64,000 nucleotides of DNA from Mobula hypostoma (Eukaryota). A model generated the notes under the pieces. It saw only the letters and a program-made list of their open reading frames with translations, ran no database searches and was not told where the DNA came from. A program made the position numbers and the translations under genes. The stretch is from the NCBI RefSeq assembly GCF_963921235.1, contig NC_086108.1, forward strand, positions 11,284,001 through 11,348,000, read 5' to 3'. Shown in pieces: positions 1 through 64,000 of the stretch (positions within the stretch are counted from its first letter, which is position 1; each line of letters begins with the position of its first letter).

Positions 1-3000
1 GACCACAGGGAATTCCAGACCACAGGAAACTCCAGACCACAGGGAATTCCAGACCACAGGGAACTCCAGACAACAGGGAACTACAGACCACAGGGAACTC
101 GAGACCACTGGGAACTGCAGACCACAGGGAACTCCAGACCACAGGGGACTCCAGACGACAGGTAACTCCAGACCACAGGGAACTCCAGACCACTGGGAAT
201 TCCAGATGACAGGGACCTCCAGAACACATAGAATTCCAGACCACAGGAACTCCAGATCACTGGAACCTCCAGCCTGCAGAGAAATCCAGACCACAGGGAA
301 CTCCAGACCTCAGGGAATTGCAGATCACAGGGAACCCCAGACCACAGGGAACCCCAGACTACAGGGAATTCCAGACTGCAGGAAACTCCAGACCATGGGG
401 AATTCCAGACCACAGGGAATTCCAGACCACAGGGAACTGCAGACCAGTGGGATCTCCAGACAATAGGGATTTCCAGACCACAGGGAACTCCAGACCACAA
501 GGAGCTCCAGACCACAGGGAACTCCAGACCACAGTGATCTCCCGACCACAGGGATCTCCAGACCACAGAAACCCAAGACCACAGAGAACTCCAGACCACA
601 GGGAATTCCAAACCACAGGAAACTCCAGACCACAGGGAACTCCAGACCACTGGGAATTCCAGACCACAGGGTACTCCAGACCACACGGAACCCCAGACCA
701 CAGGGAACTCCAGATCACTGGGACCACCAGACCATAGGGAATTCCAGACCACAGGTATCTTCAGACCACAGGAAACTACAGACCACAGGAAACTCCAGAC
801 CACAAGGACCTCTAGACCACAGGGAATTCCAGACCACAGGGAAATCCTGACCACAGGGAACGGCAGACCACAGGGAACTCCAGACCACAGGGAACACCAG
901 GCAACAGGGAACCCCAGACTACAGGGAATTCCAGACCTCAGGGAACTCCAGACCACAGGGAGTTCCAGACCACAGCGAACTCCAGACCACTGGGATCTCC
1001 AGTCCATAGGGAATTCCAGTCCACATTGAACCCCAGACCACAAGGAACTCCAGAACACAGCGAATTCCAGACCATAGGGAATTCCAGACCACAGGGAACT
1101 CCAGATCACAGGGAACTCCCGACCACAGGGAATTCCAAACCAGAGGGAACTCCAGAACACAGGGAATTCCAGACCACAGGGAACTCCGTACCACAGGAAA
1201 CTCCAGACCACTGGGAATTCCAGACCACAGGGTACTCTAGACCACAGAGAAGCCCAGACCACAGGGAACTCCAGATCACTGGGACCACCAGACAATAGGG
1301 AATTCCAGACCACAGGTATCTTCAGACCACAGGAAACTCCAGACCACAGGGAACTCCAGACCACAGGGAGCTCTAGACCACAGGGAATTCCACACCACAG
1401 GGAACTCCTGACCACAGGGAACCGCAGACCACAGGGAACTCCAGACCACAGGGAACACCAGGCAACAAGGAACACCAGACTACAGGGCATTCCAGACCGC
1501 AGGGAACTCCAGACCACAGGGAGTTCCAGACCACAGCGAACTCCAGACCACTGGGATCTCCAGACCATAGGGAATTCCAGACCACATTGAACCCCAGACC
1601 ACAAGGAACTCCAGAACACAGCGAATTCCAGACCATAGGGAATTCCAGACCACAGGGAACTCCAGACCACAGAGAACTCTTGACCACAGGGAATTCCAAA
1701 CCAGAGGGAACTCCAGAACACAGAGAATTCCAGACCACAGGGAACTCCAGATGACTGGGACCTCCAGCCTTCAGGGAATTCCAGATGGCAGGGACCTCCA
1801 GACCACAGGGTATTCCAGACCACAGGGAACTCCAGACCACAGGGAGTTCCAGACCACAGCGAACTCCAGACCACTGGGATCTCCAGACCATAGGGAATTC
1901 CAGACCACATTGAACCCCAGACCACAAGGAACTCCAGAACACAGCGAATTCCAGACCATAGGGAATTCCAGACCACAGGGAACTCCAGACCACAGAGAAC
2001 TCTTGACCACAGGGAATTCCAAACCAGAGGGAACTCCAGAACACAGAGAATTCCAGACCACAGGGAACTCCAGATGACTGGGACCTCCAGCCTTCAGGGA
2101 ATTCCAGATGGCAGGGACCTCCAGACCACAGGGTATTCCAGACCACAGGGAACTCCAGACCACAGGGAACCACAGACCACAGGGAATTCCAGACAAGTGG
2201 GAATTGCAGACCACAGGAAACTCCAGACCACAGGGAATTCCAAACCACAGGGAACTCCAGACCACAGGGAACCACAGACCACAGGGAACTCCAGACAAGT
2301 GGGAATTGCAGACCACAGGGAACTCCAGACCACAGGGAATTCCAAACCACAGGGAACTCCAGACCACAGGGAACTCCAGTCCATAGGGAACTCCAGACCA
2401 CAGAGAACCACAGACCACAGGGAACTCCAGAAAAGTGGGTATTGAAGACCACAGGGAACCCCAGACCACAGGAAACTCCAGACCACAGGTAACTCCAGAC
2501 CACAGGGAATTCCAAACCACAGGGAACTCCAGACCACTGGGACCTCCAGACCATAGGGAATTCCAGACCACAGGGAACTTCAGACCACAGAAAACTCCAG
2601 ACCACAGGGAACTCCAGACCAAAGGGAATTGCAAACCACAGGGACCTCTAGACCACAGGGAATTCCAGACCACAGGGAACTCCTGACCACAGAGAACCCC
2701 AGACTACAGGGAACTCCAGACCACAGGGATCCGCAGACAACAGGGAACCCCAGACTACAGGGAATTCCAGACCGCAGGGAACTCCAGACCACAGGGAATT
2801 CCAGACCACAGGGAACTCCATATCACTGGGACTCCAGCCTGCAGAGAACTCCAGACCACAGGGAATTCCAGACTACTGGGAACTCCAGACCACAGGGAAC
2901 TCCAGACCATAGGGTATTCCAGACCACAGGCAACCCCAGACCACTGGAAACTCCAGACCACAGGGAATTCCAGATCACAGGGAATTCCAGACCACAGGGA

Positions 3001-6000
3001 ACTCCAGACCATAGGGAACTCCAGATCACTGGGACCTCTGGCCTGCAGAGAACTCGAGACCACAGGGAGCTTCAGACCACAGGGAACTCCAGACCACAGG
3101 GATCTCCAATCACAGGGATCTCCAGACCACAGGGAACTCCAGATCACAGGGAATTCCAGATCACAGGGAACTCCAGACAACTGGGAATTCCAGACGACAG
3201 GGACCTCCAGACCACAGGGAATTCCAGACCACAGGGAACTACAGATCACAGGGAACTCCAGACAACAGGGAGCTACAGACCACAGGGAACTCCAGACAAC
3301 AGGGAGCTACAGACCACAGGGAACTCCAGACAACTGGGAATTCCAGACGACAGGGACCTCCAGACCACAGGGAATTCCAGACCACAGGGAACTCCAGACC
3401 ACAGGGAACTCCAGATCACTGGGACCTCCAGCCTGCAGAGAACTCCAGACCACAGGGATCCCCAGACCACAGGAAACTAGAGACCACAGGGAGCTCCAGA
3501 CCACAGGGAACTCCAGACAACAGGGAACTCCAGAAAACAGGGATCTCCAGACCACAGGGAACCACAGACCACAGGAAACTCCAGACCACAGGTAACTCCA
3601 GACCACAGGGAATTCCAGATCACAGAGAATTCCAGACCACAGGGAACTCCAGACCACAGGGAACTCCAGATCACTGGGACCTCTGGCCTGCAGAGAACTC
3701 GAGACCACAGGGAGCTTCAGACCACAGGGAACTCCAGACCACAGGGATCTCCAATCACAGGGATCTCCAGACCACAGGGAACCCTAGACCATGGGAAACT
3801 GGAGACCACAGGGAACTCCAGATCACAGGGAATTCCAGATCACAGGGAACTCCAGACAACTGGGAATTCCAGATGACAGGGACCTCCAGACCACAGGGAA
3901 TTCCAGACCACAGGGAACTACAGATCACAGGGAACTCCAGACAACAGGGAGCTACAGACCACAGGGAACTCCAGACAACTGGGAATTCCAGACGACAGGG
4001 ACCTCCAGACCACAGGGAATTCCAGACCAGAGGGAACTCCAGACCACAGGGAACTCCAGATCACTGGGACCTCCAGCCTGCAGAGAACTCCAGACCACAG
4101 GGATCCCCAGACCACAGGAAACTAGAGACCACAGGGAGCTCCAGACCACAGGGAACTCCAGACAACAGGGAACTCCAGAAAACAGGGATCTCCAGACCAC
4201 AGGGAACCACAGACCACAGGAAACTCCAGACCACAGGTAACTCCAGACCACAGGGAATTCCAAACCACAGGGAACTCCAGACCACAGGGAACTCAAGACC
4301 ACAGGGAATTCCAGACCACAGGGTACACCAGACCACAGGGAACCCCAGACCACAGGGAACTCCAGACCACAGGGATTTGCAGACCACAGGGACCTCCAGA
4401 CCACAGGGAATTCCAGACCACAGGAAACTCCTGACCACAGGGAACCCCAGACCACAGGGAACTCCAGAGCACAGGGAAACCCAGACAACAGGGAACCCCA
4501 GACTACGGGGAATACAAGACGCAGGGAACTCCAGACCACAGGGTATTCCAGACCACAGGGAATTCCAAACCACAGGGAATTCCAGACCACAGGGTATTCC
4601 AGACCACAGGGAACTCCAGACCACAGGGAACCACAGACCACAGGGAACTCCAGACAAGTGGGAATTGCAGACCACAGGAAACTCCAGACCACAGGGAATT
4701 CCAAACCACAGGGAACTCCAGACCACAGGGAACTCCATACCACAGGGAACCACAGACCACAGGGAACTCCAGACAAGTGGGAATTGCAGACCACAGGGAA
4801 CTCCAGACCACAGGGAATTCCAAACCACAGGGAACTCCAGACCACAGGGAACTCCAGTCCATAGGGAACTCCAGACCACAGGGAACTCCAGATCACTGGG
4901 ACCTCCAGCCTGCATGGAATTCCAGACCACAGGGAACCACAGACAACAGGAAACTCCAGACCACAGGGAATTCCAGAACACAGGGAACTCGAGACCACAG
5001 GGATCTCCAGACCAGAGGGAACTCCGGACCACAGGGATCTCCAGACCACAGGGAACCCCAGACCATGGGAGACTCCAGACCACAGGGAACTCCAGAGCAC
5101 AGGGAATTCCAAACCACAGGGAACTCCAGACCACTGGGACCTCCAGACCATAGGGAATTCCAGACCACAGGGAAATTCAGACCACAGAAAACTCCAGACC
5201 ACAGGGAACTCCAGATCAAAGGGAATTGCAAACCACAGGGACCTCGAGACCACAGGGAATTCCAGACCACAGGGAACTCCTGACTACAGAGAACCCCAGA
5301 CTACAGGGAACTCCAGACCACAGGGATCCGCAGACAACAGGGAACCCCAGACTACAGGGAATTCCAGACCGCAGGGAACTCCAGACCACAGGGAATTCCA
5401 GACCACAGGGAACTCCATATCACAAGGACTCCAGCCTGCAGAGAACTCCAGACCACAGGGAATTCCAGACTACTGGGAACTCCAGACCCCAGGGAACTCC
5501 AGACCATAGGGTATTCAAGACCACAGGCAACCCCAGACCACTGGAAACTCCAGACCACAGGGAATTCCAGACCACAGGGAATTCCAGACCACAGGGAACT
5601 CCAGACAACAGGGAACTACAGACCACAGGGAACTCGAGACCACAGGGAATTCCAGTCCACAGGGAACTCCAGATCACTGGGACCTCTGGCCTGCAGAGAA
5701 CTCGAGACCACAGGGAGCTTCAGACCACAGGGAACTCCAGACCACAGGGATCTCCAACCACAGGGATCTCCAGACCACAGGGAACTCCAGACAACAGGGA
5801 ACTACAGACCACAGGGAACTCGAGACCACAGGGAATTCCAGTCCACAGGGAACTCCAGATCACTGGGACCTCTGGCCTGCAGAGAACTCGAGACCACAGG
5901 GAGCTTCAGACCACAGGGAACTCCAGACCACAGGGATCTCCAATTACAGGGATCTCCAGACCACAGGGAACCCTAGACCATGGGAAACTGGAGACCACAG

Positions 6001-9000
6001 GGAACTCCAGATCACAGGGAATTCCAGATCACAGGGAACTCCAGACAACTTGGAATTCCAGATGACAGGGACCTCCAGACCACAGGGAATTCCAGACCAC
6101 AGGGAACTACAGATCACAGGGAACTCCAGACAACAGGGAGCTACAGACCACAGGGAACTCCAGACAACTGGGAATTCCAGACGACAGGGACCTCCAGACC
6201 ACAGGGAATTCCAGACCAGAGGGAACTCCAGACCACAGGGAACTCCAGATCACTGGGACCTCCAGCCTGCAGAGAACTCCAGACCACAGGGATCCCCAGA
6301 CCACAGGAAACTAGAGACCACAGGGAGCTCCAGACCACAGGGAACTCCAGACAACAGGGAACTCCAGAAAACAGGGATCTCCAGACCACAGGGAACCACA
6401 GACCACAGGAAACTCCAGACCACAGGTAACTCCAGACCACAGGGAATTCCAAACCACAGGGAACTCCAGACCACAGGGAACTCAAGACCACAGGGAATTC
6501 CAGACCACAGGGTACACCAGACCACAGGGAACCCCAGACCACAGGGAACTCCAGACCACAGGGATTTGCAGACCACAGGGACCTCCAGACCACAGGGAAT
6601 TCCAGACCACAGGAAACTCCTGACCACAGGGAACCCCAGACCACAGGGAACTCCAGAGCACAGGGAAACCCAGACAACAGGGAACCCCAGACTACGGGGA
6701 ATACAAGACGCAGGGAACTCCAGACCACAGGGTATTCCAGACCACAGGGAATTCCAAACCACAGGGAATTCCAGACCACAGGGTATTCCAGACCACAGGG
6801 AACTCCAGACCACAGGGAACCACAGACCACAGGGAACTCCAGACAAGTGGGAATTGCAGACCACAGGAAACTCCAGACCACAGGGAATTCCAAACCACAG
6901 GGAACTCCAGACCACAGGGAACTCCAGACCACAGGGAACCACAGACCACAGGGAACTCCAGACAAGTGGGAATTGCAGACCACAGGGAACTCCAGACCAC
7001 AGGGAATTCCAAACCACAGGGAACTCCAGACCACAGGGAACTCCAGTCCATAGGGAACTCCAGACCACAGGGAACTCCAGATCACTGGGACCTCCAGCCT
7101 GCATGGAATTCCAGACCACAGGGAACCACAGACAACAGGAAACTCCAGACCACAGGGAATTCCAGAACACAGGGAACTCGAGACCACAGGGATCTCCAGA
7201 CCAGAGGGAACTCCGGACCACAGGGATCTCCAGACCACAGGGAACCCCAGACCATGGGAGACTCCAGACCACAGGGAACTCCAGAGCACAGGGAATTCCA
7301 AACCACAGGGAACTCCAGACCACTGGGACCTCCAGACCATAGGGAATTCCAGACCACAGGGAAATTCAGACCACAGAAAACTCCAGACCACAGGGAACTC
7401 CAGATCAAAGGGAATTGCAAAGCACAGGGACCTCGAGACCACAGGGAATTCCAGACCACAGGGAACTCCTGACTACAGAGAACCCCAGACTACAAGGAAC
7501 TCCAGACCACAGGGATCCGCAGACAACAGGGAACCCCAGACTACAGGGAATTCCAGACCGCAGGGAACTCCAGACCACAGGGAATTCCAGACCACAGGGA
7601 ACTCCATATCACAAGGACTCCAGCCTGCAGAGAACTCCAGACCACAGGGAATTCCAGACTACTGGGAACTCCAGACCCCAGGGAACTCCAGACCATAGGG
7701 TATTCAAGACCACAGGCAACCCCAGACCACTGGAAACTCCAGACCACAGGGAATTCCAGACCACAGGGAATTCCAGACCACAGGGAACTCCAGACAACAG
7801 GGAACTACAGACCACAGGGAACTCGAGACCACAGGGAATTCCAGTCCACAGGGAACTCCAGATCACTGGGACCTCTGGCCTGCAGAGAACTCGAGACCAC
7901 AGGGAGCTTCAGACCACAGGGAACTCCAGACCACAGGGATCTCCAACCACAGGGATCTCCAGACCACAGGGAACTCCAGACAACCGGGAACTACAGACCA
8001 CAGGGAACTCGAGACCACAGGGAATTCCAGTCCACAGGGAACTCCAGATCACTGGGACCTCTGGCCTGCAGAGAACTCGAGACCACAGGGAGCTTCAGAC
8101 CACAGGGAACTCCAGACCACAGGGATCTCCAACCACAGGGATCTCCAGACCACAGGGAACCCTAGACCATGGGAAACTCCAGACCACAGGGAACTCCAGA
8201 TCACAGGGAATTCCAGATCACAGGGAACTCCAGACAACTGGGAATTCCAGACGACAGGGACCTCCAGACCACAGGGAACTCCAGACCACAGGCAACTCCA
8301 GATCACAGGGAACTCCAGACAACAGGGAGCTACAGACCAGAGGGAACTCCAGACAACTGGGAATTCCAGATGACAGGGACCTCCAGACCACAGGGAATTC
8401 CAAACCACAGGGAACTCCAGATCACTGGGACCTCCGGCCTGCAGGGAACTCGAGACCACAGGGAGCTCCAGACCACAGGGAACTCCAGACCACAGGGATC
8501 TCCAACCACAGGGATCTCCAGACCACAGGGATCCCCAGACCACAGGAAACTAGAGACCACAGGGAGCTTCAGACCACAGGGAACTCCAGACAACAGGGAA
8601 CTCCAGAAAACAGGGATCTCCAGACCACAGGGAACCACAGACCACAGGAAACTCCAGACCACAGGTAACTCCAGACCACAGGGAATTCCAAACCACAGGG
8701 AACTCCAGACCACAGGGAACTCAAGACCACAGGGATTTGCAGACCACAGGGACCTCCAGACCACAGGGAATTCCAGACCACAGGAATCTCCTGACCACAG
8801 GGAACCCCAGACCACAGGGAACTCCAGAGCACAGGGAAACCCAGACAACAGGGAACCCCAGACTATGGGGAATACAAGACCGCAGGGAACTCCAGACCAC
8901 AGGGAATTCCAGACCACAGGGAATTCCAAACCACAGGGAATTCCAGATCACCGGGAATGCCAGACCACAGGGAACTCCAGATTACTGGGACCTCCAGCCT

Positions 9001-12000
9001 GCAGGGAATTTCAGATGACAGGGTCTCCAGACCACAGGGAATTCCAGACCACAGGGAACTCCAGACCACAGGGAACCCCCGACCACAGGGATCTCCAGAC
9101 CACAGGGAATTGCAGATCACAGGGAACCCCAGACCACAGGGAAACCCACACTACAGGGAATTACAGACTGCAGGAAACTCCAGACCACGGGCAATTCCAG
9201 ACCACAGGGAATTCCAGACCACAGGGAACTCCAGACCACTGGGATCTCCAAACCATAGGGAATTCCAGACCACAGGGAACCCCAGACCACAGGGAACTCC
9301 AGAAGACTGGTAACTCCAGACCTTAGATAATTCCAGACCACAGCGAACTCCAGACCTCAGGGAACCCCAGACAACAGGAAACTCCAGACCACAGGAAATT
9401 CCAGACCACAGGGAACTCGAGACCACATGGAGCTCCAGACCACAGGGAACTCCAGACCACAGTAATCTCCAGACCACAGGGATCTCCAGACCACAGGGAA
9501 CACCAGACCACAGAGAACTCCAGACCACAGGGATCTCCAGACCACAGGGAACCCCAGACCACAGAGAACTCCAGACCACAGGGAATTCCAAACCACAGGA
9601 AACTCCAGACCACAGGGAACTCCAGACCACTGGGAATTCCAGACCACAGGGTACTCCAGACCACAGGGAACCTCAGACCACAGGGAACTCCAGATCACTG
9701 GGACCACCAGACCATAGGGAATTCCAGACCACAGGTATCTTCAGACCGCAGGAAACTCCAGACCACAGGGAACTCCAGACCACAGGGACCTCTAGAATAC
9801 AGGGATTTCCAGACCACAGGGAACTCCTGCCACAGGGAACCGCAGACCACAGGGAACTCCAGACCACAGGAAACACCAGGCAACAGGGAACACCAGACGA
9901 CAAGGAATTCCAGACCGCAGGGAACTCCAGACCACAGGGAGTTCCAGACCACAGAGAACTCCAGACCACTGGGATCCCCAGACCATAGCGAATTCCAGAC
10001 CACATTGAACCCCAGACCACAAGGAACTCCAGAACACAGCGAATTCCAGACCATAGAGAATTCCAGACCACAGGGAACTCCAGACCGCAGGGAAGACCCG
10101 ATCACAGGGAATTCCAAACCAGAGGGAACTCCAGAACACAGGGATCCAGACCACAGGGAACTCCAGGTGACTGGGACCTCCAGCCTGCAGGCAATTCCAG
10201 ACGACAGGGACCTCCAGACCACAGGGAACCACAGACCACAGGGAACTCCAGACCACAGGGAACTCCAGATCACTGGGACCTACAGCCTGCAGGTAACTCC
10301 AGACCACAGGGAACCCCAGACAACAGGAAACTCCAGACCACAGGGATCTCGAGACCACAGGGATCTCCAGACCAGAGGGAACTCCGGACCACAGGGATCT
10401 CACACCACAGGGAACCCCAGACCACGGGAGACTCCAGACCACAGGGATCTCCAGACCACAGGGAATTCCAAACCACAGGGAACTCCAGACCACAGGGAAT
10501 TCCGGACCACAGAGTACTCCAAACCACAGGGAACCCCAGACCACAGGGAACACCAGATCACTGGGACCTCCAGACCATAGGGAATTCCAGACCACAGGGA
10601 ACTTCGGACCACAGAAAACTCCAGACCACAGGGAACTCCAGACCACAGGGAATTCCAGACCACAGGGAACTCCAGATCACAGGGACCTCCAGCCTGCAGG
10701 GAACTCCAGACCACAGGGAACACCAGATCACTGGGACCTCCAGAGCATAGGGAATTCCAGACCACAGGGAACTTCGGACCACAGAAAACTCCAGACCACA
10801 GGGAACTCCAGACCACAGGGAATTGCAGACCACAGGGAACTCCTGACCACAGAGAACCCCAGACCACAGGGAACTCCAGACCACAGGGATCCGCAGACAA
10901 CAGGGAACCCCAGACTACAGGGAATTCCAGACCGCAGGGAACTCCAGACCACAGGGAATTCCAGACCACAGGGAACACCAGACCCCAGGGAACTCCAGAC
11001 CATAGGGCATTCCAGACCACAGGCAACCCCAGACCACTGGAAACTCCAGACCACAGGGAATTCCAGACCACAGGGAATTCCAGACCACAGGGAACTCCAG
11101 GCAACAGGGAACTACAGACCAGAGGGAACTCGAAACCACAGGGAAGTCGAGACCACAGGGATCTCCAACCACAGGGATCTCCAGACCACAGGGAATTCCA
11201 GATGACGGGGACCTTCAGACCATAGGGTATTCCAGACCATAGGCAACCCCAGACCACAGGAAACGCCAGACCACAGGGAATTGCAGACCACAGGAAACTC
11301 CAGACAACAGGGAACTACAGACCACCCGGAACTCGAGACCACTGGGAATTGCAGACCACAGGGAACTCCAGACCACAGGGAATTCCAAACCACAGGGAAC
11401 TCCAGATCACTGGGACCTCCGGCCTGCAGGGAACTCGAGACCACAGGGAGCTCCAGACCACAGGGAACTCCAGACCACAGGGATCTCCAACCACAGGGAT
11501 CTCCAGACCACAGGGATCCCCAGACCACGGGAAACTCCAGACCACAGGGAACTCCAGACCACAGGGAATTCCAAACCACAGGTAACTCCAGACCACAGGG
11601 AACTCCAGACAGCAGGGAACTCCAGACCACAGGGAACACCAGATCACTGGGACCTCCAGAGCATAGGGAATTCCAGACCACAGGGAACTTCGGACCACAG
11701 AAAACTCCAGACCACAGGGAACTCCAGACCACAGGGAATTGCAGACCACAGGGAACTCCTGACCACAGAGAACCCCAGACCACAGGGAACTCCAGACCAC
11801 AGGGATCCGCAGACAACAGGGAACCCCAGACTACAGGGAATTCCAGACCGCAGGGAACTCCAGACCACAGGGAATTCCAGACCACAGGGAACACCAGACC
11901 CCAGGGAACTCCAGACCATAGGGTATTCCAGACCACAGGCAACCCCAGACCACTGGAAACTCCAGACCACAGGGAATTCCAGACCACAGGGAATTCCAGA

Positions 12001-15000
12001 CCACAGGGAACTCCAGGCAACAGGGAACTACAGACCAGAGGGAACTCGAAACCACAGGGAAGTCGAGACCACAGGGATCTCCAACCACAGGGAATTCCAG
12101 ATGACGGGGACCTTCAGACCATAGGGTATTCCAGACCATAGGCAACCCCAGACCACAGGAAACGCCAGACCACAGGGAATTGCAGACCACAGGAAACTCC
12201 AGACAACAGGGAACTACAGACCACCCGGAACTCGAGACCACTGGGAATTGCAGACCACAGGGAACTCCAGACCACAGGGAATTCCAAACCACAGGGAACT
12301 CCAGATCACTGGGACCTCCGGCCTGCAGGGAACTCGAGACCACAGGGAGCTCCAGACCACAGGGAACTCCAGACCACAGGGATCTCCAACCACAGGGATC
12401 TCCAGACCACAGGGATCCCCAGACCACGGGAAACTCCAGACCACAGGGAACTCCAGACCACAGGGAATTCCAAACCACAGGTAACTCCAGACCACAGGGA
12501 ACTCCAGACAGCAGGGAACTCCAGACAACAGGGAGCTACAGACCACAGGGAACTCCAGACCACTGGGAATTCCAGACGACAGGGACCTCCAGACCACAGG
12601 GAATTCCAGACCACAGGGAACTCCAGATCACTGGGACCTCCAGCCTGCAGAGAACTCCAGACCAAAGGAACTCCAGGCAACAGGGAACTACAGACCAGAG
12701 GGAACTCGAAACCACAGGGAAGTCGAGACCACAGGGATCTCCAACCACAGGGACCTCCAGACCACAGGGAACCCTAGACCACGGGAAACTCCAGACCACA
12801 GGGAACTCCAGACCACAGGGAATTCCAAACCACAGGTAACTCCAGACCACAGGGAACTCCAGACCACAGGGATCCCCAGACCACAGGGATCCACAGACCA
12901 CGGGAAACTCCAGACTACAGGTAACTCAAGACCACAGGGAATTCCAAACCACAGGGAACTCCAGACCACAGGGAACTCAAGACCACAGGGAATTCCAGAC
13001 CACAGGGAACTCCAGATCACGGGGACCTCCAGCCTGCAGAGAACTCCAGACCAAAGGAACTCCAGGCAACAGGGAACTACAGACCAGAGGGAACTCGAAA
13101 CCACAGGGAAGTCGAGACCACAGGGATCTCCAACCACAGGGACCTCCAGACCACAGGGAACCCTAGACCACGGGAAACTCCAGACCACAGGGAACTCCAG
13201 ACCACAGGGAATTCCAAACCACAGGTAACTCCAGACCACAGGGAACTCCAGACCACAGGGATCCCCAGACCACAGGGATCCACAGACCACGGGAAACTCC
13301 AGACTACAGGTAACTCCAGACAACAGGGAATTCCAAACCACAGGGAACTCCAGACCACAGGGAACTCAAGACCACAGGGAATTCCAGACCACAGGGTACA
13401 CCAGACCATAGGGAACCCCAGACCACAGGGAACTCCAGACCACAGGGAACCCCAAACCACAGGTAACTCCAGACCACAGGGAACTCCAGACAGCAGGGAA
13501 CTCCAGACAACAGGGAGCTACAGACCACAGGGAACTCCAGACCACTGGGAATTCCAGACGACAGGGACCTCCAGACCACAGGGAATTCCAGACCACAGGG
13601 AACTCCAGATCACTGGGACCTCCAGCCTGCAGAGAATTCCAGACCAAAGGAACTCCAGGCAACAGGGAACTACAGACCAGAGGGAACTCGAAACCACAGG
13701 GAAGTCGAGACCACAGGGATCTCCAACCACAGGGACCTCCAGACCACAGGGAACCCTAGACCACGGGAAACTCCAGACCACAGGGAACTCCAGACCACAG
13801 GGAATTCCAAACCACAGGTAACTCCAGACCACAGGGAACTCCAGACCACAGGGATCCCCAGACCACAGGGATCCACAGACCACGGGAAACTCCAGACTAC
13901 AGGTAACTCCAGACCACAGGGAATTCCAAACCACAGGGAACTCCAGACCACAGGGAACTCAAGACCACAGGGAATTCCAGACCACAGGGTACACCAGACC
14001 ATAGGGAACCCCAGACCACAGGGAACTCCAGACCACAGGGAACCCCAGACCACAGGGAACTCCAGAGCACACGGAACCCCAGATAACAGGGAACCCCAGA
14101 CGACAGGGAATACAAGACCGCAGGGAACTCCAGACCACAGGGAACCCAGAACACAGGGAACTGCAGACCACTGGGAATTCCAGACGACGGGGACCTTCAG
14201 ACCATAGGGTATTCCAGACCACAGGCAACCCCAGACCACAGGAAACTCCAGACCACAGGGAATTCCAGACCACAGGAAACTCCAGACAACAGGGAACTAC
14301 AGACCACCCGGAACTCGAGACCACTGGGAATTGCAGACCACAGGGAACTCCAGACCACAGGGAATTCCAAACCACAGGGAACTCCAGATCACTGGGACCT
14401 CCGGCCTGCAGGGAACTCGAGACCACAGGGAGCTCCAGACCACAGGGAACTCCAGACCACAGGGATCTCCAACCACAGGGATCTCCAGACCACAGGGATC
14501 CCCAGACCACGGGAAACTCCAGACCACAGAGAACTCCAGACCACAGGGAATTCCAAACCACAGGTAACTCCAGACCACAGGGAACTCCAGACAGCAGGGA
14601 ACTCCAGACAACAGGGAGCTACAGACCACAGGGAACTCCAGACCACTGGGAATTCCAGACGACAGGGACCTCCAGACCACAGGGAATTCCAGACCACAGG
14701 GAATTCCAGACCACAGGGAACTCCAGATCACTGGGACCTCCAGCCTGCAGTGAACTCCAGACCAAAGGAACTCCAGGCAACAGGGAACTACAGACCAGAG
14801 GGAACTCGAAACCACAGGGAAGTCGAGACCACAGGGATCTCCAACCACAGGGACCTCCAGACCACAGGGAACCCTAGACCACGGGAAACTCCAGACCACA
14901 GGGAACTCCAGACCACAGGGAATTCCAAACCACAGGTAACTCCAGACCACAGGGAACTCCAGACCACAGGGATCCCCAGACCACAGGGATCCACAGACCA

Positions 15001-18000
15001 CGGGAAACTCCAGACTACAGGTAACTCCAGACCACAGGGAATTCCAAACCACAGGGAACTCCAGACCACAGGGAACTCAAGACCACAGGGAATTCCAGAC
15101 CACAGGGTACACCAGACCATAGGGAACCCCAGACCACAGGGAACTCCAGACCACAGGGAACCTCAGACCACAGGGAACTCCAGAGCACAGGGAACCCCAG
15201 AGCACAGGGAACCCCAGACAACAGGGAACCCCAGACTACAGGGAATACAAGACCGCAGGGAACTCCAGACCACAGGTAATTCCAGACCACAGGGAATACA
15301 AGACCGCAGGGAACTCCAGACCACAGGTAATTCCAGACCACAGGGAATTCCAGACCACAGGGAACTCCAGACCACAGGGATCTCCAGACCATAGGGAATT
15401 CCAGACCACAGGGAACCCCAGACCACAAGAAACTCCATAACACTGCGAATTCCAGACCATAGCGTATTTCAGACCACAGGGAATTCCAAACCACAGGGAA
15501 CTCCAGACCACAGGGAATTCCAGAACACAGGGAACTCCAGATCACTGGGACCTCCAGCCTGCAGGGAATTCCAGACGACAGGGACCTCCAGACTACAGGG
15601 TATTCCAGACCACAGGGAACTCCAGACCACAGGGAACCCCAGACCACAGGGAACTCCAGACCACTGGGAATTGCAGACCACAGCGAACTCCAGACCACAG
15701 GGAATTCCAAACCACAGGGAACTCCAGACCACAGGGAACTCCAGACCACAGGGAATTCCAGACCACAGGGAATTCCAGATTACTGTGACCTCCAGTCTGA
15801 GGGAACTCCAGACCACAGGGAACCCCAGACATCAGGATACTCCAGATCACAGGGAATTCCAGACCACAGGGAACTCGAGACCACAGGGAGCTCCAGACCA
15901 CAGGGATCTCTGGACCACAGGGATTTCCAGACCACAAGGAACCCCAGACCACAGGAAACTCCAGATCACAGGAAACTCCAGACAACAGGGAATTCCAAAC
16001 CGGTGGGAACTCCAGTCCACAGGGAACTCCAGACCACAGGGAGTTCCAGACCACCGGGTACTCCAGACCACAGGGAACCCCAGACCACAGGGAACTCCAG
16101 ATCACTGGGACCTCCAGACCATAGGGCATTCCAGACCACAGGAAACTTCAGGCCACAGGAAAGTCCAGACCACAGGGAACTCCAGACCACAGGGAATTGC
16201 AGACCACCGGGACCTCTAGACCACAGGGAATTCCAGACCACAGGGAACTCCAGACCACAGGGATCCCCAGACAACAGGGAACCCCAGACAACAGGGTACC
16301 CCAGGCTACAGGGAATTCAAGACCGCAGGGAACTCCAGACCACAGGGAATTCCAGACCACAGGGAATTCCAGACCACAGGAAACTCTAGACCACAGGGAT
16401 CTCCAGACGATAGAGAATTCCAGACCACAGGGAACCCCAGACGACAAGGAACTCCAAAACACTGCGAATTCCAGACTATAGGGAATTCCAGACCACAGGG
16501 AACTCCAGACCACAGGGAACTCCCGACCACAGGGAATTCCAACCCACAGGGAACTCCAGACCACAGGGAACTCCAGACCACAAGGAATTCCAGACCACAG
16601 GGAATACCAGATCACTGGGACCTCCAGCCTGCAGGGAACTCCAGACCACAGGGAACCCCAGACAACAGGAAACTCCAGATCACAGGGAACTCCAGACCAC
16701 AAGGAATTCCAGACCACAGGGAACTCTAGACCACAGTGAAATCCAGACCACAGGGAATTCCAGACCACCGGGTACTCCAGACCACAGGGAACTACAGACC
16801 ACAGGGAAATACAGATCACTGGGACCTGCAGACCATAGGGAATTCCAGACCACAGGGAACTTCAGACCACAGGAAACTCCAGACCACAGGGAACTCCAGA
16901 CCACAGGGAATTGCAGACCACAGGGACCTCTAGACCACAGGGAATTCCAGACCACAGGGATCTCCAGACCACAGGAAACACGAGGCCACAGGGAACTCCA
17001 GTCCACAGGGAACTCCAGACCACAGGGAATTCCAAACAACAGGGAACTCCAGACCACAGGGAACTCCAGACCACCGGGAACTCCAGATCACTGGGATCTC
17101 CAGCCTGCAGGGAACTCCAGACCACAGGGAACCCCAGACAACAGGAAACTCCAGATCACAGGGAATTCCAGACCACAGGGAATTCCAAACCACAGGGAAC
17201 TCTAGACCACAGGGAAATCCAGACCACAGGGAATTCCAGAACACCGGGTACTCCAGACCACAGGGACCTACAGACCACAGGGAAATACAGATCACTGGGA
17301 CCTGCAGACCATAGGGAACTCCAGACCACAGGGAACTTCAGACCACAGGAAACTCCAGACCACAGGGAACTCCAGACCACAGGGAATTGCAGACCACAGG
17401 GACCTCTAGACCACAGGGAATTCCAGACCACAGGGATCTCCAGACCACAGGAAACACGAGACCACAGGGAACTCCAGTCCACAGGGAACTCCAGACCACA
17501 GGGAATTCCAAACAACAGGGAACTCCAGACCACAGGGAACTCCAGACCACCGGGAACTCCAGATCACTGGGATCTCCAGCCTGCAGGGAACTCCAGACCA
17601 CAGGGAACCCCAGACGACAAGGAACTCCAGAACACTGCGAATTCCAGACTATAGGGAATTCCAGACCACAGGGAACTCCAGACCACAGGGAACTCCCGAC
17701 CACAGGGAATTCCAAACCACAGGGAACTCCAGACCACAGGGAATTCCAGACTACAGGGAACTCCAGATCACTGGGACCTCCAGCCTGCAGGGAATTCCAG
17801 ATGACAGGGACCTCCAGACCACAGGGTTTTCCAGACCACAGGGAATTCCAGACCACAGCGAACTCCAGACCACAGGGAATTCCAACCCACAGGGAACTCC
17901 AGACCACAGGGAACTGCAGACCACAAGGAATTCCAGACCACAGGGATCTCCAGATCGCTGGGACAGCCAACCTGCAGGGGATTCCAGACCACAGGGACCT

Positions 18001-21000
18001 CCAGACCACAGGGAATTCGAGACCACAGGGAACTCCAGACAACAAGGAACCCAAGATCACAGGGAACCCCAGACCTCAGGAAACTCCAGACCACTGTGAT
18101 CTCCAGACCAGAGGGAAATCCAGATCACAGGGAAATCCAGACCATAGGGAATTCCAGACCATTGGGAACTCCAGACCACAGGGATTTCCAGACCACAGGG
18201 AACTCCAGACCATAGGGAATTCCAGACCATTGGGAATTCCAGACCACAGGGAATTCCAGACCACAGGGAACTCTAGACCACAGTGAAATCCAGACCACAG
18301 GGAATTCCAGACCACCGGGTACTCCAGACCACAGGGAACTACAGACCACAGGGAAATACAGATCACTGGGACCTGCAGACCATAGGGAATTCCAGACCAC
18401 AGGGAACTTGAGACCACAGGAAACTCCAGACCACAGGGAACTCCAGACCACAGGGAATTGCAGACCACAGGGACCTCTAGACCACAGGGAATTCCAGACC
18501 ACAGGGATCTCCAGACCACAGGAAACACGAGGCCACAGGGAACTCCAGTCCACAGGGAACTCCAGACCACAGGGAATTCCAAACAACAGGGAACTCCAGA
18601 CCACAGGGAACTCCAGACCACCGGGAACTCCAGATCACTGGGATCTCCAGCCTGCAGGGAACTCCAGACCACAGGGAACCCCAGACAACAGGAAACTCCA
18701 GATCACAGGGAATTCCAGACCACAGGGAATTCCAAACCACAGGGAACTCTAGACCACAGGGAAATCCAGACCACAGGGAATTCCAGAACACCGGGTACTC
18801 CAGACCACAGGGACCTACAGACCACAGGGAAATACAGATCACTGGGACCTGCAGACCATAGGGAATTCCAGACCACAGGGAACTTCAGACCACAGGAAAC
18901 TCCAGACCACAGGGAACTCCAGACCACAGGGAATTGCAGACCACAGGGACCTCTAGACCACAGGGAATTCCAGACCACAGGGATCTCCAGACCACAGGAA
19001 ACACGAGACCACAGGGAACTCCAGTCCACAGGGAACTCCAGACCACAGGGAATTCCAAACAACAGGGAACTCCAGACCACAGGGAACTCCAGACCACCGG
19101 GAACTCCAGATCACTGGGATCTCCAGCCTGCAGGGAACTCCAGACCACAGGGAACCCCAGACGACAAGGAACTCCAGAACACTGCGAATTCCAGACTATA
19201 GGGAATTCCAGACCACAGGGAACTCCAGACCACAGGGAACTCCCGACCACAGGGAATTCCAAACCACAGGGAACTCCAGACCACAGGGAATTCCAGACTA
19301 CAGGGAACTCCAGATCACTGGGACCTCCAGCCTGCAGGGAATTCCAGATGACAGGGACCTCCAGACCACAGGTTATTCCAGACCACAGGGAATTCCAGAC
19401 CACAGCGAACTCCAGACCACAGGGAATTCCAGACCATAGGGAATTCCAGACCATTGGGAACTCCAGACCACAGGGATTTCCAGACCACAGGGAACTCCAG
19501 ACTATAGGGAATTCCAGACCATTGGGAATTCCAGACCACAGGGAATTCCAGACCACAGGGAACTCCAGACCACAGGGAATTCCAAACCACAGAGAATTCC
19601 ATACCACAGGGAACTCCATGTCACTGGGACCTCCAGCCTGCAGGGAACTCCAGACCACAGGGAACCCCAGACCATTGGGAACTCCAGACCACAGGGAATT
19701 TCAGACCACAGGGAACTCCAGACCACAGGGAGCTCCAGCCCACAGGGATCTCCAGACCACAGGGATCCCCAGACCACAGGAAACTCCAGACCACAGTGAT
19801 CTCCAGACCACAGGGAATTCCAGACCACAGGGAACTCGAGACCACAGGGAGCACCAGACCACAGGGAACTCCAGACCACAGGGATCTCCAGACCACAGGG
19901 AGCCCCAGACCACAGGGAGCCCCAGACCACAGGAAACTCTAGACCACAGGGAACTCCAGACCACAGGGAATTCCAAACAACAGGGAGCACCAGACCACTG
20001 GGAACCCCAGACCACAGGGAGGATCAGACCACAGGGAACTCGAGACCACAGGGAACTCAAGACCACAGGGAACCCCAGACAACAGGAAACTCCAGATCAC
20101 AGGGAACTCCAGACCACAAGGAATTCCAGACCACAGGGAACTCTAGACCACAGTGAAATCCAGACCACAGGGAATTCCAGACCACCGGGTACTCCAGACC
20201 ACAGGGAACTACAGACCACAGGGAAATACAGATCACTGGGACCTGCAGACCATAGGGAATTCCAGACCACAGGGAACTTCAGACCACAGGAAACTCCAGA
20301 CCACAGGGAACTCCAGACCACAGGGAATTGCAGACCACAGGGACCTCTAGACCACAGGGAATTCCAGACCACAGGGATCTCCAGACCACAGGAAACACGA
20401 GGCCACAGGGAACTCCAGTCCACAGGGAACTCCAGACCACAGGGAATTCCAAACAACAGGGAACTCCAGACCACAGGGAACTCCAGACCACCGGGAACTC
20501 CAGATCACTGGGATCTCCAGCCTGCAGGGAACTCCAGACCACAGGGAACCCCAGACAACAGGAAACTCCAGATCACAGGGTATTCCAGACCACAGGGAAT
20601 TCCCAACCACAGGGAACTCTAGACCACAGGGAAATCCAGAACACCGGGTACTCCAGACCACAGGGACCTACAGACCACAGGGAAATACAGATCACTGGGA
20701 CCTGCAGACCATAGGGAATTCCAGACCACAGGGAACTTCAGACCACAGGAAACTCCAGACCACAGGGAACTCCAGACCACAGGGAATTGCAGACCACAGG
20801 GACCTCTAGACCACAGGGAATTCCAGACCACAGGGATCTCCAGACCACAGGAAACACGAGACCACAGGGAACTCCAGTCCACAGGGAACTCCAGACCACA
20901 GGGAATTCCAAACAACAGGGAACTCCAGACCACAGGGAACTCCAGACCACCGGGAACTCCAGATCACTGGGATCTCCAGCCTGCAGGGAACTCCAGACCA

Positions 21001-24000
21001 CAGGGAACCCCAGACGACAAGGAACTCCAGAACACTGCGAATTCCAGACTATAGGGAATTCCAGACCACAGGGAACTCCAGACCACAGGGAACTCCCGAC
21101 CACAGGGAATTCCAAACCACAGGGAACTCCAGACCACAGGGAATTCCAGACTACAGGGAACTCCAGATCACTGGGACCTCCAGCCTGCAGGGAATTCCAG
21201 ATGACAGGGACCTCCAGACCACAGGGTATTCCAGACCACAGGGAATTCCAGACCACAGCGAACTCCAGACCACAGGGAATTCCAACCCACAGGGAACTCC
21301 AGACCACAGGGAACTGCAGACCACAAGGAATTCCAGACCACAGGGATCTCCAGATCGCTGGGACAGCCAACCTGCAGGGGATTCCAGACCACAGGGACCT
21401 CCAGACCACAGGGAATTCGAGACCACAGGGAACTCCAGACAACAAGGAACCCAAGATCACAGGGAACCCCAGACCTCAGGAAACTCCAGACCACTGTGAT
21501 CTCCAGACCAGAGGGAAATCCAGATCACAGGGAAATCCAGACCATAGGGAATTCCAGACCATTGGGAACTCCAGACCACAGGGATTTCCAGACCACAGGG
21601 AACTCCAGACCATAGGGAATTCCAGACCATTGGGAATTCCAGACCACAGGGAATTCCAGACCACAGGGAACTCCAGACCACAGGGAATTCCAAACCACAG
21701 AGAATTCCATACCACAGGGAACTCCATGTCATGGGACCTCCAGCCTGCAGGGAACTCCAGACCACAGGGAACCCCAGACCATTGGGAACTCCAGACCACA
21801 GGGAATTTCAGACCACAGGGAACTCCAGACCACAGGGAGCTCCAGCCCACAGGGATCTCCAGACCACAGGGAACCCCAGACCACAGGAAACTCCAGACCA
21901 CAGTGATCTCCAGACCACAGGGAATTCCAGACCACAGGGAACTCGAGACCACAGGGAGCACCAGACCACAGGGAACTCCAGACCACAGGGATCTCCAGAC
22001 CACAGGGAGCCCCAGACCACAGGGAGTCCCAGACCACAGGAAACTCTAGACCACAGGGAACTCCAGACCACAGGGAATTCCAAACAACAGGGAGCACCAG
22101 ACCACTGGGAACCCCAGACCACAGGGAGGATCAGACCACAGGGAACTCGAGACCACAGGGAACTCAAGACCACAGGGATCCCAGACCACAGGAAACTCCA
22201 GACCACAGTGATCTCCAGACCACAGGGAATTCCAGACCATAGGGAACTCCAGACCACAGGGAACTGCAGAGCAGAGGGAATTCCAAACCACAGGGAATTC
22301 CTGAGCACAGGGAACTCTAGACGACAGGGAACTGCAGATCACTGGGAACTCAAGACCCTAGGGAATTCCAGACCTCTGGGAATTCCAGACCTCAGGGAAC
22401 TCCAGATCACTGGGACCTCAAGCCGCAGGGAACTCCAGATCACAAGGAGCCCCAGACCACAGGAAATTGCAGACCACAGGGACCCCCAGACCACAGGAAA
22501 CTCCAGACCACTGTGATCTCCAGAACAGAGGGAAATCCAGATCACAGGGAATTCCAAACCACAGGAAACTCCAGACCACAGGGAACCCCAGACCACAGGG
22601 ATCTCCTGACCACAGGGAACCCCAGACCACAGGAAACTCCAGACCACAGGGATCTCCAGACCACAGGGAACCCCAGACCACAGGAAATTCCAGACCACAG
22701 GGAACTCCAGACCACAGGGAATTCCAAACAACTGGGAGCACCAGACCACTGGGAACCCCAGACCACAGGGAGGACCAAGACCACAGGGAATTCCAAACCA
22801 CAGGAAACTCCAGACCACAGGGATCTGCAGTCCACAGGGATTTCCAGACCACAGGGAATTCCAAACCACAGGGAACTCCAGATCACTGGGACCTCCAGCT
22901 TGCACAGAATTCCAGCCCACAGGGTCCTCCAGACCACAGGGAAACCCAGACCACAGGGACCTCCAGCCTGCAGGGAACTCCAGACCACAGGGAACCCCAG
23001 ACCACAGGAAACTCCAGACCGCAGGGAACCCCAGACCACAGGGAACTCCAGACCGCAGGGAATTCAAAACCACAGCGAACTCCGAGCCTGCAGGGAACTC
23101 CAGTCCACAGGGAACTCCAGACCACAGTGAATTCCAAACCACAGGGAACTCCAGACCACAGGGTATTCCAGCCCACTGGGAACTCCAGATCACTGGGATC
23201 TCCAGCTTGCAGGGAACTCCAGACTACAGGGACCTCCAGATCACAAGGGAATTCCAGACCACAGGGAACTCCAGACCACAGCGAACTCCAGACCACAGGA
23301 AACTCCAGACCACAGGGATCTCCAGACCACGGAATTCCAAACCACAGGGAACTCCAGACCACAGGGAACTCCAGACTACAGGGAACTGCAGATCACTGGG
23401 ACCGCCAGCCTGCAGGGAATTCCAGACCACAGGGACCTCCAGACCACAGGGAATTCCAGACCACAGGGCACTCCAGACCACAGGGAACCCCAGACCACAA
23501 CAAACTCCAGACCACAGGGAACCCCAGAGCACAGGAAACTCCAGACCACAGTGATCTCCAGACCACAAGGAACTCCAGACCATAGTGAACTCCAGACCAC
23601 AGCGAACTCCAGACCACAGGAAACTCCAGACCACAGGGATCTCCAGACCACAGGGAATTCCAAACCACAGGGAACTCCAGACCACAGGGAACTCCAGACT
23701 ACAGGCAACTGCAGATCACTGGGACCTCCAGCCTGCAGGGAATTGCATAGCACAGGGACCTCCGACTACAGGGAATTCCAGACCACAGGGAACTCCAGAC
23801 CACAGGGAACCCCAGACCACAGGGAACTTCTGACCCCAGGGAACCCCAGACCACAGGGAACCCCAGACCGCAGGATCTTCCAGACCACAGGGATGTCCAG
23901 ACCACAAGGAATTCCAGATCACATGGATCTCCAGACCACAGGGAACTCCAGGCCACAAGGAACTCCAGACCACAGGGAACTCCAGGCCACAAGGAACTCC

Positions 24001-24036
24001 AGACCACAGGGAACCCCAGACTACTGCAAACTCTAG
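1..24036. repeat. Tandem satellite array, 17-bp monomer GACCACAGGGAA(C/T)TCCA, roughly 1400 copies; continues past the left edge of the window
   Basis: Monomer is directly readable throughout, with recurrent variants (GATCACTGGGACCTCCA, GCCTGCAGGGAACTCCA, a 16-bp ...CCAACCACAGG form). It ends abruptly at ...ctactgcaaactctag (~24036). Confidence 0.98.
3655..8390. repeat. 2189-bp higher-order tandem duplication (~2.1 copies) inside the satellite
   Basis: Diagnostic variant accctagaccatgggaaact occurs at 3781, 5970 and 8159. Near-identical ORFs recur at a 2189 offset (3791/5980, 3952/6141, 5226/7415). Edges are approximate. Confidence 0.9.
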
Positions 24037-24339
24037 TCCTGAAGTAGTTGAAGACCTCAGATACCTCCTCTCTTTCCACTGTCCCACAGAGGCACAATTC
24101 ATCAATTAGTCTCTGATGGGTTATACATGCAGGTGCCAACTGTATGAGAATGAATGGATGAAAGCGTATCAGGAGACCCTGAATCCTTCAAACAGCTTCA
24201 GATTCGGAAACTGTTGGCACATGGTTGATGTACTCAGATGGGAACAGTAGTTGTGCCCTCAGAGTCTGTGTCAACCAGATGGCAGTGTAAACTGTGAGCA
24301 GCTTCAAACCCCTGTGAGTCCACACTTGGCGCAACCTCT

Positions 24340-25010
24340 CATGGTCCCAGAACACATCCCATAGACCAGGAATGCTCACCAATGAGGAGACTGAAGAGAG
24401 CTGGACCGCACACATCTATACTCACACCATTCTACAGATGCGCAGTACAAAGCATCCTAACCAGCTACATCACTGCCATGTATGAAAACTACACTGCGGT
24501 GGACAGGCAGGCTCTAAAACAGGTAGCCGAAACTGCCAAACACCTCACCGACACCTGCCTATCCGCCATCGAGGGCATATATACAGAAAGGTGCTGGAAA
24601 AGGGCCAGTGACATCGTGAAGGATCCCACCCACCCTGCTCATGAGGGAGGAGGCTACGCAGCATCCACAACTGGACCATCAGACTCAAAATCAGTTACTT
24701 CCCCCAAGCAGTAAGGCTGATCAACACCTCCAGCCACCAATCCACCCCTCCATGCTCCCAATCGCCACTGCTTTATCATTTCCTGTCAGAGTCACCTGAT
24801 GTGCAGACACTCCTGTGCCTAGTGTCACTTTATCAATCTATGTATATAAGCTTTCTAATGTATTTATATTTATTTGTATTTTTATTACTACTATTATGGT
24901 GTATTTTGATTTATTGTGTTTTTTATGCTGTATCAGATCTGGATTTTTGTTATTTTGTTCTCCTTTACACTTGTGCCTAGGAAATGACATGAAACCATCT
25001 TGAATCCTGA
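24340..25010 (+). mobile_element. Rex/Babar-type non-LTR retrotransposon, degenerate 3' fragment
   Basis: Translation MRRLKRAG..ILTPFYRCAVQSILTSYIT..RASDIVKDPTHPAH matches the Rex1-type RT C-terminus; AT-rich 3' UTR and ttgaa-type tail follow. Confidence 0.75.
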
Positions 25011-25150
25011 ACTTCCAGGCACCAGTTTACACAAATTCTTACTCCTATATTCCTGTCCACTCCTCAGATCCTATCCCTCACTCAGGGAAACGCACAGGGT
25101 CCAACACTCCTCCCAGACTGACCCACCAATATTCAGGTGTGAATGGGTTC

Positions 25151-25228
25151 CAGGTGTTCCCAACTCAGGGTCCACAGACACTTCAGTCAATGGTAGGGGA
25201 CCATGGCATAATAAGGCTGGGAACCCCC
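25151..25228. mobile_element. ~80-bp MITE with CAGGGGTTCCCAA-type TIRs (hAT/Charlie-like)
   Basis: caggtgttcccaac...gctgggaaccccc; related copies at 32110, ~35004 and 48148. Confidence 0.65.
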
Positions 25229-25730
25229 AAAGGACGTGTGAGATAGGAGGCTGGGAGACCAGGGAGACTACCATTCATAAAACACAGGTTTGAAGTTCCT
25301 GTCTGCTGGCTACCTTCTCTCCACCTAATCCTTCAGCTGACGGGGGGTTGAAATTGATGGGTTGAAACAGGATGTGACAGCCCATTGAAAGTCAAGGTAA
25401 GCATGGGATATTGACAGTGGAAGGGGCTTGGTGTTCAATTCAAGACCACACAGGGCAATGCACGGAATAAACATTCATATCAGTGTTCAGCAACCAAGAT
25501 GTGTCTCGGATATTTCCTGGCAGATGGAGAGTTTCATTAAAATCTCTAATATTGCTCAGGTTCAAAGTTGCATCAAGTACAGTTTTGTTACTAAGAAACC
25601 CATCAAAATCTCATAACACAGAGCTGGAACAGCAACAGAATAATAACCCATTGCCTCTGCCTCCAAGTTCAGAGCAGGCACAGAAAATTTCTATTTATTT
25701 CTTTTCGAAAAACTTCATTTGTTTGTTATA

Positions 25731-26258
25731 GAAACATAGAAACATAGAAAATAGGTGCAGGAGTAGGCCATTCGGCCCTTCGAGCCTGCACCGCCATTTA
25801 TTATGATCATGGCTGATCATCCAACTCAGAACCCCGCCCCAGCCTTCCCTCCATACCCCCTGACCCCTGTAGCCACAAGGGCCATATCTAACTCCCTCTT
25901 AAATATAGCCAATGAACTGGCCTCAACAGTTTGCCGTGGCAGAGAATTCCACAGATTCACCACTCTCTGTGTGAAGAAGTTTTTCCTAATCTCGGTCCTA
26001 AAAGGCTTCCCCTCTATCCTCAAACTGTGACCCCTCGTTCTGGACTTCCCCAACATCGGGAACAATCTTCCTGCATCTAGCCTGTCCAATCCCTTTAGGA
26101 TCTTATACGTTTCAATCAGATCCCCCCTCAATCTTCTAAATTCCAACGAGTACAAGCCCAGTTCATCCAGTCTTTCTTCATATGAAAGTCCTGCCATCCC
26201 AGGAATCAATCTGGTGAACCTTCTTTGTACTCCCTCTATGGCAAAGATGTCTTTCCTC
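25731..26258 (-). mobile_element. CR1 LINE, 5'-truncated and young-looking, with (GTTTCTAT)n tail
   Basis: Unbroken CR1 ORF2 C-terminus RKDIFAIEGVQRRFTRLIPG..LYSLEFRRLRGDLIETYKIL..TRGHSL..FFTQRVVNLWNSLP; octamer tandem tail at the left end. Confidence 0.92.
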
Positions 26259-26620
26259 GTGTGGGCCATCGTGGACTTTCCACGACTATGATTGTTCTTG
26301 GCAAATGTTTCTACAGAAGTGGCTTGCCAGCGCCTTCTTCTGGGGCACTGACTTTACAAGACGGGTGACCCCAGCCGTTATCAATACTCTTCAGAGATTG
26401 TCTGCCTGACATCAGCGGTCACATAACCAGGATTTAAGACATGCACCAGCTGCTCATACGACCACCTGCCACCTGCTCCCATGGCTTCATGTGTCCCTGA
26501 TCTGTGAGTGAGGGGTTAAGCAGATGCTACATCTTGCCCAAGATTGGCCTGCAGGCTCGCGGAGGGAAGGAGCAGCTACTCATCCTTCGGTAGAGACGTA
26601 TCTCCGCCCCACCGTCCACA
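26259..26620 (-). mobile_element. RTE-related short retroposon fragment
   Basis: Contains agaagtggcttgccagcgccttcttc, resembling the GGTTTGCCATTGCCTTC motif of RTE/BovB-related elements. Family assignment is from memory only. Confidence 0.45.
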
Positions 26621-26662
26621 GGTAAATAAAAACTTAATTAATAATTAAGGAATATACTTAGA

Positions 26663-26930
26663 GGCAGGGTGGCATAACAGTTAAAGCAACACTTTACAGT
26701 TCCAAGGGTCACTGATAGGGGTTCCATCCTGCCACTCTCATAAGGAGTTTCTACATTCTCCCTGTGACTCCGTGCATTTACTCCAGGAGCACCAGTTTCC
26801 TCCCACATTCCAAAAGACGTGCAGAGTTCGGGTTAGTCACCTGCGGACATGCTATGTCGATGCTAGAAGCATGGCAATATGTGAAGGCCGCCCCAACAGG
26901 CTGTCCTGGATTGGATTGGTCATTGACACA
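26663..26930 (+). mobile_element. Degenerate tRNA-derived V-SINE-like element
   Basis: A-box-like head ggtggcataacagttaa; central ctccaggagcaccagtttcctcccacattccaaaagacgtgc resembles the V-domain. Confidence 0.6.
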
Positions 26931-28308
26931 ATTTCAGTTCAATTCAAGCTTAATTATTATTCAACCATACACGAATACCCATCAATACACCCAAATGAGA
27001 CAGTGTAACTTCGAAGCCAAGGAGCAAGACACACCACCAACAGTCTCACACAGCACATACAAGATAGCAAGCTCTAGAGATCAAGACAACTAAGAGATAG
27101 TCATGGGATTGCCTTGAGTCGTGGACTGGGCTTGTTCAAGAACTCGTCTGAGGATCTGAATGACCACACCAGGGTCATTACAGACCTTATTAAAACAACT
27201 GTGTAATGAGTGTGTCCCCACAAAATCGTTCTGGATTTTCCCCAATCAGAAGCCCTGGATGAACAATGAAATCAGGAATTTGCTGAGGGCCAGATCAGAG
27301 GCATTCAAGTCTGGGGATCAAGAATGTTACAAAAGCTACAGGTATGATCTCCGGAAAACCATCTCACAGTCGAGGTGAAGATTCCAGGAAGACTGGAATC
27401 GACAAGGGATGCTCAACATTTGTGGCAAGGTTTGAATGCCATATTCTCCTACAAAGTTAAATCTTGTGACATAGAAGACAGTCGAGCTCACTTCCAGATG
27501 AGCTTAGATATTTGCTTTGATCACCAGAAGAAGGAAGAATCATTGCACACCCCCATGTCTCCCTATAGTGTCAGTATCTGAAGATGATGTGCAGTCTGCC
27601 TTCAAGAGAGTGAACCCAAGGAAAGCATCCAGACGGTGTACCTGACTGAGTACTGAAGACCTGTGCTGACCAACTGGCTGGTGTATTCACAGATACCTTC
27701 AGTCTCTCGTTCCAGCAGTGTGCAGTACTCACCTGCTTCAAGCAGACTTCAATCATACTGGTGCCCAAGAAGAGTGTGGTGACCTGCAGGGATGTGTACT
27801 TAGTTCCCTGCTCTACTCGGTTTACACCTATGACTATGTGGCTAAGCACAGCTCCAACACCATATCTAAGTTTGCTGATGACACCTCTATTGTGAGCTGT
27901 ATCAAAGTGGGTGATGAATCAGCATACAAGAGGGAGATTGAAAATTTGGCTGAGTGGTGTGATAACAACAACCTTTCACTCAATATCAGTAAGACCAAGG
28001 AACTGATTGTAGACTTCAGGAGAGGGAAACCAGAGGTCCATGAGTCCATAATCATCAGAGGTGGAGAGGGTCAGTAACATTAAATTTCTAAGTGTCACTA
28101 TCTCAGAGGACCTGCCTTGGACGAATCATATAAATATTATTGTGAAGAAAGCATGACAGCACCTCGACTTCCTCAGGAACCTGCAGAGATTTGGCATGAC
28201 ATCAAAAACCTTGGCAAACTTCTATAGATGTGTGGTGGAAAGTGTGCTGTCATCAGGCTCTTGAACAAAAGCGGATAACTACACTCATTTAAAGACTCTG
28301 TTATATTG

Positions 28309-28997
28309 TGTGGCCCCCCGGCCACCCTCAGGGTCGCTCGGCTCACTGTTGTCTAGGGAAACAACCCTCAGCCCCGCCAAACTGGGTAATTAGTTTGTGT
28401 GGATGCTGTGTGATGTACCCCACCCTGCCCAAATAACAGACAATACACCAGATACGATTAAATGATTTACAGTTTATAGATATTACTGGAACTAAATAAT
28501 TAATAGAGAGTAAAATATAAAAGGAAAATAAAAGGCGCCACACTTATCAAAGTTCAATCTCTTCGTGCACAAAACAGTTGGAGCTCAAGAACCTTCTTTT
28601 TCACCCCGTGACCCCCTCGAACCACCTCGACTGGCCACCTGGGACCAACAAAAGTGGTCGACCAGACGCTGCACACGAGTCCGTCTCCGCCTCCTCGCCG
28701 AACGCCCTTCACAGGGTCCAACCCCGTTAGCAGACATCACAGCACCTGGTCCATCCTCTCTCTCGCTCTCGCGCCTTCTCCCCCAAAACCCCGTGCATAC
28801 AGTATCTTCAAATACACCAAAACCATAACAACTATCCCAATTGGTTCATAACATTCTCTTATCAGTAACGTGATTCAACAAACTGCTAGCGGGATAGACT
28901 TTCTCAGCGTTTAACATAATAAAGAAGCATTCCCAAGTACAACATAACAAAGAAGCCATTTTAAATTTAACATACAAAAAAAGAAAGACCCTGTACA
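28309..28997. mobile_element. Solo LTR (689 bp) with 4-bp TSD ATTG
   Basis: Begins TGT, ends ACA; attg at 28305-28308 and 28998-29001; interrupts a LINE 3' UTR. Confidence 0.8.
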
Positions 28998-29211
28998 ATT
29001 GTTATTTCATGCTTGTTATTTATTGCTATTTATTTATTATCTGCATTTGCACAGATTGTTTACAGTTTACAGTTCCTGATGTTTACAGTTTACAGATCTT
29101 GTTTACAGTTACTGTTCTAAGGATTTGCTATGTATGAAAAAGAGTCTCAGGCTTGTATGTGGTGACACGTATGTACTCTGATAATAAATTTTACTTTGAA
29201 CTTTTGACTTT

Positions 29212-29358
29212 TGTCACGTACCCCGTGACAGGTTAAAGAACCAGCAGAAATGGAAAACACTTTGGAGTCTGGCATTGCTATTAACTAATACTCGTTTATC
29301 AGTAACCACGCAATACAGTAATAAAATTCAGATATATCAAACAGGTTATCAATGATTT

Positions 29359-29407
<49 letters not shown>

Positions 29408-30034
29408 AAATGTATAAAAACCAAGCTTCTTCAAGCATAGGGGTAAATGGATACAGTCTTACATTGATGGGTAAAGTTCAGTTCAGTTCATGGTATTGAG
29501 TTGAGTAGTGATGGAGAGAGAGAGGTGTTGTGGTTGTCCGAGTAAGCTGATGCCGTTGATTCTTCCTGTTGTCCTCCGAAATCCTTTAGAAGTCACTGAA
29601 TGTGACCACAAAAAGAGGACCATTTTATGTGGTGGAGTTATCAACCCAGGCGAGGGTTGGACACACTAGTAACCTCCCACCTCACACCTTTTCCACATTA
29701 CAAGAGCCACTGATCGATTCTCCTGATCGATCCTCCAGAAACCATCTTTCTGTAGGCACAACAAAGCTCATCCAGTGTCCAAAACCATGTGTGTCTAACA
29801 ACCAGCTGACCTTGTATTTATCTCAGCATGCTGAACACCAGCTGTCCATCAAGTAGCTCCTCCCTTCTCTCTCTGTAGGAACTCAGAAGCTGGCAATGTC
29901 CTTGCAGAAATTCCAAACAAACTGTGAGCAGCCTTCACCTCTCTCTATCTGAATAACAAGGCGTTTGTGCTGTACAGCTCTCTCTCTCTTTTTAAAAGCA
30001 CAGTTCATACAGGATAATTCAGGATCCCATCACA
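29212..30034 (-). mobile_element. Solo LTR (823 bp) with 4-bp TSD CTTT, related to the LTRs of the 40787-45537 element
   Basis: Start tgtcacgtaccccgtgac..aaccagcagaaatgga matches tgttacgtaccccgtaac..aaccagcagaaatgga; ends ..catcaca; cttt on both sides; contains (GT)n at ~29367-29406. Confidence 0.85.
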
Positions 30035-31404
30035 CTTTGACTTTGAAAACATATGTGGAAGTATGTAGTGAACTTTGTTTTTTTTGGAACCATTTGATGT
30101 GACAAAATGGAATTTTACAAATCCCAGAGTGCTAAGCTAATATGTTGCAATTTATGTACGAGGCTAAAGAAACAGGAAGAAACTACAAGAAATGCACTTC
30201 CTAAACGAATATATGAGTGCAAACACCCAGTGTACAGTCAATGCAGATGGCAGACTACAACAAATGTATCGGAAGGACTGGGTTTATTGGAAGTAGTAAC
30301 CTCATCTCATTTTTATGTGTAAACAGAATGCTTTGTAAATGGTATGTTGGAAGTCCCCTACCATTCCTGGTGGGAGTGGAGGTGAACTTACCCTTTGCAA
30401 ATAATAAAGGGACTTGACAAAGATCCACTCAGCATTGGTATTGTGATGGTGAGACTTAGCAGAGAGATACTGGATGCACATAAAGATATCAGTAAAATAC
30501 AGTCATGCAAAAACAAGAACAGTCCATACCCGAGCCATGAATGCCTCAGAAATCTGCAGTCAACCGCAATGCAGCTTGTCTTCTGCTGATCGAACACTGG
30601 GGGGCAGCACCAACTCCAGTCTGGACGGCGAACCACACTGCCCCCGGTGGAGTGCACCAGCTCCGGCGTCACTCCCCTGACAGCTGTAAACGGGTGAGAG
30701 ACACTGCCTAGTCCTCACACATACAAGGTAGCAAACACAAGAGTCTTCATTGGTCAGGGCGTGAAGAGATACAGGGAGAAGGCAGGAGACTGGGGCTGAG
30801 GGGAAAATTGGATCAGTCATGATTAAATGGCAGTGCAGACTCGATGGCCTAACTCTGCTCCTGTATCTTATGCTCTTGTGGTCTTATATCAGCAAAATAC
30901 AACCATGCAAAAAATATATATATATATTGTTCAAACCCAAATGAGCATTTACTGTTTGTTTCGATGAATGAGTGACAAATAAAGCTAATCCTTCTTTAAT
31001 CTGTATGAAAGTAAGTCTACTTTTACACTTCTTTACTTAGTCAGAGGAACATTCTAAATCGCCCATCTCAATGCCAGAGGAACCTTTTGGGGTTTTCTTG
31101 GCTTCTTGATTTAGAAAGCCGTGGGAATGCCTGTCAGTCGGCAGCTGTGGTGAGAGAAACATGACCCCTTCAGCTGGGCAGCCCATCAGACTGCTCTGCA
31201 CCCCCACTGGTTGCCATCTTGTTGTTCCTGTGGGCCAACCACAGAATTGGTCTAAAATCATTCTGTGGGGTTGTTCTGAAAGCTCTCAGAGGAGGAGAGA
31301 TGCGACGTATCTCCCAGCTGTTTGCCAGTTCCACTTACCCAGACATCTTTAGGAATCTAGTAAGCTTGTCAGGATATAATATAATCATTTCATGTGTACA
31401 CACT

Positions 31405-31449
<45 letters not shown>

Positions 31450-32109
31450 ACAGGGAGTGTGTGTCAAATTAAGAATTATAAAGCTCAATCATTTAATTGC
31501 ATATTGTGTACTGTATGTTATTTTGTGGTACTGATTTGTAACAGGGGAACTACATCACACAGCTTCTCCATCAATTTCCTCTGGGCGTCATCGACTCCCG
31601 ACCTCATTCCAAACCACTCAGTCCTGCAGCCTACGACTTTCCCGTTCTGGCATCTTCTCTCTCCATCTTCTCCTGAACAAAAGCCCGTGAATGCCTTGCT
31701 CTCGGGCACACAAGAAAGAAAACCACCCTGCTCATGGGGTGCTGCACATTCCAAAGCTCCCGTTAACTCTAGTCATATCCCAAACACCCTGCTGCTATAG
31801 AGAAACCATTACAATTAGCAGTGAAACCTTTCCCAGGGTGTTACAGATGTTTCTGATAGTAGGAGAGTCTTGGACCAGAGGGCACAGCATCAGAATACAA
31901 GAATGTCTCTTTAGAACAGAGATGAGGCGGAATTTCTTCAGCCAGTGAGTGGTGAATCTGTGGGTGGGAATTCATTACCACAGTCGGCTGAACAAATTTC
32001 ATGATATTTGCTGATGATATTAATTCTGATTCTAAATCTGTGGGGACCAGGTCATTAGGTATATTTAAAGCAAAGGCTGACAGGCTCTTGATTAGTTATG
32101 GCATTAAAC

Positions 32110-32188
32110 CAGAGGTTCCCACCCTGGGGTCTACAGACCCTTTGGTTAATGTATTGCTCCAGGGCATGAGAAAAGTTGGGAAACCCTG
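32110..32188. mobile_element. ~80-bp hAT-like MITE inserted in a CR1 3' tail
   Basis: TIRs cagaggttccca.../...ttgggaaaccctg; flanks cattaaac / ccttaaag (6/8 match, consistent with an aged 8-bp TSD). Confidence 0.7.
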
Positions 32189-32659
32189 CCTTAAAGACTA
32201 CAGGGAGAAGGCAGGAGAATGGGGTTAATAAATTAGCCATGATGGAATGGCAGAGCAAACCTAGGGTCTATTGTAATTGGAAACTGAGACAAGACGGGTG
32301 AAAGTGACAATCTCTGCAGCAGGTGGAGTCCATCATGCTTTGGGCTCAGGCTTGGTGTGATTGGAGGAAGAGAGAGAACAGCTTCTCACTGCGAGAGGAT
32401 GCCAGCCTTATGGAACTCTACCGTGTAGAAACAGGTGCTTTGGTCCATCTAGTCTGTGCCAAACTGTTATTCTGCCATTGACCATAGCCCTCCAAATCCC
32501 ACCCATCCAAACTTCTCCGAAATGTTGAAATAGAACCTACTCTTTACCACTTCCACTGGTAGCTTATTCCATACACTCTCACCGCCTTCTTAACTTTTTC
32601 ACCTTTCACTCTTAACCCATTACCTCAAGCTAAAAAGCCTACTTGCATTTACCCTATCT

Positions 32660-34140
32660 ATAGAAGAAATAAAAGTGTAGACTATTTTCTAAATGGAGAG
32701 AGAAACTCAAAAATCTGGGGTGTAAAGGGACTTGGGAATCCTCATGCAGGATTCCCTAAAGGTTCATTTGCAGGTTGAGCCTTTGGTGAGGAAGGCCAAT
32801 GCAATGTTAACATTTGTTTTGAGAAGACTAGAATGTAAAAGCAAGGATATAATGCTCAGGCTTTATAAGGCACTGGTGAGGTCTCACTTGAATATTGTGA
32901 GCAGTTTTAGGTCCCTTATCTAAGTGTTATGTCCTGATTAACATTTTTACTACTTTGCCGTAGGTATTTCATTTTGACAGTTCTGGAAAGCAGTGTTTTA
33001 GAAGGTTTTGGTTTTGGCTACAAGATAAAGGCTATAATGTTCAACTTAGGAATGCTGTGTCAGCCAATCAGGATGGAAGAATCGGGAGAAAGTTCGAGAG
33101 AGCGAGACGGGGAGAGATTTATGATGGACGCTGTGGTTCGCAGTATTAGTTTTAGCAGGAGCAGTGGATAGGTCAGGAGGGAAGATGGCTGAGGCTGCCG
33201 TGGGAAGGAGATTCCCTGTTGCACAAGGTGCTTTGTGCAGATTAAGGGCTCCAAGGACGAAGGGCCGGTACTCCTGATCAGAGTGCGCATTTGTTCGAGA
33301 TGGATTTCGAAGGATGTTTGCAATGTGGTGTGTGCTTTCGTGAAGACTGAGGATCCAGCGCACGGGTAAAAAGACAGCTTCAAGATGAGCACCAATGATG
33401 TGCACACTTGGACTGGGTTAACTGTAATAGACCCTTCTATTTTATTTTCCTGTTTCGTTTTCTTACTAACTGTTCGGTAAAGCTAAAATTTGTAAATATA
33501 CTTTCTTTATCATTTTATATGGTGTACAGTCTGTTATTTCTTGCCAGCTGACAACTGTGAATGGGCAATATTTACACAACATTCACTCAAATCGAGGTTT
33601 CTTTAATCGGAACATCGTGACCTTCCTGTTTGGCTGCACCCCAAATCATACCGACCCCAAATGTATATTGATTATGAAAAGTGGCCTTCTCACCGCAAAA
33701 TCCAGTGGCTGTTAACGGGGCTGGCCACAAGCCAAGTTTCCATACGAGACTGCTGAGGGGGCTTCATAAGAAAAGATGTGCTGACATCGGAGAGGGTTCA
33801 AAGGAGGTTCACGCACATGATTCCAGGATTGAAAGACTTATCATATGAGAAGTATTTGATGGCTCTGGGCCTGTACTCACTGGAAGTCAGACAAGTGAGC
33901 ATAGATCTCATTGAAACTGATTGAATGTTGAAAGGCCTCAAAAGAATGGCTATGGAGAGAATGCTTCCTGTGGTGGAAGACTCAAAGACCAGAGGGCACA
34001 GCTTCAGAATAGAGGAACATCCATTTAGAAAGGAGATGAGGAGGAGTTTCTTTAGCCAGAGAGTGGTGAATCTATGGAATTCTTTGCCACAGGTGTGGTA
34101 TATTTAAGGAAGAGGTTGATAGATTCTTGATTAGACTGGA
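32660..34140 (+). mobile_element. CR1 LINE 3' fragment interrupted by a solo LTR
   Basis: KANAML..KDIMLRLYKALVR; the sequence ccttatctaag|aaaagatgtg rejoins across the insertion; TRGHS..FFSQRVVNLWNSLP. Confidence 0.85.
32925..33766. mobile_element. Solo LTR (842 bp) with 4-bp TSD TAAG
   Basis: TG...CA termini; taag at 32921-32924 and 33767-33770; removing it restores contiguous CR1 sequence. Confidence 0.88.
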
Positions 34141-34760
34141 TATAAGACCATAAGACATAGGAGCAGAATTAGGTCATTCAGCCCATCGAGTCTGCTCTGC
34201 CATTCCATCATGGCCGATCCCGGATCCCACTCAACCCCATACTCCTGGCTTTGATGCCCTGACGGATCAGGAAACGATCAACTTCCGCCTTAAATATACC
34301 CACGGACTTGAACTCCACCGCAGTCTGTGGCAGAGCATCCCACAGATTCACTACTCCCTGGCAAAAAAATCCTACTTACCTCTGTTCTAAAAGGCCACCC
34401 CTCGATTTTGAAGCTGTGCCTTCTAGTTCTGGATACCCCCACCATATGAAGCATCCTCTCCACATCCACCCTCTCTGGTCCTTTCAACATTCGATAGGTT
34501 TCATTAAGATTCCCCCCCCCCCCGCCACACACACACACATTCTTCTAAATTCCAGTGAATACAGGCCCAAAGCTGCCAAACGCTCCTCTTATGTTAACCC
34601 TTTCATTCCTGGAATCATCCTTATGAGCTACCTCTGGACTCTCTCCAATGTCAACACATCCTTTCTGAGATATGAGGCCCAAAGCTTTTGACAATACTCA
34701 ATGTGTGGCCTGACAGGTGTCAGTATTAACCCCCTGCTTTTATATTCTATTCCTCTGTAT
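34141..34760 (-). mobile_element. CR1 LINE 3' fragment, tail-to-tail with the preceding copy
   Basis: Minus-strand RGIEYKSR..LWASYLRKDVLTLERVQR and ETYRMLKG..RTRRHSFKI; (ataagacc)n tail at the left end. Confidence 0.85.
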
Positions 34761-35214
34761 GAACAGATACAGCGAGAACCCAGGTGACTAAGGCTGAGGT
34801 GGAATTGGTGAGCAATGATAAAACGGCAGAGCAGACTTGATGATCCAAATGGCCTAACTTTGATCCTATATCTTAAGGTCTTAAACCACTCATATCGCTT
34901 TATCAATAATAAAGTTGGGGGGGGGGTGTGGATACAGGCAGTCAGTGAATGGAGTGCAAGTTGGGCCACCCTCCATCCTGGGGTCATCAAGGAAAGTTGG
35001 ACAAGAGGTTTCCAACTTTTATTATGCCATGGACCAACACCATTAGGCAAGGGATCCGTTATGTTCTTAATGTGTGAGTAACTCATCACTCAAGAGATGC
35101 AGGAACATTTAAAATGGAGTTCTGGAATGTTCTCACACAGAGAGAGGAGTGTGCACCTCCCTTTGAATCTACTGAATATCATAGACAGTCTGTGCACAGC
35201 AAATATCCACACTG

Positions 35215-36247
35215 GGTTTTCCATTCCTTACTCTGGTTCCCCTCTCACCCCTTCTCCTCTCCTCACCTGCCTATCACCTCCCTCTGGTTCCCTCCACCTT
35301 CCCTTTCTCCCATGGTCCACTCTCCTCTTCTATCAGATTTCTTCTTCTTCAGCCCTTTACCTCTTCCACCTATCACCTGCCTGCTTCCCACTTCATTCCC
35401 TCTCTTCTCCACACACCGACCTCTCCCCTCACCTGGTCTCACCTATCATCACCCAGCCTCTCACTTCAACCCCTCTCTCTCTCATACCTACCTTCCCCCT
35501 CACCTGGTCTCACCTATCACTCCCAGCTTCTCACTTCATCCCCTCTCTTCCCACCCACCCACCTTCCCCCTCACCTGGTCTCACCTATCACCACCCAACC
35601 TCTCACTTCAATCCCTCTCTCTCCCACACCCACCTTCCCCCTCACCTGGTCTCACCTATCATCACCCAGCCTCTCACTTCAACCCCTCTCTCTCTCATAC
35701 CTACCTTCCCCCTCACCTGGTCTCACCTATCACTCCCAGCTTCTCACTTCATCCCCTCTCTTCCCACCCACCCACCTTCCCCCTCACCTGGTCTCACCTA
35801 TCACCACCCAACATCTCACTTCAATCCCTCTCTCTCCCACACCCACCTTCCCCCTCACCTGGTCTCACCTATCACCTCCCAGCTTCTCACTTCAACCCCT
35901 CTCTTCCCACCCACCCACCTTCCCCCTCACCTGGTCTCACCTATCACCACCCAACCTCTCACTTCAATCCCTCTCTCTCCCACACCCACCTTCCCCCTCA
36001 CCTGGTCTCACCTATCACCACACAGCCTCTCACTTCAACCCCTCTCTCCCCATCCACCCACCTTCCCCCTCACCTGGTCTCACCTATCACCTGTCTGCTT
36101 GTACTCCTTGCCCTCCCACCTTATTCTGGCTTCCTTCCCCCTTCCTTTCCGGTCCTGGTGAAGAGTCTTGCCCTGAAACATCGACTGTTTATTCCTCTCC
36201 ATAGATGCTGCCTGACCTGCTGAGTTCCTCCAGCTCTTTGTCTGTGT
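35215..36247 (+). mobile_element. Penelope-type 3' terminal region containing an expanded minisatellite
   Basis: Pyrimidine-rich tail ending in gtcctggtgaagagtcttgccctgaaacatcgactg...catagatgctgcctgacctgctgagttcctccagc, the same terminus found beside the GIY-YIG fragment at ~37310-37410. Confidence 0.65.
35420..36091. repeat. 71-bp minisatellite, ~9.5 units
   Basis: cacctggtctcacctatca recurs at 35430, 35501, 35572, 35643, 35714, 35785, 35856, 35928, 35999 and 36071. Confidence 0.95.
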
Positions 36248-36705
36248 TATGTAGAAGCTCCCTGGGTTTTCTGTCTGAGGCCCGTGCTCTGCTTTGATTT
36301 ACAGAGTGTCTCTGCTGGTGGAATGGACTCTTTTAACCAGGCTGACATTAAATTATGTTGACTTTGGAACAACATCATCTCCCCTTGTATCCAAAAGGAA
36401 TCTATATCTGTACAACATTTCTCCAACATCAAGAGATCCCAAGGGTGTGGAGCATGACTTTTGGAACGTAATGTTTGCTGTATAATTAAATATACATGTT
36501 CACAACAACAAAAATCTGGCCATGTTAGAGCAACAGATTAATTTTGCATCAGAACCTGATTCTCTCTCATAACCACTTCATCCCAGTGGAGGCTGGTTTG
36601 AGATTCAGATGGCCAGTGTCCATACCCAACATATGTGAGTGTAGTGGCCTCCACTAACTCTTCAAGATGAAAGCTATTTGTCCTAATATTATGTCAACAA
36701 CAATT

Positions 36706-37090
36706 TACGTCCATATGTTGTTCCTCCAACCTGAGTGTGGCTTCATCTTTACAGTAGAGGAGGCTGTGGATAGACATGTCAGAATGGGAATGGGATGTGG
36801 AATTAAAATGTGTGGCCACTGGGAGATCCTGCTTTCTCTGGCGGACAGAGCATAGGTGTTCAGCGAAACGGTCTCCCAGCCTGGGCCGGGTCTCGCCAAT
36901 ATATAGAAGGCTGCATCGGGAGCACCGGACGCAGTATATCACCCCAGCCGACTCACAGGTGAAGTTTCGCCTCACCTGGAAGGACTGTCTGGGGTCCTGA
37001 ATGGTGGTGAGGGAGGAAGTGTAAGGGCATGTGTAGCACTTGTTCCACTTACAAGGTTAAGTGCCGGGAGGGAGATCGGTGGGAAGGGAT
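36706..37090 (-). mobile_element. Penelope-like element, GIY-YIG endonuclease fragment
   Basis: FTCESAGVIYCVRCSRCSLLYIGETRPRLGDRFAEH..PVATHFNS..H..RLEEQH: VIY/YIG motifs with the Penelope-type CxxC insert. Confidence 0.92.
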
Positions 37091-37410
37091 GGGGGCCTCC
37101 CGCCACCCCACTAGAAATAGGGTTCCCCTTGTCCTCACCTACTACCCCACAGCCTCCGGGTCCAACATATAATTCTCCGTAACTTCTGCCACCTCCAACG
37201 GGACCCCACCACTAAGTACAACTTTCTCTCCCCCTCTCTCTGCTTTCTGCAGGGATCGCTCTCTACGCGACTCCCTTGTCCATTCGTTTCCCCCCCCATC
37301 CCTTCCCACCATCGGGACTAAGGTCTTAGCCCAAAATGTCGACTGTACCTCTTCCTATAGATGCTGCCTGTCCTGCTGCGCTCACCAGCATTTTTTATGT
37401 GTGTTGCTTT
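37091..37410 (+). mobile_element. Penelope-like fragment in inverted orientation relative to the GIY-YIG piece
   Basis: agggttccccttgtcctcacctac encodes RVPLVLTY (the linker upstream of GIY-YIG), followed by the shared 3' terminus ..gtcgactgt..atagatgctgcctg. Confidence 0.65.
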
Positions 37411-37662
37411 CCCATAGTGGGGGAGTTTAGGACCAGAGAGCACAGGTTCAGAATAGAAGAAGTGAGGTGAAGAAGGATTTCTTTACCCAGAGAGTGGTGA
37501 ATCTATGGAATTCGTTGCCACAAACGGCTGTGGAGGCCAAGACATTGGATAGAATTAAAGTGGAGTTTCTATTGTTTAATAATCCAATTTAATATGCAGT
37601 ATTCAGTACACAGCCTGAAATTCTTGCTCTTCACAGATATCCATTAAAGAGGAAAAAACCCA

Positions 37663-37731
37663 AAGAGAGAGAGCAAGAGAGAGAGAGAGAGAGAGAAACA
37701 GACAGACAGAGAGAGAGACAGACAGACAGAC

Positions 37732-37762
<31 letters not shown>

Positions 37763-37785
37763 TAGAGAGACAGAGAGAGATAGAT
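37663..37785. repeat. (GA)n/(GACA)n compound microsatellite
   Basis: Directly visible. Confidence 0.9.
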
Positions 37786-38856
37786 ATCTCATTGAAACCT
37801 ATAAAATATTAAAAGGCCTAGATAGAGTGGCTGTGGAGAGGATGTTTCCATAGTCAGGTAGTCTAGGTCGAGAGGACGCAGTCTCAGAATAGACAAACGT
37901 ACATTTAGAAGGCGGAATTTATTTGACGAGGATGAATTTATTTAGCCAAAGGGTAGTGAATCTGTGGAATTTGTTGCGACAAATGGCTGTGGAGGCTAAG
38001 TCAATGAGTATAGTTAAAACAGAGGTTGACAGATTCTTGATTAGTAAGGGCATTGAAGGTTACAGCGAGAAGGCAGGAGAGTGGGGTAGGAAGGACTAAT
38101 AAACCAACCATGAGTGAATGGCCTAATGCTCGTTTGTCTTATGGGCTTATCATGTGGACTAACGCTTGGTCCCGGTGGAAGGTGTCTGCGTGTGACAATC
38201 GCTGTCTGCTCCTGAGGGAAGGTCCCTGTGTTTAAATGGTTTCTCGCTCCCTCGATGGTCTCAGAGGATGGTACCGGAGTTCTGGGTCTGCGGTCTGTGG
38301 ATTAGACTGCAGTTCCTGGCCGGGCCGCTCCCCTTTCTGTTTTTCTTCTGCTATTTTTGGGTGACTTTATATCAAGGTGACCTACAGTTAATGAGCACTG
38401 AGCTGAACTGAATGTGGACTCTTTCAATTTAGTGTTTTATATTCCATGTTTTCACTCATTATTTCTTGTTGTGGTCTGCACGATATGTTGTTTGCGCATG
38501 AGGGAGGGGTTTGATGTTCTTTCTTTGAACAGGTTCCATTGTGTTTCATTGTTTCGAGGCTGTCTGTGGGAAGATGAACCTCAGGATTGTATACTGCATT
38601 CATACTTCAATAATAAATGTTTTCTAAATCAGGAGATCGAATGTGGGTGATCAATATGAGGGCAGAGGTGGGGTGTGGACAGGAATGCTAACACAGAGTG
38701 GTTTGGATTGCGACTGCACCATAGAGTAGAGCCAGATTCTAGTGTAATGTTCTGAACAGAGTTGGAAAGGAGTGAATCGGTAGGGCTGTGCAGACCGGTC
38801 AGGGAGTGGGGCAGCGTAGACCAGATAGGCTGAGCGGTGAATGGTAGGGCACTGAG

Positions 38857-39680
38857 GCATGTGTTAGTGCAAAGGGACGTGGGAATACAAGTCTATAATT
38901 CATTAAAAGTGTTGTCACAGATAGAGAGGGTTGTAAAGAAAGCTTTTGGCACAGGAAGGATTTACAGGAAAGATGTGAAAACGCTTGAAAGAGTACAGAG
39001 AAAATTTAAAAAGATGTTGCCAGGACTGGAGGACCTGAGTTATAGGGAAAGATTGAACAGGTTACAGCTTTACAAAAAAGAAGAAAGCTGCAGATGTTGG
39101 AAATTCAAGCAACACACACAGAATGATGAAGGAACTCAGCCAGAAACGTCAACTGTACTTTTTCAGCAGTTTAGGCAGCATCTATGGAAAAAGTTCAGTT
39201 GACTTTTTGGGTTGAGACCCTTTCCAGTCCTGATGAAGGAACTCAGCCAAAAATGTCATCTGTACTTTTTCCATAGACGCTGCCTGACCTGCTGAGTTGG
39301 AATGTAGAAGATTGAGAGGAGAGTTGATAGAGGTATACAAAATTATGAGAAATATAGACAGGGTAAATGCAAGCAGGCTTTTTCCATTGAGGCTGAGTGG
39401 GAATACAGCTAGAGGTCAAAGGTTAAGGGTGAAAGGTGAAAAGTTTAAGGGGAGCTTGAAGGGAAACTTCTTCTCTCAGAGGGTCATGAGAGTGTGGAAC
39501 AAGCTGCCAGTACAAGTGTGCACGTGAGCTCGATTTCAATGGTTAAGAGAAGTATGGAAAGGTATGTGGATGGTGGGGGTATGGAGGGCTGTGGTCCTGG
39601 GGAAGGTGGGTGGGAGTAGGTATATGGTTAGACACAGGCTAGATGGGCCAAAGCGCTGTACTTTTCTATGACTCTATAAC
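38857..39680 (+). mobile_element. CR1 LINE fragment with an inserted palindromic Penelope-derived piece (~39075-39297)
   Basis: YRKDVKTLERVQRKFKKMLPGL..RLNRL, then the insertion, then ECRRLRGELIEVYKIM..FFSQRVMRVWNKLP. Confidence 0.8.
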
Positions 39681-40786
39681 AGTCCCCTTCTGTGCTGCAT
39701 CATTCTGTGAATCGTCTGTTAAAAGCCGGCAGATCAGATGCTTATTCCAGCCACGGCACCAACTCTGGGAACTAAAGACCGGCAAGGCTCGAAGCCGGGA
39801 ACTCAGAAGCTGTAGGTTTTGGAATCCGGAGGAAAGTCACTGGTTCGAGAAGCATCTGTGGAGGAAGCGGGGGGGGGGGGGGAGGGGGGAGTAGCTGGTG
39901 TTTTGGTTCTAGATCCTGGGGAGGGTGGGTTGTCTAATCTACAGTAAATGCTTTGTGAGCATCGTGTTACACGGGAGCAGGTTCACAGGCTTGGCGAGTG
40001 AGACAGAATACTCCGATAATGAATCTGCACATTAACCATTTATTTACAAACAGTGAAAGATTCGCCCAAACACCTGAGCTCCCCTAAGTTACACAAACTA
40101 CAAAGATAACATACAACAAACAGATACTCAGCTCAGAGCGCACATGGGCCCTGCTGCATCCACAGCACCCTTCCCCAGTGGTTCCTCAGCACTGGCCACT
40201 ACCTCAGGGTGAAAATGAGTGTCTGGGGGCAAAAGGAAAAGAGGCCGAGCCTCCTGCACGAGCTATTCTTATACCTTGTAGGTGTCTGAAACTGGGACAC
40301 ACGGCAACCAATGGGAAAGAGCCGCTGCAGCTTCAAATGGGCCAATCAATGATCGGCACAGTAGAAGCGGCTTTCGACCGACAAGCGAGCTAACCCTTCA
40401 CCTTACAGGCCAGAATGTGTGGCAACACTTGTGGGCTTCCCCCAGCACATCCATAGTTTGGGTCGGCTCTTCGCTATACATTTCAATGCACAGTACGTGT
40501 GATAAATCTGAATCTGCGAGGTTGGAATTTATTACCCTTGTGGCCTTTGAGTGACAACAAACAGCCTACTACAATGCTGACTATAATGGAATTAATTAGC
40601 TTAATCAACCTTAATAGGATTTTCAACAGTCCCATTGTTATAAATCCACCATTACTGGGTTGAAATGGCTCAGCTGCTGTACTGGGATCGTGTCTGTGTA
40701 TCACCAAGCCCAGCAGTGTATTCTCTGTATCACTGGAGGTCCAGACAGTGCTTCTGTACATAAGGACATATTTAATTTATTGAGAT

Positions 40787-41625
40787 TGTTACGTACCCCG
40801 TAACTGGGTTGCCAAACCAGCAGAAATGGATCACTCAGTTGGAGTCTGGAGTACTAGAACTAAGAAAGTTTTATTAAAGAAACAAGTAACACAGTAATCG
40901 AAAGGATAATAAATGCAACAATTCAACAATGATAACCACACATGTGCACAGAATTAAGATAACAGCATCAATCAAGCTCTATCGTTGTCTAGGGGTAAAT
41001 GACCAATTTCAAAATGACTCAAAGTTCAGGTCGCAGTAATCGTTGCCATGGCGATGGACAAGGTGGGGGAAGAGAGACGGAGAGAACAACTCATCATTCA
41101 GCACAGCTTCACTCACAGACCAGCGAGATGGCTCACAACCAGCTTTTTGGGCGGGTCCTTGGTGATGTCACCTGAGGTCACCGACTGTGACCCCTCCTCC
41201 AGATGCGGTCGATCCTCTGCAGTGAACCCGGCACCCAGGCAAGGGCGGACACACACCGGGTTCCCGCTGATCGTACCTTTCCACCCTTGTCGTTGTCTGG
41301 GACTTCTCACCCACTCGTGAGAAGCGTACCGCTTCCAGGGTCTCGTTACCTCGGGTGGCGTGTGTGTCTGTCTTAGCGAACCTGTCCCTTTTTATCCCCC
41401 TGCTGGGGTATCGCCTGTCCATCACTTCAAACAGTTCAGGGTTCAAAGGGGGGAGCCGCTCCAGACAGCTCTTCCTCCCACATCCCTTCATTACACATCT
41501 CCAGACGCTGCTCCATTGTTCCTTATCTCTCCTTCCCCTGAGGGCAGGTGGCAGACCAACTGCTGATGCCACTGATGCTAGCCCAGGCCAGCAAACATCT
41601 TAATTTTAGGTGTATTCTCGTAACA
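40787..41625 (-). repeat. 3' LTR (839 bp)
   Basis: Direct repeat of 44696-45537; minus-strand AATAAA at 40870-40875. Confidence 0.97.
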
Positions 41626-41637
41626 CTTCCCCCCTTT
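41626..41637 (-). other. Polypurine tract AAAGGGGGGAAG
   Basis: Plus-strand cttccccccttt abuts the 3' LTR. Confidence 0.9.
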
Positions 41638-41797
41638 AAGGATTTTTACCGGGAGGTAAAAATTACAAACATGACTACATTATCTGATACATACACAATA
41701 TACATCTTTAACAGTTATTTAGCTAATACAGAGAATTTGAAGCTGTCAACACCTTGACAGACAGTCATCACATTTTCTGTTCCTTTTACACGTGTTA

Positions 41798-44596
41798 TTA
41801 ATAATCCCTTAGACCAGGCTCCAACTCAGCAAACTTCATAGTGGCCAAAAACACTGATGAATTGCGACCAATGTAACCTCTCATTTGGTTTTGTCCCGGA
41901 CCACAATAACAAGGGTCGTCCCATTCCGACTCAATTTTCTCTCGCAAGGGCTTAGTAGGAGGGGGACGGGTATTGACCGCAGAGTTATTGCAAAACTTCC
42001 TGCAGTACCCCACCATCTCCAAGAGCCTTCTGAGGGCCCTCTTGTCTGTCGGGGTTGGGAGGTCAGCGATAGCCTGCATTGTAGCTTGCATCACTGCCAG
42101 CTGCCCCTGTGTCACCACAATTCCCAGGTAAGTGACTCTCGTGTGGCCGAATTCATTTTTTCCAAGGCTCACTATCACGCTGGCTTCAGACAGCCGTGTT
42201 AAATTGCCAATACACACCTCTGTGTTCATCAGCCCTTTAGTCACTGAATTACTCAAAAAATATGGGTGTTGTTTGCTTGGCTGCCCTATTGTAACCGACA
42301 TAACCCAACGTCCCAGTTCTTTGCATTTCCTCGGGACAATCAAACACATGGGTGCGAGTCGTTTAATTACTCCTTCGGGGATTAAGGGAGAGACCTTATC
42401 AGTAGACCTGGCCAAAACAATAGCCTTCTCCCATCTGACCGATCCCATCCTAATCTTTTCAAAATGGTTTTTTCCTCTTAGCAGGGGGCCCCTAGCTTCA
42501 TTGATTTCCACGCTAACACCGACTAGGTTTGTTAGCATATCAAAAGCCGGTGACCGTCTCAGTTCGCGTCGGTCATGATCAATAACATTTTTCCCCCTGG
42601 GCAGCCGGTAACTCTCTTTCATGATTCCACCAACTGTTTCCTCCAGCACCGCAAAATGTCCACCGGGGGGTACCTCGTGGGCCATGTTAAAAACCTCATC
42701 CCCATAACTCTTTTGCACCACCCCCCACTCCTCATCTGCGGATGCTGTACTTGATTTCCCTTTCTTTCTTAGCACTTCCTCATCCGCACAATAGCTTGTC
42801 AAGGCTGTGTCAGAGAGGGCTGTCTCGGCAAAAACCATCAGCCCCTCGTCTCGCTCCTGCGTCTGCACAAATTCTTTCCTGGCTACTGCTACGTCCGTCC
42901 CAGCTCCCTCACTACCTCTTATCTCACTACACCCTGTCTCATACAAGGTTGGCAGAAATGTTTCAGCCAAATTCACCATCGCGGGCGGGGCCTCCATGCT
43001 GGCAGGCTGACCCGTCAATCTCACGACTGGGAACACGATTCCTCCGGCGATGTCATTACCGAGCAAGACTTCCACGTCTTTCATCGGTAATTCGGACCTC
43101 ACCCCGATCGTGACTAGTCCAGAGACCAGGTTGCTCTGTAAATGTATCTGGTGCAAAGGGACTGACTCTGTCCCTTCCCCAACACCTTTGACCTCTACCT
43201 CCCCAGTCTGGGTCTCTGAGCTAAACTCTAATACACTCTTCAGTATTAGTGACTGACACGCTCCCGTGTCTCTCCAGATCCGCACTGGAACTGGTTTTAA
43301 CCTCTTTTTCACTGACACCAGTCCGGCCGAGATAAACCTCTCGCGCCCTTCCTGGACTTTTTCAGACCTGTCCTTCCCTAGCGGTTCGCTTAACAGCTCA
43401 ATACAGCCATTCAAAATTTCCGCTTTTCCTTTCCCCGTCTCCTTCCTTGGGGCAAAGCACCTGGACGCAAAGTGTCCGACTTTCCCACAATTATAACAGA
43501 CGACTCCAGGAGACTTCCTACCAGACTGCTCCCGGTCTACCTTATCCTTTTCACTAGTCCCCGGCTTACTTTCTGACTTTTCCGGTGGACTCTCCCCGCC
43601 GTCCTGACTACCCTTCTGGTAGCCTTTACTCGGGGCAACCTTCATTTTATGCGTCAACGAATACTCATCCGCTAACTTAGCAGTTGCGGCTAACGTGGCT
43701 GCCTCTTTCTCATCGAGGTAGGGTCTCATACCCTCAGGGACACAACCTTTAAACTGCTCAATCAGAACCAGTTGCAGCAGTCTGTCATAATCCCCCTCTA
43801 CCCCTTTCGAGGCGCACCAACGCTCACAATATGTTTGCATCTCACGAGCAAACTCCAAATACGTGCGGTCCCACCGCTTCCTCGCATTCCGGAACCTCTG
43901 CCGGTATGCCTCCGGGACCAACTCATAAATCCTGAGGATGGCCTCCTTCACCACCTCATACTTCTGGGCATCTTCCGCGGATAAAGCGGAGTAAGCTTGT
44001 TGGGCTTTCCCTTTCAGTACACTCTGAAGTAAGACAACCCACTTATCCCTCGGCCAGTCCTGACTTATAGCTACTTTTTCGAAGTGGAGAAAGTACCGAT
44101 CCACATCGGTATCGTCAAATGGGGGAACCAGCCTAACCTCCTGGGTCGCCCGGAACCCTTCACCTTGGTTCGGCACGAGCCCCTGCTCGGCCCTTATCTT
44201 TAACTTCTCCAGCTCAAATTCCCTTTCCCTCTGTTTCTCCTCTCTCTCCAACTGTCTGTCCCTCTCTCTCTCTTCTCTCTCCAACTGTCTTTCTCTCTCT
44301 TTCTCTTCGTGTTCTAACTGCCGTACCCGGAACTCGTGCTCGAGTCTCAGTTTTTCAAGCTGTACCTGTACCGCGTCTCCAGCAGGTTTTTCAATAGACA
44401 CCTCCCCCAGCTCACCTTGGGGAAACACACCTTTAGATACATAGTGCTCTACAATAGCTCTGTGTATCTCCTCTCTCCTCATTGTCGACTTCACCTTAGC
44501 AAGATTCACCCGTTTTGCCACAGCTATCAATTCCGATTTCCTGGCATCCTCTAATGCCTCCAAGGTCGGCGCCTTTATAAATTCCTCAACCTCCAT
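41798..44596 (-). CDS. gag-pol: Gag (coiled coil, SCAN-like capsid, CCHC knuckle) - aspartic protease - remnant integrase Zn finger - remnant RT, 932 aa
   Basis: VPPFD..YFLHFEKVA..W..LKGKAQ..EAYRQRFR..IEQF..LADEY (Gmr1/SCAN-like capsid); CYNCGKVGHFASRC; RDTGACQSLI; AHEVPPGGHF; KQHPY; VTYLG..LPTPTDKRALRRLLEMVGYCRKF. No YxDD, DDE core or RNase H visible. Confidence 0.93.
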   Translation of the reverse strand: MEVEEFIKAPTLEALEDARKSELIAVAKRVNLAKVKSTMRREEIHRAIVEHYVSKGVFPQGELGEVSIEKPAGDAVQVQLEKLRLEHEFRVRQLEHEEKERERQLEREERERDRQLEREEKQREREFELEKLKIRAEQGLVPNQGEGFRATQEVRLVPPFDDTDVDRYFLHFEKVAISQDWPRDKWVVLLQSVLKGKAQQAYSALSAEDAQKYEVVKEAILRIYELVPEAYRQRFRNARKRWDRTYLEFAREMQTYCERWCASKGVEGDYDRLLQLVLIEQFKGCVPEGMRPYLDEKEAATLAATAKLADEYSLTHKMKVAPSKGYQKGSQDGGESPPEKSESKPGTSEKDKVDREQSGRKSPGVVCYNCGKVGHFASRCFAPRKETGKGKAEILNGCIELLSEPLGKDRSEKVQEGRERFISAGLVSVKKRLKPVPVRIWRDTGACQSLILKSVLEFSSETQTGEVEVKGVGEGTESVPLHQIHLQSNLVSGLVTIGVRSELPMKDVEVLLGNDIAGGIVFPVVRLTGQPASMEAPPAMVNLAETFLPTLYETGCSEIRGSEGAGTDVAVARKEFVQTQERDEGLMVFAETALSDTALTSYCADEEVLRKKGKSSTASADEEWGVVQKSYGDEVFNMAHEVPPGGHFAVLEETVGGIMKESYRLPRGKNVIDHDRRELRRSPAFDMLTNLVGVSVEINEARGPLLRGKNHFEKIRMGSVRWEKAIVLARSTDKVSPLIPEGVIKRLAPMCLIVPRKCKELGRWVMSVTIGQPSKQHPYFLSNSVTKGLMNTEVCIGNLTRLSEASVIVSLGKNEFGHTRVTYLGIVVTQGQLAVMQATMQAIADLPTPTDKRALRRLLEMVGYCRKFCNNSAVNTRPPPTKPLREKIESEWDDPCYCGPGQNQMRGYIGRNSSVFLATMKFAELEPGLRDY

Positions 44597-44665
44597 TTCT
44601 GCTGTTTGTCTTTTCTTTCTTTCGGGAATTTTAACCCAATCAATTTACTCCGTCCCAAATTTAGC

Positions 44666-44691
44666 GTTCAAAATCGCGGACGAGAACCCCA
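44666..44691 (-). other. Primer-binding site, tRNA-Pro-like
   Basis: Plus strand GTTCAAAATCGCGGACGAGAACCCCA resembles the vertebrate tRNA-Pro 3' end GTTCAAATCCCGGACGAGCCCCCA; it lies 4 nt from the 5' LTR. Confidence 0.8.
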
Positions 44692-44695
44692 CTTA

Positions 44696-45537
44696 TGTTA
44701 CGTACCCCGTAACTGGGTTGCCAAACCAGCAGAAATGGATCACTCAGTTGGAGTCTGGAGTACTAGAACTAAGAAAGTTTTATTAAAGAAACAAGTAACA
44801 CAGTAATCGAAAGGATAATAAATGCAACAATTCAACAATGATAACCACACATGTGCACAGAATTAAGATAACAGCATCAATCAAGCTCTATCGTTGTCTA
44901 GGGGTAAATGACCAATTTCAAAATGACTCAAAGTTCAGGTCGCAGTAATCGTTGCCATGGCGATGGACAACGTGGGGGAAGAGAGACATAGAATAGGAAC
45001 AACTCATCATTCAGCACAGCTTCACTCACAGACCAGCGGGATGGCTCACAACCAGCTTTTGGGCAGGTCCTTGGTGATGTCACCTGAGGTCACCGACTGT
45101 GACCCCTCCTCCAGATGCGGTCGATCCTCTGCAGTGAACCCGGCACCCAGGCAAGGGCGGACACACACCGGGTTCCCGCTGATCGTACCTTTCCACCCTT
45201 GTCGTTGTCTGGGACTTCTCACCCACTCGTGAGAAGCGCACCGCTTCCAGGGTCTCGTTACCTCGGGTGGCGTGTGTGTCTGTCTTAGCGAACCTGTCCC
45301 TTTTTATCCCCCTGCTGGGGTATCGCCTGTCCATCACTTCAAACAGTTCAGGGTTCAAAGGGGGGAGCCGCTCCAGACAGCTCTTCCTCCCACATCCCTT
45401 CATTACACATCTCCAGACGCTGCTCCATTGTTCCTTATCTCTCCTTCCCCTGAGGGCAGGTGGCAGACCAACTGCTGATGCCACTGATGCTAGCCCAGGC
45501 CAGCAAACATCTTAATTTTAGGTGTATTCTCGTAACA
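44696..45537 (-). repeat. 5' LTR (842 bp)
   Basis: Direct repeat of 40787-41625 with a few substitutions and small indels clustered around 44970-45070. Confidence 0.97.
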
Positions 45538-46472
45538 AGATAAAGCGTGGAATAGGCCTTTTCAGTTCCTCGAGCCACACCACCCGGTAATCCCCCGATT
45601 TAATCCTAGCCTAGTCACGGGACAATTTACCAAACCTACCAACTGGTATGTCTTTGGACTGTGGGAGGAAAGCGTAGCATCCAGTGGTACATAAATTAAC
45701 CTGAACCTGAAAAGACTCTTAACATGACAGGAGAAATAGAATGGGGAACTGTATGTGTTCCATAAAGTCATCAGGCAGTGAAAAAAAGCCCTTCAGCCCA
45801 TCTTGTCCACGCTGGCCAAGGCGTGTTGAAGGGACACAGTCCACAGTCCAATCCCTCAACGGTAGGCACTGGATTTTCAGTTTATTGAAGAATATTTCCC
45901 GGGTAGGTTAGCTTGATGTAATATATCGTTGGCCGCCCCTACTTGACAGTTTTGAAATACAAACTGGTTAAGAGGAAGAAAAAGAAGTTGTCTTTTGAAA
46001 TAATCAATAGATTTCATTTTTTTGTTCTGCGAACGCTTTCTAGAGACAAGCTATTGCTGCATCTGGTGACTCTGACATTTCTTTTCAGTGAGGGAATGTC
46101 ACCCAGGAGATTTATATCCACCTTCTTGTGTCAGCTGAAGCACGGAGATTGATTTCCACATGAAGAAACCAAGTGACTGGCTGTGTAGCAAACTCCATCT
46201 CAACATATCCCTGGAGGGACCTGCACCATCAACGCCCCCCCCCCACCTCCCATTCCCCCACACCCTGACCAACACTACTAAATTTACATGCTCACACCAG
46301 CAACTGCAGTCTTCCCACCAACCAAGTCAACGCTGAAGCCCTGGGGGTTGCTGTAGAACAGAGGGAGCGGAGGAGGACAGTTACACAGCTCCCTGAAAGT
46401 GGCATCGTAGGTAGGCAGGGTGGTGAAGAAGGCTTTTGGCACACTGCCCTTCATTAGTCAGGGCACTGAGTG

Positions 46473-46745
46473 TGGGTGGCACAGTAGCGTAATGGTTAGC
46501 AGGATGCTTTACAGTACCAGTGAGCCGCGTTCACTTCCCACTGCTGCCTCTTCGGAGTTTGTACATTCTTCCCGAGGCTGCGAGGGTTTCCTCCAGGTGC
46601 TCTGGTTTCCTCCCACAGTCCGAATACATACCAGTTGCTAGGTGAACTGGTCATTGTAAATGGTCTAAGGTTAAATCGGGGGTTGCTGGGCAGGGCAGCT
46701 CAAAGGGCTGGAAGTGCCTATTCCGTGCTGTTTCTCAATAATTAA
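46473..46745 (+). mobile_element. tRNA-derived V-SINE-like element
   Basis: Head gggtggcacagtagcgtaatggttagc (A box); V-domain gggtttcctccaggtgctctggtttcctcccacagtcc; A/T-rich tail. Confidence 0.75.
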
Positions 46746-47169
46746 ATTAAAGAAATTTGGGATGGTTTATTACAAGTCGGCTGTAAAAGCCAAAGCACAA
46801 CGTCGGCGAACCCATGAATCTGAAGACAACCTGTCCCGTCCCGACATTGGACAACTGCGTATGTGTGTAGGTGGGTGAGTGGCCGGGAGGAACGGGGCTT
46901 GCTCAGGAAGTTGGTGCGTCCGTACCTGCTCACCCCACCATCAGAAATATACCATTAAGCAGGAAAGAGGTTAGAGGAGATTTACGAGCAAGTTTACCAG
47001 GGCATGAGGGGTTGAGTTTTAGAAAGAGGTTGGGCAGGCTGGGCTTTATTCCTTGGAGTGCAGGAGAATGAGGGATGATCTTATAGAGGTGTATAAAATC
47101 ATGATGGACACAGACAGGGTGAACACATTCACTCTCACTCCCAGAGCTGGGGAATTTTGATCTCAGAGG

Positions 47170-48005
47170 CCATGGACCATAAGACATAGAAGCTTAATTA
47201 GGCTCTCCTGCCCATTAAGTCTGCAGGACATTTCATCATGACTGATCCATTTCCCTCTCCATTCTCCTGCCTTCTCCCCATAACTTGTCACACCCTGACT
47301 AATCAAGAGTCTATCAACGTTTGTCTTAAATGTACCCAGTAACCTGGCCTCCACAGCCTCCTGTGGCTGTGTCCTCTGGTCCTAGACTACTCTCCCCAAA
47401 GGAAACATTCTCTTCACGTCCGCTCTATTGAAGCCTTTCAACATTTGATGGGTTTCAATGAGATCCCCCCTCATTTTTCAGAATTCCAGTGAGTACAGGC
47501 CCGGAGACTTCAATTGCTGCTTATTTGATAACCCTTTCATTCCCAGAATCATTCTCATGAACCCTCTCCAACGTCAGCAAATCCTTTTTCAGATAAGGAG
47601 ACTAAAACTGCTCACACTACTCCAAGTGAGGCCTCACCAGTGCTTTATAAAGCCTCAACATTACATCCTTGCCTTTGTATTCTAGCCAACATTGCATTCT
47701 CCTTCCTCACCACTGATTCAACCTACCAATGAATGTTCAGGGAATCTTGCACAAGGACTCTCAGGTCCCTTTGCACCTCAGGTTTTTGTATTTTCTTTCC
47801 ATTTAGAAAGTAATCTATGTTTTTATTTCTTCTACCAAAGTGCATGACCATACACTTCCAGACTCTGTATTCCATTTGCCACTTCTTTGCCCATTCTCTA
47901 AATGTGTCTAAGTCCTTCTGCAGCCTTTCTACTTCCTCAACACTACCTGCCCTTCCACCTGTCTTCGTATTGAATGCAAACTTGGCCACAAAGCCATCAA
48001 TTCCA
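47170..48005 (-). mobile_element. CR1 LINE fragment
   Basis: AKFAFNTK.GG....EEVERLQKDLD....WAKKWQM...KCMVMHFGRRN..QRDL. Confidence 0.85.
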
Positions 48006-48147
48006 TGGCATAGATTTAAGACAAGAGGAGAGTGACATTAAAGGAACTTGAGGAGCGTCATTCTGTCGACATAGAACAAGCTACCAGTGTTCGAGGCAGC
48101 TATGTTCACAACATTTGGACAAGTACATAGAGAGGAAAAGTTTAGAG

Positions 48148-48226
48148 CAGAGGTTCCTATCCGGTGGTCCATAGACGCCTTAGTTAAAGTTAGGTTTCAA
48201 AGCATATAAAAGGTTAGGAACTCCTG
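48148..48226. mobile_element. ~80-bp hAT-like MITE
   Basis: cagaggttccta...taggaactcctg inverted termini; same family as 32110. Confidence 0.65.
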
Positions 48227-48249
48227 GAGACAAACACAGACAAACGTGT

Positions 48250-50057
48250 AGATCAGAAATAACATCTCCACCTTGCAGACAATCAACACTGGCACACCTC
48301 AGGGGTGTGTGTTTAGCCCACTGCTCTACTCTCTCTAAACCCAAGGCACAGCTCAAATGCCATCTATAAATTTGCCGTTGGCACAGTCTCAGAAGGGGTA
48401 GACAGGAGTGAGATAGATCAGCTAGTTGAGTGGTGTCACTGACATACAGTGGGGGCTTGGAACAGACCCAAGCGCAAGACGCAGACACTGAAGTACTAGG
48501 GACAGGACTAGGATATAGGTTGAGGGGTAGGACATGGACACGAAAACTGGGAACCCGGAACAGGACTACATAAGAGAGCTAGGAGCCCGGGCTTGGACTC
48601 CGAGCCAGAGATTGGCCAAAAACCCAGAACCTGGGTCTTGCCTCTGGCTCGGACCCCAGAACTAGGCAAGGATGAGACTTGGCTGGCAGGCAGGACGAGG
48701 CTTGAGACTAGAGACTTGAGGCGAGACTGGAGGCCGGAGATGTGAGACGAGGCTTGGCTAGAGACTTGGGGCCTTGAAGCTCCTCCTGGGCAGGGCGCGG
48801 TACTCCACCCAACGGAGGCAAGGAACAGAAAGGGACGGAACCAACTGTAGGTAACGGCAATACGGCCTGGCTTACCCGACGGATGCAAGGGACAGGAAGG
48901 GACAGAACCAACCGCAGGGTAACGGCAAGACGGCCTGACTTACTTGGCAGAGACAAAGGACAGGAAGGGAGCTAGGTACAGGGTGACTCCAAGACAAGAC
49001 TACAGGTGAAATGAGGTGAGAGCTACCGGCAAGACAAGGCAGGGCTTCAGGTGAGGAAACAGAAGGCAGGGGAAGGGATACAAGGAGTAAGGACAAGAAC
49101 AATCCAGCAGCCACGGCCTGGTCTCTGGAGGTATTTATACAGCCAGTCCCAATGAGAATCAGCTGCCTCAATTAGAGCTCAACAGGAACAGAAACAGGGT
49201 AGCAAGGGTCGATGGACCAGACAGTGAACCGGAATGCGGACTTCATGGACCGGACCATGCCAGTCACAGCAACAACCTTGCATTCTACATCGGTTAGACC
49301 AAAGAACTGATTGTGGACTTCAGAAAGGATAAGACAAGGGAATACACACCAGACCTCATAGAAGGATCAAAGTGGAAAGAGTGAACAATTTCAGTTCCTG
49401 GGTGTCAATGTCTCTCAGGATCTAACGTGGACCCAACGTATCAATGCAGCTATAAAGAAGGCAAGGCAGTGGCTATGTTTCATTAGGTGTTTGAGGATAT
49501 TTGCTATGTCACCAAAGACCTTTGCAAATTTCTACAGATGTACTGCGGAGAGCATTCTAACTAGCTGCATCACCGTCTGGTATGGTGGGGGTGGGGGTGA
49601 TGAGGGTGGTTGCTGCTGCTCCGGATCAAAGTGAGTTGCAGAGGGTTGTAAACTGTGTCAGCTCCACCATGGGCACTAGCCTCCCCAGTACCCAGGACAT
49701 CTCCAAGGAGTGAAGCCTCAAAAAAAAAATGGTGTCCTTCATTAAGGACCCCCATCACCCAGGACATGCCTTCTTCTCATTGATACCATCAGGAAGGAGG
49801 TACAAGAGCCTATAGGGACACACTCAATAATTCATGAACAGCTTCTTCCCCTCTGCCATCCAATTCCTGACTAGACATTGAACCCATGAACACTACCACA
49901 CTATTTTTCTTCTCTTTTTGCAATACTTATTTAATTTAACTATTTAATATACTTACTGCAATTCACACATTTTTATATATTGCATTATACTGCTGCCGTA
50001 AAACACCATCAAATTTCACAACGTATGCTGGTGATATTAAACATGATTCTGATTCTG
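48250..50057 (+). mobile_element. Rex/Babar LINE 3' part, split by a solo LTR
   Basis: ggcacacctcaggggtgtgtgtttagcccactgctctac; gagtggtgtcac|agcaacaacc rejoins across the insertion; (gattct)n tail. Confidence 0.8.
48440..49262 (-). mobile_element. Solo LTR (823 bp) with 5-bp TSD GTCAC; same family as the 61574-63998 LTRs
   Basis: TG...CA termini; gtcac at 48435-48439 and 49263-49267; long shared blocks such as acagacactgaagtactagggacaggactaggata; minus-strand TATAAA at 49134-49139. Confidence 0.9.
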
Positions 50058-50319
50058 AAATCTGGGTTCAATGGGCACTTTGTCAGCATGGATGAGATGG
50101 GCCGAAAGGCCTGTTTTGTGCTATATAAATGGATTTTCTAAGCAGCACTGCAGTAATACCGATGAGTACAAAGACTAACCGATAAATGAACACATGGCTA
50201 ATACTCACATGGTGACCCCGACAACACCTCTACAGTCACATCTTGTTTTGTTCTGTGACGTTCTGCTGTGTGCTACAGTCCTGAGGCCAAGAGACTCCTA
50301 CACAGGGCTGTGGATGATT

Positions 50320-51060
50320 AGAAGGTCTTGGGAGTCCTCGGGCAGGATTCTCAAAAGGTAAAATTGCAGGTTGAGTCGCTGGTAAGGAAGGCAAATGCAA
50401 TGTTAGATTCATTTTGAAAGAACTGGAATATAATAGCAAGGATGGAATGCTGAGGCCTTATAAGGTATTGGTCAGACTGCACGGGGTATTGTGAGCAGTT
50501 TTGGTCTCCTTATCTAAGAAAAGATGTGCTAACATTGCAGAAGGTCCAGAGGAGGTTCATGAGAATGATTCTCGGATCAAGGTTAACGTCTGAGGAACGT
50601 TTAATATCTTTGGGACTGTACTTGCCGGAATTTAGAAGAATGAGGAATAGATCTTATTGAAACCTATTTAATATTGAAAGGCCTCGATAGAGTGGATGTG
50701 GAGAGGATGTTTCCTATAGTGGTGGAGGCTGGGACCAGAGAACATTACTTTAGAATGGAGGGATGTTCATTCAGAACAGAGATGGGGAAGAATTTTTTTA
50801 GCCAGAGGGTGGCGAATTTGTGGAATTCACTGCCACAAATGGCTGTGGAGACCACTGGACATATTTAAAGCGGGTGTTTTTGGATTAGACAGTGCGTCAA
50901 AGGTTATGGGGAACAGGTAGGAGAATGGTGTTGAGAAGAATCATATATCAGCCATGATAAAATGGTAGAGCAGACTTAATGGGCTGAATGGCCTAATTCT
51001 GCTCCTAGGTCTTATGGTTATAATAGCAAGGATTTAATGCTGAGGTTTTATAAGTTATTG
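50320..51060 (+). mobile_element. CR1 LINE 3' fragment
   Basis: LKGLDRVDVERMFP..TREH..FFSQRVANLWNSLP plus the typical tail aatggcctaattctgctcct. Confidence 0.85.
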
Positions 51061-52414
51061 TCAGTGATACCAGGACAATTACATCTACATTTATCTCTGT
51101 AAAAACTATAAAGAATGTCTAGCAGATTAATAAGGAGGAAAAAATAGACTACAAGATGGAGCTGCTCCGGAATGTGACAACTGACAGTTTCTATAGCCAC
51201 TTTAGACAAGAGTGAACAAGGCATGCATTGATTCTCCAGAAAGGGAAATTAGAATGGAAACAAAGAAATGATAGGCAAATTAAACAGGCATTTTTCATCT
51301 GATGTCATTAGAAAAGATGTCGGTAGCATCCCACAAGTCGCTGTGAATGTGGATTTATGAAGAAGGGAAGGAAGGACTTGGGAAAGTTACACACTCAACC
51401 AGGCAGTGGAACTGAGCAATTGACTCAGGTCCTGCTGGGCTTCGCCCTTGGCTCTGGGAGATAGTTGATGCATTGGTATTACTTTGCCAAAATTTAGTAG
51501 ATTTTGGGAAAGTTCTGGTTGATCAGAATAGCACAAACATAACTCTTTTATTCAAAAAGGGCATGGGGACAGAAAGTTGGAGATACCAGGCTTGTTAGAG
51601 CCACAGAGAGGTACAGCAGAGAAGCTCTATGCCCCATCAAGTCAGTATCAAACCATTTAAACTGTCCGGGACCATCCATGTACCTATCCAAACTTCTCTT
51701 AAATGTTGAAATTGACCTTGCAACCACCACAGAACCTATAATCTCTCGTACTAGTGCCACCCACCCTCAGTGGGAATAGCCTGTTCGCATTGCTCCTATC
51801 TCTACCCCTGAGGTGTCGAGTGATCTGGACATCTGGCACCTGACTCACTCAAAGCTAGCATGCAGGGTCAGGAATTAGAAAAACTGACATGAATTTGGGA
51901 GCCAGTAGAACACAAAAGAAGAGAAGTTATGCCTCATGTACTGACATAAGGATATCTGAAATACTGGGTGCAGTGCTGTCTCCTGTTTAAGGAAGGGCAT
52001 TGCTGTGTTGTCAAGTTCCTCCATCAATCGCTTCAGTGGAAGAAATGGGTGGCCATGCTGGCCTTGTATCTACAGAGAGGACATCTGATGTGGTATGTTG
52101 GTATATTTGCTTTGTGGGATCTCCATCTGGTCTGGGAACAGCCGAGCATCAGACCAAAAATCCCTACACAGGACCGTGAGAATGGCAAAGAGGATCATAG
52201 GGGTCTCCCTACACCCATCAGGGATATTTATCAGGAGCGCTACATACACAGGGCCCTTAGTATTATAAAGGATCTCATCCATCCATCCAGCATCCTCTCC
52301 AATTTTCTACCACCAGGCAGGAGACTCCAATGCATAAAAACAAGAACAGTCAGGATGGGAAACTGTTTTTTCCCCCAGGCCATTAGCTTCTGAACTCCCT
52401 GCTGCATCGTATTC

Positions 52415-53140
52415 GGGGCTGATAAGGCGTTTGATAAGGTTCCCCATTCAAGGCTCTTCAGAAAGTAAGGAGGCATGGGATCCAAGGAGAACATGCTTTG
52501 TGGATCCAGAACTGGCTTGCCCACAGAAGGCAAAGAGTCGTTGTAGATGGTTCATATTCTGCATGGAGGTCAGTGACCAGTGGTGTTCCATAGGGATCTG
52601 CTCTGGGACCCCTTCTCTTTGTGATTTTTATAAATGACCTGGATGAGAAAGTGGAGGGATGGGTTAATAAATTTGATGATGACACAAAGTTTGGGGGTGT
52701 TGTGGATAATATGGAGGGCTGTCAGAGGTTACAGTGGGACACTGATAGGATGCAAAACTGGGCTAAGAAGAGGCAGATGGATTTCAACCCAAATAAGTGT
52801 GAAGTGGTTCATTTTGGGAGGTCAAATTTGAAGAAAGAATATAATATAAATGGCAAGACTCTTGGCAGTGTGGAGGATCTGAGAGATCTTGGGGTCTGTG
52901 TCAATAGACACTCAAAGCTGCTGTGCAGGTTGACAGTGTTGTTAAGGTGTATGGTGTGTTGGCATTCATCAACCGTGGGACTGAGTTCAAGAGCCGTGAG
53001 GTAAGGTGGTCAGACCCCACTTGGAGTATTGTGTTCAGGTCTGGTCACCTCACTACAGGAAGGATGTGGATACTATAGAGAAAGTGCAGAGGAGATTTAC
53101 AAGAATGTTGCCTGGATTGGAGGGTGTACTTTATGAGAAT
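52415..53140 (+). mobile_element. CR1 LINE RT fragment
   Basis: IFINDLD..KFDDDTK.GG..LQ.D.DR..W; VRPHLEYCVQVWSPHYRKD. Confidence 0.88.
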
Positions 53141-53144
53141 AGGA

Positions 53145-54815
53145 GGTCGTTGGAAGTACAACAACTCTGGCAGGGTTTGCAAGAAATTATTTCCCACAAA
53201 GCAAAACTCAATAGCATGAATGGCACAGATGCTTCACTACCAGATGAACTTAACGCCTTCTATGCCCGCTTTGAAAGGGAGAATATAACTACAGCTGTGA
53301 AGATCTCTGTTGCACCTGATGACCCTGTGATCTCTGTTTCAGAGGCCAATATTAGCCTGTCTTTAAAAAGAGTGAACCCTTGCAAGGCCGAAGGTCCCAA
53401 TGGAGTTCCTGGTAAGGCTCTGAAAACCTGTGCCAACCAACTAGTAGGAGTATTCAAGGACATTTTCAACTTCTCACTGCTACGGGCAGAAGTTCCCACT
53501 TGCTTCAAATAGGGAACAATTATACCAGTGTCTAAGAAGAATAATATGAGCTGCCTTAATGACTATCGCCTGGTAGCACTCACATTGACAATGATGAAAT
53601 GCTTTGAGAGGTTAATCACGACTAGACTGAACTCCTGCCTCAGCAAGGACCTGGACTCACTGCAATTTGCCTTTTGCCACAATAAGTTAATGGCAAATGC
53701 AATCTCAATGGCTCTTCACACGGCTTTAGACCACCTAGACAATACAAACAACTACAGTATGTCAGGATGCTGTTCATTGACTATAACTCAGCATTTAACA
53801 CCATCATTCCCACAATCCTGATTGAGGAGTTACAGAACCTGGGCCTCTGTACCTCCCTCTGCAATTGGATCCTTGACTTCCTAACTGGAAGACCACAATC
53901 TGTGAGGATTGGGGATAATATCTCCTCCTCGCTGACGATCAACACTGGTGAACCTCAAGGGTGTGTGCTTAGCCCATTGCTCTACTCTCTGTATACATAA
54001 GACTGTGTGGCTAGGCATAGCTTAAATACCGTCTATAAATTTGCTAATGATACAAACATTGTTGGTAGAGACTCAGATGGTGGCGAGAGGGCGTACAGGA
54101 GTGAGATATGGCAACTAGTGGAGCGGTGCCGCAGTGGCAACCTGGCACTCAACATCAGTAAGACGAAAGAGCTGATTGTGGACTTTAGGAAGGGTAAGAT
54201 GAAGGAACACATACCAGTCCTCACCGAGGGATCAGAAGTGGAGAAAGTGAGCAGTTTTAAGTTCCTGGGTGTTAAGATCTCTGAGGACTTAACCTGGTCC
54301 CATCATAAAGAAGACAAGACAGTGTCTATACTTCATTAGGAGTTTGAAGAAATTTTGTATGACAACAAATACACTCAAACACTTCTATAGATGTACTGTG
54401 GACAGCATTCTGACAGGCTGCATCACCATCTGGTATGGGGGTTGGGGGCTGCAGAAAGAAGCTGCAGAGGGCTGTAAATTTAGTTGGCTCCAACTTGGGT
54501 ACTAGCCTACAAAGATTCCAGGATATCTTCAAGGAGTGGTTTCCCAGAAAGGTGGTGTCCATTATTAAGGACCTCCAGCACCCAGGTCATGCCCTTTTCT
54601 CACTGTTACCATCAGATAGGAGGTACAGAAGCTTGAAGGCACACACTTAGCAATTCAGGAACAGCTTCTTCCCCTCTGCCATCCAATTCCTAAATGGACA
54701 TTGAATCCGTGAACACTATCTCACTTTTTTAAGATATATTATTTCTGCTTTTTGCACAATTTTTAATCTATTCAATATATGTATACTGTAATTTATTTAT
54801 TTATTTATTTATTTA
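53145..54815 (+). mobile_element. Rex/Babar LINE, RT region to 3' UTR (disrupted)
   Basis: [74 protein letters not shown]; several stops and frameshifts. Confidence 0.92.
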
Positions 54816-55261
54816 GGTTTACGGTTGGGCGCCGGACGCTCAGAGAGAATCGGAGGGGGGCAGGTGCCTGGTGCTGGGCCAGGGGCCGTGGTCGAGTGGT
54901 CGGCGACTTGGGCCGGCTCCCCCACCGGACTTAGTCTGGTGGGGAGGGTGTGAGGACACCCAGCAGGACTGAAAAAACAAGACCTGACAAAGGGCAGATG
55001 AGCTCCTTGTGAGCCAATGGCCATCTTCCGTGGAAGAGATTAAAGCCTCACCACGTATCTACGAATCGTATGCTATGCACCTAGTTAGAAGAGACGTGAT
55101 GAACTTGGGCACTACACTTTACTTTGTTTATCTATGTGTAATTCATTTGTAGATTTAATTCCTACTTTCCTAAGTTACTGTGTGTTATGTGTACTACTGT
55201 GCTTTACATCCTGGTCTGGAGAAATGTTGTCACGTTTGTCGGTATACAGTTAAATGACAGT

Positions 55262-55538
55262 CGTCGTCGTGGCTATCCCTCGAGGTTGAGGATGATGGTC
55301 TTCGTTCTGTTGATCAAGTGGCCCACAAGGTGAAGACGCCTGTGCGTGTATTTGTTTAACATGTACTTGATGTTGCACTCCAAGAAGCACATGATTCTTC
55401 ACAAATCAATCAACTGATTCCAATGGCATGGAAACCATGACGATTGGAGCTGATGGATTTGTTTCAGCCTTCATCCGCCTTCACAGCCATTGAGTTCAAA
55501 GTAACTTCGTCCGTCTGTTCCACCGTTGAGGTCTTGGT
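55262..55538 (-). mobile_element. 277-bp retroposed insertion with 7-bp TSD TGACAGT and (GAC)n tail
   Basis: tgacagt at 55255-55261 and 55539-55545; cgtcgtcgt at the left end; interrupts a taaatgacagtaaacttgac LINE tail. Confidence 0.7.
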
Positions 55539-56309
55539 TGACAGTAAACTTGACATGACTTGATGTGGAAGAACATGGACCAGGGTAGCTGTTTAAAAAA
55601 AAGCTCACTGTGGATGAAACGAGACAGTTTAAATTCTGTCAGAATTGGCGAGTGTCGAGAATTCTGTCGCAAAAAGTGGGGCTATTGATGTTGCAGTTTC
55701 CGCCAAGCTTGGCAATTATCTTGCAGACATTTCATCTCTAGTCGAGGTGACATCCTCAGTGCGCAGTTGTTGGTGTTTCTGTCTGGGAGTGCTTGTGTTT
55801 ATATATGCCCCATTCACTTGCCTCGGTCCAGATTGGCTACCCCTTCAGTTATCTTTGAATTCTATTGGCTCGCATTTCTTTGGTTGTTATGTTACATGCC
55901 GCTTGTTTCGATAAGTTTGTTTATGGAGTTATCCAAAGTGAACCACACTTCTAAAACTTCTCATGCCTGCTTCGTGTTTGTCTGCACCAGAACCGCCACA
56001 GTGGCTGTTCCAGGGTACTGAATAGTTCTGCCTTTATGGATGTTTTTAAGTCCAGTTTGTCCATAAGTCAAGAGGTTTCTGCTGTGAGTGCATGGAACTT
56101 GGCAAGGGTGATGGTAGAGACAAATACAATTGGGGTATTTAAGAAACCCTTAGGCCCATGGATTACAGAGAAAAGGGGGGCTGTGGGGGGGGGGTGGAGG
56201 GAAGTGTTAGATTAATCTCAGAGTAAGTTAAAAGGTTGGCACAATGTTGTGGTCTGTACTGTGCTGTAATATTCTATATAAAGTTGGAAAAGACACAGAA
56301 GTTAATTAA

Positions 56310-57147
56310 TTGTGGTAACATCAGCAAGGGAGATGAGGCTGAGTACAGGGCTACGGTAGGAAACTTTGTCACATGGTGTGAGCAGAAATATCTGCAGCTT
56401 AATGTGAAAAAGACTAATGAGCTGGTGGTAGACCTGAGGAGGGCTAAGGTACTGGTGACCTCTGTTTCCATCCAGGGGGTCAGTGTGGACATGGTGGAGG
56501 ATTACAAATACCTGGGGATACGAATTGACAATAAACTGGACTGGTCAAAGAACACTGAGGCTGTCTACAAGAAGGGTCAGAGCCGTCTCTATTTCCTGAG
56601 GAGACTGAGGTCCTTTAACATCTGCCAGACGATACTGAGGATGTTCTACGAGTCTGTGGTGGCCAGTGCTATCATGTTTGCTGTTGTGTGCTGGGGCAGC
56701 AGGCTGAGGATAGCAGACACCAACAGAATCAACAAACTCATTCGTGAGGCCAGTGATGTTGTGGGGATGGAACTGGACTCTCTCACGGTGGTGTCTGAAA
56801 AGAGGATGCTGTCTAAGTTGCATGTCATCTTGGACAATGTCTCCCATCCACTACATAATGTACTGGGTGGGCACAGGAGTACATTCAGCCAGAGACTCAT
56901 TCCACCGAGATGCAGCACTGAGCGTCATAGGAAGTCATTCCTGCCTGTGGCCATCAAACTTTACAACTCCTCCCTTGGAAGGTCAGACACCCTGAGCCAA
57001 TAGGCTGGTCCTGGTCTTATTTCCGGGCATAATTTACATATTACTATTTAATTATTTATGGTTCTATTACTATTTATTATTTATGGTGCAACTGTAACGA
57101 AAACCAATTTCCCCCGGGATCAATAAAGTATGACTATGACTATGACT
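56310..57147 (+). mobile_element. Rex/Babar LINE, young 5'-truncated copy with (TATGAC)n tail
   Basis: Unbroken frame WCEQKYLQLNVKKTNELVVDLRR..YKYLG..KGQSRLYFLRRLRSF..RKSFLPVAIKLYN; caataaag then tatgac x3. Confidence 0.9.
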
Positions 57148-57984
57148 AACCACAACTTGACAGTTTTGTAAAAGATGGACGTTTAAAACATAGTTCTGTT
57201 AAGAAAGAACAATTAGTAAAAGTGGTGAGAGAGGGGAAATGGGTTCTGCTGCGCAGAGGGAAGAATATCTGCATGGATGATGGGCATTTGAAAGGGAGCT
57301 CATTTTTGTGAGGTGCCCCTAGGTGGGATGTTCATAACTCATGGACGGCCTGTACTTGGAAAGTGGACAGAGAACGATTGGCAGATATTCCTACAGTCAC
57401 CATCTCCTCAGCTACAACCACGCTGAGTGGTGGAGAGGCCCAGGGAGGTGAACAGCCAAGCCCTTGATTGCCTGCTTCACTGAAGCTAAATGTCACGTTT
57501 GGGGGGGACTGCTAAAGGCTTTCTTTTCCTGTACACATGGCCACTGTTATATCTTATCTGTGAAGATTGTACAGCATCTTGTCCATTGTGACCTTAAATA
57601 TCTTCAGTGATGACTTAATGCCTTTAGTTAGATCTGTGATTGAATTGGGGACCTTATTCAAAATACATTCATTATCAAAGTACACAAACCTGAGAATCGA
57701 TCTGTTTAAAGAAACCACCCCCACGCAAAAAAAAACAAATTGAGCAAACGGAAACAAAAAGACGAGTGAAAACCCAGGATATGAAACACAAAATCGAAAG
57801 GCCCATTTCAGTTCCGCTCAGAGTTCTTTATCTTCAGGCCGTCCCAGTTCAAAATTGCCCAAATGAGCAGCAAAAAAAGGAGCAACTGGAAAAACTAGAA
57901 CACGTCATAACATGAATTAGAGTCCACAATCCACAAACCACATCAATTAAATCTTACTTTGGCACCATCCTTTGATAGCATCCA

Positions 57985-58212
57985 GGGAGAGAGAGGGAGA
58001 GGGAGAGGGAGAGGGAGAGGGGGAGAGGGAGAGGGAGAGGGGGAGGGGGAGAGGGAGAGGGGGAGAGGGAGAGGGGGAGAGGGAGAGGGGGAGAGGGAGA
58101 GGGGGAGAGGGAGAGGGAGAGGGGGAGAGGGAGAGGGGGAGAGGGAGAGGGAGAGGGAGAGGGGGAGAAGGAGAGGGAGAGGGAGAGGGAGAGGGAGAGG
58201 GAGAGGGAGAGG

Positions 58213-58273
<61 letters not shown>

Positions 58274-58330
58274 CATTTGAACCCAGGGGCCTTCCCTCAG
58301 GAGCAGTGTGAGAGGGAGAGAGAGAGAGAA

Positions 58331-58379
<49 letters not shown>

Positions 58380-58445
58380 AAGAGATAGAGAAAGAGAGAG
58401 AGAGAGACCATTTGAACACAGGGGCCTTCCCTCAGGAGCAGTGAG
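57985..58445. repeat. Polypurine (GGGAGA)n/(GA)n tract with two embedded copies of a ~40-bp unit
   Basis: gaccatttgaac(c/a)caggggccttccctcaggagcagtg at 58271 and ~58406; reverse-complement relative at ~38205-38245. Confidence 0.9.
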
Positions 58446-58789
58446 TGAGAGGGAGAGAGCGAGACCGTCACACGCAGACACCTTCGGCAGCAGCGAAGGA
58501 GGGGCTGGAAAGATGCGCTAAACACTCGCTCATCAGCCTCAGTCAATTAACAAATAACTCTGGCTTTCCTTATCCATATTTAACTGAGCAGTTGTATGTC
58601 TTGAAAGCATCAGCTGCTGTTAGTTCTATGTATAGATCATGTAAAGTGAGTAATCATTCTCGTTCCGGTGTAGTGGCATCTGTAATTGTCACAGAGTCTG
58701 TACCTTGTCTGCTTTAGCCCAGGCACTCTGGCTTGTCTCCTCTACATCACTGGTTTAAAATCACAGATGTCACTCCTGACTTTTCCCTA

Positions 58790-61100
58790 AGGAGGCATGG
58801 GATCCAAAGGGACATTGCTTTGTGGATCCAGAACTGGTTTACCCAGAGAATGCAAAGAGTGGTTGTAGACAGGTCATATTCTGCATGGAGGTCAGTGACC
58901 AGTGGTGTGCCTCAGGGATCAGTTCTGGGACCCCTTCTCTTTGTGAGTTTTATAAATGTCCTGGATGAGGAAGTGGAGGGATGGGTTAGTAAATCTGCTG
59001 ATGACACAAAGGTTGGGGGTGTTGTGGATAGTGTGGAGGGCTGTCAGAGGGTACAGCGGGACATTGATAGGATGCCAAACTGGGCTGAGAAGTGGCAGAT
59101 GGCGTTCAACCCAGATACAGTAAGTGTGAGGTGGTTCATTTTGGTAGGTCAAATATGATGACAGAATATAGTATTAATGGTAAGTCTCTTGGCAGTGTGG
59201 AGGATCAGAGGGATCTTGGGGTCCAAGTCCATAGGACACTCAAAGCTGCTGCGCAGGTTGACTCTGTGGTTAAGAAGGTATATTGTGCATTGGCTTTCAT
59301 CAACCATGAGATTGAGTTTAGGAGCCGAGAGGTAATGTTACAGCTATATAGCACCCTGGTTAGACCCCACTAGGGGTACTGTGCTCAGTTCTGGTCACCC
59401 CACTACAGGAAGGATGTGGAAACTAGAAAGGGTGCAGAGGAGATTTACAAGGATGTTGCCTGGATTGGGGAGCAGATATGGTAGGGTCTTTTAAGAGACT
59501 CCTGGACAGGTACATAGAGCTGAGAAAAATAGAGGGCTATGGGTAACCCTAGGTAATTTCTAAGGTAAGGACACGTTCGGCGCAGCTTTGTGGGCCAAAG
59601 GGCCTGTATTGTGCTGTAGGTTTTCTACGTTTCCACTCTTTAAGAAAGGAGGGAGGAAAAAAAAAAGATCGGGAAGTTTGAGGCTAGTTAGTCTGACCTC
59701 AGTGGTTGGGAAGATGTTGGAGTCCATTATGAAAGATAAGGTTTCATGGTACTTGGAGGCACAGGATAATGTAGGCCAATTTCAGCATTAATTTCTTGAA
59801 GATAAATCTCAGCTGTCAAATCTGCTGGAATTCTTTGAGGAAATAACAAGCAGGATAGACAAAGGACAATCGGTGGATGTTGTGTACTTGGATTTTTAAA
59901 AAGGCCTTTGAAACAGTAACGTACATGAGGTTTCTAAACAAGACAAGCACCCATGGTATTGCAGGAATGGTACTAGCAAACAACACAAGAAAGTCTACAA
60001 ATCCTGGAAATCTTGAGCAACGCACACATAATTCTGGAGGAACTCAGCAGGTCAGGCAGTATCTAGGTAGGTGGATAAACAGTTGACATTTTGGGCCAAG
60101 ATCCTTCTTCAGGACTGACATGGATAGAAGGTTGGCAAGAGGCAGAGAATGGAAATAAAGGAAGCCTTTTCTGGTTGGCTGCTGCTGGTGGTCTGAGTTG
60201 GGAAGGCTTCTTTTCACATTGTGTGTCAGTGATTTGGATGACAGAATTGATGGCTTTGTGGCCAAGTTTGCAGACGAAGGCAGGAGAATGGGGTTGAAAG
60301 GGATAATAAATCAGCCATGATGGAATAGTGGAGCAGACTCAATGGGTTGAATAGCCTAATTCTGCTCCTATGTCCTATGGTCTTAGTAGAAATGATGTAA
60401 TGCTAAGCCCTTATTAGGCATTGGTCAGACCACATTGGAAAAATGAAGTTTTCTGTTGGCATTGGAGAAGGTACAGAGGAGGTTCATAAAAATAATCCTG
60501 GGAATGAAGGGGTTAACAAAGGTGGAGCATTTGATGGCTCTGGACCTATACTCGCTAGAATTTGGAAAAATAAGGGGGAATCTTACTGAAACCTATCGAA
60601 TATTGAAAGGCCTAGACAGAGTGGAATTGGGAGGATGTTTCCTATAGTGGGGGAAGTCTAGTACCAGAGGGTACAGCCTCAGAATAGAAGGACATTCCTT
60701 TAGAACAGAGCAGAATTAGGCCACTTGGCCCATCGTGTCTGTACTGCCAATTCATCATGGCTGATTCATTTTCTCTGTCCAGCCCCAATCTCCTGCCTTC
60801 TCCCCATATCCCTTAATGGCCTGACTAACCAAGAATCTATCACCTCTGCCCTAAATATTCACAATGACTTGGCGTCGACAGCCACCTGTGGCAATGAATT
60901 CCACAGATTTACCACTGTCTGGCGAAAGAAATTCTTCCTCATCTCTGTTCTAAAAGGACACCCCTCTATTTTGAAGCTATATTCTCTAGTCTTAGACTCT
61001 CCCACCATAGGAAACATCCTTACCACATCCAGTCTATCAAGGCCTTGCAATATTCGATAGGCTTCAGTGAGGTCACCCCTCATTCTTCTGAATTCCAGAA
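58790..61100. mobile_element. Cluster of CR1 fragments (plus 58790-60710, minus 60710-61100) with a Penelope-type terminus at ~59990-60120
   Basis: SGVPQGSVLGPLLF..DDTKVGG; LVSLTSVVGKMLE; minus-strand RGDLTEAYRIL..VVNLWNSLP. Confidence 0.85.
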
Positions 61101-62730
61101 GGATTTCTCTGTCCTCCTTTAGGAAAACAGACAGAGAAAGGTTCTATAATTTCTCTGCCTTTTTCTAATTTCTCACTATTGAATACTTATGAATATTTGC
61201 CTCAGTCTGTAAAAGACAAACGTTACTTTGACTGAATGATTTCTTTTTACACACCTGCAGAAACATTCCCACCCTCATTCTATTTCTGATTAGATTAACC
61301 TTACATTCTCGTTTTGCATTTCCTGATCACTGTCTTGATTATCTTGTCCGAAGTCTGCAACCCGCCCAGGCCACATACTGGCTGGTTATTTGAGGGGATA
61401 GCATATGACAGTCCTTTATGCCAAAGATTGCCTCTGATTTCATCATTAATGAACTGCTGAACGAAATTTCATTTTTTACCTTAAAGCAACGTATTATTCT
61501 GCACTATAAATTACTTTATAAATGTTATCTATTACCAGTAGCCATTAATCTAGCCCTCCATAGATCAACACATTGTGATAAGGAGGTGGCTGGGAATGGA
61601 CCCAAGTGCAAGACACAGACACTAAAGTACTAGGGACAGGACTAGGATACAGGGCGATGGCAAGGAGATAGACAGGAAAACCAGGAACCTGGAACAGGAC
61701 TGGACAAGGGAGCTAGGAGCCCGGGCTTGGACTCTGAGCCAGAGACTGGACAAGGACCCAGTACCTGGCTCTTGCCTCTGGCTTGGACCCCAGAACTAGG
61801 CAAGGATGAGGCTTGGCAAGCAGGCAGGGCGAGGCTGGAGTGTGCAGGCTTGAGGGTAGAGGCTAGAGGCTTGGCAGGAGGCAGGAGGCTGGAGTCTTCA
61901 GGCTTGAGGCTAGAGGCTAGAGGCTTGAGGTGAGGCTTGGCAGGAGGCAGGAGGCTGGAGGCTAGGTAGGAGACTGGAGTCTTCAGGCTTGAGGCTAAGC
62001 AAGCTCCTCCTGGGCAGGGCGCGGATCACCACCCGACAGAGGCAAGGGACAGGAAGGGACAGAACCAACTGCAGGTAACGGCAAGATGGCCTGGCTTACC
62101 CGATGGGGGCAAGAGACAGGAAGGGACAGAACCAACCGTAGGTAACGGCAAGACGCCCTGGCTTACCTGAGCGGAGGTAAGGGACAGGAAGGGAGCTAGG
62201 TACAGGGTGGCTCCAAGACAAGACTGCAGGCGAGATGAGGCGAGAGTTACCAGCAAGACAAGGCAAGGCTTCTGGCAAAGCAAGGCCAGACAGAACTTCA
62301 GGCGAGGCGAGAGTTACCGGCAAGACAAGGCAGGGCTTCAGGCGAGGAAATAGAAGGCAGAGGAAGGGATACAAGGAGTAAGGACAAGAACAATCCAGCA
62401 GCCACGCCTGGGTCTCTGGAGGTATTTATGCAGCCAGCCCCAACGAGCATCAGCTGCCTCAATTAGCTCAACAAGGACAGAAACAGGGTAGACAGGAAAA
62501 CCTGGAGCAAGGGTCGATGGACCGGACCGTGAACCGGAATACGAACTTCACAGACCGCACCATGATAGGAGCGCCCCTCCCCCCCCCCACCACCCCATGG
62601 GAGTCTCTTGGTGACCAAACAGGGTATCCAGACTATGGACGACCCGGGCGGGTGGGAGAGTATTAAACCGAAAGGAACCCTGGGTGGCAAGAGGAAAGAG
62701 ACAGTGTCTATGTCGCTGGGTCCATGGTGG

Positions 62731-62742
62731 GCTGGATTGTTC
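62731..62742 (-). other. Putative self-priming PBS GAACAATCCAGC
   Basis: Abuts the 5' LTR; its reverse complement lies inside the LTR about 25 nt downstream of the TATA-like box. Confidence 0.75.
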
Positions 62743-63000
62743 TGTCATAAGGAGGTGGCTGGGAACGGACCCAAGTGCAAGACACAGACACTGAAGTACT
62801 AGGGTCAGGACTAGGATACAGGGCGATGGCAAGGAGATAGACAGGAAAAGCAGGAACCTCGAACAGGACTGGACAAGGGAGCTAGGAGCCCGGGCTTGGA
62901 CTCTGAGCCAGAGACTGGACAAGGACCCAGTACCTGGATCTTGCCTCTGGCTCAGACCCCAGAACTAGGCAAGGTCGAGGCTTGGCAGGCAGGCAGGATG

Positions 63001-63497
63001 AGGCTGGAGTCTTCAGTCTAGAGGCTAGAGGTGAGGCTTGGCAGGAGGCAGGAGGCTGGAGTCTTCAGTCTAGAGGCTAGAGGTGAGGCTTGGCAGGAGG
63101 CAGGAGGCTGGAGTCTTCAGTCTAGAGGCTAGAGGTGAGGCTTGGCAGGAGGCAGGAGGCTGGAGTCTTCAGTCTAGAGGCTAGAGGTGAGGCTTGGCAG
63201 GAGGCAGGAGGCTGGAGTCTTCAGTCTAGAGGCTAGAGGTGAGGCTTGGCAGGAGGCAGGAGGCTGGAGTCTTCAGGCTGGAGTCTTCAGGCTAGAGGCT
63301 GGGCGGGAGGCTGGAGTCTTCAGGCTTGAGGCTGGGCGGGAGGCTGGAGTCTTCAGGCTTGAGGCTGGGCGGGAGGCTGGAGTCTTCAGGCTTGAGGCTG
63401 GGCGGGAGGCTGGAGTCTTCAGGCTTGAGGCTGGGCGGGAGGCTGGAGTCTTCAGTCTTGAGGCTGGGCGGGAGACTGGAGTCTTCAGGCTTGAGGC
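63001..63497. repeat. VNTR inside the 5' LTR: ~5 x 52 bp then ~6 x 33 bp
   Basis: aggctggagtcttcagtctagaggctagaggtg.. with period 52 (63001, 63053, 63105...); gaggctgggcgggaggctggagtcttcaggctt with period 33 from ~63295. Confidence 0.92.
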
Positions 63498-64000
63498 TAG
63501 GTAGGCTCCTCCTGGGCTGGGTGCGGATCACCACCCGACGAAGGCATAGGACAGGAAGGGCCCAACCACAGGTAACGGCAAGACGGCCTGGCTTACCTGG
63601 GCGGAGGCAAGGGTCAGGAAGGGAGCTAGGTACAGGGTGGCTCCAGGACAAGACTGCAGGCGAGATGAGGTGAGAGTTTCCAACAAGACAAGGCAAGGCT
63701 TCTGGCAAAGCAAGGCCAGACAGAACTTCAGGCAAGGCGAGAGTTCCGGCAAGACAAGGCAGGGCTTCAGGCGAGGAAACAGGAGGCAGAGGAAGGGATA
63801 CAAGGAGTAAGGACAAGAACAATCCAACAGCCACGCCTGGGTCTCTGGAGGTATTTGTGCAGCCAGCCCCAATGAGCATCAGCTGCCTCAATTAGAGCTC
63901 AACAAGAACAGAAACAGGGTAGACAGGAAAACCTGGAGCAAGGGTCGATGGACCAGACCGTGAACTGGAATACGGACTTCACGGACCGGACCATGACACA

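Follow-up and report, generated by a model that had tools for sequence, protein, structure and literature searches.

The window analysed here, a stretch of 64,000 nucleotides from Mobula hypostoma (contig NC_086108.1), closes with a 2425-bp element on the minus strand, which consists of two LTRs and a short core. The first-pass annotation had placed this element at 61574..63998, and every coordinate given there proved to be correct (Table 1). The two LTRs share 93.7% identity over ungapped columns and differ in length because of internal tandem repeats. In the 5' LTR, U3 would comprise about 169 bp if its border with R is placed from the spacing to the TATA-like box, and the remainder, R and U5, contains tandem repeats of 7, 33 and 52 bp. 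Both the frame ATG-GAC-CCA-GCG-ACA-TAG (MDPAT*) and a G-rich tract are present in the core, as originally described. The core is indeed non-coding, yet it is not featureless, but a patchwork of a gag start and an integrase tail; no gag frame survives in the part comprising the PBS and the gag start. A 5-bp target site duplication (TSD) is also present, reading ATTTG/ATGTG on the element strand with four of five letters in agreement; past the window edge, the plus strand reads CAAAT, and the exact prediction of cacat was wrong.

Table 1. Features of the mini-element at the end of the window and of the solo LTR of the same family.
Feature	Position	Strand	Remarks
5' LTR	62743..63998	-	1256 bp, TGTCA...TGACA
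Core	62568..62742	-	175 bp
3' LTR	61574..62567	-	994 bp
TATA-like box, 5' LTR	63851..63858	-	ACAAATAC in the window copy; ATAAATAC in most copies
TATA-like ATAAATAC, 3' LTR	62422-62429	-	
12-mer, 3' LTR	62388-62399	-	exact
Predicted self-primer (transcript nt 1-12), 5' LTR	63817..63828	-	putative +1 position
U5 arm of predicted U5/leader stem (outer pretzel duplex)	62765..62793	-	
PBS GAACAATCCAGC	62731..62742	-	abuts the LTR's CA; A/G site at position 5
Leader arm of predicted U5/leader stem	62702..62725	-	overlaps the five-codon MDPAT* remnant (62708-62725)
PBS and gag-start remnant	62674..62742	-	homologous to the first ~70 nt of the family A internal region
Possible pre-chromodomain linker remnant	62638..62660	-	weak; in most pairs no better than shuffles
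Remnant of the last ~55 nt of the integrase-chromodomain frame	62568..62623	-	marginal in the decayed window copy
G-rich PPT	62574-62596	-	
TSD, 3' copy ATGTG	61569..61573	-	
Last two letters of the 5' TSD copy ATTTG	63999..64000	-	three more letters beyond the window
Solo LTR, mini family	48440..49262	-	823 bp; TSD GTGAC/GTGAC (perfect); 12-mer at 49097-49108

The window element is an old, decayed copy of a widespread, protein-free family, referred to here as the mini family. Its 3' LTR begins with TA instead of TG, and the 5' TATA-like box and the 5' primer carry one change each. Two longer frames, one of 195 amino acids through the 5' LTR repeats and one of 66 amino acids across the core, were taken as chance frames in low-complexity sequence. 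An LTR derived from a small RNA was rejected, as an Rfam scan of 61500-64000 returned a single chance match (E 0.68). A repeat search with the whole window was dominated by a satellite.

Searches of the 3.48-Gb genome showed that the core is shared genome-wide and not unique, in line with the initial reading of the locus. Out of 571 first-look candidates, which are not copy numbers, 40 were scored and all 40 matched, with 85-91% identity except for the self match. In all 30 core loci that were fetched an LTR head follows the core, and in 29 of them an LTR-end match precedes it; two of the loci, L023 and L024, form one tandem array. In order to avoid selecting on the core, the junction of LTR end, PBS and ATG was used as an additional query. 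This gave 66 exact junctions (46 in 44 newly fetched loci, 15 in the first loci and 5 from the core match), all of which run into the same short core. Among the 46, the 3' LTR follows after 136-183 bp in 44 cases and after 398 bp in one, and was not found in one; a long or coding interior was seen behind none of the 66.

The resulting copy table has 74 rows, 49 of them with both ends, and leaves 42 copies after removal of seven flagged as tandem. At least four of five TSD letters agree in 40 of these 42 (5/5 in 29, 4/5 in 11), and the two misses resemble array members by their flanks. Integration thus makes 5-bp duplications, as shown by the TSDs. The core has a median length of 164 bp, the LTRs one of 1078 bp (range 547-3370, n=120), and the two LTRs of a copy share a median identity of 92.9% (87.2-97.2). 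A search with the LTR head gave 2678 first-look candidates, which again are candidates and not copy numbers. Among the best 30 of these, 6 adjoin a core (2 of them belonging to the window copy), 20 look solo, with a perfect TSD in 16 of the 20, and 4 were not classed; apart from those 4, none of the 30 LTR-picked loci has a coding interior. The family therefore includes solo LTRs as well as tandem arrays. In eight contig runs, LTR-like contigs are also present under five organism labels, as assembled contigs that give no ends, strand or level, and one contig of 307 nt (X2) spans both LTR/core junctions.

Pairing with the CCA end of a tRNA requires TGG in the PBS. As the first-pass annotation had pointed out, the PBS of the element lacks this start: GAA stands directly after the LTR's CA in 71 of the 74 rows, and the site therefore does not pair with a tRNA CCA end. 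The longest run between tRNAs and the PBS was 7-8 pairs, in a comparison with 11 distinct predictions that represent few types and are in part mis-called across locus ends. Within the LTR, the site pairing best with the element's own PBS is the 12-mer in all 55 of the 5' LTRs compared, with 12 of 12 pairs in 44 and 11 of 12 in 11 (G-U allowed), while the second-best site reaches 8-10. In the window, the 12-mer GCTGGATTGTTC occurs exactly in the 3' LTR and in the solo LTR and with one mismatch in the 5' LTR, and its complement is the PBS, all as initially reported; the four matches compare with 0.41 expected, and four were reached in none of 100 shuffles. The copy in the 5' LTR pairs with the PBS by 11 Watson-Crick pairs and one G-U pair.

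The position of the 12-mer downstream of a TATA-like box was likewise borne out, although the spacing is 30 nt from the first base of ATAAATAC and not the roughly 25 nt first given. This distance was found in 117 of 128 LTRs, with 28-29 nt in 7 and no box in 4; in family A, a gag-bearing family described below, ATAA stands at -30 in 26 of 30 LTRs (read by eye). Vertebrate Pol II usually starts about 30 nt from the TATA box. The 12-mer hence lies at the spacing expected of a transcript start, which would place the putative start at its first base. No AATAAA poly(A) signal was found near the LTR end; a single AATAAA occurs in one 3' LTR, at the TATA position.

Covariation of primer and PBS was found across gag-bearing families. 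The PBS was located in 25 of 38 rows of gag-bearing loci, 21 of them distinct, and a complement of 9-11 pairs lies at a start-like position in 17 of the 21. PBS complements were also found in L032, L046 and L053, and none in L043, L050 and L051. Positions 3-4 of the primer read TG in the mini family, CA in families A-D and TC in family E, whose primer rests on one copy, and they face CA, TG and GA in the respective PBS; families B and C have T at position 6, opposite A.

A further trace of the primer may be preserved at position 5 of the PBS, which is either A or G and faces primer position 8, a T (U in the RNA) in nearly all LTRs (C in 3 of 128). A primer of the C type has 8 exact LTR matches genome-wide, one with a PBS nearby, which is too few as a control. 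A search that left both dinucleotides open gave 79 junctions, counted by hand, in which the PBS dinucleotide is CA in 41, CG in 26, TG in 10 and other in 2. A CpG 24 nt away in the same junctions shows CA in 13, CG in 38, TG in 26 and other in 2 (Fisher p=1e-5 for CA:TG between the two sites). At the PBS site, a model of pure decay was rejected and a model of half A plus decay fits (p=0.16); without tandem neighbours, the CA:TG ratio is 39:6. In family A, whose primer mostly has C, the same GAACGATC context reads CG in 25, TG in 11, CA in 6 and other in 2 of 44.

Linkage was analysed in 70 aligned copies, after four rows had been dropped (one duplicate array member, one mis-indexed and two atypical). 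Non-CpG markers define subfamilies, with linkage at p<0.01 in 86 of 231 pairs, some of which span the PBS. The letter at PBS position 5 is unlinked to these subfamilies: it requires 27 tree changes, compared with 22.5+-2.1 when shuffled, and no non-CpG column is associated with it below p=0.025. The tree was built partly from the marker columns, which favours their clustering, whereas the pairwise tests are independent of it. The A:G ratios in three clusters are 14:6, 12:10 and 15:13, and 12:13 in the 25 least decayed copies, in which the other CpG columns have a median CA fraction of 0.12. A share of about half A in every subfamily would be expected from copying of the primer into the PBS, and this half-and-half letter likely records priming by the element's own RNA end and not by a host tRNA. 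Primer variants leave a less regular picture. Primer position 9 is A in 11 of 30 family A copies, of which only 2 carry the matching T in the PBS; in two copies of the mini family with a primer variant in both LTRs (L016 and L104), it is not reflected in the PBS. The mismatch in family A could arise if R 1-12 of the progeny comes from the 3' LTR of the source and the primer from its 5' LTR.

Beyond the primer itself, both flanking duplexes of a Tf1-type pretzel are predicted in the mini family. TGTC just after the primer is predicted to pair with GACA at the LTR end in 48 of 55 copies. The predicted duplex between U5 (-51 to -23) and the leader (+17 to +40) has a median energy of -35.9 kcal/mol, against -15.3 for shuffled sequences, and beats all 20 shuffles in 53 of 55 copies. 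Over 32 sequences from six groups, 83% of the cells of this stem are paired and nine pairs show two-sided change, compared with 30-40% paired in slid controls; the structure was drawn from the mini family, which favours it. With nested folding, 6 of 10 minis formed the primer duplex and 4 the U5/leader stem, and of four family A sequences, one formed the former and three the latter. One helix or the other is obtained, as expected of a pseudoknot, since nested folding cannot model both together. A role as the leader arm of this stem would also explain why the gag start has been kept.

With respect to the origin of the core, a search with DUF4939 for gag-bearing elements and one with the chromodomain each gave 150 scored loci, of which 30 were read. 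Over its first ~70 nt, the core matches the PBS and gag start of family A, with 75-81% identity over 70-80 nt in the best pairs (score 44-65 for the window copy, shuffle maxima 31-38), and over its last ~55 nt it aligns to the end of the family A integrase frame and the PPT. In most pairs, both pieces score higher than shuffles; for the window copy the 3' piece does so only marginally, and in L102, L003 and L029 clearly. The middle 25 nt were considered as a pre-chromodomain remnant and rejected, the position being right and the score not above shuffles. Natural frames of several family A copies match Retrotrans_gag, DUF4939, RVT_1, RNase H, Integrase_H2C2, rve, SH3_Tf2-1 and Chromo (Pfam), i.e., a chromodomain integrase in gypsy domain order. 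The best solved-structure matches of the family A RT are Ty3-type, and the single PDB match of its Gag is PEG10 (E 6e-7), which is described as sushi-ichi-related (PMC4340606). Judged by these alignments, the core evidently derives from a chromodomain-bearing, sushi-type Gypsy family of the same genome, of which it keeps the gag start, the integrase tail and the PPT.

Of the sushi-like partner postulated in the first-pass annotation, a sushi-type parent family has thus been found, and shared cis signals make it a candidate for the helper. Family A appears to be the best candidate for both roles. The true parent or helper may also be a sister family, because the LTRs of family A and those of the mini family align only at their ends. 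A mini-type LTR was found in none of the 30 chromodomain loci read. The 5' LTR of one family A element contains a solo LTR of the mini family (L046/L108). L062, tried as a coding element with the PBS of the mini family, is a family A copy with the LTR and primer of that family, and two chance changes would explain its single match to the gag-type junction motif.

Several other explanations have to be weighed against self-priming. That the window element is a one-off deletion product, or that the copies were spread by DNA-level duplication, has practically no chance of being right: tandem arrays do exist, but differing 5-bp TSDs surround a common core at dispersed loci on many contigs, and the distinct TSDs of 40 of 42 copies already refute it. 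It is also very unlikely that the element is primed by a tRNA, a tRNA fragment or, in trans, by the RNA end of the helper, with the complement in the LTR being a relic. Half-tRNA priming is reported from other groups (PMC6317226), and our comparison spanned few host tRNA types. This reading has to accommodate, however, a PBS that starts with GAA, a primer and PBS that jointly differ from those of family A at two adjacent positions, the occurrence of the family A PBS letters in 0 of 30 core-picked copies, and an A excess that points to the U in the 12-mer of the mini family itself. Self-priming could moreover be right and the A/G split still be due to strand-biased CpG decay, a mutation hotspot or gene conversion instead of primer copying. 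We regard this as improbable. In its favour, the site in question is itself a CpG, lopsidedness is also seen in several other CpG columns, the variant-primer copies of family A show no matching PBS change in most cases (2 of 11), and the retention of G in all subfamilies requires long-lived source copies of the G type. Against it, those lopsided columns that were tested singly (203, 211, 239 and 966) follow the subfamilies, which the PBS site does not, and the CA fraction of 0.52 at the PBS exceeds the median of 0.19 and the maximum of 0.33 of 28 other CpG columns. Furthermore, A is equally common in the least decayed copies, and the same GAACGATC context of family A shows no CA excess.

A different parent or helper, either a related chromovirus family (e.g., family B) or an element with the mini family's own LTR that is extinct or was unsampled, is a serious possibility, if the less probable one. 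It would account for the lack of LTR alignment beyond the ends; additionally, a chromodomain family (L138, L141 and L150) has a similar PPT and LTR start, L138 matches the U5 end of the mini family, and the reads covered 30 of 150 scored loci for each of gag and chromodomain. Family A is favoured by the gag-start piece, which aligns best to it among the 31 gag loci compared, and by LTR-pair identities that overlap (87.9-92.7% in the best blocks of seven family A elements, median 92.9% in minis). An element with the mini family's LTR and a coding interior was found in 0 of 66 junctions and 0 of 30 LTR-picked loci, four of the latter not classed.

The self-priming of the Tf1/sushi type first proposed for this locus is supported by the covariation, the spacing of the 12-mer and the sushi-type parent family; of the three findings named there as refuting it, none was encountered. 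We consider it highly probable that the window element is a decayed copy of a multi-copy, non-coding LTR family with a sushi-type core, which is likely primed by the first 12 nt of its own RNA and likely borrows Gag and Pol from a full-length relative. In the life cycle that we propose, transcription by Pol II would begin with the G of the 12-mer, 30 nt downstream of the TATA-like box. The RNA 5' end is predicted to pair with the PBS about 900 nt away, and a 4-bp extension across the LTR end together with the U5/leader stem of about 23 bp would complete a three-duplex pretzel. By analogy with Tf1, the RNase H of the helper would cut the primer free, RT would copy U5-R and then jump, and the G-rich PPT would prime the plus strand; the A excess at the PBS may lend indirect support to such a primer release in the mini family. 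The copy statistics further suggest that the primer is copied into the PBS during plus-strand synthesis, and because of the U-G wobble at PBS position 5 and this copying, about half of the progeny would carry A and half G. Integration with 5-bp duplications would complete the cycle, and solo LTRs and tandem arrays are likely later products of LTR recombination.

Searches of the open literature found no description of a self-priming non-autonomous LTR element in vertebrates or sharks, and Repbase or Dfam may hold the family as an unnamed repeat. As presented in the sources cited here, self-priming has been dissected experimentally in yeast Tf1, and it has been extended to vertebrate sushi elements on the basis of predicted RNA structure. 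On balance, we think it probable that the mini family represents a vertebrate LTR parasite without proteins of its own, reduced to the self-priming pretzel and the PPT, and that its hundreds of germline copies record a primer copied into the PBS, showing sushi-type self-priming in vivo in a vertebrate, and in trans with helper enzymes. If true, this would provide genomic evidence for self-priming that is independent of complementarity alone, as a countable mutation trace points to the primer actually used, and any LTR family whose primer is imperfect could be tested for self-priming by the same count. The family would also serve as a natural deletion map of cis signals, comprising 70 nt of the gag start (also a stem arm), the PPT and the LTR ends. 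Finally, its TATA-bearing solo LTRs (2678 first-look LTR-head candidates) are potential host promoters.

Among known systems, the closest is the Tf1/sushi group of Ty3/gypsy chromoviruses (Tf1, sushi-ichi; V-clade of GyDB). Tf1 is reported to prime with its first 11 bases, which are cut by RNase H (PMC7175516), and its primer to sit in a three-duplex "pretzel" (10.1101/2022.12.06.519325). The mini family shares with this group a PBS complementary to a 12-mer just after a TATA-like box, the PPT and, by prediction, the pretzel, and its parent family encodes an integrase with a chromodomain and a Gag resembling PEG10. It differs in having no coding capacity and a 160-bp core, in the ~900 nt of R and U5 between primer and PBS, and in the fixed U-G wobble, which leaves a countable trace in the copies.

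As to its class, the term TRIM-like in the first-pass annotation holds for the non-coding PBS-PPT core, the two LTRs and the TSD, but in size and PBS the element lies outside the strict definition. TRIMs and "long-TRIMs" (plant TRIMs, PbTRIM, the cestode TRIM, biv-TRIM) are described as having two LTRs around a short non-coding PBS-PPT core, a 5-bp TSD, solo LTRs and tandem arrays (PMC6934838, PMC10886601), all as seen in the mini family. TRIM LTRs are given as 100-250 bp and the total as below 1-1.5 kb, whereas the mini family is not a strict TRIM because of LTRs of ~1.1 kb and ~2.4 kb in all; moreover, a strict TRIM has a tRNA-complementary PBS (PMC6934838), unlike the mini family. With a core median of 164 bp it does not fit the LARDs either, which exceed 4 kb and have a long non-coding interior, and it falls into the 1.5-4 kb class of non-autonomous elements, described as an unnamed part of a continuum (PMC13570524). 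It adds a vertebrate, tRNA-independent case to the short list of animal TRIM-like elements.

Helenus, Ajax and Cassandra (TRIMp3) are non-autonomous LTR elements as well. Helenus is described as including fish families moved by Gypsy elements, and its vertebrate members as using tRNA primers (PMC10886601). TRIMp3 elements carry a Pol III promoter derived from tRNA or 5S and use tRNA primers, while the LTR of the mini family has no such Rfam match. For the inheritance of the PBS, a parallel exists in HIV/SIV with Lys3/Lys5, where an imperfect primer is reported to give a heteroduplex PBS and 50:50 progeny (PMC4549124); in the mini family, it is the element's own RNA end that would act as primer, and the record comes from germline insertions.

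Among the copies of the gag-bearing, chromodomain sushi-type Gypsy family of the same genome (family A), which is the candidate parent or helper of the non-coding two-LTR mini-element, one derivative (L115) has an interior of 2.7 kb without the chromodomain-coding part, and its junction is similar to the middle of the mini core. Judged by sequence, this copy is a possible intermediate in reduction. A further copy (L062/L107) combines the mini's two letters in the PBS with a family A-type primer in the LTR; since it was selected by motif, these letters may be there by chance. In L108, the family A 5′ LTR is interrupted by a reverse-oriented mini solo LTR.

Within the mini family, L015, L020 and L021 form a long-branch clade, to which two of the three primers with C at position 8 belong. 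Nine of the loci L128–L137 and L143 represent an additional chromodomain-bearing Gypsy family, the LTR start of which is unrelated.

Features located in the window and at other loci of the genome
Feature	Location	Remarks
7-, 33- and 52-bp tandem repeats	window 62972-63498 and 61808-61996	within mini LTR
67-bp repeats	window 62031-62194 and 48807-48970	(-), mini LTR R/U5
17-bp satellite	window 1-24021	~1415 copies, strong A skew
71-bp minisatellite	window 35367-36091	10 copies
L108	G000:C45:44193000-44202999	family A element
L115	G000:C21:136402900-136411878	family A derivative
L062/L107	G000:C45:37331917	family A copy
tRNA genes	G000:C90, ~4.02-4.33 Mb	dense tandem cluster, L159-L182

The mini LTR ranges from 547 to 3370 bp across copies because the 7-, 33- and 52-bp tandem repeats grow and shrink inside it. 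Each 67-bp repeat carries the splice-donor-like motif GGTAAG. With AATAAA absent from the mini LTR, these repeats could, going by their motif, have a bearing on RNA processing or allow mini solo LTRs to donate a first exon.
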